Positions 1-64,000 of a stretch of 64,000 nt of DNA are shown here, one piece after another; the first letter of the stretch is position 1; the number at the start of each line of letters is the position of its first letter. Below the pieces are notes generated by a model. The model was not told the DNA's origin. It was given only the letters and a program-made list of their open reading frames with translations, and made no database searches. This DNA is from Burkholderiales bacterium (GTDB taxonomy: Bacteria; Pseudomonadota; Gammaproteobacteria; Burkholderiales; CAIKXV01). The stretch is taken from positions 7,659 to 71,658 of the forward strand of contig JBBRCD010000005.1 of assembly GCA_038205245.1 (NCBI GenBank). The letters run 5' to 3'. The translations under genes and the position numbers were made by a program.

Positions 1-2
1 GC

Positions 3-971
3 ATGGCGTCCTGCGCACGCGGTCTGGCCGTATTGAGCCTTCTGCTTGCATTCGCCCCGGCCGCCCTGGCGCAGTCCTATCCGGCCCGCCCGGTACGCGT
101 GATCGTTCCTTTTGCTCCCGGGGCAGCTTCTGACATCACCGGGCGACTGGTGGCGCAGAAGCTCGCCGAAGGCTTCTCGCAGTCGTTCATCGTCGACAAC
201 CGGCCCGGTGCCGGCGGCAACATCGGTCATGAACTTGCGGCCAGGGCTGCGGCCGATGGCTACACGCTGGTGATCGCCAACGAATCGCTGGCGATCAACG
301 CGTCGCTCACCCGCAAGCTCGGCTTCGACACGGCGCGCGACTTCGCCGCTATCAGTCTGGTCACCATGAATCCACGGGTGTTCGTCGTCTCGGCGGCCTC
401 GCCGTTCGAGTCGATCAAGGACGTGATCGCGCGTGCGCGCAGCCAGCCGGGTGGTGTGCGCTACGGCTCCTCCGGCATCGGTACCGGGCCGCATCTGGCC
501 GGTGCGATGCTCTCCGGGATGGCGAAGGTGGAGCTCACCCATGTGCCCTACAAGGGCGCTGCTCCGGCGCTTGCCGATGTGCTGGGCGGGCAGATCGAGA
601 TGATCGCCACCACCATCCTGTCCTCGCAGGCGCTGATCCAGGCCGGCAAGTTGCGCGCGCTCGCGGTGACCTCGAGCAAGCGTTCCTCGACGCTGCCCGC
701 GGTGCCGACGGTGGCCGAGACGCTGCCTGGCTTCGATGCGGTGTCCTGGCTGCTGCTGCTCGGCCCGGCGAAGATGCCGGTGCCGGTGGTCAGCCGCCTG
801 CAGCAGGAGACCGCGCGCTTTCTGGAGCAGCCGGAGATGCGCAAGCGTATCGCCGCCGATGGCGGCGAGCCGGTGGGGTCGACTCCGGCCGAAGCGGCAG
901 CATTTCTCAAGGCCGAGCTTGCCCGCTGGGGCGAGGTGATTCGCCATGCGGGCGTGCAGCCCGAAGGTTAA
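3..971 (+). CDS. Bug/TctC-family periplasmic solute-binding protein
   Basis: 322-aa ORF. Signal peptide ends ALAQ, then family hallmarks PVRVIVPFAPGAASD, GYTLVIAN and HVPYKGAAPAL. Size typical of the family. Confidence 0.9.
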   Translation: MASCARGLAVLSLLLAFAPAALAQSYPARPVRVIVPFAPGAASDITGRLVAQKLAEGFSQSFIVDNRPGAGGNIGHELAARAAADGYTLVIANESLAINASLTRKLGFDTARDFAAISLVTMNPRVFVVSAASPFESIKDVIARARSQPGGVRYGSSGIGTGPHLAGAMLSGMAKVELTHVPYKGAAPALADVLGGQIEMIATTILSSQALIQAGKLRALAVTSSKRSSTLPAVPTVAETLPGFDAVSWLLLLGPAKMPVPVVSRLQQETARFLEQPEMRKRIAADGGEPVGSTPAEAAAFLKAELARWGEVIRHAGVQPEG

Positions 972-986
972 GGGGAGGGCGCCGCG

Positions 987-1808
987 ATGTCTGATCCGCA
1001 GTCCGCACGTGTGCTGATCACCGGGGCGGCAGGCGCCATCGGCCACTGTCTGCATCGCGCCTTCAGCGGGCGCTACGCGTTGCTGCGACTGGCTGACCGG
1101 GCCCCGGTCACTGCCCTGGCCGCGGCGGAGCAGACCCTGCTTGGCGATCTGTCCGACCCGGCCATTGCCGCGGAGGCGGTGCGCGGCATCGACTGCATCG
1201 TGCATCTGGCCGGCATGCCGACGGAGGCGCCTTGGAAGACGATCCTGCCCGACAACATCATCGGCACGCTCGTGCTGTTCGAAGCCGCGCGGGTGGCCGG
1301 CGTGCGCCGCATCGTGTTCGCCAGTTCCAATCACACGATCGGCTATCGCGCTTCGGATGAAGGCGTGGGCATCGATGAGCCAGTGCGCCCGGATTCGCGC
1401 TATGGGGTATCGAAGGTGTTCGGCGAGGCGTTGGGCCGCATGCATGTCGACAAGTACGCGATGACGGTCGCCTGCCTGCGCATCGGTTCGTTTCGTGAGC
1501 GCCCGGAGGATGCGCGCCAGCTCGGCACCTGGATCAGCCATCGCGACATGGCCGAACTTGCGCGCTGTGCGATCGAAGCGCCGGACTACGGCTTTGCGGT
1601 GGTCTACGGCATCTCGGCCAATACCCGGGCAAAATGGCACAGCCCGGATGCCGTGCGCATCGGCTTCGTGCCGCGTGACGATGCCGAGGCCTGGGCGGGC
1701 GAGCTGGCCGGCGTGACACCACCGCCCGGTGACCCGGCGGCGCGCTTTCATGGTGGGGCGTTCAGCGCGCTAGAGTATCTACCGCGATCAACCGGAGGCC
1801 AGCAATGA
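987..1808 (+). CDS. udh: uronate dehydrogenase-like NAD-dependent epimerase/dehydratase
   Basis: 273 aa. Rossmann VLITGAAGAIG, IVFASSNHTIGY and catalytic YGVSKVFGE (YxxxK) blocks are collinear with characterised Udh as I recall it. Starts 16 nt after the upstream stop. Confidence 0.75.
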   Translation: MSDPQSARVLITGAAGAIGHCLHRAFSGRYALLRLADRAPVTALAAAEQTLLGDLSDPAIAAEAVRGIDCIVHLAGMPTEAPWKTILPDNIIGTLVLFEAARVAGVRRIVFASSNHTIGYRASDEGVGIDEPVRPDSRYGVSKVFGEALGRMHVDKYAMTVACLRIGSFRERPEDARQLGTWISHRDMAELARCAIEAPDYGFAVVYGISANTRAKWHSPDAVRIGFVPRDDAEAWAGELAGVTPPPGDPAARFHGGAFSALEYLPRSTGGQQ

Positions 1809-2821
1809 TGAATCGGTTACCTGCAGGTTCGAAACCATGCGCTGGTCAATGCCTGGGCATGGTCACCGCGTGTTTTGCGGGGGTCCTGCTGCCCGCAGCA
1901 ACGGCGGTTGCCCAGCCCGCTTTCCCGAGTCAGCCGATCCGGCTGATCGTCGCCTTTCCGGCAGGCGGTGGCACCGATATCACCGCCCGCCTGGTCGCCG
2001 AGCAGATGCGCCAGACGCTGGGTGTCTCCATCGTTGTCGAGAATCGTGCGGGTGCGAGCGGCATGATCGGCACCGGCGCAGTCGCCAAGGCGAAGCCCGA
2101 CGGCTACACCATCCTCGCCAACTCGGGCGAGGTGGCGGTCAATCCACATCTGTACAAGCCGATGCCCTATGACTGGGACAGCGAGCTCACACCGGTCACC
2201 CTCATGGTACGGGTGCCCAATGTCCTCGCGGTCAATCCCGATGTGCCGGCGAAGACGGTGGCCGAACTGGTGGCGTTCGCCAAAGCCAATCCCGGCAAGC
2301 TCACCTTCTCCTCCAGCGGCATCGGTAACCCGCAGCAGTTGACCGGCGAGCTGTTCAACCGCATGGCGGGCGTGAACATCATCCATGTGCCGTACAAGGG
2401 CGCCGCGCCGCAGATCGCCGATGTGGTCGGCCGGCATATCACGATGACTTTCGTGAGCATCGGCGCGGCGCTGCCGTTCATCGAGAGCGGCCGGTTGCGC
2501 GCGCTTGGCGTGACTTCATCCGCGCGCGTGTCAGCGCTGCCCAACGTGCCGCCGATCTCGGACACGCCCGGGCTGGCCGGGTTCGAAGTGGTGAACTTCT
2601 TCGGCATGATGGCCCCGGCCGGGTTGCCCGCGCCGGTGCTGAAGACACTTAACAGCGCTGCCGTGCAGGCGCTCAAGGTGCCCGAGGTGGTGACGAAACT
2701 GCGCGAGTTGGGCTTCGAGCCCGCGCCGTCCACGCCAGAGCAGTTCCGGGAGTTCATCCGTGTCGAGACCGCGAAGTTCGGGCGCATCGTGGTCGAAGCC
2801 GGCATCAAGGCGGAGCAATGA
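1805..2821 (+). CDS. Bug/TctC-family periplasmic solute-binding protein
   Basis: 338 aa. Signal peptide, then PIRLIVAFPAGGGTD and HVPYKGAAPQ motifs. ATGA start/stop overlap with udh. Confidence 0.9.
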   Translation: MMNRLPAGSKPCAGQCLGMVTACFAGVLLPAATAVAQPAFPSQPIRLIVAFPAGGGTDITARLVAEQMRQTLGVSIVVENRAGASGMIGTGAVAKAKPDGYTILANSGEVAVNPHLYKPMPYDWDSELTPVTLMVRVPNVLAVNPDVPAKTVAELVAFAKANPGKLTFSSSGIGNPQQLTGELFNRMAGVNIIHVPYKGAAPQIADVVGRHITMTFVSIGAALPFIESGRLRALGVTSSARVSALPNVPPISDTPGLAGFEVVNFFGMMAPAGLPAPVLKTLNSAAVQALKVPEVVTKLRELGFEPAPSTPEQFREFIRVETAKFGRIVVEAGIKAEQ

Positions 2822-3810
2822 AAGGCGGAGCAATGATGAAAATGCGCGTACGTCATGTCCTCACTGGTGTTGCTGCGGTGCTGTTCACCCCGGCCCTGCA
2901 TGCGCAGAGCCCTGTGTTTCCTTCGAAGCCGATACGCTTCCTGGTCGGCTTTGCCCCAGGGGGCGGCACCGATATCATGGCGCGCACGGTGGCCGGTCGC
3001 CTGGCCGAAGCGCTGAACCAGCAGGTGATCGTCGAGAACCGTCCCGGGGCCAATGCCAATCTGGCGGCGGAACTGGCGGCCAAGGCGGCGCCCGATGGCT
3101 ATACGGTGCTGTTCATCTCGGTGTCGCATGCGGTGAGCAAGTCGCTGTATCGCAGTCTCAAGTACGACCTGGAGCGCGACTTCGTGCCGCTGGCGGCGAT
3201 CGGTTCGGTGCCGCAGGCGCTGGTGGTCAACCCGGCATTGCCGGTGAAATCGGTGAAGGAACTGATCGCCCTGGCGAGAAAGCGCCCGGGCGAACTCACC
3301 TATGCCTCGTCCGGTGCCGGCAGTCCCGAACACCTGGCGGGCGAGATGTTCGCGCTGATGACCGGGGTGAAGCTGCTGCATGTGCCGTTCAAGGGCGGCG
3401 CGCCATCGGCGACGGCGATCGTCGGCGGCGAGGTCGCGATCGGGTTCAACACGATGCCGGTCGCGCTGCCGCATATCCAGTCGGGCCGGATGCGGGTGCT
3501 GGCGACCACGGAGGACAAGCGGGCCAGTGTGCTTCCGGACGTACCGACCATCGCCGAGGCCGGTGTCCCCGGCTATGCGGTGGCGACCTGGTATGGCGCG
3601 ATGCTGCCCACCGGAACGCCGCGCGAGATCGTGCTGCGCCTGAATGCCGAGATCAACAAGGTGCTGTTGCTGTCGGATGTTCGTGAACGCCTGCTCAGTC
3701 TGGGCGCGGTTACCATTGGCGGGACGCCCGAGAGCTTTGGCAAGCTGATTGCCACCGATGTCGAGAAGTTCGCCAAGGTGGTCAAGGCTGCCAACATGCA
3801 GGTCGACTGA
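2818..3810 (+). CDS. Bug/TctC-family periplasmic solute-binding protein
   Basis: 330 aa. Signal peptide ends LHAQ, then PIRFLVGFAPGGGTD and HVPFKGGAPS. 4-nt overlap with the previous Bug gene. Confidence 0.9.
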   Translation: MKGGAMMKMRVRHVLTGVAAVLFTPALHAQSPVFPSKPIRFLVGFAPGGGTDIMARTVAGRLAEALNQQVIVENRPGANANLAAELAAKAAPDGYTVLFISVSHAVSKSLYRSLKYDLERDFVPLAAIGSVPQALVVNPALPVKSVKELIALARKRPGELTYASSGAGSPEHLAGEMFALMTGVKLLHVPFKGGAPSATAIVGGEVAIGFNTMPVALPHIQSGRMRVLATTEDKRASVLPDVPTIAEAGVPGYAVATWYGAMLPTGTPREIVLRLNAEINKVLLLSDVRERLLSLGAVTIGGTPESFGKLIATDVEKFAKVVKAANMQVD

Positions 3811-3824
3811 GCGAGAGGATCGAA

Positions 3825-4880
3825 ATGAACATCGTGGTGATGCCCGGCGACGATATCGGGCCCGAAATCATGCAGGTGACACTCGACGTGCTGGCGGCCG
3901 TCGATCGCCGCTTCAAGCTCGATCTGGCTTACGAGACGGTCGAGGTCGGCATGGCCAGTCACGCCCGGGTCGGCACGACACTGACCGAAGAGGCTATTGC
4001 CAAAGCGGCAGCCGCCGATGGCGTCCTGCTCGGCCCGTGTGGCATGACCCGATATCCGCCGCGCGAGCAGGGCGGCATCAACGTGCCGGGCACGATCAGA
4101 AAGCGGCTCGATCTGTACGCCAACATGCGCCCGGCACGCTCGCGCGCGGCGGTACCCGACTCGCGGCCCGGCATGGACATCCTGTTTGCGCGCGAGAACA
4201 CGGAAGGGTTTTATTCCGATCGCAGCATGTTCATGGGTCATGGCGAGTTCATGCCGACGCCCGACCTCGCGCTTTCGGTGCGCAAGATCACCCGTCAGGC
4301 GTCGCGCCGCATCGCGCAGACTGCGTTCGACTTCGCCGGCCGGCGCAGCCGCCGGGTGACCGCGGTGGGCAAGCAACATGTGCTGATCATGTCCGATGGC
4401 CTGTTCATGGAAGAGGCCTATGCCATGGCGAAGGCCAATCCGCAGATTGCCTTCGTCGAGATGGATGTCGATGCCATGGCCGCCGATCTGTATAGCCGGC
4501 CGCAGCGCCATGACGTGATCCTGCTCACCAACATGTTCGGCGACATCCTGTCCAACGCGGCAGTGGCAATGTCCGGTGGACTGGGACTGGCGGCGGCGTT
4601 GAACGCAGGTGACAAGCATGCCGTGGCCAATGCCGGTCATGGCTCGGCACCGGACATCGCGGGCAAGGGGATCGCCAATCCGAGCGGCATGCTGCTGTCG
4701 GCCGCGATGCTCATCGACTGGCTGGGTGGACGCCATGCCCGACCCGCTTTCATCGAGGCGGCAAAGGCGATGCATGCGGCAGTCGACGCCGCGCTCGCCG
4801 ACGATGCGGCGCGCACTGGCGATCTGGGCGGCCAGGGCAACACCCGGCTGTTCGGCGAGCGGGTGATGGCTGCGCTGTGA
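3825..4880 (+). CDS. isocitrate/isopropylmalate dehydrogenase-family oxidative decarboxylase (tartrate/D-malate dehydrogenase-like)
   Basis: 351 aa. N-terminal VVMPGDDIGPEI, ARENTEGFY and LTNMFGDILSN blocks are typical of the IDH/IPMDH family. Confidence 0.85.
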   Translation: MNIVVMPGDDIGPEIMQVTLDVLAAVDRRFKLDLAYETVEVGMASHARVGTTLTEEAIAKAAAADGVLLGPCGMTRYPPREQGGINVPGTIRKRLDLYANMRPARSRAAVPDSRPGMDILFARENTEGFYSDRSMFMGHGEFMPTPDLALSVRKITRQASRRIAQTAFDFAGRRSRRVTAVGKQHVLIMSDGLFMEEAYAMAKANPQIAFVEMDVDAMAADLYSRPQRHDVILLTNMFGDILSNAAVAMSGGLGLAAALNAGDKHAVANAGHGSAPDIAGKGIANPSGMLLSAAMLIDWLGGRHARPAFIEAAKAMHAAVDAALADDAARTGDLGGQGNTRLFGERVMAAL

Positions 4881-4921
4881 GCGGCGTGCGCTGATGTGCG
4901 GGCTGCCATGAGTCCGCTGCG

Positions 4922-6199
4922 ATGAGTGCACTGCTCGGCTGCATCGCCGACGACTTCACTGGCGCCACCGACCTGGCCAGCACGCTGGTGGCGCAGGGCA
5001 TGCGCACTGTCGTACTGCCCGGGGTGCCGGAGGCGACGCTGGTGCCGCCCGACGCCGATGCGCTGGTGATTGCGCTGAAGTCGCGTGCGATTCCGGCCGG
5101 CGAGGCCGTGGCGCAGTCACTGGCCTCGCTGGAGTGGCTGCGTAGCGCGGGCTGCCGCCAGTTCTACTTCAAGTACTGCTCGACCTTCGATTCCACCGAC
5201 GCCGGCAACATCGGGCCGGTGACCGAGGCGCTGCTAGCGCGTCTCGATGCTTCCTTCACCATTGCCTGTCCCGCGTTCCCGGCCAACGGGCGAACCGTCT
5301 ATCGCGGCTATCTGTTCGTCGGCGATGTGCTGCTGTCCGAATCGAGTCTGCGCAACCATCCACTCAATCCGATGACCGATCCCTCACTGGTGCGGGTGCT
5401 TGGCCGGCAGATGGTGGCGCCGGTCGGCTTGATTGGCTGGGAGACGGTCGCCCGGGGCACCGCCGCAGTGCGTATTGCAATCGGTGAGTTGCAGGCTGCC
5501 GGTGTCCGGGTGGCCATTGCCGATGCGCTGGGTGAGGCTGATGTGATTGCGCTGGGCGCAGCCTGCAGCGATCTCGCCCTGGTCACCGGCGGCTCCGGCA
5601 TGGCGATGGGATTGCCGGCCAATTTCCGCGCGCGGGGGCTGCTGCCGCGCCAGGACAGCGCAGCGCTGCCCTCCGTCGGTGGGCTCAGCGCGGTGATCGC
5701 CGGCAGCTGCTCGACGGCCACACGCGAGCAGGTGGCACGGATGCAGAGCTGGGCAGCCGCGTTCGAGATCGATGCGCTGGCGCTTGCCGACGCCGATCGC
5801 ATGGTCGATGCCGCGCTCGCCTGGGCGCTGCCCAGACTGGCCGAGGGCCCGCTGCTGGTCTACTCCAGTGCCGATCCGCAGCAGGTGCTCGTCGCGCAGC
5901 AGCAGTTCGGGCCGCAGGCAGGCACCCTGATCGAGCAGGTGCTGACGAGAATCGCCCAGGGGCTGGTCGACGCCGGCGTGCGGCGTCTGGTGGTCGCCGG
6001 TGGCGAGACTTCGGGTGCGGTGGTCAGCGGCCTCGGGGTGCGTGCGCTGCGCATCGGTGCCGAGATCTGCCCGGGTGTGCCCTGGACTGCCGGGGTGGGC
6101 CGTACGAGCGCACTCGAAACGCCCCTGCTGCTCGCGTTGAAGTCCGGCAACTTCGGTGGGCCGGAGTTCTTCCGCCAGGCGTTTGCCCAGCTTCACTGA
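4922..6199 (+). CDS. otnK: four-carbon acid-sugar kinase (DUF1537 family, 3-oxo-tetronate kinase-like)
   Basis: 425 aa. N-terminal IADDFTGATD signature of the YgbK/DUF1537 kinase family. Paired with a YgbL-like gene downstream. Confidence 0.8.
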   Translation: MSALLGCIADDFTGATDLASTLVAQGMRTVVLPGVPEATLVPPDADALVIALKSRAIPAGEAVAQSLASLEWLRSAGCRQFYFKYCSTFDSTDAGNIGPVTEALLARLDASFTIACPAFPANGRTVYRGYLFVGDVLLSESSLRNHPLNPMTDPSLVRVLGRQMVAPVGLIGWETVARGTAAVRIAIGELQAAGVRVAIADALGEADVIALGAACSDLALVTGGSGMAMGLPANFRARGLLPRQDSAALPSVGGLSAVIAGSCSTATREQVARMQSWAAAFEIDALALADADRMVDAALAWALPRLAEGPLLVYSSADPQQVLVAQQQFGPQAGTLIEQVLTRIAQGLVDAGVRRLVVAGGETSGAVVSGLGVRALRIGAEICPGVPWTAGVGRTSALETPLLLALKSGNFGGPEFFRQAFAQLH

Positions 6200-6815
6200 A
6201 TGGCAGCCGAGGACAGCACCCACCCTCTGACCCGGGCGCAGTGGCGCGCCTGGCTGGTACGCCATCACCTGCGCACCCAAGGCGTGTGGGTGCTCAGTTA
6301 CAAGAAAGCCACTGGCAAGCCCGTACCCGGGTACGACGCCAATCGTCGAGGAAGCGTTGTGTTTCGGCTGGATCGACAGCAAGCCGAACAAGCTGGACGA
6401 CGCGCGCAGCAAGCTGTGGCTTGCGCCGCGCGAGCCGCGCACCGGCGGGTCGCGCCTGAACAAGGCGCGCGTGCAGCGGATGATCGCTGCCAGTTGCATG
6501 GCACCGGCCGGTCTGGCCAAGGTCGAGGCTACGCAGCGCGATGGTTCGTGGGCAGCGCTCGATGCTGTGAAAGCGGCCGAACTGCCCGACGATCTGCTTG
6601 CCGCATTCGAGCGCCGGCCCGGATCGCGCGCGAACTTCGAGGCGTTCCCACGCTCGGCCAAGCGCGGCATCCTCGAGTGGATCGCCAATGCGAAGCGTGC
6701 GCCTACGCGGGCGCGGCGCCTCGAGGACACGGCAACGCTGGCCACACGCAAGGAACGCGCAAACCAGTGGCCGGCGCCGGCAGGGCGCGCATCGCGTGAC
6801 GCAGAACCGAGCTGA
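6200..6815 (+). pseudogene. YdeI/OmpD-associated family gene interrupted by a 1-nt frameshift
   Basis: The N-terminal part (LTRAQWRAWL...VWVLSYKKATGKPVPGYDA) is in the frame starting at 6200. The rest (IVEEALCFGWIDSKPNKLDD...SAKRGILEWI) continues in the frame of ORF 6357-6815. The junction is about 6341-6343 (gcc aat cgt versus gcc atc gtc). Confidence 0.7.
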
Positions 6816-6821
6816 AGGAGC

Positions 6822-7460
6822 ATGATGGAAACCGAAGATCGACTGCGGGAAGAGCTGGTGCTGCTTGGCAAGTCGCTCTACGACCGTGGCCTCGCGCATG
6901 GCTCCGCCGGCAACCTGAGCGTTAAGCTCGCCGATGGCTGGCTGATGTCGCCGACCAACTCCAGTCTGGGCCGGCTCGACCCGGCGCGTCTGTCGCGGCT
7001 GGATGCGCAGGGCCGGCTGCTGGGTGGCGATGCGCCGTCGAAGGAGACTTTCCTGCATCTGGCGATGTACGGCGAGCGCGCCAACTGCCGCGCCGTCGTG
7101 CATCTGCACTCGGTGCATGCGGTGGCTGTGTCCTGCCTGGACGGCTTGAATCCAAAGGATGTGTTCCCGCCGATCACCGCTTATGCGGTGATGCAGGTCG
7201 GCCGGCTCGCGCTGGTACCGTACTTTCCGCCCGGCGATGCGGCCCTGGCGGACGCGGTGCGCAATCTGGCGGCCAAGCATCAGGCACTGCTGCTCGCCAA
7301 TCACGGGCCGGTGGTGGCCGGCAGTTCGCTCTCGGCCGCAGTCAATGCGATCGAGGAACTGGAGCAGACTGCCCGCTTGATGCTTCTGCTCGAAGGCCGC
7401 CCGACCCGGTTGCTGAGTCAGGAGCAGGTGCGCGACCTCGAGCAGCGCTTTCCGGGCTGA
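6822..7460 (+). CDS. otnC: class II aldolase/adducin-family 3-oxo-tetronate 4-phosphate decarboxylase-like
   Basis: 212 aa. GSAGNLS, AVVHLHS and LLANHGPVV motifs. Collinear with E. coli YgbL as I recall it. Confidence 0.85.
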   Translation: MMETEDRLREELVLLGKSLYDRGLAHGSAGNLSVKLADGWLMSPTNSSLGRLDPARLSRLDAQGRLLGGDAPSKETFLHLAMYGERANCRAVVHLHSVHAVAVSCLDGLNPKDVFPPITAYAVMQVGRLALVPYFPPGDAALADAVRNLAAKHQALLLANHGPVVAGSSLSAAVNAIEELEQTARLMLLLEGRPTRLLSQEQVRDLEQRFPG

Positions 7461-7581
7461 CACTGCAGCCGAGGCTTCCCCACGGACGCGTGCAGCGGCA
7501 CAATACGGCTCAACAACAACGCATCGCGGTTCGGAAGGTGGTTCTAAAGTTGGTTCGGACCCGCGCTGGAGGAGCTTCATC

Positions 7582-8613
7582 TTGTCTGATTCACATCGTC
7601 TGTCCGCAGCGGGCGCCGGAATTTGCCTGCGTGAACGCCGCAGCACTCGCGCGGTGGCGTCCGCGCTGATCGTCGCTGGCGCCGCCGTCGCGCTCACCGA
7701 CATCGCGATCGCCCAGGCCTGGCCAGCCAAGCCGGTGCGCCTGGTGCTGCCGTTTCCGCCCGGCGGCGGTACCGACATTCTCGGCCGCACCATGGCCAAC
7801 CGTCTGGGTGAATCCATCGGGCAGTCGATCGTGCTCGACAACCGTCCCGGCGCCGGGGGCAACCTCGGTGCCGAGATCGTCGCGCGCGCAGCAGCAGATG
7901 GTTACACAATGGTGTTGGTGGCGCCCGGATTCGTCATCAGCCCCAGCCTGTACCGAAAGCTTGGCTACGACCCGTTCAGGGATTTCGAACCGGTATCGCT
8001 GGTCGCTGTCATCCCGAATCTGCTCGCGGTCCATCCGTCGCTGCCGGTGCAGAACGTGAAAGAGCTGATCGCCTTTGCCAAGGCCAACCCGGGCAAGATC
8101 AACTTCGGCTCCGGCGGTGTCGGCACCTCCAATCATCTGGCTACCGAGCTGCTCGCGGTGCGTACCGGTGTGTCGATGGTACATGTGCCATACAAGGGCG
8201 CGGCCACCGCAATGATGGATACGGTGGCCGGCAATGTGCAACTGATCACCATCGGCACTGGTGCGGCGTTGACGCAGGTGAAGGCAGGCAAACTGCGTGC
8301 GCTGGCGACCCTCACGCCTGGCAGGGTGCCGAACGCGCCGGAGATTCCCACTATCGCCGAGGCGGGTTTCCCGGGCCTGGAAGTGCACACCTGGTATGCG
8401 GTGTTCCTGCCGGCCAGGAGTCCGGCGGCGATCGTGCGCCGGTTGAACGATGAACTGTCGCGGGTGATGTTCGAGGCCGATGTGAGGGAACGGCTGTCGA
8501 CGATCGGGGCCGAACCGCAGAAGAGCACATCGGAAGAACTGGCGAAGTTCATTCGCAACGAGCACCGGCGCTGGGCCGAGGTGATCAAGGTGGCGAAGCT
8601 GGAGGCGGAATGA
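7582..8613 (+). CDS. Bug/TctC-family periplasmic solute-binding protein
   Basis: 343 aa. GGAGGA lies 7 nt before a TTG start. Mature part begins AQAWPAKPVRLVLPFPPGGGTD and HVPYKGAATA is present. Exact start uncertain. Confidence 0.85.
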   Translation: MSDSHRLSAAGAGICLRERRSTRAVASALIVAGAAVALTDIAIAQAWPAKPVRLVLPFPPGGGTDILGRTMANRLGESIGQSIVLDNRPGAGGNLGAEIVARAAADGYTMVLVAPGFVISPSLYRKLGYDPFRDFEPVSLVAVIPNLLAVHPSLPVQNVKELIAFAKANPGKINFGSGGVGTSNHLATELLAVRTGVSMVHVPYKGAATAMMDTVAGNVQLITIGTGAALTQVKAGKLRALATLTPGRVPNAPEIPTIAEAGFPGLEVHTWYAVFLPARSPAAIVRRLNDELSRVMFEADVRERLSTIGAEPQKSTSEELAKFIRNEHRRWAEVIKVAKLEAE

Positions 8614-9578
8614 AGGTCAAGGGCGCTGTTGCACTGGTAGCGGTATTGCTGTCGATCGGGGCTGCGCAGGCGCAGACCCAGTCATTCCCCACCCGCCCGA
8701 TACGCATCCTGGTCGGCTTCGCCCCGGGCGGGCCGACCGATGTGGTGGCGCGTCTGGTCGCGCCGAAGATGGCCGAGCAGTGGGGACAACCGGTGCTGGT
8801 CGACAACCGGCCGGGGGCGGGTGCGAACATCGCGATGGCAATGGCGGCGAAGTCCGCGCCTGATGGTCATACGATCCTGTTCACCAGTTCCAGCGTGGTA
8901 GTCAACCCCAGTCTGTATCGCAACCCCGGCTTCAACCTGTTCAAGGACCTGGCGCCGGTGACACGCGCCACCACTTCGCCGATCGCCTTCATCGTGCCGG
9001 CGGCATCGCCGGCGAAATCGCTAAAGGAGTTCATCGCCCTGGCGCGCGCCAACCCGGGCAAATTCACCTTCGGCTCGCCCGGCGCCGGCACCACCGGACA
9101 TCTTTCGTGCGAGATGGTCAAGCAACTGGCCGGTCTCGATCTCGAGCATGTGCCCTTTGGCGGAGCGGCACCGCTGATGACCGCGATGATCTCCAATCAG
9201 GTGCAGCTCGGTTGCCCCGGGCTGCCACCGGCGATACCGCATATGCGCAGCGGCGCGGTGCGCGCGCTGGCGGTCACCTCGCTCAATCGGTGGCCGACGA
9301 CCCCTGAGGTGCCGACGGTCGCCGAGTCGGGCTTCGCAGGCTTCAACACCGACTTCATGACCGGCGTGTTTGTGCCGATGGGCACCCCGGCGCCGGTCAT
9401 CGAACGTATCCGCAGCGAGATCGGCCGCATCCTGGCGCTGCCCGACGTGCGCGAACGGCTTTCCTTTCTTGGGTTCGAGCCGGTAATGAATACCTCGGCG
9501 GAGTTCGCCCGCGAACTGCGTATCGAGGTCGATCAGTATGCGAAGGTGATTCGCGATGGAAAGCTCAATGTCGAATAG
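8610..9578 (+). CDS. Bug/TctC-family periplasmic solute-binding protein
   Basis: 322 aa. Signal peptide ends AQAQ, then PIRILVGFAPGGPTD. 4-nt overlap with the previous gene. Confidence 0.9.
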   Translation: MKVKGAVALVAVLLSIGAAQAQTQSFPTRPIRILVGFAPGGPTDVVARLVAPKMAEQWGQPVLVDNRPGAGANIAMAMAAKSAPDGHTILFTSSSVVVNPSLYRNPGFNLFKDLAPVTRATTSPIAFIVPAASPAKSLKEFIALARANPGKFTFGSPGAGTTGHLSCEMVKQLAGLDLEHVPFGGAAPLMTAMISNQVQLGCPGLPPAIPHMRSGAVRALAVTSLNRWPTTPEVPTVAESGFAGFNTDFMTGVFVPMGTPAPVIERIRSEIGRILALPDVRERLSFLGFEPVMNTSAEFARELRIEVDQYAKVIRDGKLNVE

Positions 9579-9594
9579 CACGTGGGGGGTAGGG

Positions 9595-10641
9595 ATGCTG
9601 ATCCGATCGAAGTCCAGTCTGTGGCTGCGCCGTGTACGCGCGCTGGTGTGGCCTGTAGCCGCGAGATTACCCGCCGCTGCGCTTGCCGCTACGCTTGCGA
9701 CTGTGGCGGGCAGTGTGCTTGCGCAGCCGAAGGGCACCGACGGCTGGCCGGCGCGTCCAGTGCGGATGATCGTCCCCTTTGCCCCAGGCGGTCCGACCGA
9801 TATCGTTGCGCGGCTGGTGGCGCAGCGGCTGGGCGAGATTTGGAACCAGTCGGTACTGGTCGACAACCGTCCTGGCGCTGGCGGTAACGTCGGTGTCGAG
9901 ATCGCTGCCAGGGCGGTACCCGATGGCTATACCGTGTTGATCACCAGCTCGAGCTATCTGGTCAACCCGGCGCTCTATGAAAAGCTGCGCTGGGACCCGT
10001 TCAAAAGCTTCGTCCCGGTGACCAATGCAGCGACCTCGCCCAACCTGTTCGTGGTCAACCCGTCGGTGCCGGCGAAGTCGATGAAAGAACTGGTCGCGCT
10101 GATCAAGTCGCAGCCGGGCAAGTTCAGCTATGCCTCGCCGGGACTGGGCACCACGCCACAACTGTCCTGCGAGATGTTCCGTCTGCTCACCGGGGTCGAT
10201 GTCCAGCATGTCCCCTACGGCGGCGCCGGCCCGGCGACTACTTCGGTGGTGGCCAACCAGAACCCGATGGGCTGCATGGCGCAGCCGCCGGCAGTACCGC
10301 AGATCCAGGCCGGCAAGTTGCGTGGGCTCGCGATCACCAGCGCCAAGCGTTCGCCCAGTCTGCCAGACGTGCCGACCATGGTCGAGCAGGGCTTTGCCAA
10401 CTTCGTCACCGACAACATGAACGCCATCTTTCTGCCGGCAGGCGCGTCGCCGGCGCTGGTCGCCCGCCTGCATGCCGATGTGGTCAAGGCGCTGCAGACA
10501 CCCGAGGTGCGCGAAAAGCTGCTTGCACAGGGACTGGAACCGGTCGGCGACTCGCCCGAGGGCTTTGCTGCCTATGTGAGACTGCAGATCGCGCAGTGGA
10601 CGAAGGTGGTCAAGGAGGCCGGCATCAAAGTCGAGCAGTGA
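9595..10641 (+). CDS. Bug/TctC-family periplasmic solute-binding protein
   Basis: ORF is open from 9556. The ATG at 9595 follows a G-rich RBS and lies 17 nt after the upstream stop. Motifs PVRMIVPFAPGGPTD and HVPYGGAGPA. Confidence 0.85.
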   Translation: MLIRSKSSLWLRRVRALVWPVAARLPAAALAATLATVAGSVLAQPKGTDGWPARPVRMIVPFAPGGPTDIVARLVAQRLGEIWNQSVLVDNRPGAGGNVGVEIAARAVPDGYTVLITSSSYLVNPALYEKLRWDPFKSFVPVTNAATSPNLFVVNPSVPAKSMKELVALIKSQPGKFSYASPGLGTTPQLSCEMFRLLTGVDVQHVPYGGAGPATTSVVANQNPMGCMAQPPAVPQIQAGKLRGLAITSAKRSPSLPDVPTMVEQGFANFVTDNMNAIFLPAGASPALVARLHADVVKALQTPEVREKLLAQGLEPVGDSPEGFAAYVRLQIAQWTKVVKEAGIKVEQ

Positions 10642-10792
10642 GCAGGTCGAGGCGGGGATGAACCGTCAGATCGGACTGGGTATCGTCGGCGCCGGCCGGA
10701 TCGGTACGCTGCGGGCACGGCTCGCGGCGAAGCATGCCGGTGTGCGCTTCATTGCGATCGCCGACTGTGATCCGGACGCGGCGGCGCGCACT

Positions 10793-10822
10793 GCTACGCT
10801 ACGCTGTGCGGTGCGGTGCGGC
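10793..10822. repeat. pentanucleotide-periodic tract GCTAC GCTAC GCTGT GCGGT GCGGT GCGGC
   Basis: Read directly. Lies at the first frame break of the Gfo/Idh/MocA pseudogene. Confidence 0.8.
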
Positions 10823-10868
10823 GATGCATGGCAGCGACAACCAGGCAGTGATCGAGCATTCTGAGCCG

Positions 10869-10900
10869 GCTCGGCCGTGTGCTCGGCCGTGTGCTCGGCG
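10869..10900. repeat. 12-nt tandem repeat GCTCGGCCGTGT x2.7
   Basis: Read directly. Lies inside the decayed oxidoreductase gene. Confidence 0.85.
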
Positions 10901-11533
10901 TCTAGGCCCGGGTCTACAACTCGCGTGCGCAGGCCCTGGCGATGCTCGGACGCAATCCGCATGCCACGCCGTTGGTCGATGCGCTGACCTGCTATGTCGA
11001 TCTGGTCGGCTGATTTCTCGATGGCGTGCCGCTATGCGAGGTCTGTGCGCGCGGTCAGAAGGGCGTGCTCGCCAAGGCCGGTCATGCTGCGGACGACGTC
11101 GACTATGCCATCCTCACCTATGCCGATGGCAGCGTGGTCAATCTTTCGGTCAGCTATGCGTTGCCGTCCAGGTATCCGGCCCTCGGTCATGCTGCACGGG
11201 TGGAACTGATCGGCGACCAAGGCGTGATGATCCTGGACGACGACCATACCGATCAGCTGATGTACACCGAGGTCGGTATCCCGCATGTCTACCTGCCCGA
11301 TCACGAAGTGAACATGGTGTTTCTGCAGAGCGGCACGCCAGGCGACTGGGCACTGGGCGAGTTCTGGGGGCCGATCGCCAACGAGACCCGGGCGTGGCTG
11401 GATCACCTGGTGCTCGGCTCGCCCTGCGTGCTGCCGGATGCGCGCACCGCGCGCGCCACCCTGCAGGCGACGCTGGCGATCGAGGCTTCCATCGCGCGTG
11501 GTGTTGCCGTGCATCTGCCGCTGCCGTCGTGAG

Positions 11534-11785
11534 TCCGGGGTGCCCGGCTACGAGGCCTCGACCTGCTAGGGGCTGCTGGCACCGGCGGGCACTGCGCGGC
11601 CGATCGTCGATCGGCTGCATGCCGAGACGGTGAAGGTGCTCACGGTGCCGGACTTCCGCGAGAAGCTCACGGCCCAGGGTTTTGAGCCTGTGGGCAGCAG
11701 CCCGGCCGAGTTCGCGAGCTATATCCAGTCCCAGATCGAGGTCTGGGCGAAGGTGATTCGCCAGGCGGGTATCCAGCCGCAGTAG
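11534..11785 (+). pseudogene. C-terminal fragment of a Bug/TctC-family gene with an internal stop
   Basis: Translates GVPGYEASTC*GLLAPAGTARPIVDRLHAETVKVL...EFASYIQSQIEVWAKVIRQAGIQPQ*, the last quarter of a Bug protein. The usual W-Y codons are replaced by tgc tag. No N-terminal three quarters. Confidence 0.7.
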
Positions 11786-11849
11786 GGCGGCGTGCACGCC
11801 AACCGGGAGTGGCTTGCCGGAGTTCCCCGGTGAGCCCGCGTTGCACCCG

Positions 11850-12356
11850 TTACGCCGGACCCATGAAGTCGCCCTTGCCGATAGCCAGGCCGTTGTGGCG
11901 CAGCAGGTTGTAGGCGGTGGTGTAATGGAAGAAGAAGTTGGGCAGGATGAAGCCGAGCAGGTAGTCCTGGCCCTTCATGTCGATGGGGAACTTGCCCATC
12001 ATGTACTTCACCGCACGCGCCTCCGAGCCATCGATCTGCACCGATGTGAAGGTCTCGATATAGGCGATGGTCTTCTCCACTCGCGCTTTCAGTTCAGCGA
12101 AGCTCTGTTCGGTGTCTTCGAAACGCTCCGGCTCCACGCCAGCCAGACGCGCGGCGCCCGACTTGGCGAAGTCGGCGGCGACCTGCACCTGCTTGGCCAG
12201 CGCGAACATGTCCGGAAACAGCCGCGCCTGCAGATAAGCCGACTCGGTGTGATTGGCGCTCGCGCAGTGCGCGTGCGCCTTGCCGAGGATGGTCGCCAGC
12301 GCCGCCAGGTTGCGTTTGAACACCGGCACCGAGGCCGCGTACATGGAGATCGTCAT
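11850..12356 (-). CDS. DUF1993 domain-containing protein
   Basis: 168-aa portion of the 406-aa ORF, starting at MTISMYAASVPVF with an AGGAAGC RBS upstream. Ends FFFHYTTAYNLLRHNG..IGKGDF, typical of DUF1993. Confidence 0.8.
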   Translation of the reverse strand: MTISMYAASVPVFKRNLAALATILGKAHAHCASANHTESAYLQARLFPDMFALAKQVQVAADFAKSGAARLAGVEPERFEDTEQSFAELKARVEKTIAYIETFTSVQIDGSEARAVKYMMGKFPIDMKGQDYLLGFILPNFFFHYTTAYNLLRHNGLAIGKGDFMGPA

Positions 12357-12569
12357 GATGGTTGCTTCCTGGTTGTCGTGCCCGTGAAGGGCGCGGTTAC
12401 TGGGGCTGGAAACCAATATCGCGCGCGAGATTGCGGTAACAGGCGAAGTCGCGTGCCCGCCCATGAGTTCCGAGGTCATCGGCGCCGAACCCTTGTACGG
12501 CAATCGACCGCCGGTGACCGAATTATAGGCTGGCTGCCACTGGCCGAGGCGCCGTTCTATCATCCGGGC

Positions 12570-13457
12570 ATGGGCGTCCCGATCACCTCGCGCAGCAATC
12601 CGGCATTCCAGCATCTGCGGCGACTCGCGACCGATGCACGCGAGCGGGCACAGGCCGGGCGTACCCTGATCGAGGGCGACCATCTGATCGGGGCCTGGGT
12701 CGGACACGGATTGCCAGTGGTGTCCTGCGCGGTCGATGCAGCCGCTCTGGAACTGCCGGCGATCGCTGCCACGATTGCGCGGCTGCGTCTGGCCGGCATC
12801 GAGCCGTTGGTGCTGGCGGGCGCACTGATGCATCAGGTGTCCGCGCTCGATTCTGCGGCGAAGCTGATTGCCGAGATCGAACCGCGCGCCGGCGACCTGG
12901 GCCGGGCACGGGGCGAGGATTCTGTGGTTCTGGACGCGGTGCAGGACCCGGGCAATGTGGGCGCCATCCTTCGCACCTGCGCCGCGGCTGGCATACGCCA
13001 TGTGATTGCCGGGCCGGGAAACGCGGCGCTCTGGTCGCCGAAGGTGATCCGGGCGGCGATGGGGGCGCATGCGGTACTGAATCTGATCAGCATCGATGCC
13101 GGCAGCGGGGGGGGCGTCGGAGGCTTGCCTGCGGTGATCGCGGCGCTGGGTGTCCCCGCGCTGGGCACGTCACCTCACGCCAGCGCATCCGTGTACGACA
13201 CTGCACTTGCGCAGTCTTGCGCATGGGTGTTCGGTCACGAGGGCGGCGGGCTCAGTGCGCCGGTCGAGTCTGCACTGACGCGGCGCCTGGCAATCCCGCA
13301 GGCGCCTGGCGTCGAGTCGCTCAACGTCGCCGCCGCGGTTGCCGTGTGTCTGTTCGAGCAGCGCCGGCAGCGTCGCGCGGCCGCAGCGCCGCCGGACGCC
13401 GCAACCCTCACTGGGGCTGGAACCGGATCTCGCGGGCGAGCTTCCCGTACCGGTTGA
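12570..13457 (+). CDS. TrmH/SpoU-family RNA 2-prime-O-methyltransferase
   Basis: 295 aa from MGVPITSRSNPAFQHL. DPGNVGAILRT, FGHEGGGLS and ESLNVAAAVAVCLFE motifs of the SPOUT family. Confidence 0.85.
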   Translation: MGVPITSRSNPAFQHLRRLATDARERAQAGRTLIEGDHLIGAWVGHGLPVVSCAVDAAALELPAIAATIARLRLAGIEPLVLAGALMHQVSALDSAAKLIAEIEPRAGDLGRARGEDSVVLDAVQDPGNVGAILRTCAAAGIRHVIAGPGNAALWSPKVIRAAMGAHAVLNLISIDAGSGGGVGGLPAVIAALGVPALGTSPHASASVYDTALAQSCAWVFGHEGGGLSAPVESALTRRLAIPQAPGVESLNVAAAVAVCLFEQRRQRRAAAAPPDAATLTGAGTGSRGRASRTG

Positions 13458-14373
13458 AGTCACGCCGGATCTGCTCGGCGAAGTATTCCGGAGGCTGCTG
13501 CACGATGAGCAGCCCGGAGGCGGTCAGTGCCTCGCGCACATCGGCAAGCCCGAGCGCGTCGTTCACCGCTTTGTTCAGCGTGACCACGATCTCGCGCGGC
13601 ACCCCGGCCGGGCCGACCAGACCGAACCAGCCACGCGCCTCGAAGCCAGGCACGGTTTCCGCCGCGACCGGCACCTCCCGGAACTGCGCGACCCGGGTCG
13701 GATTGGTCAGGGCCAGCAGCCGCATCTTGCCTGCCTTTACATGCGGGGCGAACGGGGTGAAGCCGCCGATGGCTCCGTCGATCTGGCCGGCGAGCAGTTC
13801 AGTGATGATCTGGCCAGTGCCCTTGTAGGGCACATGCAGATACTTGAAGCTGGCCTGCAGGCCGAGGTCCTCGATCGAAAGATGCGAGAAGGTGCCTTCG
13901 CCATTGGTGCCCATGCTGAGCTTGCCCGGATTGGCGCGGGCATAGGCGATCAGGTCCTTGACCGTCTTGAACGGGGTGCTCGGGTGCACCAGGATTGCCG
14001 CATAGTTGGTGGCGATCAGCGCGACCGGCGTGAAGTCCTTCAACGGGTCATACGGAAGCTTGCGGAAGGTGTGCGGGGCGACTGCCATGTTGCTGCCCTG
14101 GCCGATGGCAAAGGTGTAGCCATCGGCAGTGGCTCGGGCGGCGGCTTCCAGGCCGATCTGGCCGGACGCGCCGGCGCGATTCTCGACGATCACCGGCTGG
14201 CCGAGCCGCTCGGTGAGCCTGGGCCCGAGTGTGCGTGCCAGGATGTCGGCGGTGTCGCCTGGCGGGAACGGCACCACGATCCTGAGCGGTTTCGCCGGCC
14301 AGGTCTGGGCCAAAGCGGCGGGCATGACGATGGCGGCGGCGGTGATTGCGAGCAGCAGGGTTGCAAGCTTCAT
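13408..14373 (-). CDS. Bug/TctC-family periplasmic solute-binding protein
   Basis: 321 aa from MKLATLLLAI with AAGGAGGAGA upstream. Motifs AQTWPAKPLRIVVPFPPGDTAD and HVPYKGTGQ. Confidence 0.9.
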   Translation of the reverse strand: MKLATLLLAITAAAIVMPAALAQTWPAKPLRIVVPFPPGDTADILARTLGPRLTERLGQPVIVENRAGASGQIGLEAAARATADGYTFAIGQGSNMAVAPHTFRKLPYDPLKDFTPVALIATNYAAILVHPSTPFKTVKDLIAYARANPGKLSMGTNGEGTFSHLSIEDLGLQASFKYLHVPYKGTGQIITELLAGQIDGAIGGFTPFAPHVKAGKMRLLALTNPTRVAQFREVPVAAETVPGFEARGWFGLVGPAGVPREIVVTLNKAVNDALGLADVREALTASGLLIVQQPPEYFAEQIRRDFNRYGKLAREIRFQPQ

Positions 14374-14482
14374 ATTACGGTCTCCTCCTTGTTTTTCTGC
14401 CATGCCCGAGGATACCGCCCCGGCAGGATGCGCTGATAGACTGCGAGCTCTCTTCGCAGCCACCATCGGAGCGTTCACCGGC

Positions 14483-15646
14483 ATGCGTATCACCGCCATC
14501 CGTGAGACCGCAGTGCCGCTCAACTCGACCCTGCGCAATGCGGTGTTCGACTTCAGCGAGATGACCACCTCGGTGGTGGCGGTGTTCACCGACCAGGTGC
14601 GCGATGGCCGACCGGTGACCGGCTACTCGTTCAATTCTACCGGCCGCTATGCATGCGGCGCGCAGATGCGCGACCGGTTCATTCCGCGACTGCTCAAGGC
14701 ACCCGCCGAGTCGCTGCTCGATGCCGCCGGTTCGAACTTCGATCCGGAGAGGATCCTGGCTGTGATGATGCAGCGGGAGAAGCCGGGCGGTCACACCGAG
14801 CGCTCGGTGGCGATCGGCACCATCGAGGTTGCGGCCTGGGACGCGGTGGCCAAGATCGCCGGCAAACCATTGCACCAGGTGCTCGCCGAACGTTATAGCG
14901 GCGGACGCACCCTGGACAAGGTGCCCTGCTATGTCGGCGGGGGCTGGTATGCGCCCGGCAAAGGCATCCCCGAGTTGCTCGACGAGATTCGCGAGAAGTT
15001 CGATCAGGGCTACAACGTGATGAAGATCAAGGTCGGTGGGGCGTCACTCGGCGAGGATGTCCGCCGGATCGAGGCCGCGCTGGAACTTGTGGGCGATCCG
15101 GCGCGGCTGGCGGTCGATGCCAACGCTGGCTTCGATCGCACCCGCGCGCTCGCTTATGCCGACGCGTTCGCAGGCTACGGGCTGAAGTGGTTCGAGGAGC
15201 CGACCGATCCGCTGGACTATGCGCTGCTGGCCGAGTTCTCGGCGCGCTACGGTACGGCCATCGGCACTGGCGAGAACCTGTTCTCCACCCAGGACATCGA
15301 CAACCTGATCCGTTTCGGCGGGCTGCAGGCCGATCGCGATTTCATCCAGATCGATGTGCCGCAGAGCTACGGCATCGTGCAATTTGCACGCACCCTGGCA
15401 ATGATGAAGTCCCGTGGATGGTCGCGCCACCGGGTGTTCCCGCATGGCGGCAACCAGATGACCCTGCATATCGTCGGCGGCTTCGGTCTGGGCGGCTGCG
15501 AGGCCTATCCCGGCGTGTTCGGCGCATTCGCCGGGTTTGCCGACGATGCCAGGGTCGAGGCCGGATGGCTCGCGCTGCCGCAGCGCCCCGGCATCGGTTT
15601 CGAGGGGCAGAACGCGCTCTACGCGATCATGAAGTCCCTGGGCTGA
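14483..15646 (+). CDS. enolase-superfamily dehydratase, D-tartrate dehydratase (TarD)-like
   Basis: 387 aa from MRITAIRE. KxK motif NVMKIKVGG, metal ligands in AVDANAGF, WFEEPTDP and GTGENLF, and the FPHGGNQM block. Collinear along the whole length with the Bradyrhizobium TarD sequence as I recall it. Confidence 0.8.
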   Translation: MRITAIRETAVPLNSTLRNAVFDFSEMTTSVVAVFTDQVRDGRPVTGYSFNSTGRYACGAQMRDRFIPRLLKAPAESLLDAAGSNFDPERILAVMMQREKPGGHTERSVAIGTIEVAAWDAVAKIAGKPLHQVLAERYSGGRTLDKVPCYVGGGWYAPGKGIPELLDEIREKFDQGYNVMKIKVGGASLGEDVRRIEAALELVGDPARLAVDANAGFDRTRALAYADAFAGYGLKWFEEPTDPLDYALLAEFSARYGTAIGTGENLFSTQDIDNLIRFGGLQADRDFIQIDVPQSYGIVQFARTLAMMKSRGWSRHRVFPHGGNQMTLHIVGGFGLGGCEAYPGVFGAFAGFADDARVEAGWLALPQRPGIGFEGQNALYAIMKSLG

Positions 15647-16625
15647 CCGGCAGTGCCGGGGCTGCCGGCGCTGTGAGCGGTGTCTGCGCGATCAGGGCGT
15701 CCCGTAGCCGGGTCAGCACCGCATCGGCGCTGTTCACCGGAAGCGAGAAATGTGCCTCGTGTTCCGGGAACTCGGCGATGCAGTCCGGCAGCCGGCGTGC
15801 CATGGCCTGACCGAAGGCGATCGGCACCGTGCCATCTTGCTGGCCATGCCACAACCATACCCGTTGCCGGATCGACTCCAGCTCGAAGCCCCAGGGCCGG
15901 GCATAGATGATCAGGTCACGCGCTGCGCCGCGCCCGCCTTGCGCGAATGCGGTGCGCACCGAATCGAGGATGGTCGAGCGCAGCCCGGGCTCGGCGATCG
16001 CAATCCGGTCGGCCTGCGGCGACTTGGCGTTGAGCAGGTCGAAGATCGCCTCCGGCTTGCGCTGCACATAGCGCGAGATGATGCCGCCGTACACCGCGTG
16101 CACGATCGATGGCGCATACCGCCCGAGCAGGATGCCGCCGCGCGATACGCCATTCATGCCGACCGTGTCGCCATGGCGCTCGGCGGTGCCCAGCCCGCAG
16201 ACGATGGCCACGGCCGGGCAGCGATTGCCCAGTGCCGAGGCGATTGCAAGCGCATACGGTGCTCCGCCGGAAATGCCGAGCACACCGAAGCGGTCGATAC
16301 CCAGCGCGTCGGCACCGGCAGCGATATCGCCGGGCCAGTCGAGCAGCCGGCGGCCGGGCTGGTAATCCGAGCCACCGTAGCCGGGCCGATCGAAGGCGAT
16401 GATGCGTACCCCCAGTTCGCGCGCCCAACGATCGGTCTGGCGCGCCTCCATGCGCGAGCCGGGAAAGCCGTGGCAATAGAACACGGGTACGCCGGCAGGG
16501 TCGCCGTACTGCGCGTAGCTTAGCTGCCTGCCATCGGGCAGCCGCAGACATTCATGTTCCAGACGCTGTTGTTCCAGACGCTGATGTTCGGCGGCGACCG
16601 TCACCGGCGTCCCGGACTTGTTCAT
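15627..16625 (-). CDS. alpha/beta-fold hydrolase
   Basis: 332 aa. HGFPGSR oxyanion region and nucleophile elbow GISGGAPYA. Confidence 0.8.
   Translation of the reverse strand: MNKSGTPVTVAAEHQRLEQQRLEHECLRLPDGRQLSYAQYGDPAGVPVFYCHGFPGSRMEARQTDRWARELGVRIIAFDRPGYGGSDYQPGRRLLDWPGDIAAGADALGIDRFGVLGISGGAPYALAIASALGNRCPAVAIVCGLGTAERHGDTVGMNGVSRGGILLGRYAPSIVHAVYGGIISRYVQRKPEAIFDLLNAKSPQADRIAIAEPGLRSTILDSVRTAFAQGGRGAARDLIIYARPWGFELESIRQRVWLWHGQQDGTVPIAFGQAMARRLPDCIAEFPEHEAHFSLPVNSADAVLTRLRDALIAQTPLTAPAAPALPVSPGTS
16554..16583. repeat. 15-nt in-frame tandem duplication (ATGTTCCAGACGCTG / TTGTTCCAGACGCTG)
   Basis: Read directly. Encodes EHQRLEQQRLEH near the hydrolase N-terminus. Confidence 0.8.
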
Positions 16626-17551
16626 GCCTCCGAGCCGCCCCGGTCCAGTGTGCCCAGATAGCGATCGATCGCGGTGTGGTTCAGGGTCGGATCCTGTTTC
16701 GCACCCAGCTTCTGTTCGGCATCGTTCCAGACCCGTACGACGGTCTCGGCCAGGGCGGTCTGCATCCCGGTGGCATCGGCGACTTCCAGCGCGGTGCGCA
16801 GGTCCTTGGCCATCAGCGCCAGGCCGAAACCATCGGCATAGCTGCCGCTCAGAACGAACGGCTTGAGCTTGTTCTGGGTGCTGTTGTTGACCCCGGTCGA
16901 GGCGTTCAGGATGTCGACGATGGTGTTCGGGTCCAGGCCGAAGCGCGCACCGGCGCGGACCGCCTCGCAGGCGGCCAGCAGGCCGGCGGCAGAAACGTAG
17001 TTGTTGAGTGCCTTGATCGCGTGGCCGGCGCCCAGGTCACCGGCGAGGATCGACTTGCCCAGCGGGGCGAGCACCGCAGCGACGCACTCGGTGACATGCC
17101 GGTCGCCGCCGACCATGATCGCCAGCGTGCCGTCGACCGCGCGCCGTACCCCGCCCGAGACCGGAGCGTCGATCAGCAGCAGCTTGTGGGGGGCGAGCAG
17201 TGTCCCGAGCTCCCGGGTGCCTACCGGCGAGGACGAACTCATGTCGATGACTATGCCGCCGGCCTTCATGCTGCCGGCGATCGCATCCTTGCCGTCACCA
17301 TGTTCACCGAGCAGGACCCGACGTACTGTTGCCCCGTCCGGCAGCATGGTGATCAGCACGTCGGCGCTCGCCCCGACCTCCGCCAGCGTTGCTGCTGGGG
17401 TCTGTCCCAGCTCATCCGCCAGTGTCCGGGTGCGTACCGGGTCGATGTCGTAGAGCACCAGGTTGTGGCCAGCACCCGCGAGGCGGGTCGCCATCGGCCG
17501 GCCCATGTTGCCCAGTCCGACGAACCCGACCGTGTAGCTGAATTCGCCCAT
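16622..17551 (-). CDS. NAD(P)-dependent beta-hydroxyacid dehydrogenase (3-hydroxyisobutyrate dehydrogenase family)
   Basis: ATG of MGEFSYTVGFVGLGNMGRPMA is preceded by AGGAGGAG. GxGxxG motif and family-typical length. 4-nt overlap with the downstream hydrolase. Confidence 0.85.
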   Translation of the reverse strand: MGEFSYTVGFVGLGNMGRPMATRLAGAGHNLVLYDIDPVRTRTLADELGQTPAATLAEVGASADVLITMLPDGATVRRVLLGEHGDGKDAIAGSMKAGGIVIDMSSSSPVGTRELGTLLAPHKLLLIDAPVSGGVRRAVDGTLAIMVGGDRHVTECVAAVLAPLGKSILAGDLGAGHAIKALNNYVSAAGLLAACEAVRAGARFGLDPNTIVDILNASTGVNNSTQNKLKPFVLSGSYADGFGLALMAKDLRTALEVADATGMQTALAETVVRVWNDAEQKLGAKQDPTLNHTAIDRYLGTLDRGGSEA

Positions 17552-17599
17552 CGTCTCCTCCTTGTCCAACCCGTGTCTGGCCCGTGTTCAGCCCCGTTT

Positions 17600-18559
17600 C
17601 TAGCCTATCGGCAGGTCGATCCCCAGGCCGCGTTCCCGGGCGAGTTCGAGCACCCGGCGCCCGGTGTACAGATCCTGCAGCGCCATGCCGTGCGACTCGT
17701 AGAGCGTGATCTGATCGGCGGCAGTGCGGCCCGGATGGCGGCCGACGATGACGTCCCCCAGGGTCGGGATGTTCTCCCAGTAGATGATGCCGGCTTCCAC
17801 GCCGGCCAGAAGATCGCCGCATTCGCCCATCGCCACCTCCACCGAGTCGACCGTGATCAGGTCGCAGCGCCTGACCGTGGTCAGGTCGATCTCGCGCCGG
17901 TTGAGCGCGTTCGCGCCGGTGGCGGCGATGAACTGTCCGGGCTCGAGCAACGCGCCATCGAACAGGGGCTCTTCTGAGCGGGTCATGGTCACGATGATGT
18001 CCGATCCGCGCACCGTTTCTTCGCGCGAGCTGGCCGGGCGCACCAGGGTGTTCACCTTCGGGGCCATCTCGTCGCAGAAACGGCGGACCCGTTCGGCGTT
18101 GCGGCCGAACACCTTCACTTCAGTGATCCTGCGCACTGCGCACACCGCTTCGAGCTGGGTTACCGCGTGCCGCCCGGAGCCGAACAGGCCCACCACCGCG
18201 GCGTCCTCGCGCGCCAGGTACTTGGCGGCCACCCCGGTGGCTGCGCCGGTGCGCATCTGGCCCATCCAGTCGCCTTCGAGCATCGCCTCCAGATTGCCCT
18301 GGGCATGATCGATCAGGTGGACCAGGAACGTGCGCGAGCGGTCCGGGCGCAGGTAGTAGGCCTTGAAGCCGATGGTGTTGATCTCCGGTGCGGCACCTTG
18401 CAGGATGTGCAGGTGCCCGCCGGGCTGCCGGGTGCGCCGGCGCGGGATGTCGAAGGCGCGGCCGTGGGCGCGATCGACGAACGCCTGTTCGACCCGGTCG
18501 ATGGCGATCGGCATGGTCAGGACCGCACGGATATCGGCTTCGCTCAGGTATCGGACCAT
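17600..18559 (-). CDS. ornithine cyclodeaminase/mu-crystallin family protein
   Basis: 319 aa. N-terminal YLSEADIRAVLTM, Rossmann GLFGSGRHA, family length. Confidence 0.85.
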   Translation of the reverse strand: MVRYLSEADIRAVLTMPIAIDRVEQAFVDRAHGRAFDIPRRRTRQPGGHLHILQGAAPEINTIGFKAYYLRPDRSRTFLVHLIDHAQGNLEAMLEGDWMGQMRTGAATGVAAKYLAREDAAVVGLFGSGRHAVTQLEAVCAVRRITEVKVFGRNAERVRRFCDEMAPKVNTLVRPASSREETVRGSDIIVTMTRSEEPLFDGALLEPGQFIAATGANALNRREIDLTTVRRCDLITVDSVEVAMGECGDLLAGVEAGIIYWENIPTLGDVIVGRHPGRTAADQITLYESHGMALQDLYTGRRVLELARERGLGIDLPIG

Positions 18560-18687
18560 GGTGTCGTCTTTCTCGCAACTGGGGCAGGGCGGAGGGGGAG
18601 CGCTGGCGGCCCCGGTAAGGTACCACCGCTGTTTGCACTACACTCACGGTCGCCTTGGCGGGCACCCAGGACCCGCCGCCGTACCTT

Positions 18688-18823
18688 CTGTCCCCGGTTC
18701 CTGTTCCCTCCCCTGTCCCCTGTTCCTGTTCCCTCCCCTGTCCCCTGTCCCCTGTCCCCAGTCCCCAGTCCCCAGTCCCCAGTCCCCAGTCCCCAGTCCC
18801 CAGTCCCCAGTCCCCAGTCCTCG
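18688..18823. repeat. compound C-rich microsatellite: 25-mer x2, GTCCCCT x3, GTCCCCA x9
   Basis: Read directly. GTTCCTGTTCCCTCCCCTGTCCCCT occurs at 18697-18721 and 18722-18746. Nine perfect GTCCCCA units span 18754-18816. The array ends 1 nt before the ATG at 18825. Confidence 0.95.
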
Positions 18824-18824
18824 G

Positions 18825-20015
18825 ATGCCCATGACCGACAACCGCCGTGGTCCGCTCGCCGATGTGCGTGTGCTCGAGTTCGGGCAGATTGCCGCTGGCC
18901 CGTTCTGCGGCATGCTGCTCGCCGATCTGGGCGCCGACGTGGTCAAGGTGGAAAAGCCGGACGGTGGCGATGACATGCGGCGCTGGCCGCCGTTGACCGA
19001 GGGGCCCGACCCGGCAGCCGGGCGATTCTCGGAGAACTTCGCTTCGGTCAATCGCAACAAGCGCAGCATCGCGGTCGACCTGAAGGACGAGCGCGCGGTC
19101 GCGCGCCTGCGTCAACTCGCCAATGTCGCCGACGTGATCGTGGAGAATTTCCGCCCCGGAGTGCTTGACCGGCTCGGGCTGGGCTTCGCCGCGCTGCGTG
19201 AAACCAATCCCCGGCTGGTCTACACCTCGGTCACCGGCTATGGCCAGACCGGCCCCTACGCCGCTCGCGGTGCCTTCGATGTGACCGTGCAGGCGGTGAG
19301 CGGGCTGATGAGTGTCACTGGCGAACCGGGGCGCGAGGCGGTCAAGGCCGGGGTGCCGGTCGGCGACTTCGTCGCCGGTCTGTACTCGGCCTACACCACG
19401 CTGGCCGCAGTGATGACCGCCCGCAGCACCGGGTTGGGTGCGCATGTCGACTGCTCGATGCTGGGTGGCCTGCTCGGGATCGCGCAGTTGCAGACCAGCG
19501 AGTTCTTCGGCACTGGACAGGTACCCTCGGCGCTTGGCTCGGCGCATCCGCGCAATGCGCCGTATCGCGGCTTTCGTGCCTCGGATGCGCCGTTCGTGAT
19601 CGCTGCCGGCAACGACAAGCTGTGGCACTCGGTGTGCGACGCGGTCGGCCTCGAAACACTGAAGACCGATCCCAGGTTCGTGACCCAGGAGATGCGCGCG
19701 CGCAACCAGGGCGAACTGTTCGACCTGCTGCAGCCGGTGTTCGAGACCCAGCCAGCGGCCCACTGGTTCGCGCAGTTCGACCGGCGCGGCGTGCCCTGGG
19801 CACCGATCAACGACTACGCAGCGATCCTGGCCGACCCGCAGGTGGCCCACCTCGGACTGGTGCATTCGATGGATCTGCCCAATGGCCGGACCACCCACAC
19901 GGTCGGTTTTCCGGTGCAGATGTCCGGTTTCGACTTCCGCATCTACCGCCGGCCACCGAAACTGGGCGAGCACAATGACGAGGTGGAGCAGGCATGGCTG
20001 GGGAGCGCGCGGTGA
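18825..20015 (+). CDS. CaiB/BaiF-family (class III) CoA-transferase
   Basis: About 396 aa from MPMTDNRRGPLADVRVLEFGQIAAGPFCGMLLADLGADVVKVE, the canonical family N-terminus. No Shine-Dalgarno visible upstream. Confidence 0.85.
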   Translation: MPMTDNRRGPLADVRVLEFGQIAAGPFCGMLLADLGADVVKVEKPDGGDDMRRWPPLTEGPDPAAGRFSENFASVNRNKRSIAVDLKDERAVARLRQLANVADVIVENFRPGVLDRLGLGFAALRETNPRLVYTSVTGYGQTGPYAARGAFDVTVQAVSGLMSVTGEPGREAVKAGVPVGDFVAGLYSAYTTLAAVMTARSTGLGAHVDCSMLGGLLGIAQLQTSEFFGTGQVPSALGSAHPRNAPYRGFRASDAPFVIAAGNDKLWHSVCDAVGLETLKTDPRFVTQEMRARNQGELFDLLQPVFETQPAAHWFAQFDRRGVPWAPINDYAAILADPQVAHLGLVHSMDLPNGRTTHTVGFPVQMSGFDFRIYRRPPKLGEHNDEVEQAWLGSAR

Positions 20016-20129
20016 ACGGCGCTGCGCTGAGTCGCAGGGTTCGACTCCCGCCAGGCGCGGGCGACTCAAGCTACCGTTGGTTTGGACCGATAGTGAACCC
20101 ATGGCCGAATTCCTGATGAGAGGTTTCCC

Positions 20130-20888
20130 TTGAATCGACTGCTCAACCTGCTTGGCGCGCTCGTTCTGGCGCTGGCCGCTGCCGGCGTGTCCGCACAGAC
20201 CCCGGAAGACAACCTGCGCAAGACCATCGAGTCGAAGATGCCCGGCGAGAAGGTGCGCGAGATTCGCAAGACGCCGCTGCCAGGCATCTTCGAGGTGGCC
20301 TTCGGCAACCGGCTGTTCTACACCGACGAGGGCCTGAACTATCTGCTGATCGGCAACATCATCGAGGCGGCGACCAACCGCAACCTGACCGATCTGCGTC
20401 TGCGCCAGCTCACCTCGATCGATGTCAAGCAGCTGCCGCTGGCGATGGCGATCAAGACCGCGCGTGGGGACGGCAAGCGCACTCTGTATATCTTCTCCGA
20501 CCCGCTCTGTCCGTTCTGCTCCCAGCTGGAGCAGGAACTGCAGAAGGTGAACAACGTGACTGTTTACACCTTCCTCACGCCGGTCGAGCAGATGCGTCCG
20601 GGTTCGCGCAACCGCGCGCTCGAGATCTGGTGCTCGACCGATCGCAGCCGCGCCTGGGATGAGTGGATGCTCAAGCAGGTGGTGCCGCGCTCCAAGCCGA
20701 CCTGCAGCAATCCGGTCGACCAGGTGGTCAAGCTGTCGGACAAGCTCGGCTTCCAGGTCACCCCGACGATCGTCTTCGCCGACGGCGCCGTGCTCTCGGG
20801 CATGGTACCGGCAGCGCAGATCGAGAAGTTCATGAATGCGCTGGCGCCGGCAGCGCCGGCCGCAACGCCGGCGCCGGCGAAGAAGTAA
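20130..20888 (+). CDS. dsbC: DsbC/DsbG-family thiol:disulfide interchange protein
   Basis: 252 aa, TTG start with GAGG upstream, signal peptide, thioredoxin-fold active site CPFC in IFSDPLCPFCSQLE. Confidence 0.8.
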   Translation: MNRLLNLLGALVLALAAAGVSAQTPEDNLRKTIESKMPGEKVREIRKTPLPGIFEVAFGNRLFYTDEGLNYLLIGNIIEAATNRNLTDLRLRQLTSIDVKQLPLAMAIKTARGDGKRTLYIFSDPLCPFCSQLEQELQKVNNVTVYTFLTPVEQMRPGSRNRALEIWCSTDRSRAWDEWMLKQVVPRSKPTCSNPVDQVVKLSDKLGFQVTPTIVFADGAVLSGMVPAAQIEKFMNALAPAAPAATPAPAKK

Positions 20889-20904
20889 TCAGTCCCTGCG
20901 GTCC

Positions 20905-21006
20905 ATTCTGGGGGCGCGTCCCCGCGGTTGACCCCGGGGAGGATTCCCGCAGCCCGCCCCGGGGGCGGAACCCCGCAGTAGACCCCGGGGGCGGATCCCC
21001 GTCGTC
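20905..21006. repeat. four tandem 25-26-bp GC-rich palindromic units (consensus GACCCCGGGGGCGGATCCCCGCAGT)
   Basis: Units at 20905-29, 20930-54, 20955-80 and 20981-21006. Each contains a GGGG...CCCC hairpin. Begins 17 nt after the dsbC stop. Confidence 0.85.
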
Positions 21007-21109
21007 GACACCGGCGTCAGTGCGCAGCCCGATCGGTTAAACTCGAACCAGAAGTCGCGAGACACGAGCGCGCATTGATTGTTTCGATGCCAGGGAGGCA
21101 TCGAACCGT

Positions 21110-22249
21110 ATGGTGTTGTATCTGACTATTGGCCTGCCTGTGCTGTGCATCATTGCACTCAAGGGCAGCGCAGTGATGGTGTCGCTTTATGCGCTCGAAC
21201 TGGGGGCGGGCTCGGCAACGATCGGCGTGCTGATCGGGCTGTATGCGCTGTTCCCCACGCTGCTGTCGGTCGCGGCCGGGCGGTTGCTCGACCGCAAGGG
21301 CTACTTCCCGTCGCTGGTCTGGGGTGCGACCGGGGTAATCCTGGGTCTGTTGCTGCCGGTAGCCTGGCCGACGATGACCGGTCTGGTGCTCTCGGCAGCG
21401 CTGCTCGGATTGTCGAACGTGTACTTCATCGTGGCGATGCAGAGCCTGGTGAACCGCATCGCCAGCGGGGCCGACCGCGCCAGAAACGTCGCCAACTTCA
21501 GTCTCGCAATATCGATCGGACAGTTGATCGGCCCGGTGCTGGCCGGGCTGCTGATCGACGGCATCGGCCATCGCTATGCGTATCTCGTTCTGGCCGCGTT
21601 GCCACTGGGCACCATCGGTATCGTCCTGTGGCTCCGTTCGAGGCTGCCGCCTGCGCCTGGCGCCGATGTCCCGGTCCCCAAGGCGAACCTGGTGGATATG
21701 GTCTCCCGGCGCGAACTGCGACCGATCTACGCGATGAGTGCGGTCGCGGTGGCCAGCTTCGACCTGTATTCCTTCTTCCTGCCGATCTACGGCCACTCGA
21801 TCGGGCTATCGGCCTCGGCAATCGGTGTCGTACTGGGTACCTTCGCCGCTGCCGCCTTCGTCGTTCGCGCGTTCATGCCCTGGCTGATCGAGCGCATGGG
21901 CGAGATCCGGCTGCTGGTGCGCTCGCTGATCCTGTCCGGGGTCGCGTACCTGCTGTTTCCGTTCGTCACCGACGTGTGGCTGCTCGCGCTGTTGTCGTTC
22001 ACCCTCGGTCTGGGTGTCGGCTGCGGCCAGCCGCTGACCATGATGATGTGCTACAACCGCGCGCCACCGGGCCGCTCGGGCGAGGCTCTCGGCGTGCGCT
22101 TCACCATCGTCAACCTGACCCATATGTCGATTCCGATACTGTTCGGCTCGATGGGCTCGGCGCTGGGCCTGCTCGCGGTGTTCTGGGCCAACGGAGGGCT
22201 TCTGGTCGCCAGCGGCGTGATCGGTTCTGCGCTGGAGCGCAGGAAATGA
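21110..22249 (+). CDS. MFS transporter
   Basis: 379 aa, about 12 hydrophobic segments, and the MFS-like loop GRLLDRKG after TM2. Confidence 0.8.
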   Translation: MVLYLTIGLPVLCIIALKGSAVMVSLYALELGAGSATIGVLIGLYALFPTLLSVAAGRLLDRKGYFPSLVWGATGVILGLLLPVAWPTMTGLVLSAALLGLSNVYFIVAMQSLVNRIASGADRARNVANFSLAISIGQLIGPVLAGLLIDGIGHRYAYLVLAALPLGTIGIVLWLRSRLPPAPGADVPVPKANLVDMVSRRELRPIYAMSAVAVASFDLYSFFLPIYGHSIGLSASAIGVVLGTFAAAAFVVRAFMPWLIERMGEIRLLVRSLILSGVAYLLFPFVTDVWLLALLSFTLGLGVGCGQPLTMMMCYNRAPPGRSGEALGVRFTIVNLTHMSIPILFGSMGSALGLLAVFWANGGLLVASGVIGSALERRK

Positions 22250-23400
22250 CGATCTACCATGTGATGGCGATCGTGCTGCTAACTCATTTAGGCGTGATCG
22301 GTGCCAAACTGCTGATCGCCCTGTTCGCGATCAACCTGGGCGCCTCGCCCCTGCAGGTCGGCTTGACCTTCGCCCTGTTTTCGATCCTGCCGGCGATCTT
22401 CGCGCTTACTGCAGGGCGCTGGATCGACCGCATCGGCGTACGGCTGCCGCTGGTGCTCGGCTGCAGCGGTATCGCGCTCACCGTGGCGTTCACCTGGTTC
22501 ACACCCGGGCTGTGGGCGCTGTACCCGATCGCTGCGGCGATCGGGGTCTGCTTCATGATGTATGCCATCGCCGGCCAGAGTCTGGTCGGCAGGATGGGCG
22601 ACCCCGGGCAACGCACCCGCAACTTCAGCTACTACTCGCTGTCGGTGGCGCTGGCCGGCGTGATCGGCCGGGCTGGCACCGGCCTGGCGATCGACATCTT
22701 CGGGCACCGCAACGCCGCGCTATTGCTTGCCATCGCACCGCTGCTCGCCCTGGGTGTCGTGCTGTTCCTGCTCAAGCGCATGCCTGCGCCCGAGGCCTCG
22801 ACCCTGCGCGGACCGCGCCGCTCGGCGATGGACCTGTGGAGGATGCCGGCCCTGCGCCGGGCCCTGATCGCAGCAGCTGTCATCGAAACCGGCAACGAAC
22901 TGTTTGCCCTGTTCATCCCGCTCTACGGGTCCTCGCTCGGCCTGTCGGCGACCTTCATCGGGATGATGCTCGCGGCCTATGCCGCCGCCACCTTCGTCGT
23001 GCGTATGGCACTGCCCAGGCTGGTCACCCGCTTCGGTGATGAGGCGGTGCTGTGCGGGGCGTTGCTCGGTGCGGCTATGGTCGGCGTGCTTCTGACTACG
23101 ACCGACAACCAGTGGGTCCTGCTGGCGCTTTCAGCAGCGTTTGGTCTGACGCTGGGCTGCGGCATGCCGCTGTCGATGTCGCTCACCTATGCACGTGCGC
23201 CGGACGGGCGCGCTGCCGAAGCGATCGGGTTGCGGCAAACGGTGAACAAGTCGATCGAAGTGACCGTGCCGATCGGATTCGGCGCCCTGGCCGGGGTTGC
23301 CGGATTGGCCCCGCTGGGCATCGCCATGGGTGTGGTGATGGCGATAGGCGCCGCGGTGATCGCACGCGACGCGCGCAAGCGCGGGCCACCGATGTCGTAG
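22246..23400 (+). CDS. MFS transporter (paralogue of the upstream gene)
   Basis: 384 aa from MTIYHVMAIVLL. ATGA overlap with the upstream stop. Same GRWIDRIG loop and topology. Confidence 0.8.
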   Translation: MTIYHVMAIVLLTHLGVIGAKLLIALFAINLGASPLQVGLTFALFSILPAIFALTAGRWIDRIGVRLPLVLGCSGIALTVAFTWFTPGLWALYPIAAAIGVCFMMYAIAGQSLVGRMGDPGQRTRNFSYYSLSVALAGVIGRAGTGLAIDIFGHRNAALLLAIAPLLALGVVLFLLKRMPAPEASTLRGPRRSAMDLWRMPALRRALIAAAVIETGNELFALFIPLYGSSLGLSATFIGMMLAAYAAATFVVRMALPRLVTRFGDEAVLCGALLGAAMVGVLLTTTDNQWVLLALSAAFGLTLGCGMPLSMSLTYARAPDGRAAEAIGLRQTVNKSIEVTVPIGFGALAGVAGLAPLGIAMGVVMAIGAAVIARDARKRGPPMS

Positions 23401-23432
23401 ATAATCCGGGACCGTCAGACTGCAGGGAGTCA

Positions 23433-24287
23433 ATGATGCGCGGGATGAGCGGGATGAGCGTTGCCGCTGGCGCCCTGGAGCCGTCGACCATCGTCGCGCC
23501 GCTTGCCTATCTCGTTGACACCGGCGTGACGCTGATCAACGAAACCTTCGGTCCGGACGATATCCAGAGACGCAGCACCGGCACCTATGTGCCGCAGCCG
23601 ATGACGTTGCGAAACGGCCGACTGCACAGCGAGCCGTTCCATCTCGATGTGCAGGGTTTCGAGTTTCGCCCGCATGCCACGGCGGTCGCCGACTTCTTCG
23701 ACCTGCCTGCGATCCAGGCGGTCTACTATCCTGAAGTCGAGCAGCTGGTGCGCGAGGTGAGCGGGGCGTCACGCGTCGTGGTTTTCGATCACACGCTGCG
23801 TTCAGGCGACGCCACCGAGCGCGAGACAAGGCGGGTGCGCGAGCCGGTGCTCTCGGTGCACAACGACTATACCGACTGGTCCGGGCCGCAGCGGGTGCGC
23901 GACCTGCTGCCCGGGGAAGCCGACGATCTTCTCACCCGTCGCTTCGCGATCATCCAGGTCTGGCGCGCGATCAACCAGCCGATCGCGCGCAATCCCCTGG
24001 CCATCGCCGATGCGCGTTCATTGGCCCCGGAAGACCTGGTGATCTCGGAGCGGCGCTATCCGAACCGGGTCGGGCAGACCTACCGGGTAGTGCACAACCC
24101 GAATCACGAGTGGTACTGGTTTCCGCGCATGCGGCGCGACGAGGCGCTGGTGTTCAAGGTGTTCGACTCTGCACGTGACGGCCGGGCGCGGTTCACCGCG
24201 CACACCTCGTTCGACGATCCGACCACGGCGGCGCAGGCGCCAGCGCGCCAGAGCATCGAGATGCGCACGATCGCGTTCTTCGATTGA
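23433..24287 (+). CDS. CmcJ/NvfI-family oxidoreductase-like protein
   Basis: 284 aa from MMRGMSG with GGGAG upstream. VHNDYT and C-terminal RQSIEMRTIAFF blocks match my recollection of this family. Function unknown. Confidence 0.6.
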   Translation: MMRGMSGMSVAAGALEPSTIVAPLAYLVDTGVTLINETFGPDDIQRRSTGTYVPQPMTLRNGRLHSEPFHLDVQGFEFRPHATAVADFFDLPAIQAVYYPEVEQLVREVSGASRVVVFDHTLRSGDATERETRRVREPVLSVHNDYTDWSGPQRVRDLLPGEADDLLTRRFAIIQVWRAINQPIARNPLAIADARSLAPEDLVISERRYPNRVGQTYRVVHNPNHEWYWFPRMRRDEALVFKVFDSARDGRARFTAHTSFDDPTTAAQAPARQSIEMRTIAFFD

Positions 24288-24366
24288 GCTGGTCGCTTGC
24301 ATCGCGCCCGGCCGGCGCAGGTGAAACGGCGCGCATGATCACGCCAGCCCGGGCCCGGGCCGGACG

Positions 24367-25692
24367 ATGAGCGGGCTCGGCTCCCGTATCGGGGACACGC
24401 TGGCACCGGGTGTGCGCCCGCGCGAGCTGGTGTCCTGGGCCATGTACGACTTCGCCAACTCGGGCTACACCACGGTCGTGGTGACCGCGGTGTTCAACGC
24501 CTATTTCGTCGGCGTGGTGGCGGCACAAGCGCCCTGGGCGACCTTTGCCTGGACGATGTCGCTTGCCCTGTCCTACGCGGTGGCGATGGTGCTCGGCCCG
24601 CTCCTTGGCAGCTACGCCGATCAGCGCGGATGCAAGAAGCGGCTGCTGGTGTTCACCACGGCCGGTTGTGTGACCTTCACCGCGGCGCTGGCGCTGGTGG
24701 GCGCCGGCGATGTCTGGCTCGGAATCCTGCTGGTGGCGGTGTCGAACCTGTTCTTCAGCCTGGGCGAGAACCTCGCCGCCGCCTTCCTGCCCGAGATCGC
24801 GCGACCCGAGTCGCTTGGTCGGATATCGGGCTGGGGCTGGGCGGTCGGCTATCTTGGCGGGCTGGTCAGCCTGGGCGCGAGCCTGGCCTGGGTGTCGCAT
24901 GCGCAGGCCGCCGGTCAGTCCAGCGCGGACTTCGTGCCGGTGTGCATGGTGATCACGGCGGTGATCTTTGCGTTGGCCTCGCTGCCGGCGTTCTTGTTCC
25001 TGCGCGAGCGCGCGGTGTCACGAGCCGGTACGCCAGGCCTGACGGTCCAGTGGCAGGGCGCGTTCGTCCAGCTCGGCGAGTCGCTGCGGGCGCTGCGCTC
25101 GCACCCGGACCTGCGCCGCTTCCTCATCTGCATCACCTGCTATCAGGCGGGTGTGCAGACAGTGATTGCCCTGGCGGCGATCTATGCCGAGCAGGCGCTT
25201 GGGTTCGAGACCGCCGATACGATCCGGTTGATCCTGCTGGTCAACATCACCGCAGCGATCGGCGCCGCCGGGTTCGGCCAGATCCAGGACCGGTTGGGGC
25301 ATGTGCGCACGCTGGCCATTACGCTGGTGGGTTGGCTGATCGCGATCGGGCTGGCCTGGGCATCCCAGGGACCGGCGATGTTCTGGGTCGCCGCCAATGT
25401 TGTCGGCCTGTGTCTGGGCGCCAGCCAGTCGGCCGGGCGGGCCCTGGTCGGCTATATGAGTCCGGCGCCACGCCGTGCAGAGTTCTTCGGACTCTGGGGC
25501 GTCGCAGTGAAGCTGTCATCCATCCTCGGTCCGGTGAGCTACGGCGTGGTGAGCTGGACATCTGCCGGCAACCACCGGTTGGCGATCCTGATTACCGGAC
25601 TGTTCTTCGTCGCCGGGTTGCTGGTGCTGCGCGGCGTGGATGCGGCGCGTGGCCGCGCCTGCGCGCTGGCGGAAAGTCCAGGCAGCGCCTGA
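24367..25692 (+). CDS. MFS transporter, UMF1/Atg22-like family
   Basis: 441 aa. N-terminal SWAMYDFANSGYTT signature and multiple TM segments. Confidence 0.8.
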   Translation: MSGLGSRIGDTLAPGVRPRELVSWAMYDFANSGYTTVVVTAVFNAYFVGVVAAQAPWATFAWTMSLALSYAVAMVLGPLLGSYADQRGCKKRLLVFTTAGCVTFTAALALVGAGDVWLGILLVAVSNLFFSLGENLAAAFLPEIARPESLGRISGWGWAVGYLGGLVSLGASLAWVSHAQAAGQSSADFVPVCMVITAVIFALASLPAFLFLRERAVSRAGTPGLTVQWQGAFVQLGESLRALRSHPDLRRFLICITCYQAGVQTVIALAAIYAEQALGFETADTIRLILLVNITAAIGAAGFGQIQDRLGHVRTLAITLVGWLIAIGLAWASQGPAMFWVAANVVGLCLGASQSAGRALVGYMSPAPRRAEFFGLWGVAVKLSSILGPVSYGVVSWTSAGNHRLAILITGLFFVAGLLVLRGVDAARGRACALAESPGSA

Positions 25693-25805
25693 GGGCGGAG
25701 GGCTTTGCGGCGGTCGGCACGCCGGAGCCGTCGGGACGGCGCCAGCGGCTGCCAAGGAATGCACGGTCTTATTCCATTGCATTCGCTGGAAAGCACCGCA
25801 ACTTG

Positions 25806-27419
25806 ATGTTACCGTTGACTTTTCACGAACGTTGCAAGACAGCCTTCATGGTGTCGGCGACTGTCGACCTGGAACCTGCGCAGATGTTCGGATGGATCGC
25901 CACCAAACCAGATCACCCGCTTGCCGAGCCGAAGGCGGCGCGTGAAGTCATCACCGAACTGCGTGGGGGCGATCCGGTCACCCGGCTGGATGAGGCGACC
26001 GCCTACCTGGAATCGCTGCTGCGGGCGGAAGGCTTCCGGCTCGGCTATCTTTATGAGGTGATCGATCTCATCGACCAGGCAGCCAAGCCGCATCAGCGCA
26101 GGATCAGCGCCGAGTACATCGGGGCCTCGCGCCTGACCCGACATCAGGACAACCGATTGTGGAAATCCGCCGGCGACTTCTGGCGCGCGCTGGCGCAGGC
26201 CTACCTGCGCTGTCTGGATCGGTTCCAGAGCGAACCGAAAGAGGCGCGTGGCTTCGTCGGGCAGATGCCGGTGTGCTGCGCGCGGGTGATGCGAGCGCTC
26301 GGCGCTGAGCTGAAATGGCTGTCGCTGCGCTACGGTCCGATACCGCAGTATCTCTGGGCCAATGCAGCGAGCACCTACGCGCTGGCCGAGACCAGCAGCG
26401 TCGAGCAGAAGCCCATCCGCGCCTACCCGGTCTCCTACGGCGACACTTCGGTACAGCAGGAGTACCTGCGCGTACTGGTACTCGGTGCCGCGTCGGTCGA
26501 TTCGATGCTGCCCGCTCAGGTCGAACTGGCCGAGCGGGCAATCTCGTGGTTTTCGCGCAGCTTCGTGATGTCGAACGAACGCGGGGACGACACCACCCAC
26601 TATGTCGACCTCGCCACCCAGCGCCCGCCGGCGCGGCTGACCAAATCGGTGGCAACCAGTCCGAATCGGCGTTACTTCGGCATTGCGCGCGGACGCGGCG
26701 AGATTGCCTCGCTGCTGCGCGTAGTGAAGGAGCGCGATCTCATTCCGGACTCGGTCCGTCTGGGCGAGCTGCATTCGATCCCGCTGGTGATCAGCACGCT
26801 GGAGCATCTGATTCGCCAACTCGGCGCGCGCCCGCCGGCGCGTAATCACGAACGCAAACCGAGCGTGCTGCGGCTGATGGTGGCCCATGGTTTTCGCCAG
26901 ATACGTGACACGGTGCATCGGCATGAGCGCAACGAGCCGCTGCGGCCGATCGACATCGAGACCTGGGTGGCTACCGACGAGAGCCCGGGGGGATACGGGG
27001 CGACCATCCGCCACCTGCGCGGGGACTGGGTGAAGCTTGGTGCCCTGGTCGGGGTCAAGCCCGAGGACGGCCGCTACTGGGGTGTCGGCGTCGTGCGCCG
27101 CATCAGCCGCGATAACGAGACCGATCATCGTGTCGGCGTTCAGCTCCTGGCCCAGTCGGCGCTCCCGATCGAGTTGAAGCCGATCGAACCTGGTCCCGGC
27201 GAGTCCGCCGATGCGCGCAGAGCCCTGCTGCTGTCGGCACGGCCGAGCGAGACCGGCGAGATCGATGTCGCGCTGGAAGTAGGCGCCTTCTCCAGCCGTG
27301 GTCGTTTCGCGGTGCAGATCAATGACAAACCCTACATGCTGGTGGCCACCCATCTGCTCGAGGCGGGCGACGACTTCGACCTGGCGCGCTTTCGGGTGCG
27401 TAAATACGAGTTGATGTAG
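25806..27419 (+). CDS. hypothetical protein with PilZ-like C-terminal region
   Basis: 537-aa in-frame tail of the 929-aa ORF (alternative ATG at 25848). Coding-like composition. The C-terminal third carries RNHER (RxxxR) and DESPGG (DxSxxG). The N-terminal two thirds are unrecognised. Confidence 0.6.
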   Translation: MLPLTFHERCKTAFMVSATVDLEPAQMFGWIATKPDHPLAEPKAAREVITELRGGDPVTRLDEATAYLESLLRAEGFRLGYLYEVIDLIDQAAKPHQRRISAEYIGASRLTRHQDNRLWKSAGDFWRALAQAYLRCLDRFQSEPKEARGFVGQMPVCCARVMRALGAELKWLSLRYGPIPQYLWANAASTYALAETSSVEQKPIRAYPVSYGDTSVQQEYLRVLVLGAASVDSMLPAQVELAERAISWFSRSFVMSNERGDDTTHYVDLATQRPPARLTKSVATSPNRRYFGIARGRGEIASLLRVVKERDLIPDSVRLGELHSIPLVISTLEHLIRQLGARPPARNHERKPSVLRLMVAHGFRQIRDTVHRHERNEPLRPIDIETWVATDESPGGYGATIRHLRGDWVKLGALVGVKPEDGRYWGVGVVRRISRDNETDHRVGVQLLAQSALPIELKPIEPGPGESADARRALLLSARPSETGEIDVALEVGAFSSRGRFAVQINDKPYMLVATHLLEAGDDFDLARFRVRKYELM

Positions 27420-27496
27420 CAGTCCGAGTTGATGTGGCGCTCCGCGGCGATGGAGCGCTCCGCGGCGATGTCGCGTTCCGTTGATGCAGCGAACCG
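27407..27496. repeat. degenerate 18-nt tandem repeat, 4-5 units
   Basis: CGAGTTGATGTAGCAGTC / CGAGTTGATGTGGCGCTC / CGCGGCGATGGAGCGCTC / CGCGGCGATGTCGCGTTC plus a partial unit. The first unit contains the TAG stop of the upstream gene. Confidence 0.8.
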
Positions 27497-27505
27497 CTGC
27501 CAGGG

Positions 27506-28192
27506 TCAGCCGCCGAGCACCTTCACCAGCCAGTCCCGGATATCCGCGATCTCCTGCGGATGCACCGAGTGCGGCATCCGGTACTCCTGCCACTGCACCG
27601 GGTAGCCGAGCGCCTGCAGGCGTTCGACCGAGGTCTGCGCCATCTCGATCGGGATCACCGGATCGACGCTGCCATGGGCGAAGAACACCGGGATGCTGCG
27701 GTTCGCTTCGGCGGCCTCGGCCGGCAGCGATTCGGACAACGGCAGGTAGGTCGACAGGGCCATGATGCCGGCCAGCTGCTGTGCATGGCGCAGGCCGGTG
27801 GCGAGCGCGATCGCGCCCCCCTGCGAGAAGCCGGCGAGCACGATCCGGTGGGCAGGGACGCCGCGCGCCACTTCGCGCGCGATCAGTGCCTCGATCGCGG
27901 CGACCGAGGCGCGCACACCAGCCTCGTCCGGCCGGCGCGAGCGGCCCTCCAGATCGCCGAAGGCGACGTCGTACCAGGCGCGCATCACATGGCCGTTGTT
28001 GATGGTCACCGGCTGCAGCGGGGCGTTCGGGAACACGAAGCGCAGGGCGAGCGACCGCGGCAGACCCAGTTCCAGCACGATCGGCTCGAAGTCATGGCCA
28101 TCGGCGCCAAGACCGTGCATCCAGATTACCGAGGCGGTGACGGCAGCGGCTGGCGTGCCCGTCTGTACTTCGATCGTCTCCAGCAGGCTCAT
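27506..28192 (-). CDS. carboxylesterase/phospholipase-family alpha/beta hydrolase
   Basis: 228 aa from MSLLETIEV (an alternative GTG at 28213 overlaps the mog stop). WMHGLGADGHDF and nucleophile elbow GFSQGG. Confidence 0.8.
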   Translation of the reverse strand: MSLLETIEVQTGTPAAAVTASVIWMHGLGADGHDFEPIVLELGLPRSLALRFVFPNAPLQPVTINNGHVMRAWYDVAFGDLEGRSRRPDEAGVRASVAAIEALIAREVARGVPAHRIVLAGFSQGGAIALATGLRHAQQLAGIMALSTYLPLSESLPAEAAEANRSIPVFFAHGSVDPVIPIEMAQTSVERLQALGYPVQWQEYRMPHSVHPQEIADIRDWLVKVLGG

Positions 28193-28209
28193 GTGGGCAT
28201 CTCGCGTGG

Positions 28210-28899
28210 TCACTTCTTCTTCGGACGGAAGGCCTTGACCACCGTCTCGTGGGTTTCGACATAGGGCCCGCCGATCAGATCGATGCAGTAGGGCACGGCG
28301 GCGAAGATGCCTGGCACGATCGGCGTGCCATCGGCATCCTTCAGGCCTTCGAGCGTCTCGCGGATCGACTTGGGTTGGCCGGGCAGGTTGATGATCAGGG
28401 CTTTGCCGCGAATCACTGCCACCTGGCGCGACAGGATCGCGGTGGGCACGAAGCGCAGGCTGATCTGCCGCATCTGCTCACCGAAGCCGGGCATCTCCTT
28501 GTCGCCGACAGCGAGCGTGGCCTCGGGTGTGACATCGCGCAGCGCCGGGCCGGTGCCGCCGGTGGTCAGCACCAGATCGCAGTGCTCGCAGTCGACCAGT
28601 TCGATCAGCGCCGCCTCGATCAACGGGCGCTCGTCCGGGATCAAGCGGGTGACCGTGGTCCAGGGCGACGCCAGTGCGCGGCCGAACCACTCGTCGAGCG
28701 CCGGGATGCCCAGATCTTCGTAGACGCCGCGCGAGGCGCGGTCGCTGATCGAGACCAGCCCTATGGTAAGCGTTGCACCGAGAGACGCGGGGCTGGCGGC
28801 CGGGATGGACGTCGGGTCGGACGTCGGGTCGGACGTCCGGTCAGACGTCCGGTCGGACACCGGCGCGGCGGCAGGGGAATCTGAAGTGGGCTCGGACAT
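28210..28899 (-). CDS. mog: molybdopterin adenylyltransferase Mog with N-terminal repeat extension
   Basis: 229 aa. The core IGLVSISDRASRGVYEDLGIPAL...LVLTTGGTGPALRDVTPEA is typical Mog. The only canonical start lies upstream of the repeat-encoded SDRTSDRTSDPTSDPT. Confidence 0.85.
   Translation of the reverse strand: MSEPTSDSPAAAPVSDRTSDRTSDPTSDPTSIPAASPASLGATLTIGLVSISDRASRGVYEDLGIPALDEWFGRALASPWTTVTRLIPDERPLIEAALIELVDCEHCDLVLTTGGTGPALRDVTPEATLAVGDKEMPGFGEQMRQISLRFVPTAILSRQVAVIRGKALIINLPGQPKSIRETLEGLKDADGTPIVPGIFAAVPYCIDLIGGPYVETHETVVKAFRPKKK
28807..28854. repeat. 12-nt in-frame tandem repeat x4 (GGACGTCGGGTC-type)
   Basis: Read directly. Encodes (SDRT)2(SDPT)2 on the minus strand within the mog 5-prime end. 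Confidence 0.9.
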
Positions 28900-28982
28900 G
28901 GCGGCAGGCAGGGAGCAAACAAATGCGGGGATCTGAACTGACCCGGGTAGCGATGCTAATCGAGACCGCCGCTGCCTGCCCG

Positions 28983-29996
28983 CTATTCGACCTTGATACC
29001 GGCCGCCTGGCCAACCTTGGTCCAGCGGGCCAGCTCGGATCGCAGGTACTCACCGAACGCCTGCGGCGTGCTGGCCACCGGCTCGGCCCCCTCGTTGGTC
29101 AATCGCTCGACCACCTCGGGCAGACGCAGGATGCGGGCGATCTCACGCTGCAGCCGGGCGATCACCTCGGGGGCGGTGCCCGCCGGGGCCAGAATGCCCT
29201 GCCAGGCGCTGATCGCGTAGCCATCCAGTCCGCTCTCGGCGATGGTCGGAAGTTCCGGCGCGAACCCGGTTCGCTTCCCGGTGGTGACCGCGATCGCGCG
29301 CAGTCGTCCCGCCTTGACCGGCGCCAGGAACTGATGGGCGATGCCGAAGGTCATCGACACCTGTCCGCCGAGCAGATCGACCAGGGTCGGCGCGTTCCCC
29401 TTGTAGGGCACATGGATCATCTCGGTCCGGGTCATCCAGGTGAACATCGCTGCAGCCATGTGCGGCGAGGTGCCATGGCCCGAGGTGGCGTAGGTCAGTT
29501 CACCCGGCCGCGCGCGGGCGAGGGCGATCAGGTCCTTCACCGATTCGACTGGCAGCGAAGGGTGCACCACCAGCATCAACGGCAGCGACACCAGCTGGGT
29601 CACCGGGGCGAAGCTGCGGATCGGATCGAACGGCAGATCCTTGCGCATGCCGGCGCCGATCGGGAACGCGATGGTCATCATCAGCAGCGTGTAGCCGTCC
29701 GGCGGCGACTTCGCCACCAGCTCGGCACCGATCATGCCGCCCGCCCCCGGACGGTTGTCGGCGATCACCGGCTGGCCGAGCGGTTCAGCCAGCCGTTGAG
29801 TGACCAGTCGCCCGATGTTGTCGGTGGTCCCGCCCGGGGCAAACGGAATGATCAGGCGCACCGGTCGGGACGGCCAGGGTTGCGCGAACAGCTGCGCGCT
29901 TGCCAGCAGCAGGAGCAGACATGAGGCTGGCAAGACCGAGCGCAGCCGGTGAGCTGCGGGTATCGAGGTTGCCGACCTCGCCGTGCGACAGTGCAT
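28983..29996 (-). CDS. Bug/TctC-family periplasmic solute-binding protein
   Basis: 337 aa. Motifs AQPWPSRPVRLIIPFAPGGTTD and HVPYKGNAPT. Confidence 0.9.
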   Translation of the reverse strand: MHCRTARSATSIPAAHRLRSVLPASCLLLLLASAQLFAQPWPSRPVRLIIPFAPGGTTDNIGRLVTQRLAEPLGQPVIADNRPGAGGMIGAELVAKSPPDGYTLLMMTIAFPIGAGMRKDLPFDPIRSFAPVTQLVSLPLMLVVHPSLPVESVKDLIALARARPGELTYATSGHGTSPHMAAAMFTWMTRTEMIHVPYKGNAPTLVDLLGGQVSMTFGIAHQFLAPVKAGRLRAIAVTTGKRTGFAPELPTIAESGLDGYAISAWQGILAPAGTAPEVIARLQREIARILRLPEVVERLTNEGAEPVASTPQAFGEYLRSELARWTKVGQAAGIKVE

Positions 29997-30128
29997 GAGT
30001 GTTCTCCTCCTGTGCTCCCTGGCTCGTCGTTGTGGCCAGGGTGAAGCAGAAGTTACGCAGCCGGCGGCTGCCAGTCAATGCGGCGCTGACACGCGACGAT
30101 GACACGCGACGCTGACACACCGCGCTGG

Positions 30129-30671
30129 CTACGTCTGACCATCACTCAGCGGGACTTCGCCATCGATCAGGCGCAGTACGCGAAACAGCTCCCGGTAGCT
30201 TTTCGGCGGCTTGTTCTGCGCCGCCTCGCGCTTTGCGTTGCGCACCAGGGAACGCAGTTGCTGGGTATCACAGCCCGGATGCTGCGCGGCGAACTCGGTC
30301 AGCCCGGTTTCGCTGTCCAACAGGCGGGTGCGCCAGCGCTCGAGCGCATGCTGGCGCGCGACCTCGGCGGCCGAGGTGCCGTCCCAGATCGACAACTGGG
30401 CCTGGATCGGCGCCGGATCGATCTCGCGCATCAGCTTGCCGATGTACTGCATCTGGCGCCGTCTTGCCTCATGCCGGGTGATCGATTGTGCATCCAGGAC
30501 CGCGTCCAAAAGCGGTTCCGGCAGCTCGATCACCTTGAGCTTGTCGCGCGGCAGGTCGACCAGCCGCGCGCCAAGCGCCTGCAGGTCATGGGCGGCCTGC
30601 TTGAGCCGGGTCTTGCTGAGGGCCACCTGAGCGGGGTCGGCTGCGGTCGTCTGGTCGATCGGGTCGGTCAT
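30129..30671 (-). CDS. yjgA: ribosome-associated protein YjgA (DUF615)
   Basis: 180 aa. The KTRLKQAAHDLQALG...EARRRQMQYIGKLMR pattern is typical of YjgA. Divergent from pmbA, as in E. coli. Confidence 0.85.
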   Translation of the reverse strand: MTDPIDQTTAADPAQVALSKTRLKQAAHDLQALGARLVDLPRDKLKVIELPEPLLDAVLDAQSITRHEARRRQMQYIGKLMREIDPAPIQAQLSIWDGTSAAEVARQHALERWRTRLLDSETGLTEFAAQHPGCDTQQLRSLVRNAKREAAQNKPPKSYRELFRVLRLIDGEVPLSDGQT

Positions 30672-30679
30672 TGGCAGGG

Positions 30680-30745
30680 GCGGGAGACTCGGCAGAGACT
30701 GGGCAGAGACGGGGCAGAAACGGCGCAGAGACGTGGCAGCTACGC
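30680..30745. repeat. 11-nt tandem repeat, about 6 units (GGCAGAGACNG)
   Basis: The GCAGAGAC core recurs at 30692, 30703, 30714, 30725 and 30736 (exact 11-nt phase). Starts 9 nt from the yjgA start codon. Confidence 0.85.
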
Positions 30746-30834
30746 AGGAATACGGCGGACACCGACAGGGGTGGGGCAGGAGGGGACACCCGCGCTGTTA
30801 TCATAAGTCCTGTCTCGACTGTGAGTACGATCCG

Positions 30835-32175
30835 ATGAGCACTGCCCGATTCAGCCTGTCCGAAGACACCTTGAAGCAGATCGCTGCCGATGCTCTGGCG
30901 CATGCGAAATCGCTTGGCGCAACCGCGGCCGATGCCGAGGTGAATGACGGCTTCGGCCAGAGTGTGACGGTGCGTTCGCGCGAAGTCGAAACCATCGAGT
31001 ACACCCGCGACAAGTCGCTCGGGGTATCGATCTATCTTGGCCAGCAGCGCGGCCACGCCAGCACCTCGGACTTCACCCGAAAGGCGATCCTTGACACGGT
31101 CGAGGCGGCGTTGTCGATTGCCCGCTTCACTGCCGCTGACGATTGCGCCGGGCTGCCCGATCCCTCCCGGCACCCGGTGTCGTTGCCTGCGCTGGACCTG
31201 CATCACCCGTGGGACGTGACCGTCGATGATGCGATCGAACTCGCCAGACGCTGCGAGGCGGCGGCGCTCGATGTGGATGCGCGCATCACCAACTCCGAGG
31301 GTGCCAACCTGTATACCCAGCAGTGGCACTTCGCACTGGCCAACTCGAACGGATTCGTCGGAAGCTATCCGACCTCGCGTTACAGCCTGTCCTGCTCGGT
31401 GATCGGCGGGCAGGGCGATGACATGCAGCGCGACGACTGGTATTCCGCTGCCCGCAGGCAGGATGAGCTGGATGCTCCCGAGTCTGTCGGCCGGCGCGCT
31501 GCCGAGCGCACCCTTCAGCGGCTGGACGCGCGCAAGCTCGATACGCTGCAGGCACCGGTACTGTTTGACGCCACGCTTGCCGGCAGCCTGATCTCGCATT
31601 TCATCGGCGCGGTGTCCGGCGGCGCGCTGTACCGCAAGTCGAGCTACCTGCTCGACAGTCTGGGCGAGCAGGTGTTCGCCTCCGGTATCCACCTGACCGA
31701 AGACCCGCACCTGCTGCGCGGGCTGGGCAGTTCCCCGTTCGATGCCGAGGGGGTGGCTACCAGCGCGCGCGAGGTGGTGCGCGATGGCGTGGTGCAGGGC
31801 TACTTCCTGGGCAGCTATTCGGCTCGCAAGCTCGGCATGCAGAGCACTGGCAACGCCGGGGGCAGCCACCACCTGGCATTGGCCAGCGGCACACTCGACT
31901 TCGCGGGTCTGCTGAAGAAGATGGGACGCGGACTGGTGGTGACCGAACTGCTCGGCCACGGCATCAACTCGGTGACCGGCGACTATTCACGCGGCGCAGC
32001 CGGCTTCTGGGTCGAAGATGGCGTGATCGCCTATCCGGTGCACGAGATCACCATCGCCGGCAACCTGAAGGCGATGTTCCGCGGCATCGTCGAGGTGGGC
32101 GCCGATGTGCTCGACCGCGGGTCCAGGAGCACGGGCTCGATCCTGATCGACAACATGACCATTGCCGGAAACTGA
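30835..32175 (+). CDS. pmbA: metalloprotease PmbA (TldE)
   Basis: 446 aa from MSTARFSLSEDTLKQI. Typical PmbA blocks and the C-terminal GSILIDNMTIAG. Confidence 0.9.
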   Translation: MSTARFSLSEDTLKQIAADALAHAKSLGATAADAEVNDGFGQSVTVRSREVETIEYTRDKSLGVSIYLGQQRGHASTSDFTRKAILDTVEAALSIARFTAADDCAGLPDPSRHPVSLPALDLHHPWDVTVDDAIELARRCEAAALDVDARITNSEGANLYTQQWHFALANSNGFVGSYPTSRYSLSCSVIGGQGDDMQRDDWYSAARRQDELDAPESVGRRAAERTLQRLDARKLDTLQAPVLFDATLAGSLISHFIGAVSGGALYRKSSYLLDSLGEQVFASGIHLTEDPHLLRGLGSSPFDAEGVATSAREVVRDGVVQGYFLGSYSARKLGMQSTGNAGGSHHLALASGTLDFAGLLKKMGRGLVVTELLGHGINSVTGDYSRGAAGFWVEDGVIAYPVHEITIAGNLKAMFRGIVEVGADVLDRGSRSTGSILIDNMTIAGN

Positions 32176-32242
32176 TCTGACCCCGGGCAACCTCGTGGTG
32201 TGTGAGCCAGCCCGTGGCTGTTAGACCACTGAAGCCTGCACG

Positions 32243-33208
32243 ATGATCATCCCGGGCACGCTCTGGATCGCCTGCACTATCGTCGCCGCTGGCGGTCAGA
32301 CCCTGCGCAATGCGTTGCAGCGCAGTCTGGTCGATACCGTAGGCACGGTCGGCGCGACCCATGTGCGCTTTCTGTACGGCCTGCCGTTCGCCTGCCTGTT
32401 TCTCGCGGGCATGGTCGCGGTCGGTGCTGTCGCCAGCCCGCGCCTCACCCTGGTGTTCTGGGGCTGGCTCATGCTGGGGGCGCTGACCCAGATCGTGGCT
32501 ACCGCGTGGCTGCTGTTGCTGATGCAGCAGCGCTCGTTCGTGGTCAGCACGGCCTACACCAAGACCGAGCCGGTGCAGATTGCGCTGTTCGGGTTCGTGT
32601 TCCTCGGCGACCGGTTGAGCTCGCTGGCGGTGCTGGGCGTTCTGGTGGCGACCGCCGGCGTCGTGTTGCTGTCCTGGAAGCCGGTCCGGCCGGACGCGCA
32701 CCCCGGGCCGGAGGTCAGTTCGCGGGCAGGGTTGTCGGCGGCGCTGCTGCGCCGTGGCTCGACGCTGCGCGCCGCGCTGCTGGGGATTGCCACCGGCAGC
32801 ATGTTCGCGGTGTCGGTGGTCGGCTACCGGGGCTCGATTCTTGCCCTGGGCGATGATCCGTTCTACGGTCGGGCCACCCTGGCGCTGACCCTGGCCCTGG
32901 CCTTGCAAACGCTGGTGCTGTCGGCCTGGCTGCGCTGGCGCGAGCCCGGGCGGCTGACCGCGCTGGTGCGCGCCTGGCGGCCGTCGCTGGCCGCCGGCTT
33001 TCTCGGCGCGTTCGCGTCCCAGTTCTGGTTCCTCGCGTTTTCGTTGCAGACCGCGGCGGCAGTGCGTACCGTCGGCCTGATCGAAGTCGTGTTTGCGGCG
33101 CTGCTGTCACGCCGGTTGTTCGCCCAGCGCAGCAGCTGGCGCGAATGGGCAGGCATAGGCGTCACCCTGCTCGGGGTCGTGCTGGTGCTCGCGGCGAGCC
33201 TGTCATGA
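32243..33208 (+). CDS. DMT-superfamily (EamA-like) transporter
   Basis: 321 aa, about 10 TM segments in two EamA-like halves. Confidence 0.75.
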   Translation: MIIPGTLWIACTIVAAGGQTLRNALQRSLVDTVGTVGATHVRFLYGLPFACLFLAGMVAVGAVASPRLTLVFWGWLMLGALTQIVATAWLLLLMQQRSFVVSTAYTKTEPVQIALFGFVFLGDRLSSLAVLGVLVATAGVVLLSWKPVRPDAHPGPEVSSRAGLSAALLRRGSTLRAALLGIATGSMFAVSVVGYRGSILALGDDPFYGRATLALTLALALQTLVLSAWLRWREPGRLTALVRAWRPSLAAGFLGAFASQFWFLAFSLQTAAAVRTVGLIEVVFAALLSRRLFAQRSSWREWAGIGVTLLGVVLVLAASLS

Positions 33209-34314
33209 TCGGCCCGGTCGATGCTGCCGCGCTTGCCGAGGTCGCGCTCGCCAGCATCGCGCGCGAATGGCCCTACCGCCCCGATCTGTGGCTCGAATCG
33301 CCAGACTGTCTGCTGCTGCCCCGGGTGCAGCATCCGCTGTTTCACACCAGCTACGACTGGCACTCATGTGTGCACATGCACTGGAGCCTGCTGCGCCTGC
33401 TGCGGTTGCATCGAGATCGCCTGGGTGCCGGACAGGCAGAACGCATCGAGGCGCGCTTCGACCTCGGCTTCACCCCGGACGCCGCGGCTGGCGAATGCGC
33501 TCTGTTCGACCGCCCCGGCTACCGCGCCTTCGAGCGACCCTATGGCTGGGGCTGGCTGCTGCAGTTGCAGGCAGAACTGGAACGGCTGGTCGCATCCCGG
33601 TCTGGCCTGTCGGGTGCAGATCGCGGTACGGATCACGGTGCCGATCGCGCGGCGGATCGCGCGGCGGATCGCGCGACCGAGCGCGCTACTCATCGATACG
33701 CCAGGTGGCGCGATACGCTGGCGCCGCTGTCCGGACGAATCGCGCTGGCGCTGCTCGATCATCTGCCCAGGCTCGACTATCCGGTGCGTGCCGCCACCCA
33801 TGGCAACAGCGCGTTCGCCTGTGTGCTTGCGCTCGACTACGCACATAGCTGTGCTCATCCGGCGCTGGCGTGCGGCATCGGGCAGGCGGCGCATCGCTGG
33901 TTCGGCCGCGACCGGCGCTATCCGGCCCACTACGAGCCAGGAGGCGAGGACTTTCTTTCGCCCGGTCTGGTCGAGGCGCTGCTGATGCAACGGGTGCTGG
34001 ACGACTGCGATTTCTTCGACTGGTGGCAGGCGTTCACGCCCGACCGGGACGCGCTTGCGGGCTGGCTTGTGCCGGTGCGCATCAGTGACGCCACAGATGC
34101 ACGCATCGTGCATCTGCACGGGCTCAATCTGTCGCGCGCCTGGTGCTGGCGTGCGCTCTGGCCCTCGTTGCCGCCAGCGCTGCAGCCACCGGTGACCCGG
34201 GCGATCGAGGCCCACTGGCAGGCATCGAGCGGTGCCGCAATCACCGGTGACTATGTCGCCACTCACTGGCTGGCGTCGTTCGCCCTGCTTGCTGCCGCCG
34301 AGGGCAGGCCGTGA
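33205..34314 (+). CDS. DUF2891 domain-containing protein
   Basis: 369 aa from MIGPVDAAAL (ATGA overlap with the upstream stop). The REWPYRP...HPLFHTSYDWHSCVHMHW block matches DUF2891 as I recall it. Confidence 0.7.
   Translation: MIGPVDAAALAEVALASIAREWPYRPDLWLESPDCLLLPRVQHPLFHTSYDWHSCVHMHWSLLRLLRLHRDRLGAGQAERIEARFDLGFTPDAAAGECALFDRPGYRAFERPYGWGWLLQLQAELERLVASRSGLSGADRGTDHGADRAADRAADRATERATHRYARWRDTLAPLSGRIALALLDHLPRLDYPVRAATHGNSAFACVLALDYAHSCAHPALACGIGQAAHRWFGRDRRYPAHYEPGGEDFLSPGLVEALLMQRVLDDCDFFDWWQAFTPDRDALAGWLVPVRISDATDARIVHLHGLNLSRAWCWRALWPSLPPALQPPVTRAIEAHWQASSGAAITGDYVATHWLASFALLAAAEGRP
33613..33684. repeat. 12-nt in-frame degenerate tandem repeat x6
   Basis: Encodes GADR GTDH GADR AADR AADR ATER inside the DUF2891 gene. 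Two central units are identical (GCGGCGGATCGC). Confidence 0.85.
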
Positions 34315-35477
34315 GCGGGCCGCGCCATGACGTGATCGTCGTTGGTGCGGGGCCGGCCGGTGCAGTCGCCGCCGAGGCGCTGGGCCGTGCCGGACGGCGC
34401 GTGCTGATCATCGAGCGCGAGCCTCTGCCGCGCGCCAAGACCTGCGGCGGTGGGGTCACCTACAAGGTCGCGCAGGCACTCGGTGTCGACCTCGCGCCAG
34501 TGGCCGAGCGGACCATTGCCACCGTCGAGTTGCAATGGCGGATGCAGCGTTCGACCACGATGCCGGTGCATGGGCCGCTGGTGTACATGATCCAGCGCAG
34601 CCGCTTCGATGCCTGGCTGACCCAGCGCGCGCTGGCCACCGGCCAGGTCGAGCTGAAGGACGGGCTGGCGGTGAAGTCGATCGACATCGATGCGCGTGGC
34701 GTGACCGTGCGTAGCGCGCATGACAGTTTTCAGGCCGACTATCTGATCGGTGCCGACGGCGCAGCCGGCCCGGTCGCCCGATCGCTCGGACTGATGCAGG
34801 TGCGTCACCTGCTGCCGGCCACCGAACAGGACATCGCGGTCGATGCGGCCACCATGGACCGCTGGCAGGACCGGATGGCGCTCGACATCGGCACGCTGCA
34901 CGGCTCCTATGGCTGGGTGTTCCCGAAGGCCGATCATCTGAATGTCGGTGTCGGCTGCTTCTCCACCCGCGCTCGTTCGGCCAAGCAGTTGAAGGACTAC
35001 GGCCGGCGCCATCTCGCCTGGCAACTGCCCGGCCCGCACCGGGTGCTGCGCACCGTGGGCTTCGTGCTGCCGCTGCGTCCGGTCGGGGCAGCGATCCAGC
35101 GCGGACGCGCGCTGCTCGCGGGCGATGCGGCCGGGCTGGTCGAGGCGTTCACCGGCGAGGGCATCCACTGGGCGGTGAGGAGCGGACAGATCGCCGCCCG
35201 GGCGATCGTCGATCACCAGATGAGTGGCGCTGCCGGTGAGCTCGGTTACGAGCGGGCGATCGATGCCGAACTGATGCCCACACTGATCGACGCGCGGCGC
35301 TGGGCGCATATCTACCTTTGGTGGCCGCGCGCCTGCTATGCACTGCCGACGCGCAGCCCGCGCTTCTGGAGCGCGGTGGCGAAGATCGTGCGCGGCGAGC
35401 GCGACTACACCGATGTGCGGCGCCGGCTGGGTGTCGCTGGCCGCGTGGCGGACTGGTTGCCGGTGGCGATGGAATAG
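34311..35477 (+). CDS. geranylgeranyl reductase-family FAD-dependent oxidoreductase
   Basis: 388 aa. N-terminal DVIVVGAGPAGAVAA...KTCGGGV and a GDAAG motif. 4-nt overlap with the DUF2891 gene. Confidence 0.8.
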   Translation: MSGPRHDVIVVGAGPAGAVAAEALGRAGRRVLIIEREPLPRAKTCGGGVTYKVAQALGVDLAPVAERTIATVELQWRMQRSTTMPVHGPLVYMIQRSRFDAWLTQRALATGQVELKDGLAVKSIDIDARGVTVRSAHDSFQADYLIGADGAAGPVARSLGLMQVRHLLPATEQDIAVDAATMDRWQDRMALDIGTLHGSYGWVFPKADHLNVGVGCFSTRARSAKQLKDYGRRHLAWQLPGPHRVLRTVGFVLPLRPVGAAIQRGRALLAGDAAGLVEAFTGEGIHWAVRSGQIAARAIVDHQMSGAAGELGYERAIDAELMPTLIDARRWAHIYLWWPRACYALPTRSPRFWSAVAKIVRGERDYTDVRRRLGVAGRVADWLPVAME

Positions 35478-35606
35478 GCAGTCGATACTTGGAGCGATGC
35501 GTCGATGGCAGGACCGCTGCAGGCACTGACCAGACAATGATCTGAATGAATCCGGCGCCGAAGGAAATCTTCTCATTCAGAACCGAGTGTTGCTGGCAAG
35601 GCAGAC

Positions 35607-35654
35607 CCCGGGACACGTTGATCGAACAGATGCAGTCGATCGAAGTGTCCCGGG
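35607..35654. other. long inverted repeat (10-bp perfect outer arms CCCGGGACAC/GTGTCCCGGG plus inner GATCGA/TCGATC)
   Basis: Read directly. Lies between the flavoprotein gene and the imuA promoter. A second 8-bp-stem hairpin is at 35542-35580. Confidence 0.7.
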
Positions 35655-35745
35655 TGGCCGGTTCTGGCGCGTGGTGTGAAAACCTGTCCTGAAGCGTGAA
35701 ACCAGGGCCCTTTGTTCGCAGCGCCATGGGCCTGATCGAAAAGAG

Positions 35746-35782
35746 TTGCACGGCAGATGAATACCGTATAAATATACGGCAT
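35746..35782 (+). promoter_or_regulatory. putative imuA promoter (TTGCAC -35, TAAATA/TATAAA -10) overlapped by palindrome ATACCGTA-TAAATA-TACGGCAT
   Basis: Palindrome at 35761-35782. Its last two bases are the A and T of the imuA ATG. A near-identical copy lies at lexA. Confidence 0.6.
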
Positions 35783-36761
35783 GCCCTCCGTTGCCTTCGC
35801 TCCCCTCCGCGGCTCCACCTCCGGTTCCGTCTCCGGTCTCGGCGCTGTCCCTGTTCCGGACTCGCCGCTGCCGCAGGCGCTGCGGGCATTCGCCGCCCGC
35901 ACGGCGGGGGTCGGTCCGGTGGCCCTGTCCTCGATCCCGTCGGTGTTCCGCGCCGGCGAACTGCCCGCGAACATCGCGCCCGGCATCCCGACCGGGTTTC
36001 CCGATCTGGACGCCGAGATTCCCGGTGGCGGCTGGCCGGTGGCGGCGCTGACCGAAATCCTGTCGGACGCCTGCGGTATCGGTGAGGTGTCGCTGCTGCT
36101 GCCGGCGCTGCGCCATCTGACCCGCTCGGCCGACTGGCGCGGACGCGGGCTGCTGCTGATCGATCCGCCGCACATGCCTTATGCACCGGCACTGGCGGCG
36201 GCCGGCATCGACCTGGAGGCGCTGGCGATACTGCGGCCCCGGAGCGAAGACGATGCGCTGTGGGCGGCCGAGCAGGCGCTGCGCAGCGGGGCGGCCGGTG
36301 CGGTGCTGCTGTGGGCACGCCCTGCGCGCGGCAGCGACAGCGCGCAGCGCTACCAGCGGTTGCGCCGGCTGCAGCTCGCCGCCGCCGCTGGCGGTGGTCT
36401 GGGCATCGTTTTCTCAGCCAGCTGTGCGGCGACCCTGTCGACACCGGCGGCCTTGCGGCTGGCACTGAGCGTCACTGCGGAAGGGGCGCTGGCGGTGAGT
36501 CTGTGCAAGCGGCGCGGGCTGGCGCGGCCGAAGACGGTGACCCTCAGGGCGCGCCGGCTGCCGCAGCCGTATCTGGCCGGGCAGGCACTGCGGCCGCGCG
36601 CGCTGGCGGCAGGTCAGATGGCGGGCGGTGCGGTGCCAGTCGATCCGTCCGGCGCCGGTCTGCCTGGCCGGATCGCACATTCGGTGGCGGCGGTGGGGGC
36701 TGCGCTTCGCGCGGCTTCGGTCCGTCTGACGCGCGAGCGTGAGTTCACCCCGTCGCGATGA
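35781..36761 (+). CDS. imuA: translesion-synthesis-associated protein ImuA (RecA/SulA-like)
   Basis: The block IPTGFPDLDAEIPGGGWPVAALTEIL is typical of ImuA. First gene of the imuA-imuB-dnaE2 cassette. The N-terminus is about 30 aa longer than usual, so an internal GTG near 35919 is possible. Confidence 0.8.
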   Translation: MPSVAFAPLRGSTSGSVSGLGAVPVPDSPLPQALRAFAARTAGVGPVALSSIPSVFRAGELPANIAPGIPTGFPDLDAEIPGGGWPVAALTEILSDACGIGEVSLLLPALRHLTRSADWRGRGLLLIDPPHMPYAPALAAAGIDLEALAILRPRSEDDALWAAEQALRSGAAGAVLLWARPARGSDSAQRYQRLRRLQLAAAAGGGLGIVFSASCAATLSTPAALRLALSVTAEGALAVSLCKRRGLARPKTVTLRARRLPQPYLAGQALRPRALAAGQMAGGAVPVDPSGAGLPGRIAHSVAAVGAALRAASVRLTREREFTPSR

Positions 36762-36788
36762 TGCCGGCGCAGCCACTGGATATCGACC

Positions 36789-38330
36789 GTGTCATCGACC
36801 CTGTTGTGGATTGCACTCTATCTACCCGAACTGCCTCTGGAGGCGGTCAATCGTGCCCAGTCGGGCAGTGGGGGGCTGGGTGGGATTTCGAGTGACCGTG
36901 CCAGCGGCGCGCTGATCCTCGACCTGCCGCTGGCGGTGAGCGACGGCCCGGGCAACAGGCCGTTCGTGCTGGCCGTCAATGCACCGGCACATGCCGCCGG
37001 CGTTTGTGTCGGCATGAGCGTCGCGGCGGCCAATGCGCTTGTCACCGGACTGGTCGTGCTGCCGCGCGCTGCCGAGCGCGAGCAGCAGGCGATCGCGCAG
37101 GTCGCGGCCTGGGCTGCACAGTTCACCCCATCGGTGGTGCTCGAGCGCGCCGGGGTGCTGCTCGAAGTCTCGGCCAGTCTCAAACTGTTCGGTGGTCTCG
37201 CGCGGCTGCTCGGACAGTTGCGCACCGGTCTCACCGAACTGGGCTTTCGCGCTGCCTTCGGTGTGGCGCCGACACCGCGTGCGGCCTGGCTGCTCGCGCG
37301 TGCCGGGCACCGGCAGACCGGCGTACGTGCCTGCCTCGAGCCGGGCGATCTGGCCGCGCGTCTCGCCGGGTTGCCGCTCGAACTGCTCGACTGGCCGCGC
37401 GAGACCCTCGATGCGCTGGCGGTGCTGGGTATCAGCCGTATAGGCGAGGCGACTGCGCTGCCACGCGAGGGCTTCCGGCGCCGCTTCGGTGCGCCAGCAT
37501 CGATCGATCTGGATCGTGCCCTGGGCCGTGCCGCCGATCCGCGGGTGTGCTTCGCGTTGCCCGAGCGCTTCGATGCGCGTATCGATCTGCTGAGCGAGGT
37601 CAACGACACCGCGCTGCTCGATGTGCCGCTCACGCGCATGCTCGCGGCAATGGAAGGTTTTCTGCGCGCGCGCGGGGCCGGTGCGCTGCAGGTCGAAGTC
37701 GAGCTCGAGCATGGCCGTTCGATGCCACCGACGCTGCTTGCGGTCGGCGCGCATGCGCCCGAGCGTGCCCGTGTCCGCTGGCGCCGGCTGCTGCGCGAGC
37801 GGCTTGACCGGCTCGAACTCAAGGCTACGGTGAGCGCGGTGTCGATCAAGGTGGCGACATTGCATGGCTTCGGCGAACAGAGCACCAGCTTCCTGCCCGA
37901 TGCGACGCGGCGTGCGCAGTCCTGGCGCGAACTCACCGAGCGGCTCGCCTCCCGGCTCGAGCCCGGCGCGATGTTCACCGTGGCGCTGCGCGATGACCAT
38001 CGCCCGGAGCAGGCCTGGTATCGCGCCGATGCCCGGCTGCCGCCACCCGCGGCGCGCCAGCTGCATGAATCGCCAGCCGGCGCACTCGGTGCACGGCCGG
38101 TGTTCCTGCTCGAGCGGCCGCGCGCGCTCATCTGTGCCGAAGCCCGCCCGCAGTATCAGGGTGCACTGGAGATGATCAGCGGGCCGGAGCGGATCGAAGC
38201 CGGCTGGTGGGATGGCCGGGCCGCGGCGCGTGACTACTTCGTCGCGCGCAACCGTTGTGGCGAGGTGTGCTGGATCTATCGTGAGCCGGTCGATCCGTCG
38301 CGCTGGTATCTGCATGGCGTGTTCGGCTAG
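36789..38330 (+). CDS. imuB: Y-family polymerase-like protein ImuB
   Basis: 513 aa. N-terminal LWIALYLPELPLEAV is typical of ImuB. Sits between imuA and dnaE2. Confidence 0.85.
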   Translation: MSSTLLWIALYLPELPLEAVNRAQSGSGGLGGISSDRASGALILDLPLAVSDGPGNRPFVLAVNAPAHAAGVCVGMSVAAANALVTGLVVLPRAAEREQQAIAQVAAWAAQFTPSVVLERAGVLLEVSASLKLFGGLARLLGQLRTGLTELGFRAAFGVAPTPRAAWLLARAGHRQTGVRACLEPGDLAARLAGLPLELLDWPRETLDALAVLGISRIGEATALPREGFRRRFGAPASIDLDRALGRAADPRVCFALPERFDARIDLLSEVNDTALLDVPLTRMLAAMEGFLRARGAGALQVEVELEHGRSMPPTLLAVGAHAPERARVRWRRLLRERLDRLELKATVSAVSIKVATLHGFGEQSTSFLPDATRRAQSWRELTERLASRLEPGAMFTVALRDDHRPEQAWYRADARLPPPAARQLHESPAGALGARPVFLLERPRALICAEARPQYQGALEMISGPERIEAGWWDGRAAARDYFVARNRCGEVCWIYREPVDPSRWYLHGVFG

Positions 38331-38371
38331 CAGTTCAGCGCACACGCCCAACGAACGCCAGTCGCCGCAGC

Positions 38372-41300
38372 ATGTTGCCGGGCTATGCCGAACTCGACGC
38401 ACTGTCGAACTTCAGTTTCCTGCGCGCGGCCTCGCATCCGGAGGAACTGGTCGCGCAGGCCTCGGCCCTGGGCTATCGCGCGCTGGCGATCGTCGACGAG
38501 TGTTCGGTGTCCGGTGTGGTGCGCGCCCATCTGGCGGCGAAGGACTGCGCGCTGGCGCTGATCGTCGGTGCGCAGTTCAGGCTGGCCGACTGCACGGCGA
38601 TAGAACGGGTGATCCTGCTTGCCTGCACACGCGAGGGCTATGGCAATCTGTGCGAGCTGATCAGCCTGGCACGCGGTCGCGCGCCCAAGGGCAACTACCG
38701 GCTGCAGCTCGCCGATCTGCTGCGGGGGCTTGATCAGTGTCTGGCGATCGTGCTGCTGGCTGCCCCGGAGACGGTGGCGGCCGAGACCGAGACCGAGACC
38801 GCCGACTCACCCGCGGGACCTGCCGTGCACGATGCGCTCGGGCTGCTCGCCCGCGCTTTCCCCGGCGACTGCTGGCTCGGCGTCGCGCTGGTGCAAAGTG
38901 CGGACGATGGCGCGCGGCTTGCGCACGCGCTGCAACTGGCGGCCGAACTGCAGCTGCCGTTGACTGCCTGCGGTGCAGTGCAGATGCACCGGCGAGAACG
39001 CAAGCCGCTGCATGATGTGCTGACCGCCATCCGCGCGCTGACACCGCTCACCGAGCTCGGCCGCCGGGTGCTGCCCAATGCCGAACGCTGCCTGCGCCCG
39101 ATCGGCCGGCTGATGCAGCTCTATCCGCCCGAGCTGCTGGCGCAGACGATGGCGATCGCCGAACGCTGCACCTTCTCGCTCGATGAGTTGCGCTACGAGT
39201 ATCCGCGCGAGCTGGTGCCGCAGGGGCGCAGCGCGAGCGCCTGGCTGCGCGAGCTGACCTTCGACGGACTCGCGCTGCGCTATCCGCACGGCGCATCCGA
39301 TGCGGTGCTGAAGTTGATCGAGCATGAGCTCGCGCTCATTGCCGAGCTGAAGTACGAGGCCTACTTCCTCACCGTGCATGACATCGTGCGTTTCGCGCGC
39401 GGCCGCGGCATCCTGTGCCAGGGGCGCGGCTCGGCGGCGAACTCGGCGGTCTGCTATGCACTGGGTATCACCGAGGTCGACCCGGGACGCATGCAGGTGC
39501 TGTTCGAGCGCTTCATCTCCAAGGAGCGCAACGAGCCGCCCGATATCGATGTCGACTTCGAGCATCAGCGGCGCGAAGAGGTGATGCAGTACCTGTACGC
39601 GAAGTACGGGCGCGATCGCGCCGCGCTGACTGCAGCGCTGTCCACTTACCGGCCACGCTCGGCGCTGCGTGATGTGGGCAAGGCGTTCGGCTTGTCGCTC
39701 GACCAGATCGACCGATTGACGAAGACGCTCGCCTGGTGGGATGGACGCGAGGTGGCGCGCGAGCGGCTGGTCGAGGCTGGCTTCGACCCGGACAATCCGC
39801 TGCTCGTGCAGGTGGTCGAGTTCGCGCATCTGCTGGTCGGCTTTCCCCGCCATCTGTCGCAGCACAGCGGCGGCTTCGTCATTGCGCGCGACCGGCTGAC
39901 CCGGCTGGTGCCGGTTGAGAACGCGGCGATGGACGGGCGCACGGTGATCCAGTGGGACAAGGACGATCTGGATGCGCTCGGCCTGCTCAAGATCGATGTG
40001 CTGGCGCTGGGCATGCTCACTGCGGTGAGAAAGACGCTCGATGCCCTGAATGCATTCGGGGTACCGTCACCGGAGGGCGGGGCGAGGCACGTTTCGGGTA
40101 CAGACCCCGTATCGGATCCCGCATCACATCCTGCATCACATCCTGCATCACATCCTGTAACGTCCGCAGCCTGGCGTCTGCAGGACATCCCGGCCGAGGA
40201 TGCCGCCACCTACGCGATGATCCAGCGCGCCGACACCATCGGCGTGTTTCAGATCGAGTCGCGTGCACAGATGTCGATGCTGCCGCGGCTGAAGCCGGCC
40301 TGCTTCTACGATCTGGTGATCGAGGTGGCGATCGTGCGCCCCGGGCCGATCCAGGGCGGCATGGTGCATCCGTACCTGCGCCGGCGGCAGGGCCGGGAGC
40401 CGGTCACCTATCCATCGGCGGCGGTGAAGGGCGTGCTCGAGCGCACGCTGGGCATCTCGATCTTCCAGGAGCAGGTGATGCAACTGGTGGTGGTGGCCGC
40501 CGGCTTCACCGCCGGTGAGGCCGACCGGGTGCGCCGGGCGATGGCCGCCTGGCGGCGCAAGGGGGGGCTTGAGCCGTTTCGCGACAAGCTGCTCGCCGGA
40601 ATGCTGGCGCGCGGCTACAGCGCGAGCTATGCCGAGCAGATATTCCAGCAGATTCTCGGCTTCGGCGAGTATGGTTTTCCCGAGTCGCATGCGGCGAGCT
40701 TTGCGCTGCTGGTGTATGTGTCGTGCTGGCTGAAGTGCCATCACCCGGCAGCCTTCGCCTGCGGGCTGCTCAACTCGCAGCCGCTGGGCTTCTATGCGCC
40801 CTCGCAGATCGTGCAGGATGTGAAACGGCATGGCGTGCAGGTGCATGCGCCCGATGTGCTGGTGAGCGGATGGGATTGCGTGCTGGAGGCGGCGGTCGAT
40901 GCGCAGGCGAGATCAGGTGCACTGTCGGCTGCGGCGCCGGAAGTAACACCGGTAGCACTGGTAACACCGGTAGCACCGGAACCGACATCGGCGCCGGGCA
41001 CGCTGCCTGGGGTGGCACCTCACCTGGTGCCGGGTCCGGCATTGAGACTCGGCCTGCGCATGATCAAGGGATTGAGCGAGGCCGGGGCTGCGCGGCTGGT
41101 GGCCGCGCGCGCGCAGTCACCGTTCAGCGATGTCGCCGATCTCGCGCGCCGCGCACAGTTGCAGCGCACCGACATCAACGCGCTGGCCGCGGCCGATGCA
41201 CTCGTCTCGCTCGCCGGGCATCGGCGCGAGGCGTGGTGGCAGGCGCTGGGTTTCGATGGCGATACGGCATTGACACGGTCGCCGCGCGATGCCGTGCAGC

Positions 41301-41737
41301 CGTCGCTGTTCGAACCGCGCGAAGGCGAGCAGGTGGTGCTCGACTACGCCACGCTCGGGCTCACGCTGCGCAGTCATCCGCTCGCGCTGTTGCGCCCGTT
41401 GCTGACTGCGCGCCGCATGTCCACTGCCGAGGCGCTGCGCAGTTCGCGCAACGGGCAGACGATGCGCGTGTGCGGCATCGTCACCTGCCGCCAGCGTCCG
41501 TCCACCGCCAGCGGGGTGGTGTTCGTCACCCTGGAGGACGAGACCGGCTACATCAATGTCGTGGTCTGGCCGGCGCTGGTCGAGCGTCAACGCCGCGAAC
41601 TGCTCGCCTCACGGCTGATGACCGTCTACGGCCAGGTGCAGCGCGAAGGTGAAGTCATCCATCTGGTGGCGGGCCGGCTGGTCGATGACAGTCGGCTGCT
41701 CGGGCGGCTCACTACCCAGTCGCGCGACTTCAGCTAA
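38372..41737 (+). CDS. dnaE2: error-prone DNA polymerase DnaE2 (ImuC)
   Basis: 1121 aa. PHP N-terminus YAELDALSNFSFLRAASHPEEL and Pol III alpha core blocks (GRGSAANSAVCYALGIT, DIDVDFEH, HSGGFVI). Confidence 0.95.
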   Translation: MLPGYAELDALSNFSFLRAASHPEELVAQASALGYRALAIVDECSVSGVVRAHLAAKDCALALIVGAQFRLADCTAIERVILLACTREGYGNLCELISLARGRAPKGNYRLQLADLLRGLDQCLAIVLLAAPETVAAETETETADSPAGPAVHDALGLLARAFPGDCWLGVALVQSADDGARLAHALQLAAELQLPLTACGAVQMHRRERKPLHDVLTAIRALTPLTELGRRVLPNAERCLRPIGRLMQLYPPELLAQTMAIAERCTFSLDELRYEYPRELVPQGRSASAWLRELTFDGLALRYPHGASDAVLKLIEHELALIAELKYEAYFLTVHDIVRFARGRGILCQGRGSAANSAVCYALGITEVDPGRMQVLFERFISKERNEPPDIDVDFEHQRREEVMQYLYAKYGRDRAALTAALSTYRPRSALRDVGKAFGLSLDQIDRLTKTLAWWDGREVARERLVEAGFDPDNPLLVQVVEFAHLLVGFPRHLSQHSGGFVIARDRLTRLVPVENAAMDGRTVIQWDKDDLDALGLLKIDVLALGMLTAVRKTLDALNAFGVPSPEGGARHVSGTDPVSDPASHPASHPASHPVTSAAWRLQDIPAEDAATYAMIQRADTIGVFQIESRAQMSMLPRLKPACFYDLVIEVAIVRPGPIQGGMVHPYLRRRQGREPVTYPSAAVKGVLERTLGISIFQEQVMQLVVVAAGFTAGEADRVRRAMAAWRRKGGLEPFRDKLLAGMLARGYSASYAEQIFQQILGFGEYGFPESHAASFALLVYVSCWLKCHHPAAFACGLLNSQPLGFYAPSQIVQDVKRHGVQVHAPDVLVSGWDCVLEAAVDAQARSGALSAAAPEVTPVALVTPVAPEPTSAPGTLPGVAPHLVPGPALRLGLRMIKGLSEAGAARLVAARAQSPFSDVADLARRAQLQRTDINALAAADALVSLAGHRREAWWQALGFDGDTALTRSPRDAVQPSLFEPREGEQVVLDYATLGLTLRSHPLALLRPLLTARRMSTAEALRSSRNGQTMRVCGIVTCRQRPSTASGVVFVTLEDETGYINVVVWPALVERQRRELLASRLMTVYGQVQREGEVIHLVAGRLVDDSRLLGRLTTQSRDFS
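40109..40156. repeat. 12-nt in-frame tandem repeat (GCATCACATCCT x3 plus a degenerate unit)
   Basis: Encodes VSDP ASHP ASHP ASHP within dnaE2. Further in-frame repeats: GAGACC x3 at 38783-38800, and about 40940-40980. Confidence 0.9.
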
Positions 41738-41820
41738 GGAAAAGGAGGGGCAATTTCCGCCAGCGAGCCGTGCCTGGTCCCGATACGTGCCACGGAAACT
41801 GACCCCTTTTCCTCTTTTTC
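41738..41820 (+). terminator. long imperfect hairpin followed by a T-rich run, downstream of dnaE2
   Basis: GGAAAAGG (41738-45) pairs with CCTTTTCC (41805-12). CAATTTCCG (41751-59) pairs with CGGAAACTG (41793-41801). Followed by TCTTTTTCC. Confidence 0.4.
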
Positions 41821-41874
41821 CTCTCAGCCGCTCACTGCCCCTGCGACGTTGCCGTGGTTGCACACCGATCGTGC

Positions 41875-42708
41875 TTAGTCGTGTGACGGCTGCCCGCTAA
41901 CTGACAGCCCTGCTTTCGCGATCGCCTTCAATACCCCGTCTGCGATGAATGCCGGACGCTCGCCCAGGCCGACCACCAGACCCGGATCGGCGCGTGGATC
42001 GATTTCAATCACCTTGTCACCAGCGCGCACGACGGCGCCAGTGTGCACCAGACCGCGCAGGCAGCCAGAGATCGGGGCCGTGAGTACCGCGCTCTGGGTG
42101 GCGGCGCTTGCAATATGCGCGATCGCCTCGTCAGCCTCGACCCGCTCGCCGATGCGGCGCGTGGTGACGAACAGGCCGTCGATGTGTGCGGTCACGAAAC
42201 GCTGCCTGCCCAGACCGTCGATCGGGCGCGGTTCGCCAGCGAGTGGAAGACTGGCACCGGATTCGATCACCTCGCCCAGCGCCGTTCCCCATGCGGTTTC
42301 GATCACCCGGTGCGCATTGACGCCAGCGCGGAAGTTCGGCCCCAGTCCGATGGTCAGCAGCGCGAGCGCGCACTGCGATTCAGGCACTTCGCGCTTGCGC
42401 ATGCGCGCATCGACCAGCACCTGCGGGCGAATGCAGTCGAGCGCTGCCCCGAACTGCAGGTCGGTCAACGGCACCGCTCGCCCGCATCGGGCCATCAACG
42501 GCAGCGCCGGCAGGTCAGACACACGCTTGCCCAGCACGCCGGCCAGTGTGCAGCGATCCTCGAATAGTGCATCGGAGAAGGCCATGCCGCGACGTGCATG
42601 AGCTGGCCGTACGACATCATGGATGACTACTGAATGGCCAGCCGAGAACAGCCGGTGCGCCACCGCCGAGCCTACGTCGCCTGCGCCACGGATCAGCACC
42701 AAGGCCAC
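41875..42708 (-). CDS. YqeB/EF2563-like (XdhC-related) molybdenum-hydroxylase accessory family protein
   Basis: 277 aa from a GTG preceded by GGAGGG, 4 nt after the rnd stop. Begins VALVLIRGAGDVGSAVAHRLF. Resembles the selenium-dependent Mo-cofactor accessory family as I recall it. Confidence 0.65.
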   Translation of the reverse strand: MALVLIRGAGDVGSAVAHRLFSAGHSVVIHDVVRPAHARRGMAFSDALFEDRCTLAGVLGKRVSDLPALPLMARCGRAVPLTDLQFGAALDCIRPQVLVDARMRKREVPESQCALALLTIGLGPNFRAGVNAHRVIETAWGTALGEVIESGASLPLAGEPRPIDGLGRQRFVTAHIDGLFVTTRRIGERVEADEAIAHIASAATQSAVLTAPISGCLRGLVHTGAVVRAGDKVIEIDPRADPGLVVGLGERPAFIADGVLKAIAKAGLSVSGQPSHD

Positions 42709-42712
42709 GCCG

Positions 42713-43807
42713 CTAGCCCTCCAGCGCCTGACCGAGCACCTGCCCGCGCCAGCCATCGAGTTCCGGTGGTCGCTCGCCGCGCACCTGCGCTTCCAGCACA
42801 CGGCGCGAAGCGAGCAGGCCGGGGGGCAGATCGAGCTCGATCGCGCGCGCATTCACCCGTTCGCGTAGCGCCTTGAACATGCGCTCGGCTTCACCGCGGA
42901 TCGGCGCCGGTATCGGCGGCAGCAGCAGTTCGTCGGCGGAAAGCGGCGCGCCGAGCAGTTCGAACAGGCTGCCCAGCTCGCGCTTGGGGAAGCTGCGTGC
43001 ACCGGTCAGGCGTGCAGTCAGCGCCGCCAGCTGATCGGGCGGTGTTTCGATCAGGCTCGTGGCCTGCGCGTTGTCAAAGATCCACTGCCGCGGCCGGTCG
43101 ATCCGCCGCGCCAGCGCGTCTCGCCACAGCAGAAGACGACGCAATCGCGCCTGCTGCTCGACTGGCGCCTTCGACAGCGCAGTGAACGACAGATGCGGCT
43201 GCGGGTCATCCGCATCGAAGCCCTGCGCGAGCCGGTCGCAGTCTTCCTGGCACCAGTCGAGCATGTTGCGCTGGTCCAGGCGGCCGAGCAGCGCATCATG
43301 CAGCGCGGGCAGATGCAGCACATCGATCGCTGCATAGCGCAACTGGTCGGCCGACAGCGGCCGGCGCAACCAGTCAGAGCGCGTTTCGCCTTTCTCGATG
43401 TCGATGCCAAGCTCCAGCGCGACCAGCTTCTGATAGCCCAGGCCCGCGCCCAGACCGGCAAAGGCGGCCGCGATCTGGGTGTCGAACAGGGCGGCAAGCG
43501 GCGCCTGCGAGATCGGGGCGAGTGCCACCAGATCTTCGCTTGCGCTGTGCATGATCTTCACGCAGGCGGGCGAGCGCAGCAGTGCCCCCAGGGCATCGAG
43601 CGGCGCGCAGGGTTTCGGGTCGATCAGCCAGGCCACCTCGTTCGGCCGGCCAAGCTGCACCAGTGCAAGTTCCGGGTAGAACGTGTTGACCCGCATGAAC
43701 TCGGTGTCCAGGCCAACGCGTGCCAGATCGTCGCTGGCGCGGCTGCCCGCATCGAGCGAGGCGAGGGCTGCCTCGAAGGCGGCGGGTGAGTCTAGCCATT
43801 CATACAT
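42713..43807 (-). CDS. rnd: ribonuclease D
   Basis: 364 aa from MYEWLDSPAAFEAAL. DEDD exonuclease motif VGLDTEFMR and an HRDC-containing C-terminus. Confidence 0.9.
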   Translation of the reverse strand: MYEWLDSPAAFEAALASLDAGSRASDDLARVGLDTEFMRVNTFYPELALVQLGRPNEVAWLIDPKPCAPLDALGALLRSPACVKIMHSASEDLVALAPISQAPLAALFDTQIAAAFAGLGAGLGYQKLVALELGIDIEKGETRSDWLRRPLSADQLRYAAIDVLHLPALHDALLGRLDQRNMLDWCQEDCDRLAQGFDADDPQPHLSFTALSKAPVEQQARLRRLLLWRDALARRIDRPRQWIFDNAQATSLIETPPDQLAALTARLTGARSFPKRELGSLFELLGAPLSADELLLPPIPAPIRGEAERMFKALRERVNARAIELDLPPGLLASRRVLEAQVRGERPPELDGWRGQVLGQALEG

Positions 43808-43890
43808 GGCCGATGATAGCGCCAACCCTGGCCGGCACGGCGCCTGCAGCGGCAATGCCACGCGTGGACACGGCTCGTGCCGGTCGGCAA

Positions 43891-43950
43891 CACGTGGGTC
43901 AGCACCACGTGGGTCAGCACCACGTGGGTCAGCACCAACTCGGTCAGCAC
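43891..43950. repeat. 15-nt tandem repeat CACGTGGGTCAGCAC x3 plus one degenerate unit
   Basis: Three perfect units at 43891, 43906 and 43921, each containing the palindrome CACGTG. Fourth unit is CAACTCGGTCAGCAC. Confidence 0.95.
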
Positions 43951-44100
43951 GGTCAGAACCGTGTCGATCGTGACAGCCAGTTGTCCATCTGGCTACACTC
44001 TGTGCTGCGGCGGGCCGAGCGGTCCGTCCAGAACAAAGTCTGCAACGCCAAGAGCGGTCACCGGCGGCAGCCAGATCGACGCCCATGTGAGGAGTGCACG

Positions 44101-45297
44101 ATGAATCAGCCCAAAGCATCTGACCCAATCGATCTGAAGCCGGCCGCAGCCACCGATGCGCCTTCGGCGAGCGACGGCACTGGCGCAACGGCCGGTAGCC
44201 GGCGCGGATTTCTGACCGGTGCTGCCGCCTCGGTGGCCGCGGCATCGACTGCGATCATCGGCGCACCGGCCATTGCGCAGACGACCCCAGCGGTTCGCTG
44301 GCGCATGCAGTCGAGCTTTCCCAAGAGTCTCGACACCCTGTTCGGCGCCGCCCAGATGTTCTGCGAGCGCATCGACCGGCTGACCAGTGGCCGCTTCCAG
44401 ATCCGCCCATTTGCCGCCGGCGAAATCGTCGGCGGCCTTCAGGTGCTGGACGCCGTGCAGAACGGCACCATCGAGATGGGTCACACCGCGAGTTACTACT
44501 ACATCGGGCGCAACCGGGCGCTCGCATTCGACACCGCGGTGCCGTTCGGACTGAACGCGCGCCAGCAGAACGCCTGGATGTACTACGGCGGCGGGATGGA
44601 ACTGATCCGGGAACTGATGCGCGAGTACAACATCATGAGCTTTCCGGCTGGCAACACCGGCACCCAGATGGGCGGCTGGTTCCGGCGCGAGATCCGCACG
44701 CTCAAGGACATGGTGGGGCTGCGCTTTCGTATCCCTGGACTGGCCGGCGAGATGCTGTCGCGCATCGGCGTGCTGCCTCAGGTGATCGCGCCGGCAGATA
44801 TCTATCCGGCCCTCGAGCGTGGAACGATCGATGCCACTGAGTTCGTCGGGCCCTATGACGACGAGCGTCTGGGGCTGGCCAAAGTCACCAAGTTCTACTA
44901 CTACCCTGGCTTCTGGGAAGGCGGCGCCCAGCTCTCGATGTATGTCGGCCTGAAGGAATGGGAGAAGCTCCCGCGCGAGTTCCAGCAGGCGATCGATGTC
45001 GCCTCGGCCGAGATCAACGTCAACATGCTGGCCGAGTACGATGCGAAGAATCCGCCGGCGCTGGCGCGCATCCAGAAGACCGGCGTTCAGGTGCGCGCGT
45101 TCCCGGTCGAGGTGATGCAGGCGGCGCAGAAGGCGGCCTTCGCGATGTATGACGAAGAGGCAGCGAAGAACCCGTCGTTTGCGAAGATCTACGCCAACTG
45201 GCGTGCGTTCCGGGAGGCGCAGCACAGCTGGCACCGTACGGCCGATCTCACCTACGACAGTTTCGTGCTGAACAATCCGGTGGCGGCGAAGAAGTAG
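44101..45297 (+). CDS. TRAP transporter substrate-binding protein (DctP-type, Tat signal)
   Basis: 398 aa from MNQPKAS with GAGGAG upstream. Twin-arginine signal SRRGFLTGAAA. Mature part typical of the COG4663-type TRAP binding component. Confidence 0.9.
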   Translation: MNQPKASDPIDLKPAAATDAPSASDGTGATAGSRRGFLTGAAASVAAASTAIIGAPAIAQTTPAVRWRMQSSFPKSLDTLFGAAQMFCERIDRLTSGRFQIRPFAAGEIVGGLQVLDAVQNGTIEMGHTASYYYIGRNRALAFDTAVPFGLNARQQNAWMYYGGGMELIRELMREYNIMSFPAGNTGTQMGGWFRREIRTLKDMVGLRFRIPGLAGEMLSRIGVLPQVIAPADIYPALERGTIDATEFVGPYDDERLGLAKVTKFYYYPGFWEGGAQLSMYVGLKEWEKLPREFQQAIDVASAEINVNMLAEYDAKNPPALARIQKTGVQVRAFPVEVMQAAQKAAFAMYDEEAAKNPSFAKIYANWRAFREAQHSWHRTADLTYDSFVLNNPVAAKK

Positions 45298-45398
45298 CGT
45301 GTCAATTCGGTAGATCCAGTACGGACAGGAAAGGCTTGTCCCCGGTACAGCTTGTCCCCGGTGACCGTGTGGTCGGCCCTGGCAGCGAGGCGCGAACT

Positions 45399-45795
45399 TC
45401 AAGTCTTGCTTCCTGCGTCCTCGCTGCCGATCTGCTCGACGGCCATAGCGGCCGACAAGATGGCGATGCGCTGGTGGTTGCCCAAGCTGAGGAGGTCGGC
45501 GTCGCCCGAGATGATGATCGTCGTCGGCATCGGCGGGCACCACGCGCGGCACGTCCTCGGGCTCGACCACTTCGACGATCTCGATGTAGTCGCCCAACAC
45601 TTCGTGTGCTGATCGGCCGATCACACCGAGCTGCTGGGTGGGCGATGGGGGACTGAGCACGTCGGCAAGTTCGGCCAACAATGCCGGGCTGCTGAACAGG
45701 CGGATATCGCTGCGCTGGCGGATGGCCTCAAGCAGCCGATAAGGCTTGCCGCGCCACAGCAGCGCGGACACGGCCACGTTGGTATCCAGAACTAT
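45399..45795 (-). pseudogene. degraded PIN-domain toxin (TIGR00305-like)
   Basis: IVLDTNVAVSALLWRGKPYRLLEAI...VVPADADDDH lies in one frame with no canonical start before the catalytic Asp (ATA/CTG only; the GTG at 45777 lies after it). The C-terminus IISGDADLLSLGNHQRIAILSAAMAVEQI* is in another frame. About 13 codons are missing at the junction near 45512-45520. Confidence 0.65.
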
Positions 45796-46070
45796 CCTCC
45801 AACCGCGTCCTTGCCCACTTGCTGGCCTGATTGATTGCGTGCGCTCCGCTCTGCGCGCGCGGCCTTCACTTCGGTGGCGATCTCGTCCTCGGTCATCGGC
45901 TCGACACCAGCGGCTTCGAGCGCCGGCGCGATGGCCAGGAGCCGATCAAACGCCGCGCGCTTCCTGCTCTTGGCCGCAAGGAACTCCACGAAGTCTTCGA
46001 CCTCGGCCACCTGCTGAGGCGACAACGCCTTGATCTTGGAAATCAGGTTCTGCTCGACAGTCATGTTCAT
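45792..46070 (-). CDS. putative type II antitoxin (DUF2281-like N-terminus)
   Basis: 92 aa, MNMTVEQNLISKIKALSPQQVAEVEDFVEFLAAK. The stop overlaps the first codons of the PIN reading frame. GAAGGGG RBS. Confidence 0.6.
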   Translation of the reverse strand: MNMTVEQNLISKIKALSPQQVAEVEDFVEFLAAKSRKRAAFDRLLAIAPALEAAGVEPMTEDEIATEVKAARAERSARNQSGQQVGKDAVGG

Positions 46071-46264
46071 TGCTCACCCCTTCACGTTGGGCCGGTCGGC
46101 GGATCAGGCCCTGAAGCTGCTTTTTGAGCCAGGACGCAGCCAGCAGTTTCTTCATCACGTTTCTGGCCGGGTTGCTCGATTGCTCGACTTCCTGACCTGC
46201 TGGTCGATATTCGGTCCAGATGAAACGCAAAAGAATGGTACCGCTGATACCTCTCGGTCGTGCC

Positions 46265-46282
46265 GGGGAATGTTCATTCCCC
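46265..46282 (-). terminator. hairpin GGGGAATG-TT-CATTCCCC just downstream of dctM
   Basis: Perfect inverted repeat 14 nt beyond the dctM stop. No clear U-tract. Confidence 0.35.
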
Positions 46283-46295
46283 GCGGGGCTTCCGC

Positions 46296-47624
<1,329 letters not shown>

Positions 47625-47633
47625 GCTGTGGCC

Positions 47634-48170
47634 TTACTGCAGTTCGCGCCGGTGCACTGGCGCCGGAGCGAGCCCGCGCAGGAAGGCGACCCGCTTGATG
47701 ATCTCGGACACGCCCTGCAGCGAGAGCAGGGCGAAGGCGATCGGAATCGCCAGCTTGATCGGCCAGCGGGCCAGTCCGCCGACATCGGGCGATTGCTCCC
47801 AGGCCTGGATCGACGACATGACCATCGGCATCGACAGCACGGTGAGTCCGATGGTGGTCGGCAGGAAGAACAGCAGGCCGCCGAGGATGTCGACCCAGGC
47901 CTGCCGCTGCGGGGTCATCCGCCCGTAGAGGATGTCCACCCGGACATGGGCGCCCTTGGCCAGGGTCCAGGCTGCGCCGAACAGGAAGATCAACGCGAAC
48001 ATGTACCACTGCGCTTCGATCAGGCTATTCGATCCGAAACGGAAGCCGTAGCGCAGGATGGCGTTGGCCGTGGCCACCAGCACCACCAGCAGGGTGAGCC
48101 AACAGACGACGCGGCCGATGCGTTCATTGACCGCATCGATCGCGCGCGACAGCGCGAGCAGCATGTTCAA
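47634..48170 (-). CDS. dctQ: TRAP transporter small permease (DctQ family)
   Basis: 178 aa, four TM segments, 9 nt upstream of dctM. Confidence 0.85.
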   Translation of the reverse strand: MNMLLALSRAIDAVNERIGRVVCWLTLLVVLVATANAILRYGFRFGSNSLIEAQWYMFALIFLFGAAWTLAKGAHVRVDILYGRMTPQRQAWVDILGGLLFFLPTTIGLTVLSMPMVMSSIQAWEQSPDVGGLARWPIKLAIPIAFALLSLQGVSEIIKRVAFLRGLAPAPVHRRELQ

Positions 48171-48375
48171 ACGGCTTCCCCCCGATTGGACGACCCTGAC
48201 AGCCAGCAGGAAAGTGAGTAGTTAACACGCTGCTGGCGCCGCTGCAAACGTCGCCAGCTCAGGCATCCGGGAGCGGCGCGCTCCGCTCGGGACGCTGACG
48301 CTGCAACGCAGCTTTCCGGCAGGGGCCCGCCCAAAACTTGCTAAAATCAAGCCTTTGCATCGTTCAGGAGCGCAC

Positions 48376-49626
48376 ATGTTCAGCGACAACGACCGGATCG
48401 AAGGCTTCGACCCTGAGCTTTGGAGCGCGATGCAGGCCGAGCGCCAGCGTCAGGAGGACCATATCGAGTTGATCGCGTCCGAGAACTATGCCAGCCCACG
48501 CGTGCTGGCCGCCCAGGGCTCGGTGCTCACCAACAAATATGCCGAGGGCTATCCGGGCAAGCGCTACTACGGCGGCTGCGAGTTCGTCGATATTGCCGAG
48601 ACATTGGCCATCGAGCGGGTCAAGGCACTGTTCGACGCGCCCTATGCCAACGTGCAGCCGCACTCCGGCGCGCAGGCCAACATGGGCGTCTATCTGGCGA
48701 TGCTCAAACCGGGCGACACGCTTCTGGGCATGTCGCTCGCCCATGGCGGGCACCTCACCCATGGCGCGGCGGTCAACTTCAGCGGCAAGATCTACCACGC
48801 GATCACCTACGGCCTCGACCCGAAGACCGAGGAGATCGACTACGCGCAGGTGGCGAGTCTCGCCCGCGAGCACAAGCCGAAGATGATCGTCGCCGGCGCC
48901 TCGGCCTATGCGCTGCGCATCGACTTCAAGCGCTTCCGGGAGATCGCCGACGAAGTCAGCGCCCTGTTTCTGGTCGACATGGCGCATTACTCCGGCCTGG
49001 TTGCCGCCGGGGTCTATCCGAGTCCGGTGCCCTATGCCGACTTCATCACCAGCACCACCCACAAGACGCTGCGCGGTCCGCGCGGGGGCTTCATCCTGTC
49101 GAAGACCGAGGCGCATGCAAAAGCGGTCAACTCGGCGATTTTTCCCGGTGTGCAGGGTGGTCCGCTGATGCATGTCATCGCTGCGAAGGCAGTGGCATTC
49201 AAGGAGGCGATGGAGCCGTCGTTCAAGGTCTATCAGACCCAGGTGATCGACAACGCGCGTGCGATGGCCAGCGCGCTGCAGGCACGCGGACTGCGCATTG
49301 TCTCCGGGCGCACCGACTGCCATCTGTTCCTGGTCGATCTGCGCCAGAAGAAGGTCACTGGCAAGGACGCCGAGGCGCTGCTCGGTGAAGTGAACATGAC
49401 GGTGAACAAGAACGCCATCCCGAACGACCCGGAAAAGCCGTTCGTCACCAGCGGCATCCGCCTGGGCTCACCGGCGATGACCACGCGCGGATTCGGCGTC
49501 GCCGAAGTCACCCGCGTTGGTGAGTTGCTTGCCGATGTGCTCGATGCCCCGGGTGACCCGAAGGTGCAGGAATTGGTGCGCGCCGAGGTGAAGGCGCTGT
49601 GCGCGCGCTTTCCGGTCTACCGGTGA
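48376..49626 (+). CDS. glyA: serine hydroxymethyltransferase
   Basis: 416 aa from [16 protein letters not shown] with AGGAG upstream. LIASENY motif and PLP-lysine block [12 protein letters not shown]. Confidence 0.97.
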
Positions 49627-49648
49627 ACATCATCGGGCGCGCGCTGAA

Positions 49649-50125
49649 GTGAAGTGCCCGTGCGCGAAGGCGAGTGACACCAAGGTGGTCGATTCGCGCG
49701 AGAGCGATGATGGCAAGACCATCCGGCGGCGGCGCGCCTGCCTCACCTGCGACAAGCGGTTCACCACGTTCGAGAAGTTCGAACTGCGCATGCCGCACAT
49801 CATCAAGGGCAGCGGTATCCGCGAGGAGTATGACGAGGACAAGCTTCGGGTGGGCTTCGAGCGCGCGCTGCACAAGCGCCCGGTGCCCACCGAATATGTC
49901 GATGCGGCGGTCGACCGGGTGACCCAGAAGCTGCTGTCGATGTCCGAGCGCGAAGTCGACTCGCGCAAGGTGGGCGAACTGGTGATGCTCGAGCTGAAGA
50001 AGCTCGACAAGGTCGGGTACATCCGTTTTGCGTCGGTGTATCGCGACTTTCAGGATGTGGACGACTTCCGGGACGCGATCAAGGAAGTGCAGAGCGTCCC
50101 CTCCCGCAGGCGAAAGCCCGCGTGA
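49649..50125 (+). CDS. nrdR: transcriptional repressor NrdR
   Basis: 158 aa, GTG start. DTKVVDSR, RRRRACLTCDKRFTTFE and a C-terminal ATP-cone. The N-terminal Cys pair reads CPC rather than CPFC. Confidence 0.9.
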   Translation: MKCPCAKASDTKVVDSRESDDGKTIRRRRACLTCDKRFTTFEKFELRMPHIIKGSGIREEYDEDKLRVGFERALHKRPVPTEYVDAAVDRVTQKLLSMSEREVDSRKVGELVMLELKKLDKVGYIRFASVYRDFQDVDDFRDAIKEVQSVPSRRRKPA

Positions 50126-51279
50126 GGGTGGCCGGCGCGGCGGCGGCTTCGACTTCGCCAACCACGGCGTTCTCCGACGCTGACCGTGGCTGGATGGCGC
50201 GCGCGCTCGAACTTGCGGCGCGCGGGCTGTTCACCACCATGCCCAACCCGCGCGTCGGTTGCGTACTGGTGCGCGATGGTGCGATCCTGGGCGAGGGCTT
50301 TCATGCGATCGCTGGCGGTCCGCATGCCGAAGTGGAAGCGCTGCGCTCGGCCGGCGGGCAGGCGCGCGGCGCGACAGCGTATGTCACGCTCGAGCCGTGC
50401 AGCCACTTCGGACGCACGCCGCCCTGCGCCGATACGCTGGTCGAGGCTGGTGTCACCCGGGTGGTGGTGGCGATGCAGGATCCGAATCCGAAGGTCTCGG
50501 GTCGCGGCTTTGATCGATTGCGCGCAGCCGGGGTCGATGTCGCATCCGGGCTGCTGGAGGCCGAGGCGATCGAACTCAACCTGGGCTTCATCTCGCGTAT
50601 GACCCGCGGGCGTCCCTGGGTCAGGCTCAAGGTCGCGGCCAGCCTTGACGGGCGCACCGCGCTCGCCAACCGGGTCAGCCAGTGGATCACCGGCGAAGCT
50701 GCACGAGCCGATGCCCATCGTTGGCGGGCGCGCTCCTGCGCGGTGCTCACCGGCATCGGTACCGTGCGCGAGGACGACCCCAGGCTGACCGTGCGCGCGA
50801 TCGACACGCCGCGCCAGCCGCTGCCCGTGGTGATCGATTCGAAGCTCGAATTGTTGCCTGCAGCGAAGCTGCTGGACGTGGGCAGGGCTCTGGTGTACTG
50901 CGCGGTCGAGCGCGATACGGCGAGTCGGGCGCTGCGCGCCCGTGGCGCCGAGGTGGTGGCGATCCCGAATGCCGCGGGCAAGGTCGACCTGCCGGCGATG
51001 CTGGACGACCTCGGGCGCCGGGGCATCAACGAGGTGCTGGTGGAAACCGGCGCACGGCTCAATGGTTCGCTGCTGAGGGAAGGCTGTGTCGATGAACTGC
51101 TGGCGTACATCGCCCCCAGTGTGCTCGGCGAGCGCTCGCTCGGGATGTTCGACTTGCCCGCGATGGATGCGCTTGCCGCGCGGAGCGCGTTACGATTCAC
51201 CGATGTCGTCCGGATCGGCGACGATCTTCGCCTGATGGCGCGGGTCGAGCGCCTGCCGGGTCCGTTTTCAGGTTCATGA
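50122..51279 (+). CDS. ribD: bifunctional riboflavin biosynthesis deaminase/reductase RibD
   Basis: 385 aa. Deaminase zinc motifs HAEVEAL and TLEPCSHFGRTPPC. GTG start overlaps the nrdR stop (exact start uncertain). Confidence 0.9.
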   Translation: MRVAGAAAASTSPTTAFSDADRGWMARALELAARGLFTTMPNPRVGCVLVRDGAILGEGFHAIAGGPHAEVEALRSAGGQARGATAYVTLEPCSHFGRTPPCADTLVEAGVTRVVVAMQDPNPKVSGRGFDRLRAAGVDVASGLLEAEAIELNLGFISRMTRGRPWVRLKVAASLDGRTALANRVSQWITGEAARADAHRWRARSCAVLTGIGTVREDDPRLTVRAIDTPRQPLPVVIDSKLELLPAAKLLDVGRALVYCAVERDTASRALRARGAEVVAIPNAAGKVDLPAMLDDLGRRGINEVLVETGARLNGSLLREGCVDELLAYIAPSVLGERSLGMFDLPAMDALAARSALRFTDVVRIGDDLRLMARVERLPGPFSGS

Positions 51280-51292
51280 GGGGACGCCACTG

Positions 51293-51913
51293 ATGTTCAC
51301 CGGGATCGTCGCCGCGGTCGGCTCGATCGTTGCCCGCAGTCCGCTTGCCGGCGGCTTTCGTATCACCATCGACAGTGCCGGGCTCGGTCTTGACGATGTC
51401 GCGTTAGGGGACAGCATTGCAGTCGACGGCTGCTGTCTCACGGTGGTCGACAAGACCGGCGCAATGGCGGGCTTCGATGTATCGCTCGAGTCGATCGCGC
51501 GCACCGCGGGGTTCGATCTGGGGCGCCGGGTCAATCTCGAGAAGGCGCTGCGACTGTCCGACCGGCTGGGCGGGCATCTGGTCAGCGGTCATGTCGACGG
51601 CGTCGGCACGATATGCGAATTCAGCCAGATCGGCGAGAGCTGGACACTCGTCGTGGAGACCCCCCCGGGGCTGGGACGCTATCTGGCCGAGAAGGGTTCG
51701 ATCACCATCAACGGCATCAGTCTCACGGTGAACGCGGTCAGCGACCGCGCCGGCCCGACGGGCACGCCGGTGACCGGGTTCAGCGTCAACGTGATTCCGC
51801 ACACGTTGGCGATGACCAACCTGGCCGACCATCGCGTCGGCGCCAGAGTCAACCTGGAAGTCGACCTGCTCGCGCGCTATGTGCAGCGGCTGATGGTGGC
51901 CGGCGCGCACTGA
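51293..51913 (+). CDS. ribE: riboflavin synthase
   Basis: 206 aa, begins MFTGIV, with the internal duplication typical of the family. Confidence 0.9.
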
Positions 51914-52087
51914 GCGGGCGTGTGGGATGAACCGCGCGCCGCCGGTCGAAACCGCTGGTTCGCGCCGGCAGGCCTTTCCGGGCGATAATCAAGGGCTTGT
52001 CTGGTCGCCTGCCGACCGTTTACTAGGCCTTCGCTTTGGCCTCGGCAGACCCACCCAGCTCCCCAGTACGATTGAATTTCGACTCCG

Positions 52088-53269
52088 ATGCCGATCAGCA
52101 CCACCACAGAAATCATTGCCGAGATCCGGGCCGGCCGAATGGTCGTCCTGGTCGACGAGGAAGACCGCGAAAACGAGGGCGACCTGGTGATGGCGGCCGA
52201 GTTCGTCACGCCCGAGTCGATCAACTTCATGGCCAAGCATGGCCGGGGCCTGATCTGTCTGACCCTGACCGCGGCGCACTGCCGCCAGCTCGACCTGCCG
52301 CTGATGGTCCGCGACAACCGCTCGCCGATGGGCACCAACTTCACCCTGTCGATCGAAGCTGCCGAGGGGGTGACGACCGGCATCTCGGCCCATGACCGGG
52401 CGCATACCGTGCGCACCGCAGTGCGGCCGGATGCGGCACCGGCGGACATCGTTCATCCCGGGCACATCTTTCCGTTGCGTGCCCAGCCGGGTGGGGTGCT
52501 GGTGCGCGCCGGTCATACCGAAGCCGGCTGCGATCTGGCGCAGATGGCGGGCGTGACGCCCGCGTCGGTGATCTGCGAGATTCTGAAAGACGATGGCACG
52601 ATGGCGCGGCTGCCCGACCTGCTGGTGTTTGCCGAAGCGCATGGCCTGAAGGTCGGCACCATCGCCGACATGATCCACTACCGCAGCCGCACCGAGTCAT
52701 TCATCGAACGGGCCGGCGAGCGCGAGATCGAGACGCCCCACGGGCGATTCACGCTGGTGACCTTTCGCGACAAGCTGGCGACCGCCACCCATCTTGCGCT
52801 GGTGCACGGTCAGCCCAGGCCGGGCGAGGAAGTGCTGGTGCGGGTGCACGAGCCGATCTCGATCGTCGACCTGCTCGACGCCGGCAGCGCGACCCATTCC
52901 TGGAACGTGCATGCCGCGATGCAGGCGATCGTCAAGGCCGGATGCGGGGCGATCATCCTGCTGCACCGGCCAGAGTCGCCCGACCAGTTGCTGGAGCGGG
53001 CGACACGCGCCGGCCCCCCCCCGAAGCGCGGGCGGATGGACCTGCGTGACTATGGCATTGGCGCCCAGATCATCAAACAACTCGGCATCACCCGGATGCG
53101 CGTTCTGGCGCAACCCAGACGCATGCCCAGCATGACTGGCTTCGATCTGGAAGTGACCGGCTACCTGCTGCCGGACGGTCCGGTTGAACTGCCTGGCGTG
53201 GCGCCGGCGCAGACCGCGACCGTGTCGCCGCTGCGGCCCGCCGCGCCGAAAAAGGAGACCCGCCGATGA
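52088..53269 (+). CDS. ribBA: bifunctional 3,4-dihydroxy-2-butanone-4-phosphate synthase / GTP cyclohydrolase II-like protein
   Basis: 393 aa. DHBP synthase block [20 protein letters not shown] and a RibA-like C-terminal half. Confidence 0.9.
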
Positions 53270-53754
53270 CCGCCCCCCCGACGCTGAGCAGCAATTCTTT
53301 TGCGCCGGTTCTGGACGGCAGCGGCCTGCGTATCGGCATCGTGCAGGGCCGCTTCAACGAGTCGATCGGCACTGCTGAACTGGCGTCCTGCCTGGACGAA
53401 CTGAAGCAGCTGGGTGTCGCCCCGGGGCGCATCGTTCAGTGCACTGTGCCGGGCGCGCTGGAGATTCCGCTGGTGTTGCAAAAACTCGCCCATACCCGGC
53501 GCTTCGATGCGCTGATCGCGCTTGGCGCAGTGATCCGCGGCGAGACCTATCACTTCGAGGTGGTGTCCAACGAGTCCTGTGCCGGCATCTCGAGTGTCAC
53601 CCTGGACAGCGGCATTCCGGTCGCCAATGGCATCCTGACCACCGAAACCGATCTGCAGGCCGAGGTTCGAGCGGCCGAAAAGGGACGCGATTGCGCCCGG
53701 GCCGCGGTCGAGATGGCCAACCTGCTGCGAAGAATCGACGATGCCGCGCGCTGA
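53266..53754 (+). CDS. ribH: 6,7-dimethyl-8-ribityllumazine synthase
   Basis: 162 aa. [11 protein letters not shown] and [10 protein letters not shown] motifs. Confidence 0.92.
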
Positions 53755-54400
53755 TTCGCGCGCGGCCGGCGGCGGGCGCAATGCCCGGCGGCGGGCGCGC
53801 GAGTTTGCGCTCCAGGGGCTCTATCAATGGCTTTTGGCGCAAGCGGCACCGACCGACATTCTCTGGCATCTGCGCGAGCAGGAGGAGTACGAGCAGGCAG
53901 ATGGCGCTTTCGTGGAGCACCTGGTGCTTGGCGCGACTGGCGGCGCGGAAGAACTGTCGGACTGGATGCAACCTTTTCTCGATCGCCCGATCAAAGCCCT
54001 GAGTCCGGTCGAGCGCGCTATTCTCCTGCTCGGCGCTTTCGAGCTGCGCACCGCGCCCGAGGCCGGATACGGTGCGCCCTACCGGGTGGTGATCAACGAG
54101 GCGGTGGAACTGGCCAAGCGTTTCGGTGGTACGGACGGGCACAAGTATGTGAACGGGGTGCTGGACAAGCTTGCCAGCACGGTTCGAGGCGAGGAGCTTG
54201 CGCCGGAGCCGCGCCCGGGCAGACGCGCCGCGGGTCGGCGCAAGGCGACCGGCGGGGGTTCAGCTGACGCTGCCACGATAGACCTGCCGGCCGGTGAAAA
54301 TGTGACACTCAGCGTGAAGCCAAGCGTGAAACCGAACGTGACACCCAGCGTAACAACCAACGTCTCACGCAGCCGCGCGACCCCCAGCGATTCCGAATGA
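53741..54400 (+). CDS. nusB: transcription antitermination factor NusB with a C-terminal repeat extension
   Basis: 219 aa. The NusB core [16 protein letters not shown]...[10 protein letters not shown] is followed by about 60 extra residues that include tetrapeptide repeats. Confidence 0.85.
54299..54370. repeat. 12-nt in-frame degenerate tandem repeat x6
   Basis: AATGTGACACTC AGCGTGAAGCCA AGCGTGAAACCG AACGTGACACCC AGCGTAACAACC AACGTCTCACGC, encoding [24 protein letters not shown]. Confidence 0.85.
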
Positions 54401-54416
54401 CCGGCAGGAGCCTTGC

Positions 54417-54677
54417 ATGTTTTCCGTGAAGATCCGTATCTACCTGTTCTACGTTGCGGCGATTTTCTTCGCCGCCGTCGGTCTGTGGCTGCTCGGCCGG
54501 GGCCTGTTCGGTAACGGCGGGCTGCAGAGCCTGATCATCGGCGGGCTGATGTTTGCCACCGGCGTCGTCGACTACGCGATGGGCAGCCACCTGCAGCGCA
54601 TCTATCTGCAGCAGTCCGCGCCGGCCCCGGCGGCCAACGACAGCCAGGCCGGCTCGCCGGGCGGCCACGCGGGCTGA
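54417..54677 (+). CDS. hypothetical small membrane protein
   Basis: 86-aa ORF with two predicted TM helices (IYLFYVAAIFFAAVGLWLL and LIIGGLMFATGVV). GC-rich third positions. Fills the nusB-thiL gap. No recognisable family. Confidence 0.45.
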   Translation: MFSVKIRIYLFYVAAIFFAAVGLWLLGRGLFGNGGLQSLIIGGLMFATGVVDYAMGSHLQRIYLQQSAPAPAANDSQAGSPGGHAG

Positions 54678-54737
54678 CCCGGTGCCCGGCGCGCTGCCTT
54701 CGAGCGGCCAGCCGCGGCAGCGAGCGCAGGAGTTGCG

Positions 54738-55709
54738 GTGAGCGGCGAGTTCGGTCTGATTGCACGGCACTTCGTATGGCCGGCGCCGGGCGCCGATCTC
54801 GGTGTGGGCGATGACGCCGCGCTGCTGTCGGTCGGGGCAGGCATGCAGCTGGTGGTGTCGACCGACCTGCTGGTCAGCGGTACCCATTTCCTGGCGGACA
54901 CCGATGCGCAGCGTCTCGGGCGCAAGGCGCTGGCGGTCAACCTGTCCGACATGGCGGCGATGGGTGCGCGCCCGCGCTGGGCGACGCTGGCGCTGGCGCT
55001 GCCTGCGGTGGATGAAACCTGGCTTTCGGCCTTCGCGCTCGGGCTGCGCACACTGGCCCAGGCGCAGTCGACCGAGCTGGTCGGCGGTGACACCACCCGC
55101 GGACCGTTGACCATCGGCATCACCATCCTGGGTGAGGTGCCGCGCGGGCAGGCGTTGCGCCGCGACCGGGCACAGCCCGGCGACGACGTATGGGTGTCGG
55201 GCACGCTGGGCGACGCGGCAGTCGCGCTCGCGCAGTTGAACGGGGCGCACCTGCCTGACGCACAACTGCTCGACGCAGCTGCATTCGATCAATGCCGGCA
55301 GCGTCTCGAAGCACCCGAGCCGCGGGTGGCGCTGGGCGTCGCGCTGCTTGGGCTGGCCAACGCAGCGATCGACATCTCCGACGGCTTCGCGGCTGATCTT
55401 GGTCATATCCTCGAGCGCTCCGGGGTCGCTGCCCGTGTGGCCTATGACCGGCTGCCGCTATCGCCAGCGCTTGCCGGGCTGCGTTTCGAGCCGTCGGTCG
55501 TGCAGGCGATCATCGCCGGTGGCGACGACTACGAGCTGTGCTTCACGGCACCGCGCTCGGCGCGCGCGCAGGTCGAAGCCGCCGCGCTCGCCGCGGGCAC
55601 CCCGGTGACCCGCTGCGGCGAGATCCTGGCCGGGGTCGGCCTGCAACTGCTCGACGCCGATGGCCACACGCTGCCCCTGGCGCGCAGCGGATTCGATCAC
55701 TTTGGCTGA
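54738..55709 (+). CDS. thiL: thiamine-monophosphate kinase
   Basis: 323 aa, GTG start. EFGLIARHF...GVGDDAALL and the AIR-synthase-like fold pattern. Confidence 0.9.
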   Translation: MSGEFGLIARHFVWPAPGADLGVGDDAALLSVGAGMQLVVSTDLLVSGTHFLADTDAQRLGRKALAVNLSDMAAMGARPRWATLALALPAVDETWLSAFALGLRTLAQAQSTELVGGDTTRGPLTIGITILGEVPRGQALRRDRAQPGDDVWVSGTLGDAAVALAQLNGAHLPDAQLLDAAAFDQCRQRLEAPEPRVALGVALLGLANAAIDISDGFAADLGHILERSGVAARVAYDRLPLSPALAGLRFEPSVVQAIIAGGDDYELCFTAPRSARAQVEAAALAAGTPVTRCGEILAGVGLQLLDADGHTLPLARSGFDHFG

Positions 55710-56211
55710 GCCGCCCAGCGCTTCGCCAGCGGCGCGCCGCGCCGATGCCCGCTGGGTGTTCAGCGATCCGGCCGCGTTCATCGCCTTCGGTGCCGGCAGC
55801 GGACTGGCACCCCGCGCCCCGGGCACTGTCGGCACGCTGGTGGCGTTTCCGTTGCACTGGCTGCTGGTCTACATGCTGCCGCCGATGGCGCATCTGCTGG
55901 CTATCGCCGGCCTGTTCGCGCTGGGAGTGTGGGCGTGTGGGGCGGCCGGACGCGCACTCGGTGTCGCCGATCACGGCGGCATCGTGATCGATGAGGTGGT
56001 GGCGTTCCTGTTCGTGCTGTGGGCAGTGCCGGCGTTGTGGTGGGCCTGGCTGTTGGGGTTCGGCCTGTTCCGGTTGTTCGACATCTGGAAGCCGCAGCCG
56101 ATCCGCTGGTTCGACCGCAACCTCAAGGGCGGCTTGGGCGTGATGTTCGACGACTTTCTGGCGGCGGCGGCAACATTGCTTGTGTTCGCCATCCCCGCTA
56201 TCTTTCGTTAA
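55660..56211 (+). CDS. pgpA: phosphatidylglycerophosphatase A
   Basis: FGAGSGLAPRAPGTVGTL, DHGGIVIDEV and FRLFDIWKP motifs. The start may be the TTG at 55702 that overlaps the thiL stop. Confidence 0.85.
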   Translation: MATRCPWRAADSITLAEPPSASPAARRADARWVFSDPAAFIAFGAGSGLAPRAPGTVGTLVAFPLHWLLVYMLPPMAHLLAIAGLFALGVWACGAAGRALGVADHGGIVIDEVVAFLFVLWAVPALWWAWLLGFGLFRLFDIWKPQPIRWFDRNLKGGLGVMFDDFLAAAATLLVFAIPAIFR

Positions 56212-56708
56212 TGATCGCAGACGACGCAGTGCTCTATCAGCTCGCCGAGAATGTCGGCCGTGCTTTGTCGACCCGCGGCCTGATGCTCGCCACCGCCGAG
56301 TCCTGCACCGGCGGCTGGGTGGGCCAGGCGATGACCATGGTTCCGGGCAGCTCCGAGTGGTACGAGCGCGGCTTCATCACCTACACCTACATCGCGAAAA
56401 TCGAGATGCTCGGTGTGCTGTCGGCGACGCTCGACGCGCATGGCGAGGTGAGCGAGCAGACCGCCGGCGAGATGGCGCGCGGGGCGCTCGAGCGCAGCCA
56501 CGCCCAGGCGGCATTGTCTATTACCGGCGTGGCTGGCCCGGGCGGGGGCTCGCCGGACAAGCCGGTGGGCACTGTCTGTTTCGGCTGGTCGTTCCTCGAT
56601 GGCCGCAACCACACCGAGACGCTGTCGCTGATCGGTGACCGGGACTGGGTGCGGCGGCAGTCGGTGCAGCACTCGCTGACGCGGTTGCTCGGCTGGCTGC
56701 TGGCTTGA
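56211..56708 (+). CDS. pncC: CinA-family nicotinamide-nucleotide amidohydrolase domain protein (PncC-like)
   Basis: 165 aa from MIADDAVLYQLAE (TAATG overlap). ATAESCTGGW and SITGVAGPGGG motifs. Confidence 0.85.
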   Translation: MIADDAVLYQLAENVGRALSTRGLMLATAESCTGGWVGQAMTMVPGSSEWYERGFITYTYIAKIEMLGVLSATLDAHGEVSEQTAGEMARGALERSHAQAALSITGVAGPGGGSPDKPVGTVCFGWSFLDGRNHTETLSLIGDRDWVRRQSVQHSLTRLLGWLLA

Positions 56709-57607
56709 GCGGGCCGACTTCAGAGTCCGGCGCGCTCAGGCCGCAGCAGCGCTTCGACTATTCGGCGATCGTCGATCGGCCCAAGCTGAAGCTGCCGCGC
56801 GGGGTGCGGCTGATCCTGTGGCCAGTGGTCAACATCGAAGAATGGGACATCGGCCGCCCGATGCCGCGCGGGGTGTCCAACGCCCCTGGCGGCAAGGCGG
56901 CGATACCGGATACCCAGAACTGGGGCTGGCACGAATACGGCATGCGGGTCGGCTTCTGGCGTCTGGTCGAGTCGCTGGCCCGGCACCGGATCAAGCCGAC
57001 GCTGTCGATCAACGCCAGGGTGTGCGAGACCCGGCCGCGGGTGGCGCAGGCGGCGCTGGACGCCGGCTGGGAGTTCATGGCCCACTGCTACGAGCAGATG
57101 CCGATCCAGGCGGTAGCCGATCAGCGCGCGATGATGCGCCAGACGATCGAGGTGCTCGAGCGGTTTACCGGGCGCCGTCCGACCGGCTGGCTCGGACCCG
57201 GGCGCGGGCAGACCTGGGCCACGCCGGACTACATCGCCGAAGCGGGCTTCACCTGGTTCGGCGACTGGGTGATGGACGATCAGCCGTTCTGGGTTAAGAC
57301 CGGGAGCCGGCCCCTGCTGTCGATCCCCTATTCGGTCGAGCTGAACGACATCACCATCATGCTGACCGGCCTGCACGAGTCGGATGCGATGCTCAAGCGG
57401 GCGAAGGACGCCTTCGACCAGCTGTACCGCGAGTCTTCCAGGCAGCCGCGGATACTCTCGTTCGGCGTACATCCCTACATCTCGGGTGCGGCGCATCGCG
57501 CGAAGTACTTCGACATGATGCTGCGCTACTTCCGCAGCCACAAGGACGTGGTGTTCTGGCAGGGTGAACAGATCCACGACTGGTTCACCGGGCAGGTCCA
57601 CCCGTAG
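56705..57607 (+). CDS. polysaccharide deacetylase-family protein
   Basis: 300 aa, TTG start overlapping the upstream stop. NodB-like fold pattern (WPVVNIEEW, HCYEQ). Confidence 0.75.
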   Translation: MSGPTSESGALRPQQRFDYSAIVDRPKLKLPRGVRLILWPVVNIEEWDIGRPMPRGVSNAPGGKAAIPDTQNWGWHEYGMRVGFWRLVESLARHRIKPTLSINARVCETRPRVAQAALDAGWEFMAHCYEQMPIQAVADQRAMMRQTIEVLERFTGRRPTGWLGPGRGQTWATPDYIAEAGFTWFGDWVMDDQPFWVKTGSRPLLSIPYSVELNDITIMLTGLHESDAMLKRAKDAFDQLYRESSRQPRILSFGVHPYISGAAHRAKYFDMMLRYFRSHKDVVFWQGEQIHDWFTGQVHP

Positions 57608-57641
57608 CGTTTTCAGGTTTTTCAGGTTCTTCGACCGGCCG

Positions 57642-57660
57642 GGCCCGGAAAATCCGGGCC
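57642..57660 (+). terminator. hairpin GGCCCGG-AAAAT-CCGGGCC after the deacetylase gene
   Basis: Perfect 7-bp GC stem 35 nt after the stop. No U-tract. Confidence 0.4.
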
Positions 57661-57674
57661 GATGCAGATAGGGC

Positions 57675-57712
57675 TTGCATTCCTCCCCGAATACCGTATA
57701 AATTTACGGTAT
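57675..57712 (+). promoter_or_regulatory. putative lexA promoter (TTGCAT -35, TATAAA/TAAATT -10) overlapped by perfect palindrome ATACCGTA-TAAATT-TACGGTAT
   Basis: Palindrome at 57691-57712 with perfect 8-bp arms. Its last two bases are the A and T of the lexA ATG. No Shine-Dalgarno. Confidence 0.65.
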
Positions 57713-58310
57713 GGACGGTCTGACCTCACGACAACAGGAAATCCTCGACTTCCTCCGCACCTTCTCGGAGGAGAACGGCATGCCCCCCACCCGGGCGGAG
57801 GTGGCGCGCGCCTTTGGCTTCCGGTCGCCCGCATCGGCCGAGGAGCATTTGCGGGCGCTCGAGAAGAAGGGCGCCATCACCCTGTCCGGCATGGCACGCG
57901 GGCTGCGTCTGACCGAGCCCGCCGGCCTGCCGCTGATCGGGCAGGTTGCCGCCGGGGCGCCACTGCTCGCTCAGGAGAACGTGCTCGGCCATTATCCGGT
58001 CAGCCCGAATTTGTTCAAGCTGCGTGCCGACTATCTGCTCAAGGTGCGCGGCTGGAGCATGCGCGACGCCGGCATTCTGGATGGCGACTGGCTCGTGGTG
58101 CACCGAACGACCGAGGCGCGCGACGGCCAGATCGTGGTCGCCCGGGTGGACGATGAAGTCACCGTCAAGCGCCTCAAGCGCAAGGCCGGTCGTGCCTATC
58201 TGATCGCCGAGAACCCGGAGTTCTCGCCGATCGTGATCGAACTCGCCAAGACGCCGCTCGCGATCGAAGGTATCGCGCTCGGTGTAGTGCGTGACCTCAA
58301 TGCTGTCTGA
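57711..58310 (+). CDS. lexA: SOS repressor LexA
   Basis: 199 aa. [12 protein letters not shown]...[10 protein letters not shown] wHTH, Ala-Gly cleavage site in VAAGAP, catalytic Ser in RGWSM and Lys in VKRL. Confidence 0.95.
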
Positions 58311-58469
58311 CCCTGCCGTTTGACCCCATCTTTCAACCTTACCACCCAAGCCCACCACCCAACCTCACGCGCCGGCAACCGAAGTTTCGTTCGCCAGCGT
58401 TCTGTTTCAAACCCGACCCGAAGAAAAGAGGATGCGATAATGCCGCCTGACTCAGGAGTACACCAACAG

Positions 58470-59516
<1,047 letters not shown>

Positions 59517-59539
59517 ACTGAAGCGTTGCGCCGGTTCGA

Positions 59540-59571
59540 CCCTGGCGTTGCCGGTACTGGCGACGCCAGGG
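59540..59571 (+). terminator. 13-bp-stem hairpin between recA and recX (possible attenuator)
   Basis: CCCTGGCGTTGCC-GGTACT-GGCGACGCCAGGG with one G-T wobble, 24 nt after the recA stop. No U-tract. Confidence 0.45.
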
Positions 59572-59658
59572 ACGACTGGCGGTTCAGACGCCGATGCGCG
59601 ACCACCCGTCCCACCCGTATCGAGCGGCTCACCAGGCTTGCCGGACTGATCGGGGCTG

Positions 59659-60114
59659 ATGCCGCGTCCTTCCCTATCGATGCGTGGGCGCGGTCTTGGC
59701 TACCTCGCCCGCCGGGAGCACTCGCGGCAGGAGCTTGGTGCCAAGCTGCGCCGCCACGCAGCACAGGGCGAGGATGTGGACGCGCTTCTGGACGACTTTG
59801 AGCAGCGGGGATGGCTGTCCGAGCGGCGCCTGGTGCAGCAGGTGATCACTGGAACGAAACGCTTCGGCGCGGCCCGCCTGCTGCACGACCTGCGCCGGCG
59901 CGGCGTGAACGAGAGCTTGATCCGGGAGGCCGCCGACCCGCTCAGGCGAAGCGAGCTCGCCTCCGCGCGTGCGGTCTGGCAGAAGCGGTTCGGCACGTTG
60001 CCGGTGGATGCGCAGTCCCGGCTCAAGCAGATCCGGTTCCTGCGCGGTCGCGGCTTTTCGTCGGGCACGATCGAACGTATCCTTCGCACCACGGTGGACG
60101 AAACGCCGGAATAG
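59659..60114 (+). CDS. recX: recombination regulator RecX
   Basis: 151 aa. YLARREHSRQELGAKL and the three-repeat helical pattern typical of RecX. Immediately follows recA. Confidence 0.9.
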   Translation: MPRPSLSMRGRGLGYLARREHSRQELGAKLRRHAAQGEDVDALLDDFEQRGWLSERRLVQQVITGTKRFGAARLLHDLRRRGVNESLIREAADPLRRSELASARAVWQKRFGTLPVDAQSRLKQIRFLRGRGFSSGTIERILRTTVDETPE

Positions 60115-60131
60115 TGAAGGGAAGGTTTGCC

Positions 60132-61130
60132 ATGGCGCTCAGTTCGCGTTTGCTTGCGTGGGCGATGCTCATTCCGTTGGTTGGTGCAAGCCTGGATGTC
60201 TACGCGCAGCCGGCGGAGGCCACCGCGGGCTGGCCGAGTCGAACGATCCGACTGATCGTGCCGTTCACGCCTGGCGGCTCGCAGGATGTCATCGCCCGGG
60301 TGCTTGGCCAGAAAGTCGGTGACGCGCTCGGGCAGCGACTGTTGATCGACAATCGACCGGGTGCGGGTGGGGTGATCGCCACCCAGGAGGGCGCGCGGGC
60401 CAACGCCGATGGCAATACGCTGCTGCTGTCCACCGGTGCGCAGATGGCGATCGCGCCTGGACTCAACCCGAAAGTCGGCTACGACCCGCTGCGTGACTTC
60501 GTGCATGTCATTCATCTGGTCGACCTGCCGCTCGTGCTGCTCGCGCATCCAGCTTTACCCGTGACTGGAGTCAAGGATTTGATCGCCTTCGCCCGGGCGA
60601 ACCCGGGCAAGGTCAATACTGCGTCCACCGGCAACGGCACCTACACCCACATGACGCTCGAACTGTTCAAGTCGATCGCCGGAGTCGAGATGACCCATGT
60701 CCCCTACAAGGGGGCGGCGCCGGCGTTGAACGACCTGATTGCCCGCCAGGTCGAGACCATGTTCACCACCACCGCCTCGGCGCAACCCTTCACTTCGACC
60801 CAGCGGGTGAAGGCACTTGGCATCACGGCGCCCAACCGCTCGGCGATGTTGCCCGACGTGCCGACCTTTGCCGAGCAGGGCGTGCCTGGCCTCAACGTCT
60901 CTTCCTGGGTCGGCATTTCGGTCCCGGCTGGGACGCCGCAGCCGATCGTCGCCCGGCTTGGCGCCGAGTTTGCCCGCGCCCTGGAGGCTCCGGATGTGCG
61001 CGAGCGCATGGCCACCCTCGGCGCCGAACTGGTTTCGGTGCGGGCTGCGGCGTTCACCCTGATGGTCCGGGCCGATCAGGCGCGCTGGGCGAAGCTGATC
61101 AGGGCGGCGGGTCTGAAGCCGACCGAATGA
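60132..61130 (+). CDS. Bug/TctC-family periplasmic solute-binding protein
   Basis: 332 aa from MALSSRLLAW with GAAGG upstream. Motifs TIRLIVPFTPGGSQD and HVPYKGAAPAL. Confidence 0.9.
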   Translation: MALSSRLLAWAMLIPLVGASLDVYAQPAEATAGWPSRTIRLIVPFTPGGSQDVIARVLGQKVGDALGQRLLIDNRPGAGGVIATQEGARANADGNTLLLSTGAQMAIAPGLNPKVGYDPLRDFVHVIHLVDLPLVLLAHPALPVTGVKDLIAFARANPGKVNTASTGNGTYTHMTLELFKSIAGVEMTHVPYKGAAPALNDLIARQVETMFTTTASAQPFTSTQRVKALGITAPNRSAMLPDVPTFAEQGVPGLNVSSWVGISVPAGTPQPIVARLGAEFARALEAPDVRERMATLGAELVSVRAAAFTLMVRADQARWAKLIRAAGLKPTE

Positions 61131-62284
61131 CTGGATCGACGATGACCGTTGCACCGGCGATGAGCGCTGCACCGACGCTTGCGGTCGTCGGTGCCGGTCC
61201 GATCGGGCGCGCGAGCGCGGCATTGGTTGCCGCCGCGATCCGTGTGCCGCTTGATGGGCGTTCAGCGTCATCCGCTAGCCGTGTCGCGTTGTGGTCGCCC
61301 TCAGGCGCAAGTACCCGCGATCTGCAGCGCACCGCTGAGGGCGTGCGGCTGCGCGCCACTGGCGCGCTCGACACCACGGTCGAGATCGGACTGATCGGAC
61401 GCGCGACTGAGCTCGCCGCATTCGATGTGCTGTTGATCGCGATTCCCGGCAACGCCTACTCGGCCGTGCTTCCATCAGTGGTGGACGCGCTTCGGCCCGG
61501 ACAGGCCGTGATCGTCAGCGGCGCGCTGTCGATGGCGCCGGTATGGCTCCATGAACACGCGAAGGCGCGCGGCGTCGAGGTCAGTGTGGTGAGCTGGGGC
61601 ACGTCGCTGTGCACTGCGCGCCGGGTGCTCGAGGCCGTGGCCGATGTTGCGGTCGGCTCGATCCGATCCCGGTTCGAGATGGCGACGATCCCCGCAGCAG
61701 GCGGCGAGGCGGCGCATGCGCTTTGCACGCGCCTGTTCGGCGACCGGTTCAACCGGCTCGACAACCTGCTGGCCACCCTGTTGTCCAACGTCAATCCGGT
61801 CGCGCATGCGGCCGAGGTGGTGCCGAATCTGACCCGGATCGAATGCGCGGAAGACTGGCCGCTGTTTCAATATCTGACGCCAGCCGCTGCCCGGATCGGC
61901 GAGGCGATCGATGCCGAGCGAATCGCGATCGCCCGCGCGTTCGGTCTCGAGGTGCGCTCGGTGCACGAGCACACCCATCTGTCCTACCATGTGCCGATGG
62001 CGAGTTACGGCGAGATGGCCGCGGCGGTGCACGCCAAAGTCGGCAGTCCACCCGGGCCGAAGTCCTTCGAGCATCGCTACCTGGTCGAGGATGTGCCGTA
62101 CGGCCTGGTGTTCTTCGAAGCGCTCGGCGAACTCTGCGGCGTGCCGACCCGGAACATCTCAGGGGCCATCACGCTGCTGTCCAGCGCCTGCCAGCGAGAC
62201 TTTCGCAGCGAGAACCGATTGCTGGGTTCGCTGCGCCTCGCGGATGAGACGCCGGAATCACTATTGAAGCGTTGCCTGGGGTGA
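61127..62284 (+). CDS. NAD/NADP octopine/nopaline dehydrogenase-family protein
   Basis: 385 aa. Rossmann LAVVGAGPIG and the C-terminal YLVEDVPYGLVFFEALG block typical of opine dehydrogenases. ATGA overlap with the Bug gene. Confidence 0.7.
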   Translation: MTGSTMTVAPAMSAAPTLAVVGAGPIGRASAALVAAAIRVPLDGRSASSASRVALWSPSGASTRDLQRTAEGVRLRATGALDTTVEIGLIGRATELAAFDVLLIAIPGNAYSAVLPSVVDALRPGQAVIVSGALSMAPVWLHEHAKARGVEVSVVSWGTSLCTARRVLEAVADVAVGSIRSRFEMATIPAAGGEAAHALCTRLFGDRFNRLDNLLATLLSNVNPVAHAAEVVPNLTRIECAEDWPLFQYLTPAAARIGEAIDAERIAIARAFGLEVRSVHEHTHLSYHVPMASYGEMAAAVHAKVGSPPGPKSFEHRYLVEDVPYGLVFFEALGELCGVPTRNISGAITLLSSACQRDFRSENRLLGSLRLADETPESLLKRCLG

Positions 62285-62344
62285 GCGAAAGAGCCTGGCG
62301 TGCGGCTCGCCAGTGTCGGTGGGCAACCCAACAGGCGACGGTCC

Positions 62345-63355
62345 TCAGCGTGAGAACACCAGGTCGATTGCTTGCGTATCGTGGGGTAAGGCTGCCTCGC
62401 CGATCGAGATCGAAACCAGCCGACTGTCTGTCGCGGGCCCTGGGGACGGTTTGAACGCGAGCGTGCGGCGTTTGCCGACAAGATGAAACACGCCGCATCG
62501 GCCGGGTTCATCCACGAAGTACAGGATGCCCTTTGCGCGATAGACGCTGGCGGGAAGCCCCGTTACCGCAGCCTCGAAGCTGGCGCGGTCGAGCGGTGAC
62601 CTGGTATGCCAGGCACGGCTGGATACGCGAAGCGCCGCCTCAGCCCGTGGGGTCGTCGGTTGGTCCAGGCGGGTTGGTGAACTCGGGACCGGGTGCACTG
62701 GGCTCGGCGCTGACCGCACTCGGTCCAGCCAGGGCGCTGCGCGATCGAAATCAGGCGCCAGCAGTTCTCGAGGAATCTCTGCAAACCGGGTGCGCGAGAC
62801 ACGCATGGCGGGCAGCGCACCGAGTAGCGTCCGGGTGATGTCGGCCAGGGTCGCCTCCTCGGCCAGGTCACAGCGATTGAGTAGCACCAGGTCAGCGACC
62901 GCGGCCTGCTCGATCGCAAGCTCGGTTGCCGCATAGTCAAGCTGCAGGAAGTTTTCGGCGTCCACCAGACACCAGATCGAATCAACCTGGAAGAACTGTG
63001 CGGCCGGACCTGAGAAGAATGTTTCGGCGATGGCCATCGGATTCGACACGCCGCTGCTTTCAATCAGCACGTGATCTGGCGCAGGCGATGAACGCACGAG
63101 CGATATCGCAGCCGCCGCCATGTCCTCGCGCAGCGAGCAGCAGATGCAACCATTCGAGAGCGCAATCCGGTCTGGTTGCAGATCGACCACCAGATCAGCA
63201 TCTATGTTCAGCGCGCCGAAGTCATTGACCAGTACCCCGTAGCGAACGCCCTGCGGGTCGATGAGCAGGCGGCGCAGAAGCGTGGTTTTTCCGGCGCCGA
63301 GAAAGCCCGAGATGATGGTGACCGGGATACGGTCCACGCGCGTCGTGCTGTCCAC
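62345..63355 (-). CDS. CobW/COG0523-family G3E GTPase (metallochaperone-like)
   Basis: 336 aa, GTG start. Walker A GFLGAGKTT and CxCC motif GCICCS. Confidence 0.85.
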   Translation of the reverse strand: MDSTTRVDRIPVTIISGFLGAGKTTLLRRLLIDPQGVRYGVLVNDFGALNIDADLVVDLQPDRIALSNGCICCSLREDMAAAAISLVRSSPAPDHVLIESSGVSNPMAIAETFFSGPAAQFFQVDSIWCLVDAENFLQLDYAATELAIEQAAVADLVLLNRCDLAEEATLADITRTLLGALPAMRVSRTRFAEIPRELLAPDFDRAAPWLDRVRSAPSPVHPVPSSPTRLDQPTTPRAEAALRVSSRAWHTRSPLDRASFEAAVTGLPASVYRAKGILYFVDEPGRCGVFHLVGKRRTLAFKPSPGPATDSRLVSISIGEAALPHDTQAIDLVFSR

Positions 63356-64000
63356 CTAGGGCTGTCCTACGCCGTCGAGCCTACCCTCAGGCCGCTCTCG
63401 CGGTACCAGCCGCTCTCCTCCCAGCACCGTACCCAGGATCGGGATGTCGAGGAAACGTTCCGGGTCATGGGTCAGGGGATTGGCGCCGAGCAGGACGAAG
63501 TCAGCCTGCTTGCCCGCCTCGATGGAACCGATCTGGTCGCTCATCTGCAATTGCCATGCTGCGTCTATCGTGATCGCGCGCAGCGCCTCCTCGACGCCGA
63601 CACGCTGGTCTGCCCCGATGACCGCACCCAGGCGCGTGCGCCGGGTCAAGGCGAGATGCAGACAGAGCAGAGCGTCAGGCCAGGTCATCGGCGAATCGCA
63701 GTGGTAGGACACCCGCATCCCCGCCCGGGTCGCTGTGCCCGAGGGCATGTACTGCTCGACCACATCAGCGCCGAACATCCCGTCGCGCAGCGCCTCGCCC
63801 CAGTGATACAGATGTGGGAGAAAGAAGCTGCAGACGACACCCAGAGAATGCGCGCGGACGATCTGGTCAGCGCGGATCAATGCACAGTGCTCCAGCCGAA
63901 ACGGCCGTGCGGCGTCCGGATACGCGGCAAGCGCCGCCTCGTAGCAATCGAGCACGATATCGATGGTTCGATCGCCCTGAACATGGGTGGCGACCTGCCA
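63356..64000 (-). CDS. amidohydrolase-family (YtcJ-like metal-dependent hydrolase) protein, 5-prime partial
   Basis: The reading frame is open to the window edge (WQVATHVQGDRTIDIVLDCYEAAL...). The C-terminal GSIEAGKQADFVLL motif is typical of the family. Its stop abuts the CobW start. Confidence 0.75.
   Translation of the reverse strand, partial: WQVATHVQGDRTIDIVLDCYEAALAAYPDAARPFRLEHCALIRADQIVRAHSLGVVCSFFLPHLYHWGEALRDGMFGADVVEQYMPSGTATRAGMRVSYHCDSPMTWPDALLCLHLALTRRTRLGAVIGADQRVGVEEALRAITIDAAWQLQMSDQIGSIEAGKQADFVLLGANPLTHDPERFLDIPILGTVLGGERLVPRERPEGRLDGVGQP

Follow-up and report, generated by a model that had tools for sequence, protein, structure and literature searches.

A strain-variable, quadruplex-prone heptanucleotide array in the putative leader of a CoA-transferase gene from a Burkholderiales bacterium

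G-rich heptameric repeats that form quadruplexes have been described in bacteria, as GGGGA(C/T)T in Nostoc sp. PCC 7120 and as GGGAATC in Xanthomonas (Rehm et al. 2015, PMC4692102). In vitro, (GGGGACT)4 and (GGGGACT)3GGGG fold into K+-dependent antiparallel quadruplexes, as judged by circular dichroism and melting, with T1/2 above 95 °C, and the complementary strand, (CCCCAGT)n, forms i-motifs at acidic pH (PMC4692102). Nostoc carries 89 repeat loci; no regulatory role was found for hundreds of G-rich heptameric repeats, and the neighbouring genes were functionally random (PMC4692102). A second point of reference is the (ATCTTTC)n repeat of H. influenzae hmw1A and hmw2A, which is transcribed as part of the 5' UTR, with expression inversely proportional to repeat number (PMC12721329). 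Here we describe a heptanucleotide array that shares its unit with the first of these systems and its apparent position with the second.

The array lies in the 265-bp intergenic region (18560-18824) between two divergent genes of a 64,000-nt window, the whole stretch of DNA analysed. On the plus strand is a gene for a family III (CaiB/BaiF-type) CoA-transferase (18825-20015; Pfam PF02515, E = 2e-123), and on the minus strand is a gene of the ornithine cyclodeaminase (OCD)/mu-crystallin family (17600-18559; Pfam PF02423, E = 3e-53). The window is chromosomal, with about 67% GC, and carries recA, glyA, ribBA, thiL, an imuB-dnaE2 cassette and several TctC-type receptors; the nearest named relatives of its RecA and CoA-transferase come from Burkholderiales or Rhodocyclaceae metagenome-assembled genomes.

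Read along the plus strand, the array begins with a GTCCCCG unit at its 5' edge (18690-18696), followed by two perfect copies of the 25-mer GTTCCTGTTCCCTCCCCTGTCCCCT (18697-18721 and 18722-18746) and a GTCCCCT unit (18747-18753). Further downstream is a pure, slippage-prone core of nine perfect GTCCCCA units (18754-18816), a count that depends on a single assembly because the window appears to come from a contig of a metagenome-assembled genome. In the register CCCCAGT, which reads GGGGACT on the minus strand, this unit is that of STRR1, described in cyanobacteria by Mazel et al. (1990). All complete alleles close with a degenerate unit, GTCCTCG (18817-18823), and a G (18824) that directly adjoins the start codon. 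A single nucleotide separates the array from ATG 18825, and a second in-frame ATG occurs at 18831. Each 25-mer is composed of decayed heptamers (GTTCCT, GTTCCCT, CCCCT and GTCCCCT), so that 18690-18823 (134 bp) can be treated as a single heptamer array with a degenerate 5' part (GTCCCCG, the two 25-mers and GTCCCCT, 18690-18753) and a pure 3' core, in all about 134-136 bp and about 17 units. Re-reading the bases gave an exact match to the layout in a preliminary description of the locus, namely a 265-bp spacer, two perfect 25-mers, nine GTCCCCA units and ATG 18825, and its statement that the CoA-transferase ATG has no Shine-Dalgarno sequence also held, with no GGAGG-like motif found 5' of 18825 or 18831.

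The array is rare in its surroundings. TRF assigns it a period of 7, 12.4 copies and 98% matches, and its score of 153 is the top tandem-repeat score in the window. The 14-mer GTCCCCAGTCCCCA, a two-unit probe, has 9 matches at no more than one mismatch against 0.02 expected from shuffles, and across the window and other bacterial loci totalling about 1 Mb it is only in this array that a unit of 5-11 nt occurs in at least four perfect tandem copies.

The array is also quadruplex-prone. Its plus strand holds 17 C-tracts of at least 3 nt, 15 of them CCCC. Between 18735 and 18815 a run of twelve consecutive CCCC tracts is broken only by 3-nt spacers, and the minus strand accordingly has GGGG tracts separated by 3-nt loops in an 85-nt canonical motif. 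The minus-strand G4Hunter score is 1.84 over the array and 2.0 over 18725-18822, and only four canonical quadruplex motifs occur on the two strands of the 64 kb, this being the longest. Both parts of what had been proposed for the opposite strand stand: at least 12 consecutive GGGG tracts with 3-nt loops are there by count, and proneness to fold is supported by these scores and by the minus-strand unit, GGGGACT, which is that of the oligonucleotide with published in-vitro folding (PMC4692102). For the CoA-transferase gene the G-rich strand serves as template, and its 12-17 G-tracts leave room for up to four tandem quadruplexes. A short G-rich segment on the strand opposite to the array's G-rich strand (18582-18600, plus strand) lies in the presumed OCD 5' UTR and forms with the array units a weak inverted repeat of 15 nt with 73% complementarity.

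Exact-protein look-ups yielded a near-identical set of six independent metagenome contigs whose flanks are 97.6-99.7% identical to the window, and degenerate heptamers were found in all six. Five of these contigs, from five samples (L081, L089, L090, L091 and L094; left flank 99.2-99.7% identical to the window), share a short allele, GTCCCCG GTTCCT GTTCCCA (GTCCACA)2 GTCCCCA GTCCTCGG ATG, which is 86 bp shorter than that of the window and which, in the region matching 18690-18753, retains only GTCCCCG GTTCCT GTTCCCA. The sixth, L093, has an intermediate allele with (GTCCACA)1 and at least three GTCCCCA units, and terminates inside the array. The suggestion that repeat content might differ among related strains was thus borne out: at least three alleles exist on a background of about 99% identity, differing by duplication of the 25-mer, by unit number and by unit substitutions, with none separated by a single slip. 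The short allele is identical in its five samples, which come from two sets of sample accessions, and the locus is therefore not visibly unstable on that timescale. Over 8.3 kb aligned between the window and L089, indels longer than 1 bp occur only at this array and at a second tandem array. The latter, located 2 kb away and 3' of a dsbC-like gene, consists of 26-nt hairpin units, is unrelated and is also strain-variable.

Among the same strains, most changes in the CoA-transferase are synonymous (pN/pS 0.10-0.17, from no more than 6-13 differences), and on these few differences the gene appears to be under purifying selection in carriers of both the long and the short allele. If so, the long leader proposed below cannot abolish expression, and any effect of the array would be one of dampening, not silencing.

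The heptamer repeats are absent from the syntenic orthologues with 83-86% identical CoA-transferases (L082-L087, L088 and L175), whose intergenic regions measure 60 bp in L082-L087, 151 bp in L088 and 200 bp in L175. Together with the allele differences among near-identical contigs, this absence points to a hypervariable heptanucleotide microsatellite that is young and lineage-specific. The array-less orthologues also suggest what the region may have looked like beforehand. In L082 a -10-like box stands seven nucleotides from the start codon, in the arrangement CACTAAACT-N7-ATG (TAAACT-7-ATG), and in L088 and L175 the arrangement is GCTACACT-N8-ATG (TACACT-8-ATG). In all three of these independent array-less orthologues, TA(A/C)ACT is the plus-strand TAnnnT box closest to the CoA-transferase ATG, and none of the three has a Shine-Dalgarno sequence before that ATG. 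A -10 box 7-8 nt before the start codon is the spacing typical of leaderless mRNAs, and these orthologues look leaderless by their sequences. The layout does not extend to CoA-transferase homologues at 57-72% identity, several of which have an ordinary Shine-Dalgarno sequence, and this limits the leaderless reading to the three closest array-less orthologues. Since these also lack a Shine-Dalgarno sequence, its absence in the window is evidently ancestral and not caused by the array. A scan of a species-level genome collection with the CoA-transferase gave a best match of 64% identity and no close genome, and in a metagenome scan the homologues among the matches listed were at most 72% identical.

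The window retains a counterpart of the orthologous box. TACACT occurs at 18639-18644 on the plus strand, within GCACTACACT, and is conserved in the orthologues as a putative CoA-transferase promoter element; it lies 180 nt from the ATG in the window and 94 nt from it in the short allele, compared with 7-8 nt in the orthologues. For the divergent gene, an extended -10-like box, TGgTACCTT (18617-18625, minus strand), is found 57 nt before the OCD ATG, and the form TGgTAnnnT recurs 21-90 nt before that ATG in the window, L082 and L088. The best-supported anatomy that the sequence comparison offers is a pair of core promoters placed back to back at about 18617-18644, with the CoA-transferase assignment drawn from one conserved hexamer in three orthologues. 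A scan of 18300-19100 for consensus promoters and terminators gave nothing, including no sigma-70-type promoter, and Rfam and tRNA scans of the window gave no match, so that the region is not explained by a known RNA element.

Because the box that sits 7-8 nt from the ATG in the orthologues is 180 nt upstream here, the whole array most likely falls within a transcribed CoA-transferase leader that has no Shine-Dalgarno sequence, and not within a promoter spacer. The leader implied by this anatomy would be about 173 nt in the window and about 87 nt in the short allele. The preliminary description had instead seen the array as filling a divergent promoter, with 7-bp slips altering the spacing of promoter elements. 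That picture finds no support: the array spans 136 bp, contains no TAnnnT box, and lies downstream of the conserved CoA-transferase box and distal to the OCD box. Being placed upstream of and distal to the predicted OCD core promoter, it probably has little effect on the OCD gene.

The composition of this predicted leader is strongly biased, with C in excess of G. The array is 54% C and 15% G, and the leader RNA of about 173 nt would be 52% C and 18% G; the strongest C-G skew of the window (47%, z = 6.1) is found at the array. RNA from 18570-18860 folds worse than its dinucleotide shuffles (z = +2.37). By the 78-nt method, the C>G bubble of the long allele covers 221 positions with an area of 6345 %xbp, and that of the short allele covers 135 positions with an area of 2345; YC dimers chained at 9-13-nt linkers number 14 in the long allele and 7 in the short. 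A rut site is recognised by a C>G bubble of at least about 78 nt, spaced YC dimers and unstructured RNA, and the predicted, presumably untranslated leader has all three features. In vitro tests on templates from E. coli and Salmonella showed Rho-dependent termination wherever the C>G bubble exceeded 78 bp in length or 700 in area (Nadiras et al., PMC6144790). With length and area above these always-terminating thresholds, which were derived in enterobacteria and are applied here to a 67%-GC betaproteobacterium, the leader is a plausible Rho loading site, predicted to be stronger in the long allele (PMC6144790).

On balance we favour, with moderate confidence, a leader microsatellite generated by slippage that dampens CoA-transferase expression in a length-dependent manner. 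Slipped-strand mispairing and unequal duplication would have grown the array between the -10 box and the start codon, turning a stretch of 7-8 nt in related lineages into a long, C-rich, G-poor and unstructured leader without a Shine-Dalgarno sequence. Three effects could follow. First, the start codon would be shifted away from the 5' end of the transcript, which should weaken initiation. Second, a long untranslated C-rich RNA would be a near-ideal loading site for Rho, favouring premature termination. Lastly, a template strand with up to four tandem quadruplexes could stall RNA polymerase. The three effects would be additive and act in the same direction, such that a longer array would mean a lower CoA-transferase output.

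It is possible, though we think it unlikely, that the array is instead a neutral microsatellite, a by-product of slippage that is tolerated in a non-essential spacer and whose length has no measurable effect on the flanking genes. An array missing from orthologues at 83-86% CoA-transferase identity and a gene conserved in carriers of both alleles would both be expected of such an element, as would the second, unrelated tandem array 2 kb away, whose variation between the same strains suggests a general instability of tandem repeats. Members of the same repeat class, moreover, have no function assigned and stand beside functionally random genes (Rehm et al., PMC4692102). Position and composition argue against neutrality: the array abuts the start codon and parts the ATG from the only conserved promoter-like box, nothing else in the 64 kb has so extreme a C>G skew or so long a quadruplex motif, and an insertion of 136 nt at this point would be expected to alter expression in most bacterial systems tested. 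If the array has no effect, it is one more polymorphic microsatellite, whose value would lie at best in marking strains and in accounting for breaks in assemblies.

A bolder extension of the dampening model, which we hold to be doubtful, makes the array a naturally evolving rheostat that sets the expression of a metabolic gene in a free-living non-pathogen. As the array grew, an ancestrally leaderless mRNA would have gained a C-rich leader that can be tuned, its length setting the probability of Rho-dependent termination and of stalling at template quadruplexes, so that populations would carry heritable and reversible variants in the expression of a CoA-transferase pathway. Should this hold, the identity of the GGGGACT/CCCCAGT unit with the cyanobacterial repeat would further suggest an intrinsic tendency of this heptamer to expand in different phyla. 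Were expression indeed tuned by copy number, repeat-based heritable variation would extend from the surface genes of pathogens to the metabolism of environmental bacteria, and the locus would offer a compact natural system in which template quadruplexes, Rho loading and the loss of leaderless initiation can be separated. The GGGGACT/CCCCAGT class, long known but functionally unexplained, gains short, intermediate and long natural alleles on a background of about 99% identity, a contrast of the kind that a clear functional comparison calls for.

Still less probable is a classical contingency locus, in which frequent, reversible gain and loss of 7 bp toggles one or both divergent promoters through spacing or helical phase and in which variability is itself selected. 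It would account for the three or more alleles among near-identical strains, for a perfect nine-unit core of the kind expected of a recently active slippage tract, and for the break of the L093 contig within the array, which is consistent with heterogeneity inside that sample. The array, however, does not lie between a -35 and a -10 element, has no TAnnnT box of its own and is far too long for a promoter spacer. The differences between alleles are complex (25-mer duplication and unit substitutions) and not one-unit steps, the short allele is fixed in five samples, and the flanking genes are metabolic and not surface, restriction-modification or host-interaction genes. We find no evidence of selection for array variability.

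We also consider it highly improbable that the expanded array, or its copy number, arose by short-read mis-assembly across a low-complexity repeat in a metagenome. The window does seem to derive from a contig of a metagenome-assembled genome, a perfect period-7 tract of 63 bp can loop in de Bruijn graphs at k of 63 or less, and L093 breaks within the array. Such an error is nevertheless difficult to reconcile with an ordered internal structure of two exact 25-mers, a T-type unit and A-type units flanked by unique sequence, with at least three consecutive GTCCCCA units in the independent L093 assembly, unlike in the short allele, or with degenerate heptamers in all six related contigs. The idea that translation starts upstream and the array encodes a Pro/Ser-rich N-terminal extension (SPVPSPQ repeats) in which 7-nt slips shift the frame, although an open frame runs from 18363 across the array into the CoA-transferase, with ATG 18558, GTG 18561 and TTG 18633 in frame, is barely credible and was rejected, since the 86-bp difference breaks the frame in the short allele, which is nonetheless common and linked to a gene under apparent purifying selection, the orthologue N-termini align with ATG 18825/18831, and the candidate starts further upstream, none with a Shine-Dalgarno sequence, either overlap the start codon of the OCD gene or come before the conserved -10-like box.

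Set against known systems, a length-dependent leader microsatellite would share features with several of them. Like the contingency loci of Neisseria, Haemophilus and Campylobacter, the array is a slippage-prone repeat beside a gene start with a copy number that varies between strains. In those classical loci, however, the repeat occupies the ORF or the spacer between -35 and -10, whereas this array is in neither and is not flanked by promoter hexamers at spacer distance; and the genes they control serve surface, host-interaction or restriction-modification functions, while those here encode an OCD/mu-crystallin family enzyme and a family III CoA-transferase. Rho-dependent leader attenuators (PMC6144790, PMC5314796) resemble the predicted leader in being long, C-rich, G-poor and poorly structured, with spaced YC dimers. 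Known Rho-regulated leaders are conserved and coupled to a sensor, whereas this one would be a recent, non-conserved microsatellite.

The hmw1A repeat comes close in architecture, having a 7-nt unit between promoter and start codon and a naturally variable repeat number, with transcription of the array predicted in our case; the fall of hmw expression with rising repeat number is also the behaviour that the dampening model would predict here. Its mechanism requires a long 5'-UTR hairpin with a G-rich arm that is cleaved by RNase III (PMC12721329), whereas the RNA here is less structured than its shuffles. An hmw-like 5'-UTR hairpin was rejected on that folding result (z = +2.37) and on the best inverted repeat, which reaches 15 nt at 73%; the likeness to hmw1A is consequently one of analogy and not of membership, as no RNase III hairpin is present at this locus. 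The hmw unit is also AT-rich and not quadruplex-prone, unlike the G-rich/C-rich, quadruplex-prone unit here, and the hmw genes encode adhesins of a pathogen, in contrast to a metabolic enzyme of an environmental bacterium.

The closest relatives remain the G-rich heptameric repeats, from which the array departs in several respects. The host is an uncultured 67%-GC Burkholderiales- or Rhodocyclaceae-like betaproteobacterium and not a cyanobacterium or Xanthomonas. The family is dispersed in the genome; here one array occurs in 64 kb and none in the syntenic relatives. At about one locus per 72 kb, the density given by the 89 loci of Nostoc in a genome of about 6.4 Mb, dispersal is not to be judged from a single 64-kb window. 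A position between divergent genes, as here, is under-represented in the family (PMC4692102), and the same survey gives four units as the preferred length, against about 17 in this array. The survey also records G-rich heptamer repeats as abundant in Xanthomonas, with 65% GC (PMC4692102), and the earlier view that such an array is unexpected in a GC-rich environmental genome accordingly falls away. The likenesses are more specific. The unit, GGGGACT/CCCCAGT, is identical to that of the Nostoc GGGGA(C/T)T family, in which tandem heptamers are likewise bordered by imperfect flanking units, and length varies between close relatives in both. The intergenic placement no more than 50 bp 5' of an ORF, with the G-rich strand non-coding, is the geometry preferred by the family (PMC4692102). 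The array is thus not a new type of element and belongs to an already described class of quadruplex-forming heptamers with published in-vitro behaviour.

The family III CoA-transferase gene that follows the heptamer array, a run of GTCCCCA-type tandem repeats, sits in a neighbourhood that differs from that of its array-less orthologues. In all three of these syntenic loci, the CoA-transferase gene overlaps at its end with an enoyl-CoA hydratase gene (L082 5170-5898, L088 5182-5928 and L175 4209-4937), whereas the window lineage lacks the hydratase gene (window 20016-20129). On the other side of the locus, the window lineage carries an alpha/beta hydrolase where the orthologues have a patatin gene. 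Gain of the array and the altered pathway context of the CoA-transferase are features of the same lineage.

Within this lineage, the contig carrying the intermediate allele, L093 (JGI 3300007517), ends exactly within the heptamer array, past three GTCCCCA units (L093 1-21), and the locus therefore breaks short-read assemblies; the array in that sample may be long or heterogeneous. Towards the ornithine-cyclodeaminase-family (OCD) gene, the presumed 5' UTR of that gene contains a plus-strand G-rich segment (GGGCAGGGCGGAGGGGGAG, 18582-18600), which is preceded by a single inverted ACTGGGG unit and forms with the units of the heptamer array a weak inverted repeat of 15 nt (73%).

Short repeats also occur elsewhere in the window. 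Approximately five tandem 11-nt units, GGCAGAGACNG (30684-30739), occupy the short gap between darP (30129-30671, minus strand) and a pmbA/tldD-like gene (30733-32175, plus strand), a further repeat in a divergent promoter region. Two further tandem repeats are in-frame: the longest ORF for a DctP-type solute-binding protein contains 4.6 copies of a 15-nt unit (43882-43950), and that for a MoCF_biosynth protein contains 4.3 copies of a 12-nt unit (28801-28858), in each case in the N-terminal portion. Because the Pfam domain starts downstream of the repeat in both cases, these repeats may lie in signal or linker regions, or ahead of the true start codons. The window additionally encodes an SOS mutagenesis cassette, comprising an ImuB-like gene of the IMS family followed by a gene for a DnaE2-type error-prone polymerase III alpha subunit (36789-41737).

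Beyond the dsbC-like gene, and before an MFS transporter gene, lies a tandem array of approximately 26-nt units (20903-21014; GGGGGCGGAnCCCCG...), each containing a small GC hairpin. By comparison of this region with L089 6036-6332 and L081 3712-3930, the unit number was found to vary among 99%-identical strains, with one more unit in L089 and about two fewer in L081 than in the window. This array could be REP-like or terminator-like.

Follow-up and report, generated by a model that had tools for sequence, protein, structure and literature searches.

Here we describe a putative LexA operator that departs from the Escherichia coli-type SOS box by one base pair in each half-site, and that is found twice in the window (the whole 64,000-nt stretch of Burkholderiales DNA, from an uncultured betaproteobacterium, that was analysed). 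The site is a 22-bp palindrome of consensus ATACCGTATAAAT[A/T]TACGG[C/T]AT, both window copies of which abut an ATG, that of imuA and that of lexA. We infer binding by LexA, with a probability of about 0.85, from four independent lines of evidence: position at SOS operons, conservation in orthologous promoters, distribution in sequence collections, and co-variation of the half-site with LexA residues 41–42. All four support the proposal of the first-pass annotation that the palindrome is the LexA operator of this organism. The fuller explanation, in which a LexA-bound SOS operator would lie over a sigma70-type promoter that yields leaderless or nearly leaderless mRNAs, is also very probable, if a shade less so. 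The two sites and their genes are as follows.

35761..35782, no strand assigned: imuA operator (predicted LexA dimer site), ATACCGTATAAATATACGGCAT, a 22-bp palindrome
35781..36761, forward strand: imuA, an ORF of 326 aa (NF033429, E = 1.6e-55, residues 55–246)
36789..38330, forward strand: imuB-like Y-family polymerase homolog (PF00817 IMS, E = 7e-11; below the DinB cut-offs)
38372..41737, forward strand: dnaE2, error-prone DNA polymerase (NF004225, 1443 bits)
57691..57712, no strand assigned: predicted lexA operator, ATACCGTATAAATTTACGGTAT, core at 57694–57709
57711..58310, forward strand: lexA, 199 aa (TIGR00498, E = 8e-66, residues 1–196)
58470..59516, forward strand: recA (TIGR02012, E = 3e-169), with a GGAG Shine–Dalgarno sequence and without a box of its own
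59659..60114, forward strand: recX (PF21981 and PF21982)

On the imuA side, the palindrome lies within the 25-mer GAATACCGTATAAATATACGGCATG at 35759–35783, its core CCGT-N8-ACGG occupies 35764–35779, and the ATG, read from the sequence at 35781–35783, consists of the palindrome's last base pair followed by TG. The lexA-side 25-mer, GAATACCGTATAAATTTACGGTATG at 57689–57713, differs from it by two substitutions, and the operator within it is a perfect extended palindrome except for its spacer. The coordinates and sequences previously given for the palindrome and the 25-mers proved exact on re-reading, as did the placement of a -35-like TTGCAC (35746–51) 9 nt before the palindrome and, at both sites, the reading of the core as CCGT-N8-ACGG where the E. 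coli-type box has CTGT-N8-ACAG. That the 25-mer recurs with two substitutions at lexA and nowhere else agrees with a scan for the 18-mer ACCGTATAAATWTACGGY with up to three mismatches, which returned only the imuA and lexA sites in the 64 kb; 0.01 sites are expected by chance, and the observed count was equalled in 0 of 100 shuffles. The bare core with no mismatches occurs in the window at the same two positions only, and these head the window's only SOS operons, imuA-imuB-dnaE2 and lexA-recA-recX. Exact CTGT-N8-ACAG has no match in the window, and with up to one core mismatch and an A/T-rich spacer it has none in 315 kb of clade DNA (window included), in which a relaxed scan also gave no further strong CCGT-type site. 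The window sites thus have the architecture of an SOS box, a 16-bp dyad with an 8-bp A/T-rich spacer in the promoter of lexA and SOS genes, and carry the half-site CCGT in both arms; the canonical Beta- and Gammaproteobacterial core is replaced by CCGT-N8-ACGG at both of them and at all orthologous sites. An Rfam scan of the window gave no matches, so the palindrome is not explained by a known RNA element. An ACGGCA half-site overlapping the imuA -35 hexamer (35749–35755) was considered as a third LexA site and rejected, as it is absent from all orthologs.

Downstream of the first operator, three co-directional genes encoding a RecA/SulA-like ImuA, a Y-family ImuB and DnaE2 make up an imuA-imuB-dnaE2 cassette, a documented SOS element (PMC8565304). 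Gene order and the position of the box at the first gene are those of other LexA-regulated cassettes, whereas the box type, a 50-aa low-complexity N-terminal extension of ImuA and a start codon abutting the operator set this one apart. Downstream of the second operator, the encoded LexA shares 56% identity and its domain layout with the E. coli protein. It matches PDB chains 7b5g and 3jso with E values of about 1e-70, and its alignment with the E. coli LexA chains, including the DNA complex 3JSO, is gap-free through residue 57. It retains the Ala81–Gly82 cleavage site and the catalytic dyad of Ser116 and Lys153, in columns invariant with respect to E. coli LexA. Because the TIGR00498 profile matches from residue 1, the lexA start is placed at ATG 57711. 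A terminator scan found no forward-strand terminator between lexA and recA, and recA is probably co-transcribed from the lexA promoter; the order lexA-recA-recX is shared with L001, L002 and L004.

Both operators sit at a constant distance from a -35-like hexamer, and the promoter elements are as follows.

35746..35751, forward strand: -35-like hexamer TTGCAC of the imuA promoter (TTGCNN conserved in 7 imuA promoters)
35767..35775, forward strand: A/T-rich operator spacer TATAAATAT, with -10-like TATAAA, TAAATA and AAATAT
57675..57680, forward strand: -35-like TTGCAT element of the lexA promoter (kept in 9 lexA promoters)

In the seven imuA promoters, the gap between TTGCNN and CCGT is fixed at 12 nt and the intervening spacer sequence varies; this geometry suggests that the imuA operator spacer contains the -10 element. 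In the lexA promoter, the -35 hexamer is separated from the A of the ATG by 30 nt. This distance is 29–30 nt in the 16 lexA and imuA promoters of CCGT type from Betaproteobacteria, with two outliers at 31–32 nt, and a spacing of 29–30 nt makes the A of the ATG the predicted +1. A strict sigma70 consensus scan called neither window promoter; the -35 hexamers match TTGACA at three of six positions, and, among the -10 candidates, the best either do not end in the canonical T or stand at a non-optimal spacing. Neither ATG is preceded by a Shine–Dalgarno-like sequence, the operator filling the preceding 20 nt without a GGAG-like sequence, which upholds the earlier remark that a ribosome-binding site is missing; recA, by contrast, has GGAG. 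An AUG without a Shine–Dalgarno sequence, as expected of a leaderless mRNA, is thus found at both imuA and lexA, and the box still touches the lexA ATG in genomes with LexAs of only 37% identity. Leaderless imuA and lexA transcripts would fit this evidence; to our knowledge, neither has been described in Betaproteobacteria so far. In Casimicrobiaceae, the same box lies downstream of a TTGAC[CT]-N17-TATAAT promoter and the leader is 50–60 nt long, so the leaderless layout would be a trait of the window clade and not of the operator type. Transcription of lambda cI from PRM provides a known case of a leaderless repressor mRNA, and the window lexA resembles it in having a -10 candidate about 7–12 nt before the AUG and no Shine–Dalgarno sequence, in an autoregulated gene for an S24-family repressor.

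The -35 hexamer and the box are the parts of these promoters that persist. The imuA operator is kept in orthologs L029, L039, L043, L046, L132, L202 and L225, and the lexA operator is identical or near-identical in L001, L002, L004–6, L037, L072, L111, L129, L175 and L219. In lexA promoters of relatives (LexA 68–91% identical), the -35 hexamer and box are unchanged and the spacer and upstream DNA differ; the imuA ortholog promoters likewise retain both elements amid diverged flanking DNA. The second base of the half-site is C in all of more than 40 sites. We then scanned public collections with patterns that demand near-perfect sites and leave weak regulon members outside their reach (TACCGTATAWWWWTACGG for genome contigs; ATACCGT-W8-ACGGTAT for metagenomes). 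The genome-contig scan, whose counts represent a sample and not a census, returned at least 119 loci, and about 90 of those listed are low-GC chance matches in Firmicutes and Bacteroidetes. Among the matches listed, 29 have a GC content above 0.55, and 25 of these, spread over many different MAGs, lie directly upstream of lexA (7), imuA (5) or dnaE2 (13). The metagenome scan gave 13 high-GC matches, 10 of them at lexA, imuA or dnaE2. When the two scans are pooled, 35 of the 42 high-GC exact matches listed stand just upstream of one of these three genes. Among the matches listed in these near-perfect-site scans, the box was not seen at uvrA, recN, ssb or dinB. A scan of a viral collection yielded 13 low-GC matches, about the chance rate. 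Across MAGs, the box overlaps the -10 element or lies downstream of it, and stands 10–240 nt from start codons. Box-like sites were also seen beside XRE-type HTH genes, in an alphaproteobacterium (L126; HTH matches weak, below the Pfam cut-offs) and on a viral contig (L018). A search of public sequencing runs for the locus listed DNA metagenomes and no RNA run.

The operator type could also be compared with the DNA-recognition helix of the LexA encoded behind it, which in the window includes the following codons.

57828..57836, forward strand: lexA codons 40–42 in recognition helix III, CCC GCA TCG, encoding Pro-Ala-Ser

The corresponding residues are Pro-Asn-Ala in E. coli LexA, Ala-Ser-Ser in the engineered LexA408, and Pro/Ala-Ser-Ser in Casimicrobiaceae. 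CTGT-type boxes precede genes for LexAs with Pro-Asn-Ala (L008, L009, L142, L143 and L144) or Pro-Asn-Ser (L247), and CCGT boxes precede those with Pro-Ala-Ser (eight species-level loci), Ala-Ser-Ser (L083 and L249), Pro-Ala-Thr (L091), Leu-Thr-Thr (L136) or Ile-Ser-Ser (L246). Every LexA behind a CCGT box thus lacks Asn41 and has Ser or Thr at position 42, and operator type follows residues 41–42 with no exception among 19 lexA promoters. The sister lineages with the combinations Pro-Asn-Ala/CTGT, Pro-Asn-Ser/CTGT and Pro-Ala-Ser/CCGT have a common lexA promoter layout, and the natural Pro-Asn-Ser protein predicts that the A42S change would not suffice by itself to switch specificity. Ala42 of LexA may pack against the thymine methyl group at position 2, a contact that we do not use as evidence. 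In E. coli LexA, helix III contacts DNA through Ser39, Asn41, Ala42, Glu44 and Glu45 (PMC3091678); for Asn41, the documented contact is water-mediated and involves operator base A15, not the position that differs here (PMC5999292). At the level of aligned sequences, the half-site change tracks changes in the LexA recognition helix in at least two independent lineages.

The E. coli-type box, of consensus taCTGTatatatatACAGta and core CTGT-N8-ACAG, is that of Beta- and Gammaproteobacteria (PMC8565304, PMC13393415). The window operator retains its 16-bp core palindrome, 4-bp arms, 8-bp A/T-rich spacer, flanking TA..TA and T14/A15, and would similarly overlap the -10/+1 region at lexA and at error-prone polymerase genes; it differs in having C instead of T at half-site base 2, with Ala-Ser instead of Asn-Ala at LexA positions 41–42. 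A repressor–operator pair with nearly these features, LexA408/op408, was engineered decades ago and serves in two-hybrid strains of bacteria (SU202) and in optogenetic repressors (LEVI, LexRO and iLight). LexA408, whose sequence reads ...RSASSAEEHL... (PMC8222386, supplementary file 1), does not bind wild-type operators (PMC7102963), and its cognate operator, op408, is a CCGT operator (PMC12430536); a LexA with Ala-Ser-Ser at residues 40–42 thus binds CCGT and not CTGT operators (PMC8222386, supplementary file 1; PMC7102963; PMC12430536). The window pair has the identical half-site and substitutions at the same helix III positions, a close correspondence that supports the assignment of the palindrome as a LexA operator. 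Residue 42 matches LexA408; at 41, Asn is lost in both and the window has Ala rather than Ser; and Pro40 is unchanged in the window protein, unlike in the laboratory mutant. The exact triplet does occur in nature, in the Casimicrobiaceae LexAs of L083 and L249 and in 23 of 120 family clusters. Unlike LexA408/op408, the window pair is natural and found at real SOS genes, and natural CCGT/LexA pairs seem to have arisen more than once. In the literature we found no description of a CCGT-type LexA operator in nature, the published Verrucomicrobia motif lying outside this comparison.

From these data, we infer the following scheme for binding, repression and the position of the transcription start. 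A LexA dimer would bind TACCGT-N8-ACGGTA in the geometry of the E. coli site taCTGT-N8-ACAGta, with C:G replacing T:A at half-site position 2 and recognition by a helix III that carries Ala41-Ser42 in place of the Asn41-Ala42 of CTGT-binding LexAs. The operator would cover the -10 region and start point of a sigma70-type promoter with a TTGCA -35 element, and bound LexA would block RNA polymerase at both imuA-imuB-dnaE2 and lexA-recA-recX. Upon DNA damage, RecA-stimulated self-cleavage of LexA (at Ala81-Gly82, with Ser116 and Lys153) would release both operons. The transcription start is predicted at the A of the ATG or no more than about 3 nt away from it, so that the mRNA would be leaderless or nearly so.

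The part of this scheme most open to another reading is the imuA start codon. The operator could be real and imuA not leaderless, with translation beginning internally, at GTG 35919 or at a GTG near the conserved VPSVFR, and 35781–35918 serving as a 5' UTR. Residues 1 to about 53 of ImuA form a Pro/Ala/Ser-rich low-complexity extension confined to the window lineage, whose length ranges from 25 to 77 codons across orthologs; the family profile matches only from residue 55 of the 326-aa ORF, and ImuA-like genes of CTGT-type relatives encode about 245 aa. In one ortholog (L043), moreover, ACT replaces the ATG, and the start must lie 39 nt downstream in another frame. Nevertheless, the box-abutting ATG and its frame to the conserved core are kept in seven of eight genomes (the window, L029, L039, L046, L132, L202 and L225; L043 is the eighth) despite several independent indels, for which we estimate a chance probability in non-coding DNA of about (1/3)^4 or less. 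GC contents of 0.75/0.69/0.82 by codon position in the extension are like those of the imuA core and unlike those of the non-coding DNA upstream, although this measure discriminates poorly here because Pro and Ala codons dominate. We therefore regard an internal start as unlikely, but as an alternative to be taken seriously, and retain the box-abutting ATG as the imuA start.

The remaining alternatives concern the palindrome itself. Transcription could start upstream and a 7-bp stem (UACCGUA...UACGGUA) hide the start codon, the control being translational; the predicted hairpin has -13.3 kcal/mol at lexA (40-nt context) and a moderately stable -6.1 at imuA, and the AUG overlaps its 3' arm. Such RNA-level control is nonetheless very unlikely: the arms are invariant, so no compensatory changes back the pairing, the A/T-rich 'loop' is conserved and resembles a LexA spacer and -10 element, and the -35 TTGCA is conserved at a fixed distance, unlike the DNA further upstream. 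In Casimicrobiaceae, the box follows directly on a consensus TTGAC[CT]-N17-TATAAT, far from any start codon, and co-variation of the motif with a DNA-binding helix likewise points to protein recognition of DNA. That the protein is not LexA but a phage-type XRE/HTH repressor or other factor, with the LexA of this clade binding elsewhere, could be argued from the similar boxes beside XRE-type HTH genes in unrelated DNA (L126 and L018). We consider it more improbable still, since the box stands at lexA itself in every genome examined, a signature of autoregulation; CTGT-N8-ACAG is absent from lexA, recA, imuA and all else in the 315 kb; the half-site change follows LexA's own recognition helix in two or more independent lineages; and an engineered LexA with Ala-Ser-Ser binds the CCGT sequence. 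Finally, near-identity of the two window copies over 25 nt and the TATAAA-like sequence inside them might reflect a duplicated strong promoter core, or a -10 region that arose by chance or copying, without any part for a repressor. This is barely credible, as the palindromic GC-rich arms, which a -10 element does not need, are the most conserved part, and, across dozens of MAGs, the motif stands before lexA, imuA or dnaE2 in varied promoter contexts.

Among global regulators, LexA is a textbook case of a binding motif that drifts between phyla, and the known motifs are too far apart to show intermediates. GTTC-N7-GTTC in Alphaproteobacteria, TTAC-N3-GTAA in Bdellovibrio and GGTT-N10-AACC in Geobacter (PMC8565304) differ from CTGT-N8-ACAG in arms, spacing or symmetry, whereas the window motif differs by one base pair per half-site; as with those lineage-specific motifs, lexA and translesion polymerases are kept as core targets. 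The CTGT and CCGT codes lie one base pair per half-site and two adjacent helix residues apart, and both occur among near relatives in the Betaproteobacteria that share one promoter architecture. So far, this is the smallest distance between any two LexA codes, and sister lineages display both states. Sister lineages in three states would supply intermediates for reconstructing the path of the switch. The shift from CTGT to CCGT, in which Asn41 is lost and Ser/Thr42 gained, may have occurred independently in the window clade, in Casimicrobiaceae and in some Verrucomicrobia-type LexAs, and would then be a route of regulon re-coding that is minimal, seemingly easy and repeatedly taken; we offer this tentatively, the odds being somewhat against it. 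The biochemical outcome has already been shown with LexA408/op408, without reference to nature, and given this precedent and the small natural step, the joint change of repressor and operator is directly testable in existing reporter strains.

Regulon predictions and MAG annotation based on CTGT-N8-ACAG will miss the SOS response in these bacteria, Casimicrobiaceae included; the carriers are abundant bacteria of wastewater, sediment and microbial mats. Casimicrobium huifangae SJ-1, a candidate carrier, is in culture and can be transformed (PMC13515534). For synthetic biology, the natural proteins are a ready source of orthogonal LexA/operator pairs, and confirmation of leaderless lexA and imuA mRNAs would add another feature that is unusual in a proteobacterium. 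We speculate that re-coding shields the host SOS response from mobile elements listening in on CTGT boxes, and that certain elements then follow their host, L204 being a possible example. At this locus, the ATG of an IS91-family transposase gene lies directly against a perfect CCGT box.

We put a probability of roughly 0.85 on the two palindromes at imuA and lexA being the LexA operator of this organism, a CCGT-N8-ACGG box in place of the canonical CTGT-N8-ACAG. This reading, proposed in the first-pass annotation, is supported by the association of the box with SOS genes, its conservation, its co-variation with helix III of LexA and a parallel with the engineered repressor LexA408. The relevant elements are as follows.

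35746–35751: -35-like TTGCAC, ending 9 nt before the imuA palindrome
35761–35782: imuA box ATACCGTATAAATATACGGCAT, a 22-bp palindrome overlapping the ATG at 35781
35781–36761: imuA (NF033429, E 1.6e-55; profile spans residues 55–246 only)
3' of imuA: gene for an imuB-like Y-family protein (PF00817)
after the imuB-like gene: dnaE2 (NF004225, 1443 bits)
57691–57712: lexA box ATACCGTATAAATTTACGGTAT, overlapping the ATG at 57711
57711–58310: lexA (profile match from residue 1)
58470–59516: recA, 3' of lexA
59659–60114: recX, 3' of recA

The sequences and coordinates first reported for the palindrome, TTGCAC and the lexA copy were all recovered in the window sequence, and the lexA and imuA copies differ by two substitutions across the 25-mer originally compared. 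With up to three mismatches, the 18-mer core occurs at two places only in 64 kb (expected 0.01; matched by 0 of 100 dinucleotide-preserving shuffles). Exact CCGT-N8-ACGG is found at the same two sites only, and both scans bear out the earlier remark that the motif is seen nowhere else in the window. The -35 hexamer of imuA overlaps a copy of the right half-site, CACGGCA (35749–35755), which could base-pair with the left arm and was flagged as terminator-like on the minus strand; this copy is probably a chance occurrence, because no ortholog has it.

No box precedes recA itself in the window sequence, and its Shine-Dalgarno sequence is GGAG; the terminator scan called no plus-strand terminator between lexA and recA. 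The remaining annotated genes (assigned by profiles or by synteny with the related locus L001) are metabolic or housekeeping; therefore, each SOS-type gene identified in the window lies downstream of one of these boxes. LexA homologs point to uncultured Betaproteobacteria in the Burkholderiales/Rhodocyclaceae neighbourhood. Window DNA was found in microbial-mat, sediment and freshwater metagenomes, and one contig (L175) is from the same organism.

Among relatives whose LexA is 68–91% identical to that of the window, the lexA promoters follow the consensus cTTGCAt-N13-CCGTATA(A/G)ATTTACGG-t-ATG (L001, L002, L004–6, L037, L072, L111, L129 and L219). The -35 hexamer and box are invariant, and the spacer and upstream DNA diverge freely. 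In seven genomes the imuA promoter follows TTGCNN-N12-CCGTATAAA(A/T)ATACGG-(c/t)-ATG, and both sites are found together on contig CANGYF010000024.1 (L039 and L072), as in the window. A scan of 596 Gb (one genome per species) with the pattern TACCGTATAWWWWTACGG returned at least 119 loci. About 90 among the 119 matches listed are low-GC chance matches; 29 of those listed have GC above 0.55, and 25 of these immediately precede lexA (7), imuA (5) or dnaE2 (13), spread over many betaproteobacterial and Casimicrobiaceae MAGs. A second pattern with other constraints, ATACCGT-W8-ACGGTAT, was run against JGI metagenomes, and 10 of 13 high-GC matches were at lexA, imuA or dnaE2. Across these genome and metagenome scans the motif was not common at unrelated genes, a point that the first-pass annotation had raised for checking. 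When 315 kb of DNA from the clade was scanned under relaxed criteria (an A/T-rich spacer and no more than one mismatch in the core), the known sites and one weak match inside the window were the only ones recovered; the same 315 kb contained no canonical CTGT-N8-ACAG box.

Up to residue 57 the alignment of the window LexA to its E. coli counterpart is gap-free, and E. coli numbering can therefore be used as it stands. In helix III, RSP-N41-A42-AEEHL is shared by E. coli LexA and the neighbouring betaproteobacterial LexAs, whereas the window clade has RSP-A41-S42-AEEHL. Residues 40–42 and the operator at lexA pair without exception among the tabulated loci.

LexA residues 40–42, loci carrying them and type of lexA operator
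P-N-A: L008, L009, L142 (Nitrogeniibacter), L143, L144; CTGT-type, 0–1 mismatch
P-N-S: L247; CTGT
P-A-S: window, L001, L002, L004, L037, L072, L111, L129; CCGT
A-S-S: L083, L249 (Casimicrobiaceae); CCGT
P-A-T: L091; CCGT
L-T-T: L136; CCGT
I-S-S: L246; CCGT

In the Casimicrobiaceae family, 92 of 120 LexA clusters are P-S-S and 23 are A-S-S; 3 are other variants lacking Asn41, all with Ser or Thr at 42, one is canonical P-N-A and one is unreadable. In these sequences, the CCGT code tracks the loss of Asn41 plus Ser/Thr42, and A42S alone does not track it. The P-N-S protein (P0073, the LexA of L247) carries A42S only, and a gap of 2 nt separates its ATG from a canonical CTGTATAAAAAGACAG box (L247:2483–2498). 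This protein may represent an intermediate found in nature, and suggests that A42S alone would be insufficient to switch specificity.

LexA408 is a laboratory mutant used in bacterial two-hybrid strains and optogenetic repressors. Wild-type operators are not bound by it (PMC7102963). Its altered half-site is CCGT, and strain SU202 carries CCGT(N)8ACAG (PMC12430536). The DNA-binding domain is printed as ...GFRSASSAEEHL... (PMC8222386 supplementary file 1), from which the substitutions are Pro40Ala, Asn41Ser and Ala42Ser. The engineered triplet is identical to that of the A-S-S Casimicrobiaceae LexAs, and shares with the window LexA the change to Ser42 and the loss of Asn41. The helix III residues of E. 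coli LexA that contact DNA are Ser39, Asn41, Ala42, Glu44 and Glu45 (PMC3091678), and the sole documented Asn41 contact is a water bridge to A15 (PMC5999292), a base unchanged in the window box. We regard the LexA408 parallel as the strongest single argument for LexA reading the box.

In geometry and flanks the box follows the consensus of E. coli (TA-CNGT-AT...AT-ACNG-TA). It spans the predicted -10/+1 region, so bound LexA would be expected to block RNA polymerase. RecA-dependent induction would also be expected, because LexA has an intact cleavage site and intact catalytic residues. One operator would control lexA-recA-recX and the other imuA-imuB-dnaE2; these repression and induction steps are drawn from knowledge of the family.

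The TTGnnn hexamer and the first base of the ATG are separated by 29 or 30 bases in 16 CCGT-type betaproteobacterial lexA and imuA promoters, by 31 in L144 (a CTGT-type relative) and by 32 in L136 (Verrucomicrobia). With a 17–18-bp spacer, the +1 of a sigma70 promoter falls at that distance. The box-abutting ATGs have no room for a Shine-Dalgarno sequence before them, and none is present; recA has one. The lexA ATG adjoins the box even in L091, whose LexA is only 37% identical, and dnaE2 of L054, L130 and L240 starts directly at the box. In the CTGT-type sisters L144 and L247, the lexA ATG is 2–3 nt from the box, so this layout predates the change of code. The strict promoter scan called neither window site. 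A leaderless reading is plausible and agrees from genome to genome, and we consider it likely that lexA is leaderless or nearly so.

For imuA, the ATG and the frame up to the VPSVFR(C/A)GELP core are kept in seven of eight genomes examined, through an indel-rich, Pro/Ala/Ser-rich N-terminal extension (window 35781–35940) that ranges from 25 to 77 codons among close relatives. The only exception is the ortholog at L043:2319–2380, which has ACT for the ATG and must therefore start 39 nt downstream, in another frame. Translation of imuA probably starts at 35781.

A neighbour-joining bootstrap restricted to the LexA C-terminal domain, 127 columns that exclude the DNA-binding helix, recovered a monophyletic Casimicrobiaceae family in 145 of 150 replicates, grouped it with the window P-A-S clade in none, and placed that clade with its P-N-A/P-N-S sisters in 78. 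By this crude method, the groupings tentatively suggest at least two independent switches within Betaproteobacteria, in addition to the Verrucomicrobia-type proteins. In Casimicrobiaceae (L249:5934–5949 and 6001–9186; L083:3490–3507), lexA is the first gene of an operon with a 68-aa ORF, a 247-aa protein without a Pfam match, in the place of the ImuA-like gene of relatives, and imuB. The CCGT box lies just 3' of a TTGAC[CT]-N17-TATAAT promoter, with a leader of 50–60 nt. The dnaE2 gene has a separate location and a CCGT box of its own, and is oriented divergently to a gene for an M14 carboxypeptidase (L103, L113, L125, L141 and L221). Two Verrucomicrobia MAGs and one metagenome contig (L091:7053–7072, L136:1167–1186 and L246:529–550) encode LexAs 34–37% identical to that of the window (P-A-T, L-T-T and I-S-S), and a TACCGT-N8-ACGGTA box precedes the start of lexA by 1–12 nt. 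The LexA motif published for Verrucomicrobia is reportedly TGTTC-N4-GAACA, which differs from the CCGT box.

The operator would be ordinary in its SOS function; its code appears to be distinct, previously engineered and here natural, with co-evolved repressor residues. Full-text searches covering LexA motifs of Betaproteobacteria and Verrucomicrobia, the CCGT-N8-ACGG motif itself and Casimicrobiaceae turned up no account of a CCGT-type LexA operator in nature, although an earlier report is possible, and CCGT-N8-ACGG is absent from the motif catalogue of PMC8565304.

Several further features were observed. A perfect ATACCGTATAAATATACGGTAT box (L204:1811–1832, identical in sequence to L151:2968–2989) directly adjoins the ATG of a Y2 transposase of the IS91 family (PF04986, PF14319). 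IS91-like ISCR transposases were shown experimentally in 2026 to be under LexA via CTGT boxes (PMC13393415); the L204 arrangement resembles theirs, apparently adapted to a CCGT-type host. In a P-N-A-type Burkholderiales MAG, intact lexA is immediately preceded by a truncated copy of its own 5' end that terminates in a stop (MKELTPRQAEILQLIRDTIETRG...; L007:2790–2890). In the alphaproteobacterium Sinirhodobacter populi, a box precedes a short ORF whose XRE-type HTH matches are weak and below Pfam cut-offs (L126:7697–7718). Another box, in an uncultured betaproteobacterium (L118:3140–3161), has no neighbour recognisable as an SOS gene. Two identical ATACCGTTTATATAAACGGTAT boxes 86 bp apart (L191:12437–12544, GC 0.59) precede a 114-aa gene without a Pfam match. 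On a viral contig (L018:9470–9545, GC 0.48), TTGACA is followed by TACCGTATATAAATACGGT, abutting the ATG of a gene whose product begins MKQLRKIRED and by eye resembles an HTH repressor. About 45 nt further upstream is a similar box, ATACCGAAATAAATTACGGAAT; these may be paired phage operators of this sequence type in an unrelated host.

Follow-up and report, generated by a model that had tools for sequence, protein, structure and literature searches.

The lexA gene of the window (that is, the whole 64 kb stretch of DNA analyzed here, with a G+C content of ~66%) starts inside a palindrome of 22 bp. The arrangement is best explained by a variant LexA operator, which would be bound by a LexA with a recognition helix resembling that of the laboratory variant LexA408 and would control a leaderless lexA message; we assign to this reading as a whole a probability of about 0.7. 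Judged from its sequence, the palindrome is very probably the LexA operator. The elements of the locus are listed below in window coordinates.

57642..57660, plus strand: G+C-rich hairpin GGCCCGGA-AAA-TCCGGGCC, 3′ of the upstream deacetylase-family gene, with 8-nt arms that are 100% complementary
57675..57680, plus strand: proposed lexA −35 hexamer TTGCAT, read from the sequence and from conservation
57691..57712, no strand assigned: palindrome ATACCGTA-TAAATT-TACGGTAT with perfect arms, the predicted LexA operator
57692-57711, within the palindrome: 20-mer TACCGTATAAATTTACGGTA, the equivalent of an SOS box
57694-57709, within the palindrome: core CCGT-N8-ACGG
57697-57702, plus strand: alternative −10 hexamer TATAAA, with a 16-nt spacer and 8 nt before the lexA ATG
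57699..57701, plus strand: in-frame TAA stop inside the palindrome, three codons before the lexA ATG
57699..57704, plus strand: proposed −10 hexamer TAAATT, with an 18-nt spacer and its end 6 nt before the lexA ATG
57711..58310, plus strand: lexA CDS of 199 aa (TIGR00498, 221.5 bits against a cut-off of 110.95)
58440..59516, plus strand: recA (TIGR02012, 562.8 bits), the start of which may instead be the ATG at 58470
59659-60114: recX, 3′ of recA

The arms of the palindrome, ATACCGTA (57691-57698) and TACGGTAT (57705-57712), are 8 nt long, 100% complementary and 6 nt apart, and the right arm ends in the first two bases (AT) of the lexA ATG (57711-57713). The −10 candidate TAAATT lies within the A+T-rich centre of the palindrome, and in the core, CCGT-ATAAATTT-ACGG, A or T occupies 8/8 spacer positions. 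A preliminary description of this DNA had given the coordinates of TTGCAT, of the palindrome and of the ATG at 57711, and all of them proved exact on re-reading.

Compared with the E. coli SOS-box consensus TACTGTATATATATACAGTA, the T of CTGT is replaced by C and the A of ACAG by G in TACCGTATAAATTTACGGTA, that is, each half-site carries one base change from the canonical form (CTGT to CCGT). The site shares with the canonical SOS box a 16-bp core built of two inverted 4-bp half-sites with 8 bp between them, the TA/TA flanks and the A+T-rich centre. It also shares the position at the lexA promoter and at imuA-imuB-dnaE2, the conservation in orthologous promoters and the presence of a TIGR00498 LexA with the residues for self-cleavage. 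It differs in the second base of the half-site, which is C and not T; the half-site is thus not CTGT and the site is not a member of the CTGT motif class, though it would be SOS-box-like in its working. A further difference concerns the number of boxes: lexA of E. coli has two, and two are also found upstream of the ATG in gammaproteobacterial lexA loci (L030-L039, L042, and L063), whereas lexA of the window has a single one, which overlaps the −10 element and the start codon.

A second copy of the site is located at the imuA-imuB-dnaE2 mutagenesis cassette, with the following elements.

35746..35751, plus strand: proposed imuA −35 hexamer TTGCAC
35761..35782, no strand assigned: second operator ATACCGTATAAATATACGGCAT, overlapping the imuA ATG (35781), with the core CCGT-N8-ACGG at 35764-35779
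35781..41737, plus strand: imuA-imuB-dnaE2 mutagenesis cassette
35781-36761, plus strand: imuA (NF033429, 187.8 bits)
36789-38330, plus strand: imuB, with weak matches to Y-family polymerases
38372-41737, plus strand: dnaE2 (NF004225, 1443 bits)

An imuA site at 35746-35783, with the geometry and sequence of the lexA site, had been reported in the preliminary description, and it is present as reported. The box is conserved in four imuA orthologues (L122-L125), in three of which (L122, L123, and L124) a TTGC-type hexamer is found at equal distance from it. In detail, the imuA genes of L122 and L123, which share a contig or assembly with two of the lexA relatives, keep both the box and the register of the ATG. 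L124 and L125 retain promoter and box, but the ATG that would be in register has been lost and their starts are called 40-45 nt downstream, which shows that the register is not obligatory, at least for imuA. In addition, the match to the ImuA profile does not begin until residue 55 and imuA codons 47 and 55 are GTG, so that the start of imuA in the window could instead be one of these two and is less certain than that of lexA. The profile, the two GTGs and the two orthologues without an in-register ATG led us to reject imuA as an equally firm leaderless case. For imuA, the operator is secure as a sequence assignment, whereas a leaderless message is not.

Chance does not account for the palindrome at the start of lexA. 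Matches to TACCGTA-N6-TACGGTA with up to 3 mismatches were found twice in the window, against 0.19 expected. Exact copies of CCGT-N8-ACGG are also only two in the 64 kb, both with an 8/8 A+T centre and both ending at the start codon of an SOS gene (lexA and imuA), and the canonical CTGT-N8-ACAG is found nowhere in the window. Loci from related lineages, 110 kb in total, gave the same picture: their CCG-N10-CGG sequences with an A+T-rich centre are all (20/20) placed at lexA or imuA promoters and none elsewhere.

For the comparison of lexA promoters, GTDB species genomes were scanned and 80 lexA loci were returned. The closest ones (L001-L005, with 85-90% LexA identity) come from uncultured MAGs named "Betaproteobacteria bacterium" or "Burkholderiales bacterium". 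All five carry ATACCGTATAAAT(T/G)T(A/T)CGGT followed directly by the ATG, with CTTGC 17-18 nt upstream of TAAAT(T/G), without a Shine-Dalgarno motif and with the in-frame stop conserved three codons upstream. At 68% LexA identity, L118 has AACCGTATAGATTTACGGTATG in the same register and the gene order lexA-recA-recX-alaS, and the lexA promoters of L120 and L126 agree with those of L118 and L001-L005. Across these eight loci, the palindrome is identical or near-identical, and the −10 position is occupied by TAAATT, TAGATT or TAAATG in the relatives. The only invariant stretches in the eight aligned orthologous lexA promoters are CTTGC, ACCGTATA.AT and CGGTATGGA; since they stand amid flanks that vary freely, they constitute a phylogenetic footprint. 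Nine relatives, with LexA identities down to 68%, keep the −35 element (CTTGC), the box and the ATG in unchanged register.

The LexA protein of the window matches both PF01726 and PF00717, which correspond to the winged-helix N-terminal domain and the S24 peptidase domain. In the alignment to E. coli LexA structures, its VAAG, the Ser of GWSM and the Lys of VKRLK fall on A84-G85, S119 and K156, respectively; the Ala-Gly cleavage site and the Ser/Lys dyad are therefore intact. The alignment with E. coli LexA is gapless over residues 1-57 and includes the changes N41A and A42S, so that the recognition helix reads SPASAEEHL in the window and SPNAAEEHL in E. coli. All of the ten closest LexA matches (68-99% identity) have SPASAEEHL, and matches P0011-P0120 have SPNAAEEHL or a near variant with Asn41-Ala42. 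The nearest relatives outside the window clade are LexAs of Burkholderiales and Rhodocyclaceae with 62-66% identity, and the protein is by sequence otherwise of the standard betaproteobacterial type. The change to CCGT and the matching change in the helix, which the preliminary description had missed, are the most informative point of the locus.

A second clade with a helix of this kind (L008, L023, L062, L091, and L116, labeled Casimicrobiaceae in some records) reads T-(A/P)-S-S-A-E-D-H-L. Among the 120 best matches of the Casimicrobiaceae-like LexA, positions 40-42 are A/P-S-S in 118 and exactly A-S-S in 115. The lexA promoters of this clade carry TACCGTTTATAATAACGGTA, TACCGCATATAAATACGGTA or ACCGTACATTTATACGGT, located 3′ of, or overlapping, clear TTGAC-type promoters. 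Both clades consist of uncultured Betaproteobacteria; the window clade is found in freshwater and microbial mats, and the Casimicrobiaceae-like clade is abundant in soil.

When the lexA loci were tallied by helix and by exact box type (CCG-N10-CGG against the CTG type), the two went together as follows.

408-like helix, 13 loci: CCG-type box only, 13; CTG-type only, 0; both, 0; no exact box, 0
N41/A42 helix, 65 loci: CCG-type box only, 0; CTG-type only, 43; both, 1; no exact box, 21

The exact boxes of the N41/A42 loci examined all contain the CTG trinucleotide. The 13 loci with a 408-like helix belong to only two clades and therefore amount to two evolutionary events rather than thirteen. When a LexA tree was built by bootstrapped neighbor joining (197 columns), the two clades were sisters in 3/200 replicates. 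A single origin of the two is thus not supported; the tree agrees with two origins, which its deep nodes are too weak to prove.

The exact pattern ATACCGTATAAATNTACGG was also searched in metagenome contigs, where 37 loci were found. Those of low G+C content look like chance occurrences. The G+C-rich ones include lexA of the window clade, lexA of the A-S-S clade and imuA of the window, and in about a dozen G+C-rich contigs of other lineages the pattern is placed at the start of dnaE2, in several cases with the ATG in the same TACGGTATG register. One gene of an IS91-family transposase also begins on a box of this type.

There is next to no chance that the palindrome serves as the site of a regulator different from LexA or is an accidental feature of an A+T-rich promoter. 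The window offers just two sites and the binding of LexA to them is a prediction, which leaves some room for such a view. Against it, these two sites are positioned on lexA and on the classic LexA-regulated imuA-imuB-dnaE2, they have the spacing and the flanks of a canonical SOS box, the association with the helix type of LexA is perfect and the sites are far above chance expectation. The LexA of the window would therefore be the protein that binds the lexA palindrome. The autoregulatory operator that had been proposed in the preliminary description gains strong support from a box that is near-canonical, invariant in orthologues, repeated at imuA-imuB-dnaE2 and paired with a 408-like helix.

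The same combination of box and helix has a parallel in LexA408, which is reportedly an engineered LexA of altered specificity obtained by laboratory selection, in work of 1992 attributed to Thliveris and Mount. LexA408 and its operator op408 are used in the SU202 two-hybrid system of Dmitrova and in the optogenetic repressors LEVI, eLightOn and iLight. LexA408 binds the symmetric CCGT-N8-ACGG and not the wild-type operator (PMC7102963), and the half-site of op408 is CCGT (PMC12430536). The SU202 hybrid operator is CCGT-N8-ACAG, and the two-hybrid system relies on the fact that wild-type LexA domains alone do not repress through the op408 half-site (PMC12430536; PMC3575510). The published sequence of LexA408, ...GFRSASSAEEHL (RSASSAEEHL), corresponds to P40A N41S A42S (supplement of PMC8222386), and a water-mediated contact between Asn41 and A15 has been described (PMC5999292).

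The CCGT-N8-ACGG operator is found at both sites of the window, so that the operator matches the op408 class in sequence, and the LexA of the window matches LexA408 in part (Ser42 and no Asn41). Positions 40-42 are A-S-S in LexA408, P-A-S in the window clade and A-S-S or P-S-S in the Casimicrobiaceae-like clade; common to LexA408 and both natural clades are Ser42 and the loss of Asn41. The proteins are not identical: in the LexA of the window, position 40 is still Pro and position 41 is Ala, not Ser. They differ also in their roles: the natural 408-like proteins would control the SOS regulon of their own genome, whereas LexA408 controls a reporter. From the boxes that accompany it, the P-A-S helix appears to confer CCGT specificity, a sign that P40A can be spared and that position 41 would accept Ala or Ser, or any small residue. 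It is somewhat likely that, in the two clades, the entire SOS regulon moved from CTGT-N8-ACAG to CCGT-N8-ACGG through the loss of Asn41 and the change of Ala42 to Ser. This would be the same helix solution as in LexA408, and the switch may have arisen twice.

A palindrome that reaches into a start codon could also act at the RNA level, as a hairpin which hides the AUG in a transcript reading through from upstream, that is, as translational control and not as a DNA operator. In the predicted fold, AUACCGUA indeed pairs with UACGGUAU, and the AU of the AUG is among the paired bases. Its folding energy, however, is no better than that of shuffled sequences (z = −0.82), on which ground this explanation was rejected, and no Rfam family was matched. 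The distribution of the box speaks against it as well: in many contigs the box occurs in both orientations before dnaE2, imuA and lexA, and in the Casimicrobiaceae-like clade one or two boxes are located downstream of a clear TTGACA-17-TATAAT promoter. Moreover, the loop is conserved as a −10 element instead of being free to vary, and the match to LexA408/op408 has no explanation at the RNA level. Control by such a hairpin is thus highly unlikely.

As a DNA operator, the site would work as follows. A LexA dimer would bind the 20-bp site, which extends from about −20 to +1 of the promoter, and cover about −20 to +2, reading CCGT because the recognition helix has lost Asn41 (now Ala) and gained Ser42. 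Since the A+T-rich centre also serves as the −10 element, bound LexA would occlude RNA polymerase, as is expected from what LexA is known to do at promoters that its boxes overlap. Once the DNA is damaged, self-cleavage of LexA, stimulated by RecA, would free the promoter, and transcription of lexA would then most likely start from the A of the ATG and give a leaderless message. The 129-nt spacer between lexA and recA contains no box and no promoter or terminator call on the plus strand, and recA, the ATG of which is preceded by the Shine-Dalgarno motif AGAGGA, is probably cotranscribed with lexA. By means of its own Shine-Dalgarno, recA would be translated from the same lexA-recA(-recX) transcript. 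The second copy of the site would control imuA-imuB-dnaE2 likewise.

The start codon of lexA is well defined. The in-frame TAA at 57699-57701 makes an upstream start codon impossible, and no further ATG, GTG or TTG is met in frame before codon 24, the use of which would delete the conserved first helix of the N-terminus. In all orthologues examined, the ATG is the lexA start codon in the same register. The preliminary description had concluded from the N-terminal alignment that there is no room for a leader; this holds for an upstream start codon but does not exclude an upstream transcription start.

Promoter geometry, which is the basis for this part of the reading, makes a strictly leaderless lexA mRNA likely. 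In nine relatives, a conserved TTGC-type −35 element is followed after 17-18 nt by TA(A/G)AT(T/G), and the end of this hexamer is 6 nt away from the ATG. As the TAAATT of the window ends at this distance, the expected transcription start is the A of the ATG, and position 57711 is thereby predicted to be the start of both transcription and translation. With the alternative TATAAA, transcription would start from the same A or 1-2 nt upstream. The proposed promoter agrees only weakly with the sigma-70 consensus, at 7-8/12 positions, and was not called by the consensus promoter scan, because TTGCAT (57675-57680) matches TTGACA at only 3/6 positions; its assignment is therefore founded on conservation and not on the scan. 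In the public RNA runs that were searched for the 5′ end of lexA, only metatranscriptome contigs with recA of other organisms were matched, and none of them covered that 5′ end.

Intrinsic terminators are found in two relatives, L002 and L003; their ends lie ~45-55 nt upstream of lexA and its ATG, at a place equivalent to the hairpin of the window, and nothing further that is promoter-like lies between terminator and ATG. The hairpin at 57642..57660 is a possible terminator without a T run, and it was not called by the terminator scan.

It is doubtful, but less so than the alternatives above, that the site is the LexA operator and the lexA message is nevertheless not strictly leaderless, with transcription starting a few nucleotides upstream or from an unrecognized upstream promoter and with translation initiating independently of a Shine-Dalgarno. 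There is no such motif upstream of lexA in the window. Its lack was initially a point for a leaderless message, but only 13/39 called genes of the relatives have one, and imuB and dnaE2 of the window are also without it; the missing motif is therefore uninformative and was downgraded as evidence. The same counts would allow a Shine-Dalgarno-independent leader, as would the imuA genes of L124 and L125, which are seemingly translated from a point 40-45 nt downstream of promoter and box without such a motif. A −10 at TATAAA, 8 nt from the ATG, and the missing T-run terminator before the lexA promoter of the window point in the same direction. On the contrary, no other promoter-like site is found on the plus strand between the upstream gene and the lexA ATG, the region upstream of the −35 element is not conserved and the relatives L002 and L003 terminate transcription close to the gene. 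Furthermore, in the predicted folds a longer leader would bury the lexA AUG in an 8-bp stem, whereas the 5′ end of a leaderless message is unstructured.

A precedent for a leaderless lexA is that of Mycobacterium tuberculosis, in which the translation start coincides by experiment with the transcription start (PMC2897130). The two cases differ in that M. tuberculosis is an actinobacterium, where leaderless messages are common and the box is of the Cheo type, whereas the gene of the window belongs to a betaproteobacterium and its leaderlessness is predicted. Three LexA clades, each with a box sequence of its own, have the operator placed over the −10 element and the start codon, which suggests that a leaderless, self-repressed lexA is a favored design in these Burkholderiales lineages.

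Within the Betaproteobacteria, another departure from CTGT-N8-ACAG is the non-canonical LexA motif GAACGaaCGTTC, which Sanchez-Alberola and colleagues are said to have described in 2015 for Sideroxydans, Gallionella and Nitrosomonadales. We take that motif to be unrelated in sequence and its LexA to be a laterally acquired, Gram-positive-like protein. The motif of the window, unlike it, is a one-base neighbor of the canonical motif and would be read by a LexA of the standard betaproteobacterial type. No description of a natural CCGT-N8-ACGG LexA motif was found in the searchable literature, outside of which most subscription journals lie, and a prior report is possible.

LexA is the standard example of a global repressor with a motif that has changed repeatedly; about 17 LexA motifs had been reported by 2021 (PMC8565304), and the known ones are so far apart that the path between them is obscure. 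The motif of the window is only one base per half-site away from the canonical one and involves residues known from LexA408, so that the coevolution of repressor and regulon becomes testable by point mutants. Natural variation also separates the three mutations of LexA408, as position 40 may stay Pro, position 41 is Ala or Ser and Ser42 is constant. The natural 408-like LexAs are, in addition, ready-made orthogonal parts for two-hybrid and optogenetic tools.

The system is a natural variant of the known SOS operator and of lexA autoregulation, of interest for the study of how SOS responses evolved and for users of LexA408. If the shift of the regulon is true, it would provide a natural example, with one step per half-site, of a repressor and all of its operators changing specificity, and also a source of natural orthogonal pairs of LexA and operator.

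In the window, lexA belongs to a conserved neighborhood, which is retained in the lexA relatives L120 and L126 of the same clade:

Window 55660-60114: pgpA, cinA/pncC-type amidase, polysaccharide-deacetylase-family gene, lexA, recA and recX.

The arrangement differs in the lexA relative L118, where an acetyl-CoA-synthetase-like gene precedes lexA-recA-recX-alaS. In the sub-lineage of the window clade formed by L005 and L120, one arm of the lexA box is degenerate:

L005 2991-3003; L120 2991-3012: lexA box with the degenerate right arm TTCGGTA.

An additional in-frame ATG is located within this box (ATGTTCGGTATG) and is picked by the gene callers, resulting in a LexA of 202 aa with the N-terminus MFGMDG.

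In two imuA orthologues, promoter and operator are preserved and the in-register ATG has become ACT or ATC:

L124 about 1937-2001; L125 about 1491-1552: imuA promoter and operator region without the in-register ATG.

For these two loci the imuA start is called 40-45 nt further downstream. ImuA has an N-terminal extension that is of low complexity and differs among orthologues; in the window the ImuA profile begins after 54 residues, in L125 after about 21.

Few genes of this lineage have a Shine-Dalgarno motif (13 of the 39 called genes of L118-L125). Within the window, neither imuB (GTG at 36789; region 36759-36789) nor dnaE2 (ATG at 38372; region 38340-38372) has such a motif, in contrast to recA, where it is clear.

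The lexA promoters of the Casimicrobiaceae-like clade carry a doubled box, and TATAAT lies inside the first of the two:

L008 2891-2928; L062 about 2890-2930: two tandem boxes, with GGTACC common to both.

The LexA proteins of this clade have an N-terminal extension of 10-20 residues (MPAERRRPYAH...).

The CCGT box (CCGT-N8-ACGG) is also found immediately 5′ of dnaE2 in G+C-rich metagenome contigs of other lineages (L082, L086, L110, L090, L102, and L117), often with the ATG in TACGGTATG register; imuA-imuB was not seen on the box-proximal side of these loci. Further loci listed with this group are L081, L109, L087, L097, and L113. At L084 and L101, a transposase gene of the IS91 family (PF04986 and PF14319) begins on a perfect CCGT box, ATACCGTATATTTATACGGTATG; the transposase may be SOS-controlled.

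A large clade of soil Burkholderiales MAGs has the LexA helix SVNAAEQHL. Its lexA genes carry a canonical-type box, TACTGTATATAATGCCAGT, or CTGG-N8-CCAG, with TATAAT inside the box, 2-3 nt between the box end and the ATG (L013, L014, L016, L017, L019, L025, L034, L045, L046, and L074), and no Shine-Dalgarno motif. The box layout at nine other lexA loci is comparable (L021, L028, L029, L040, L043, L050, L052, L071, and L073). This clade apparently has the operator-over-promoter, leaderless layout of the window lexA with a different box. The helix of a third LexA clade (L058, L067, L069, L070, and L075) is strongly divergent, namely STNGVQKHL or STNAVFKHL. This clade has, about 20 nt ahead of the lexA ATG, a GGTGATAATGTTTTCACC-type palindrome (GGTGA-N8-TCACC) with GATAAT inside it; the palindrome ends directly on the start codon. 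It may represent a further non-canonical LexA motif, sharing its layout with the window lexA.
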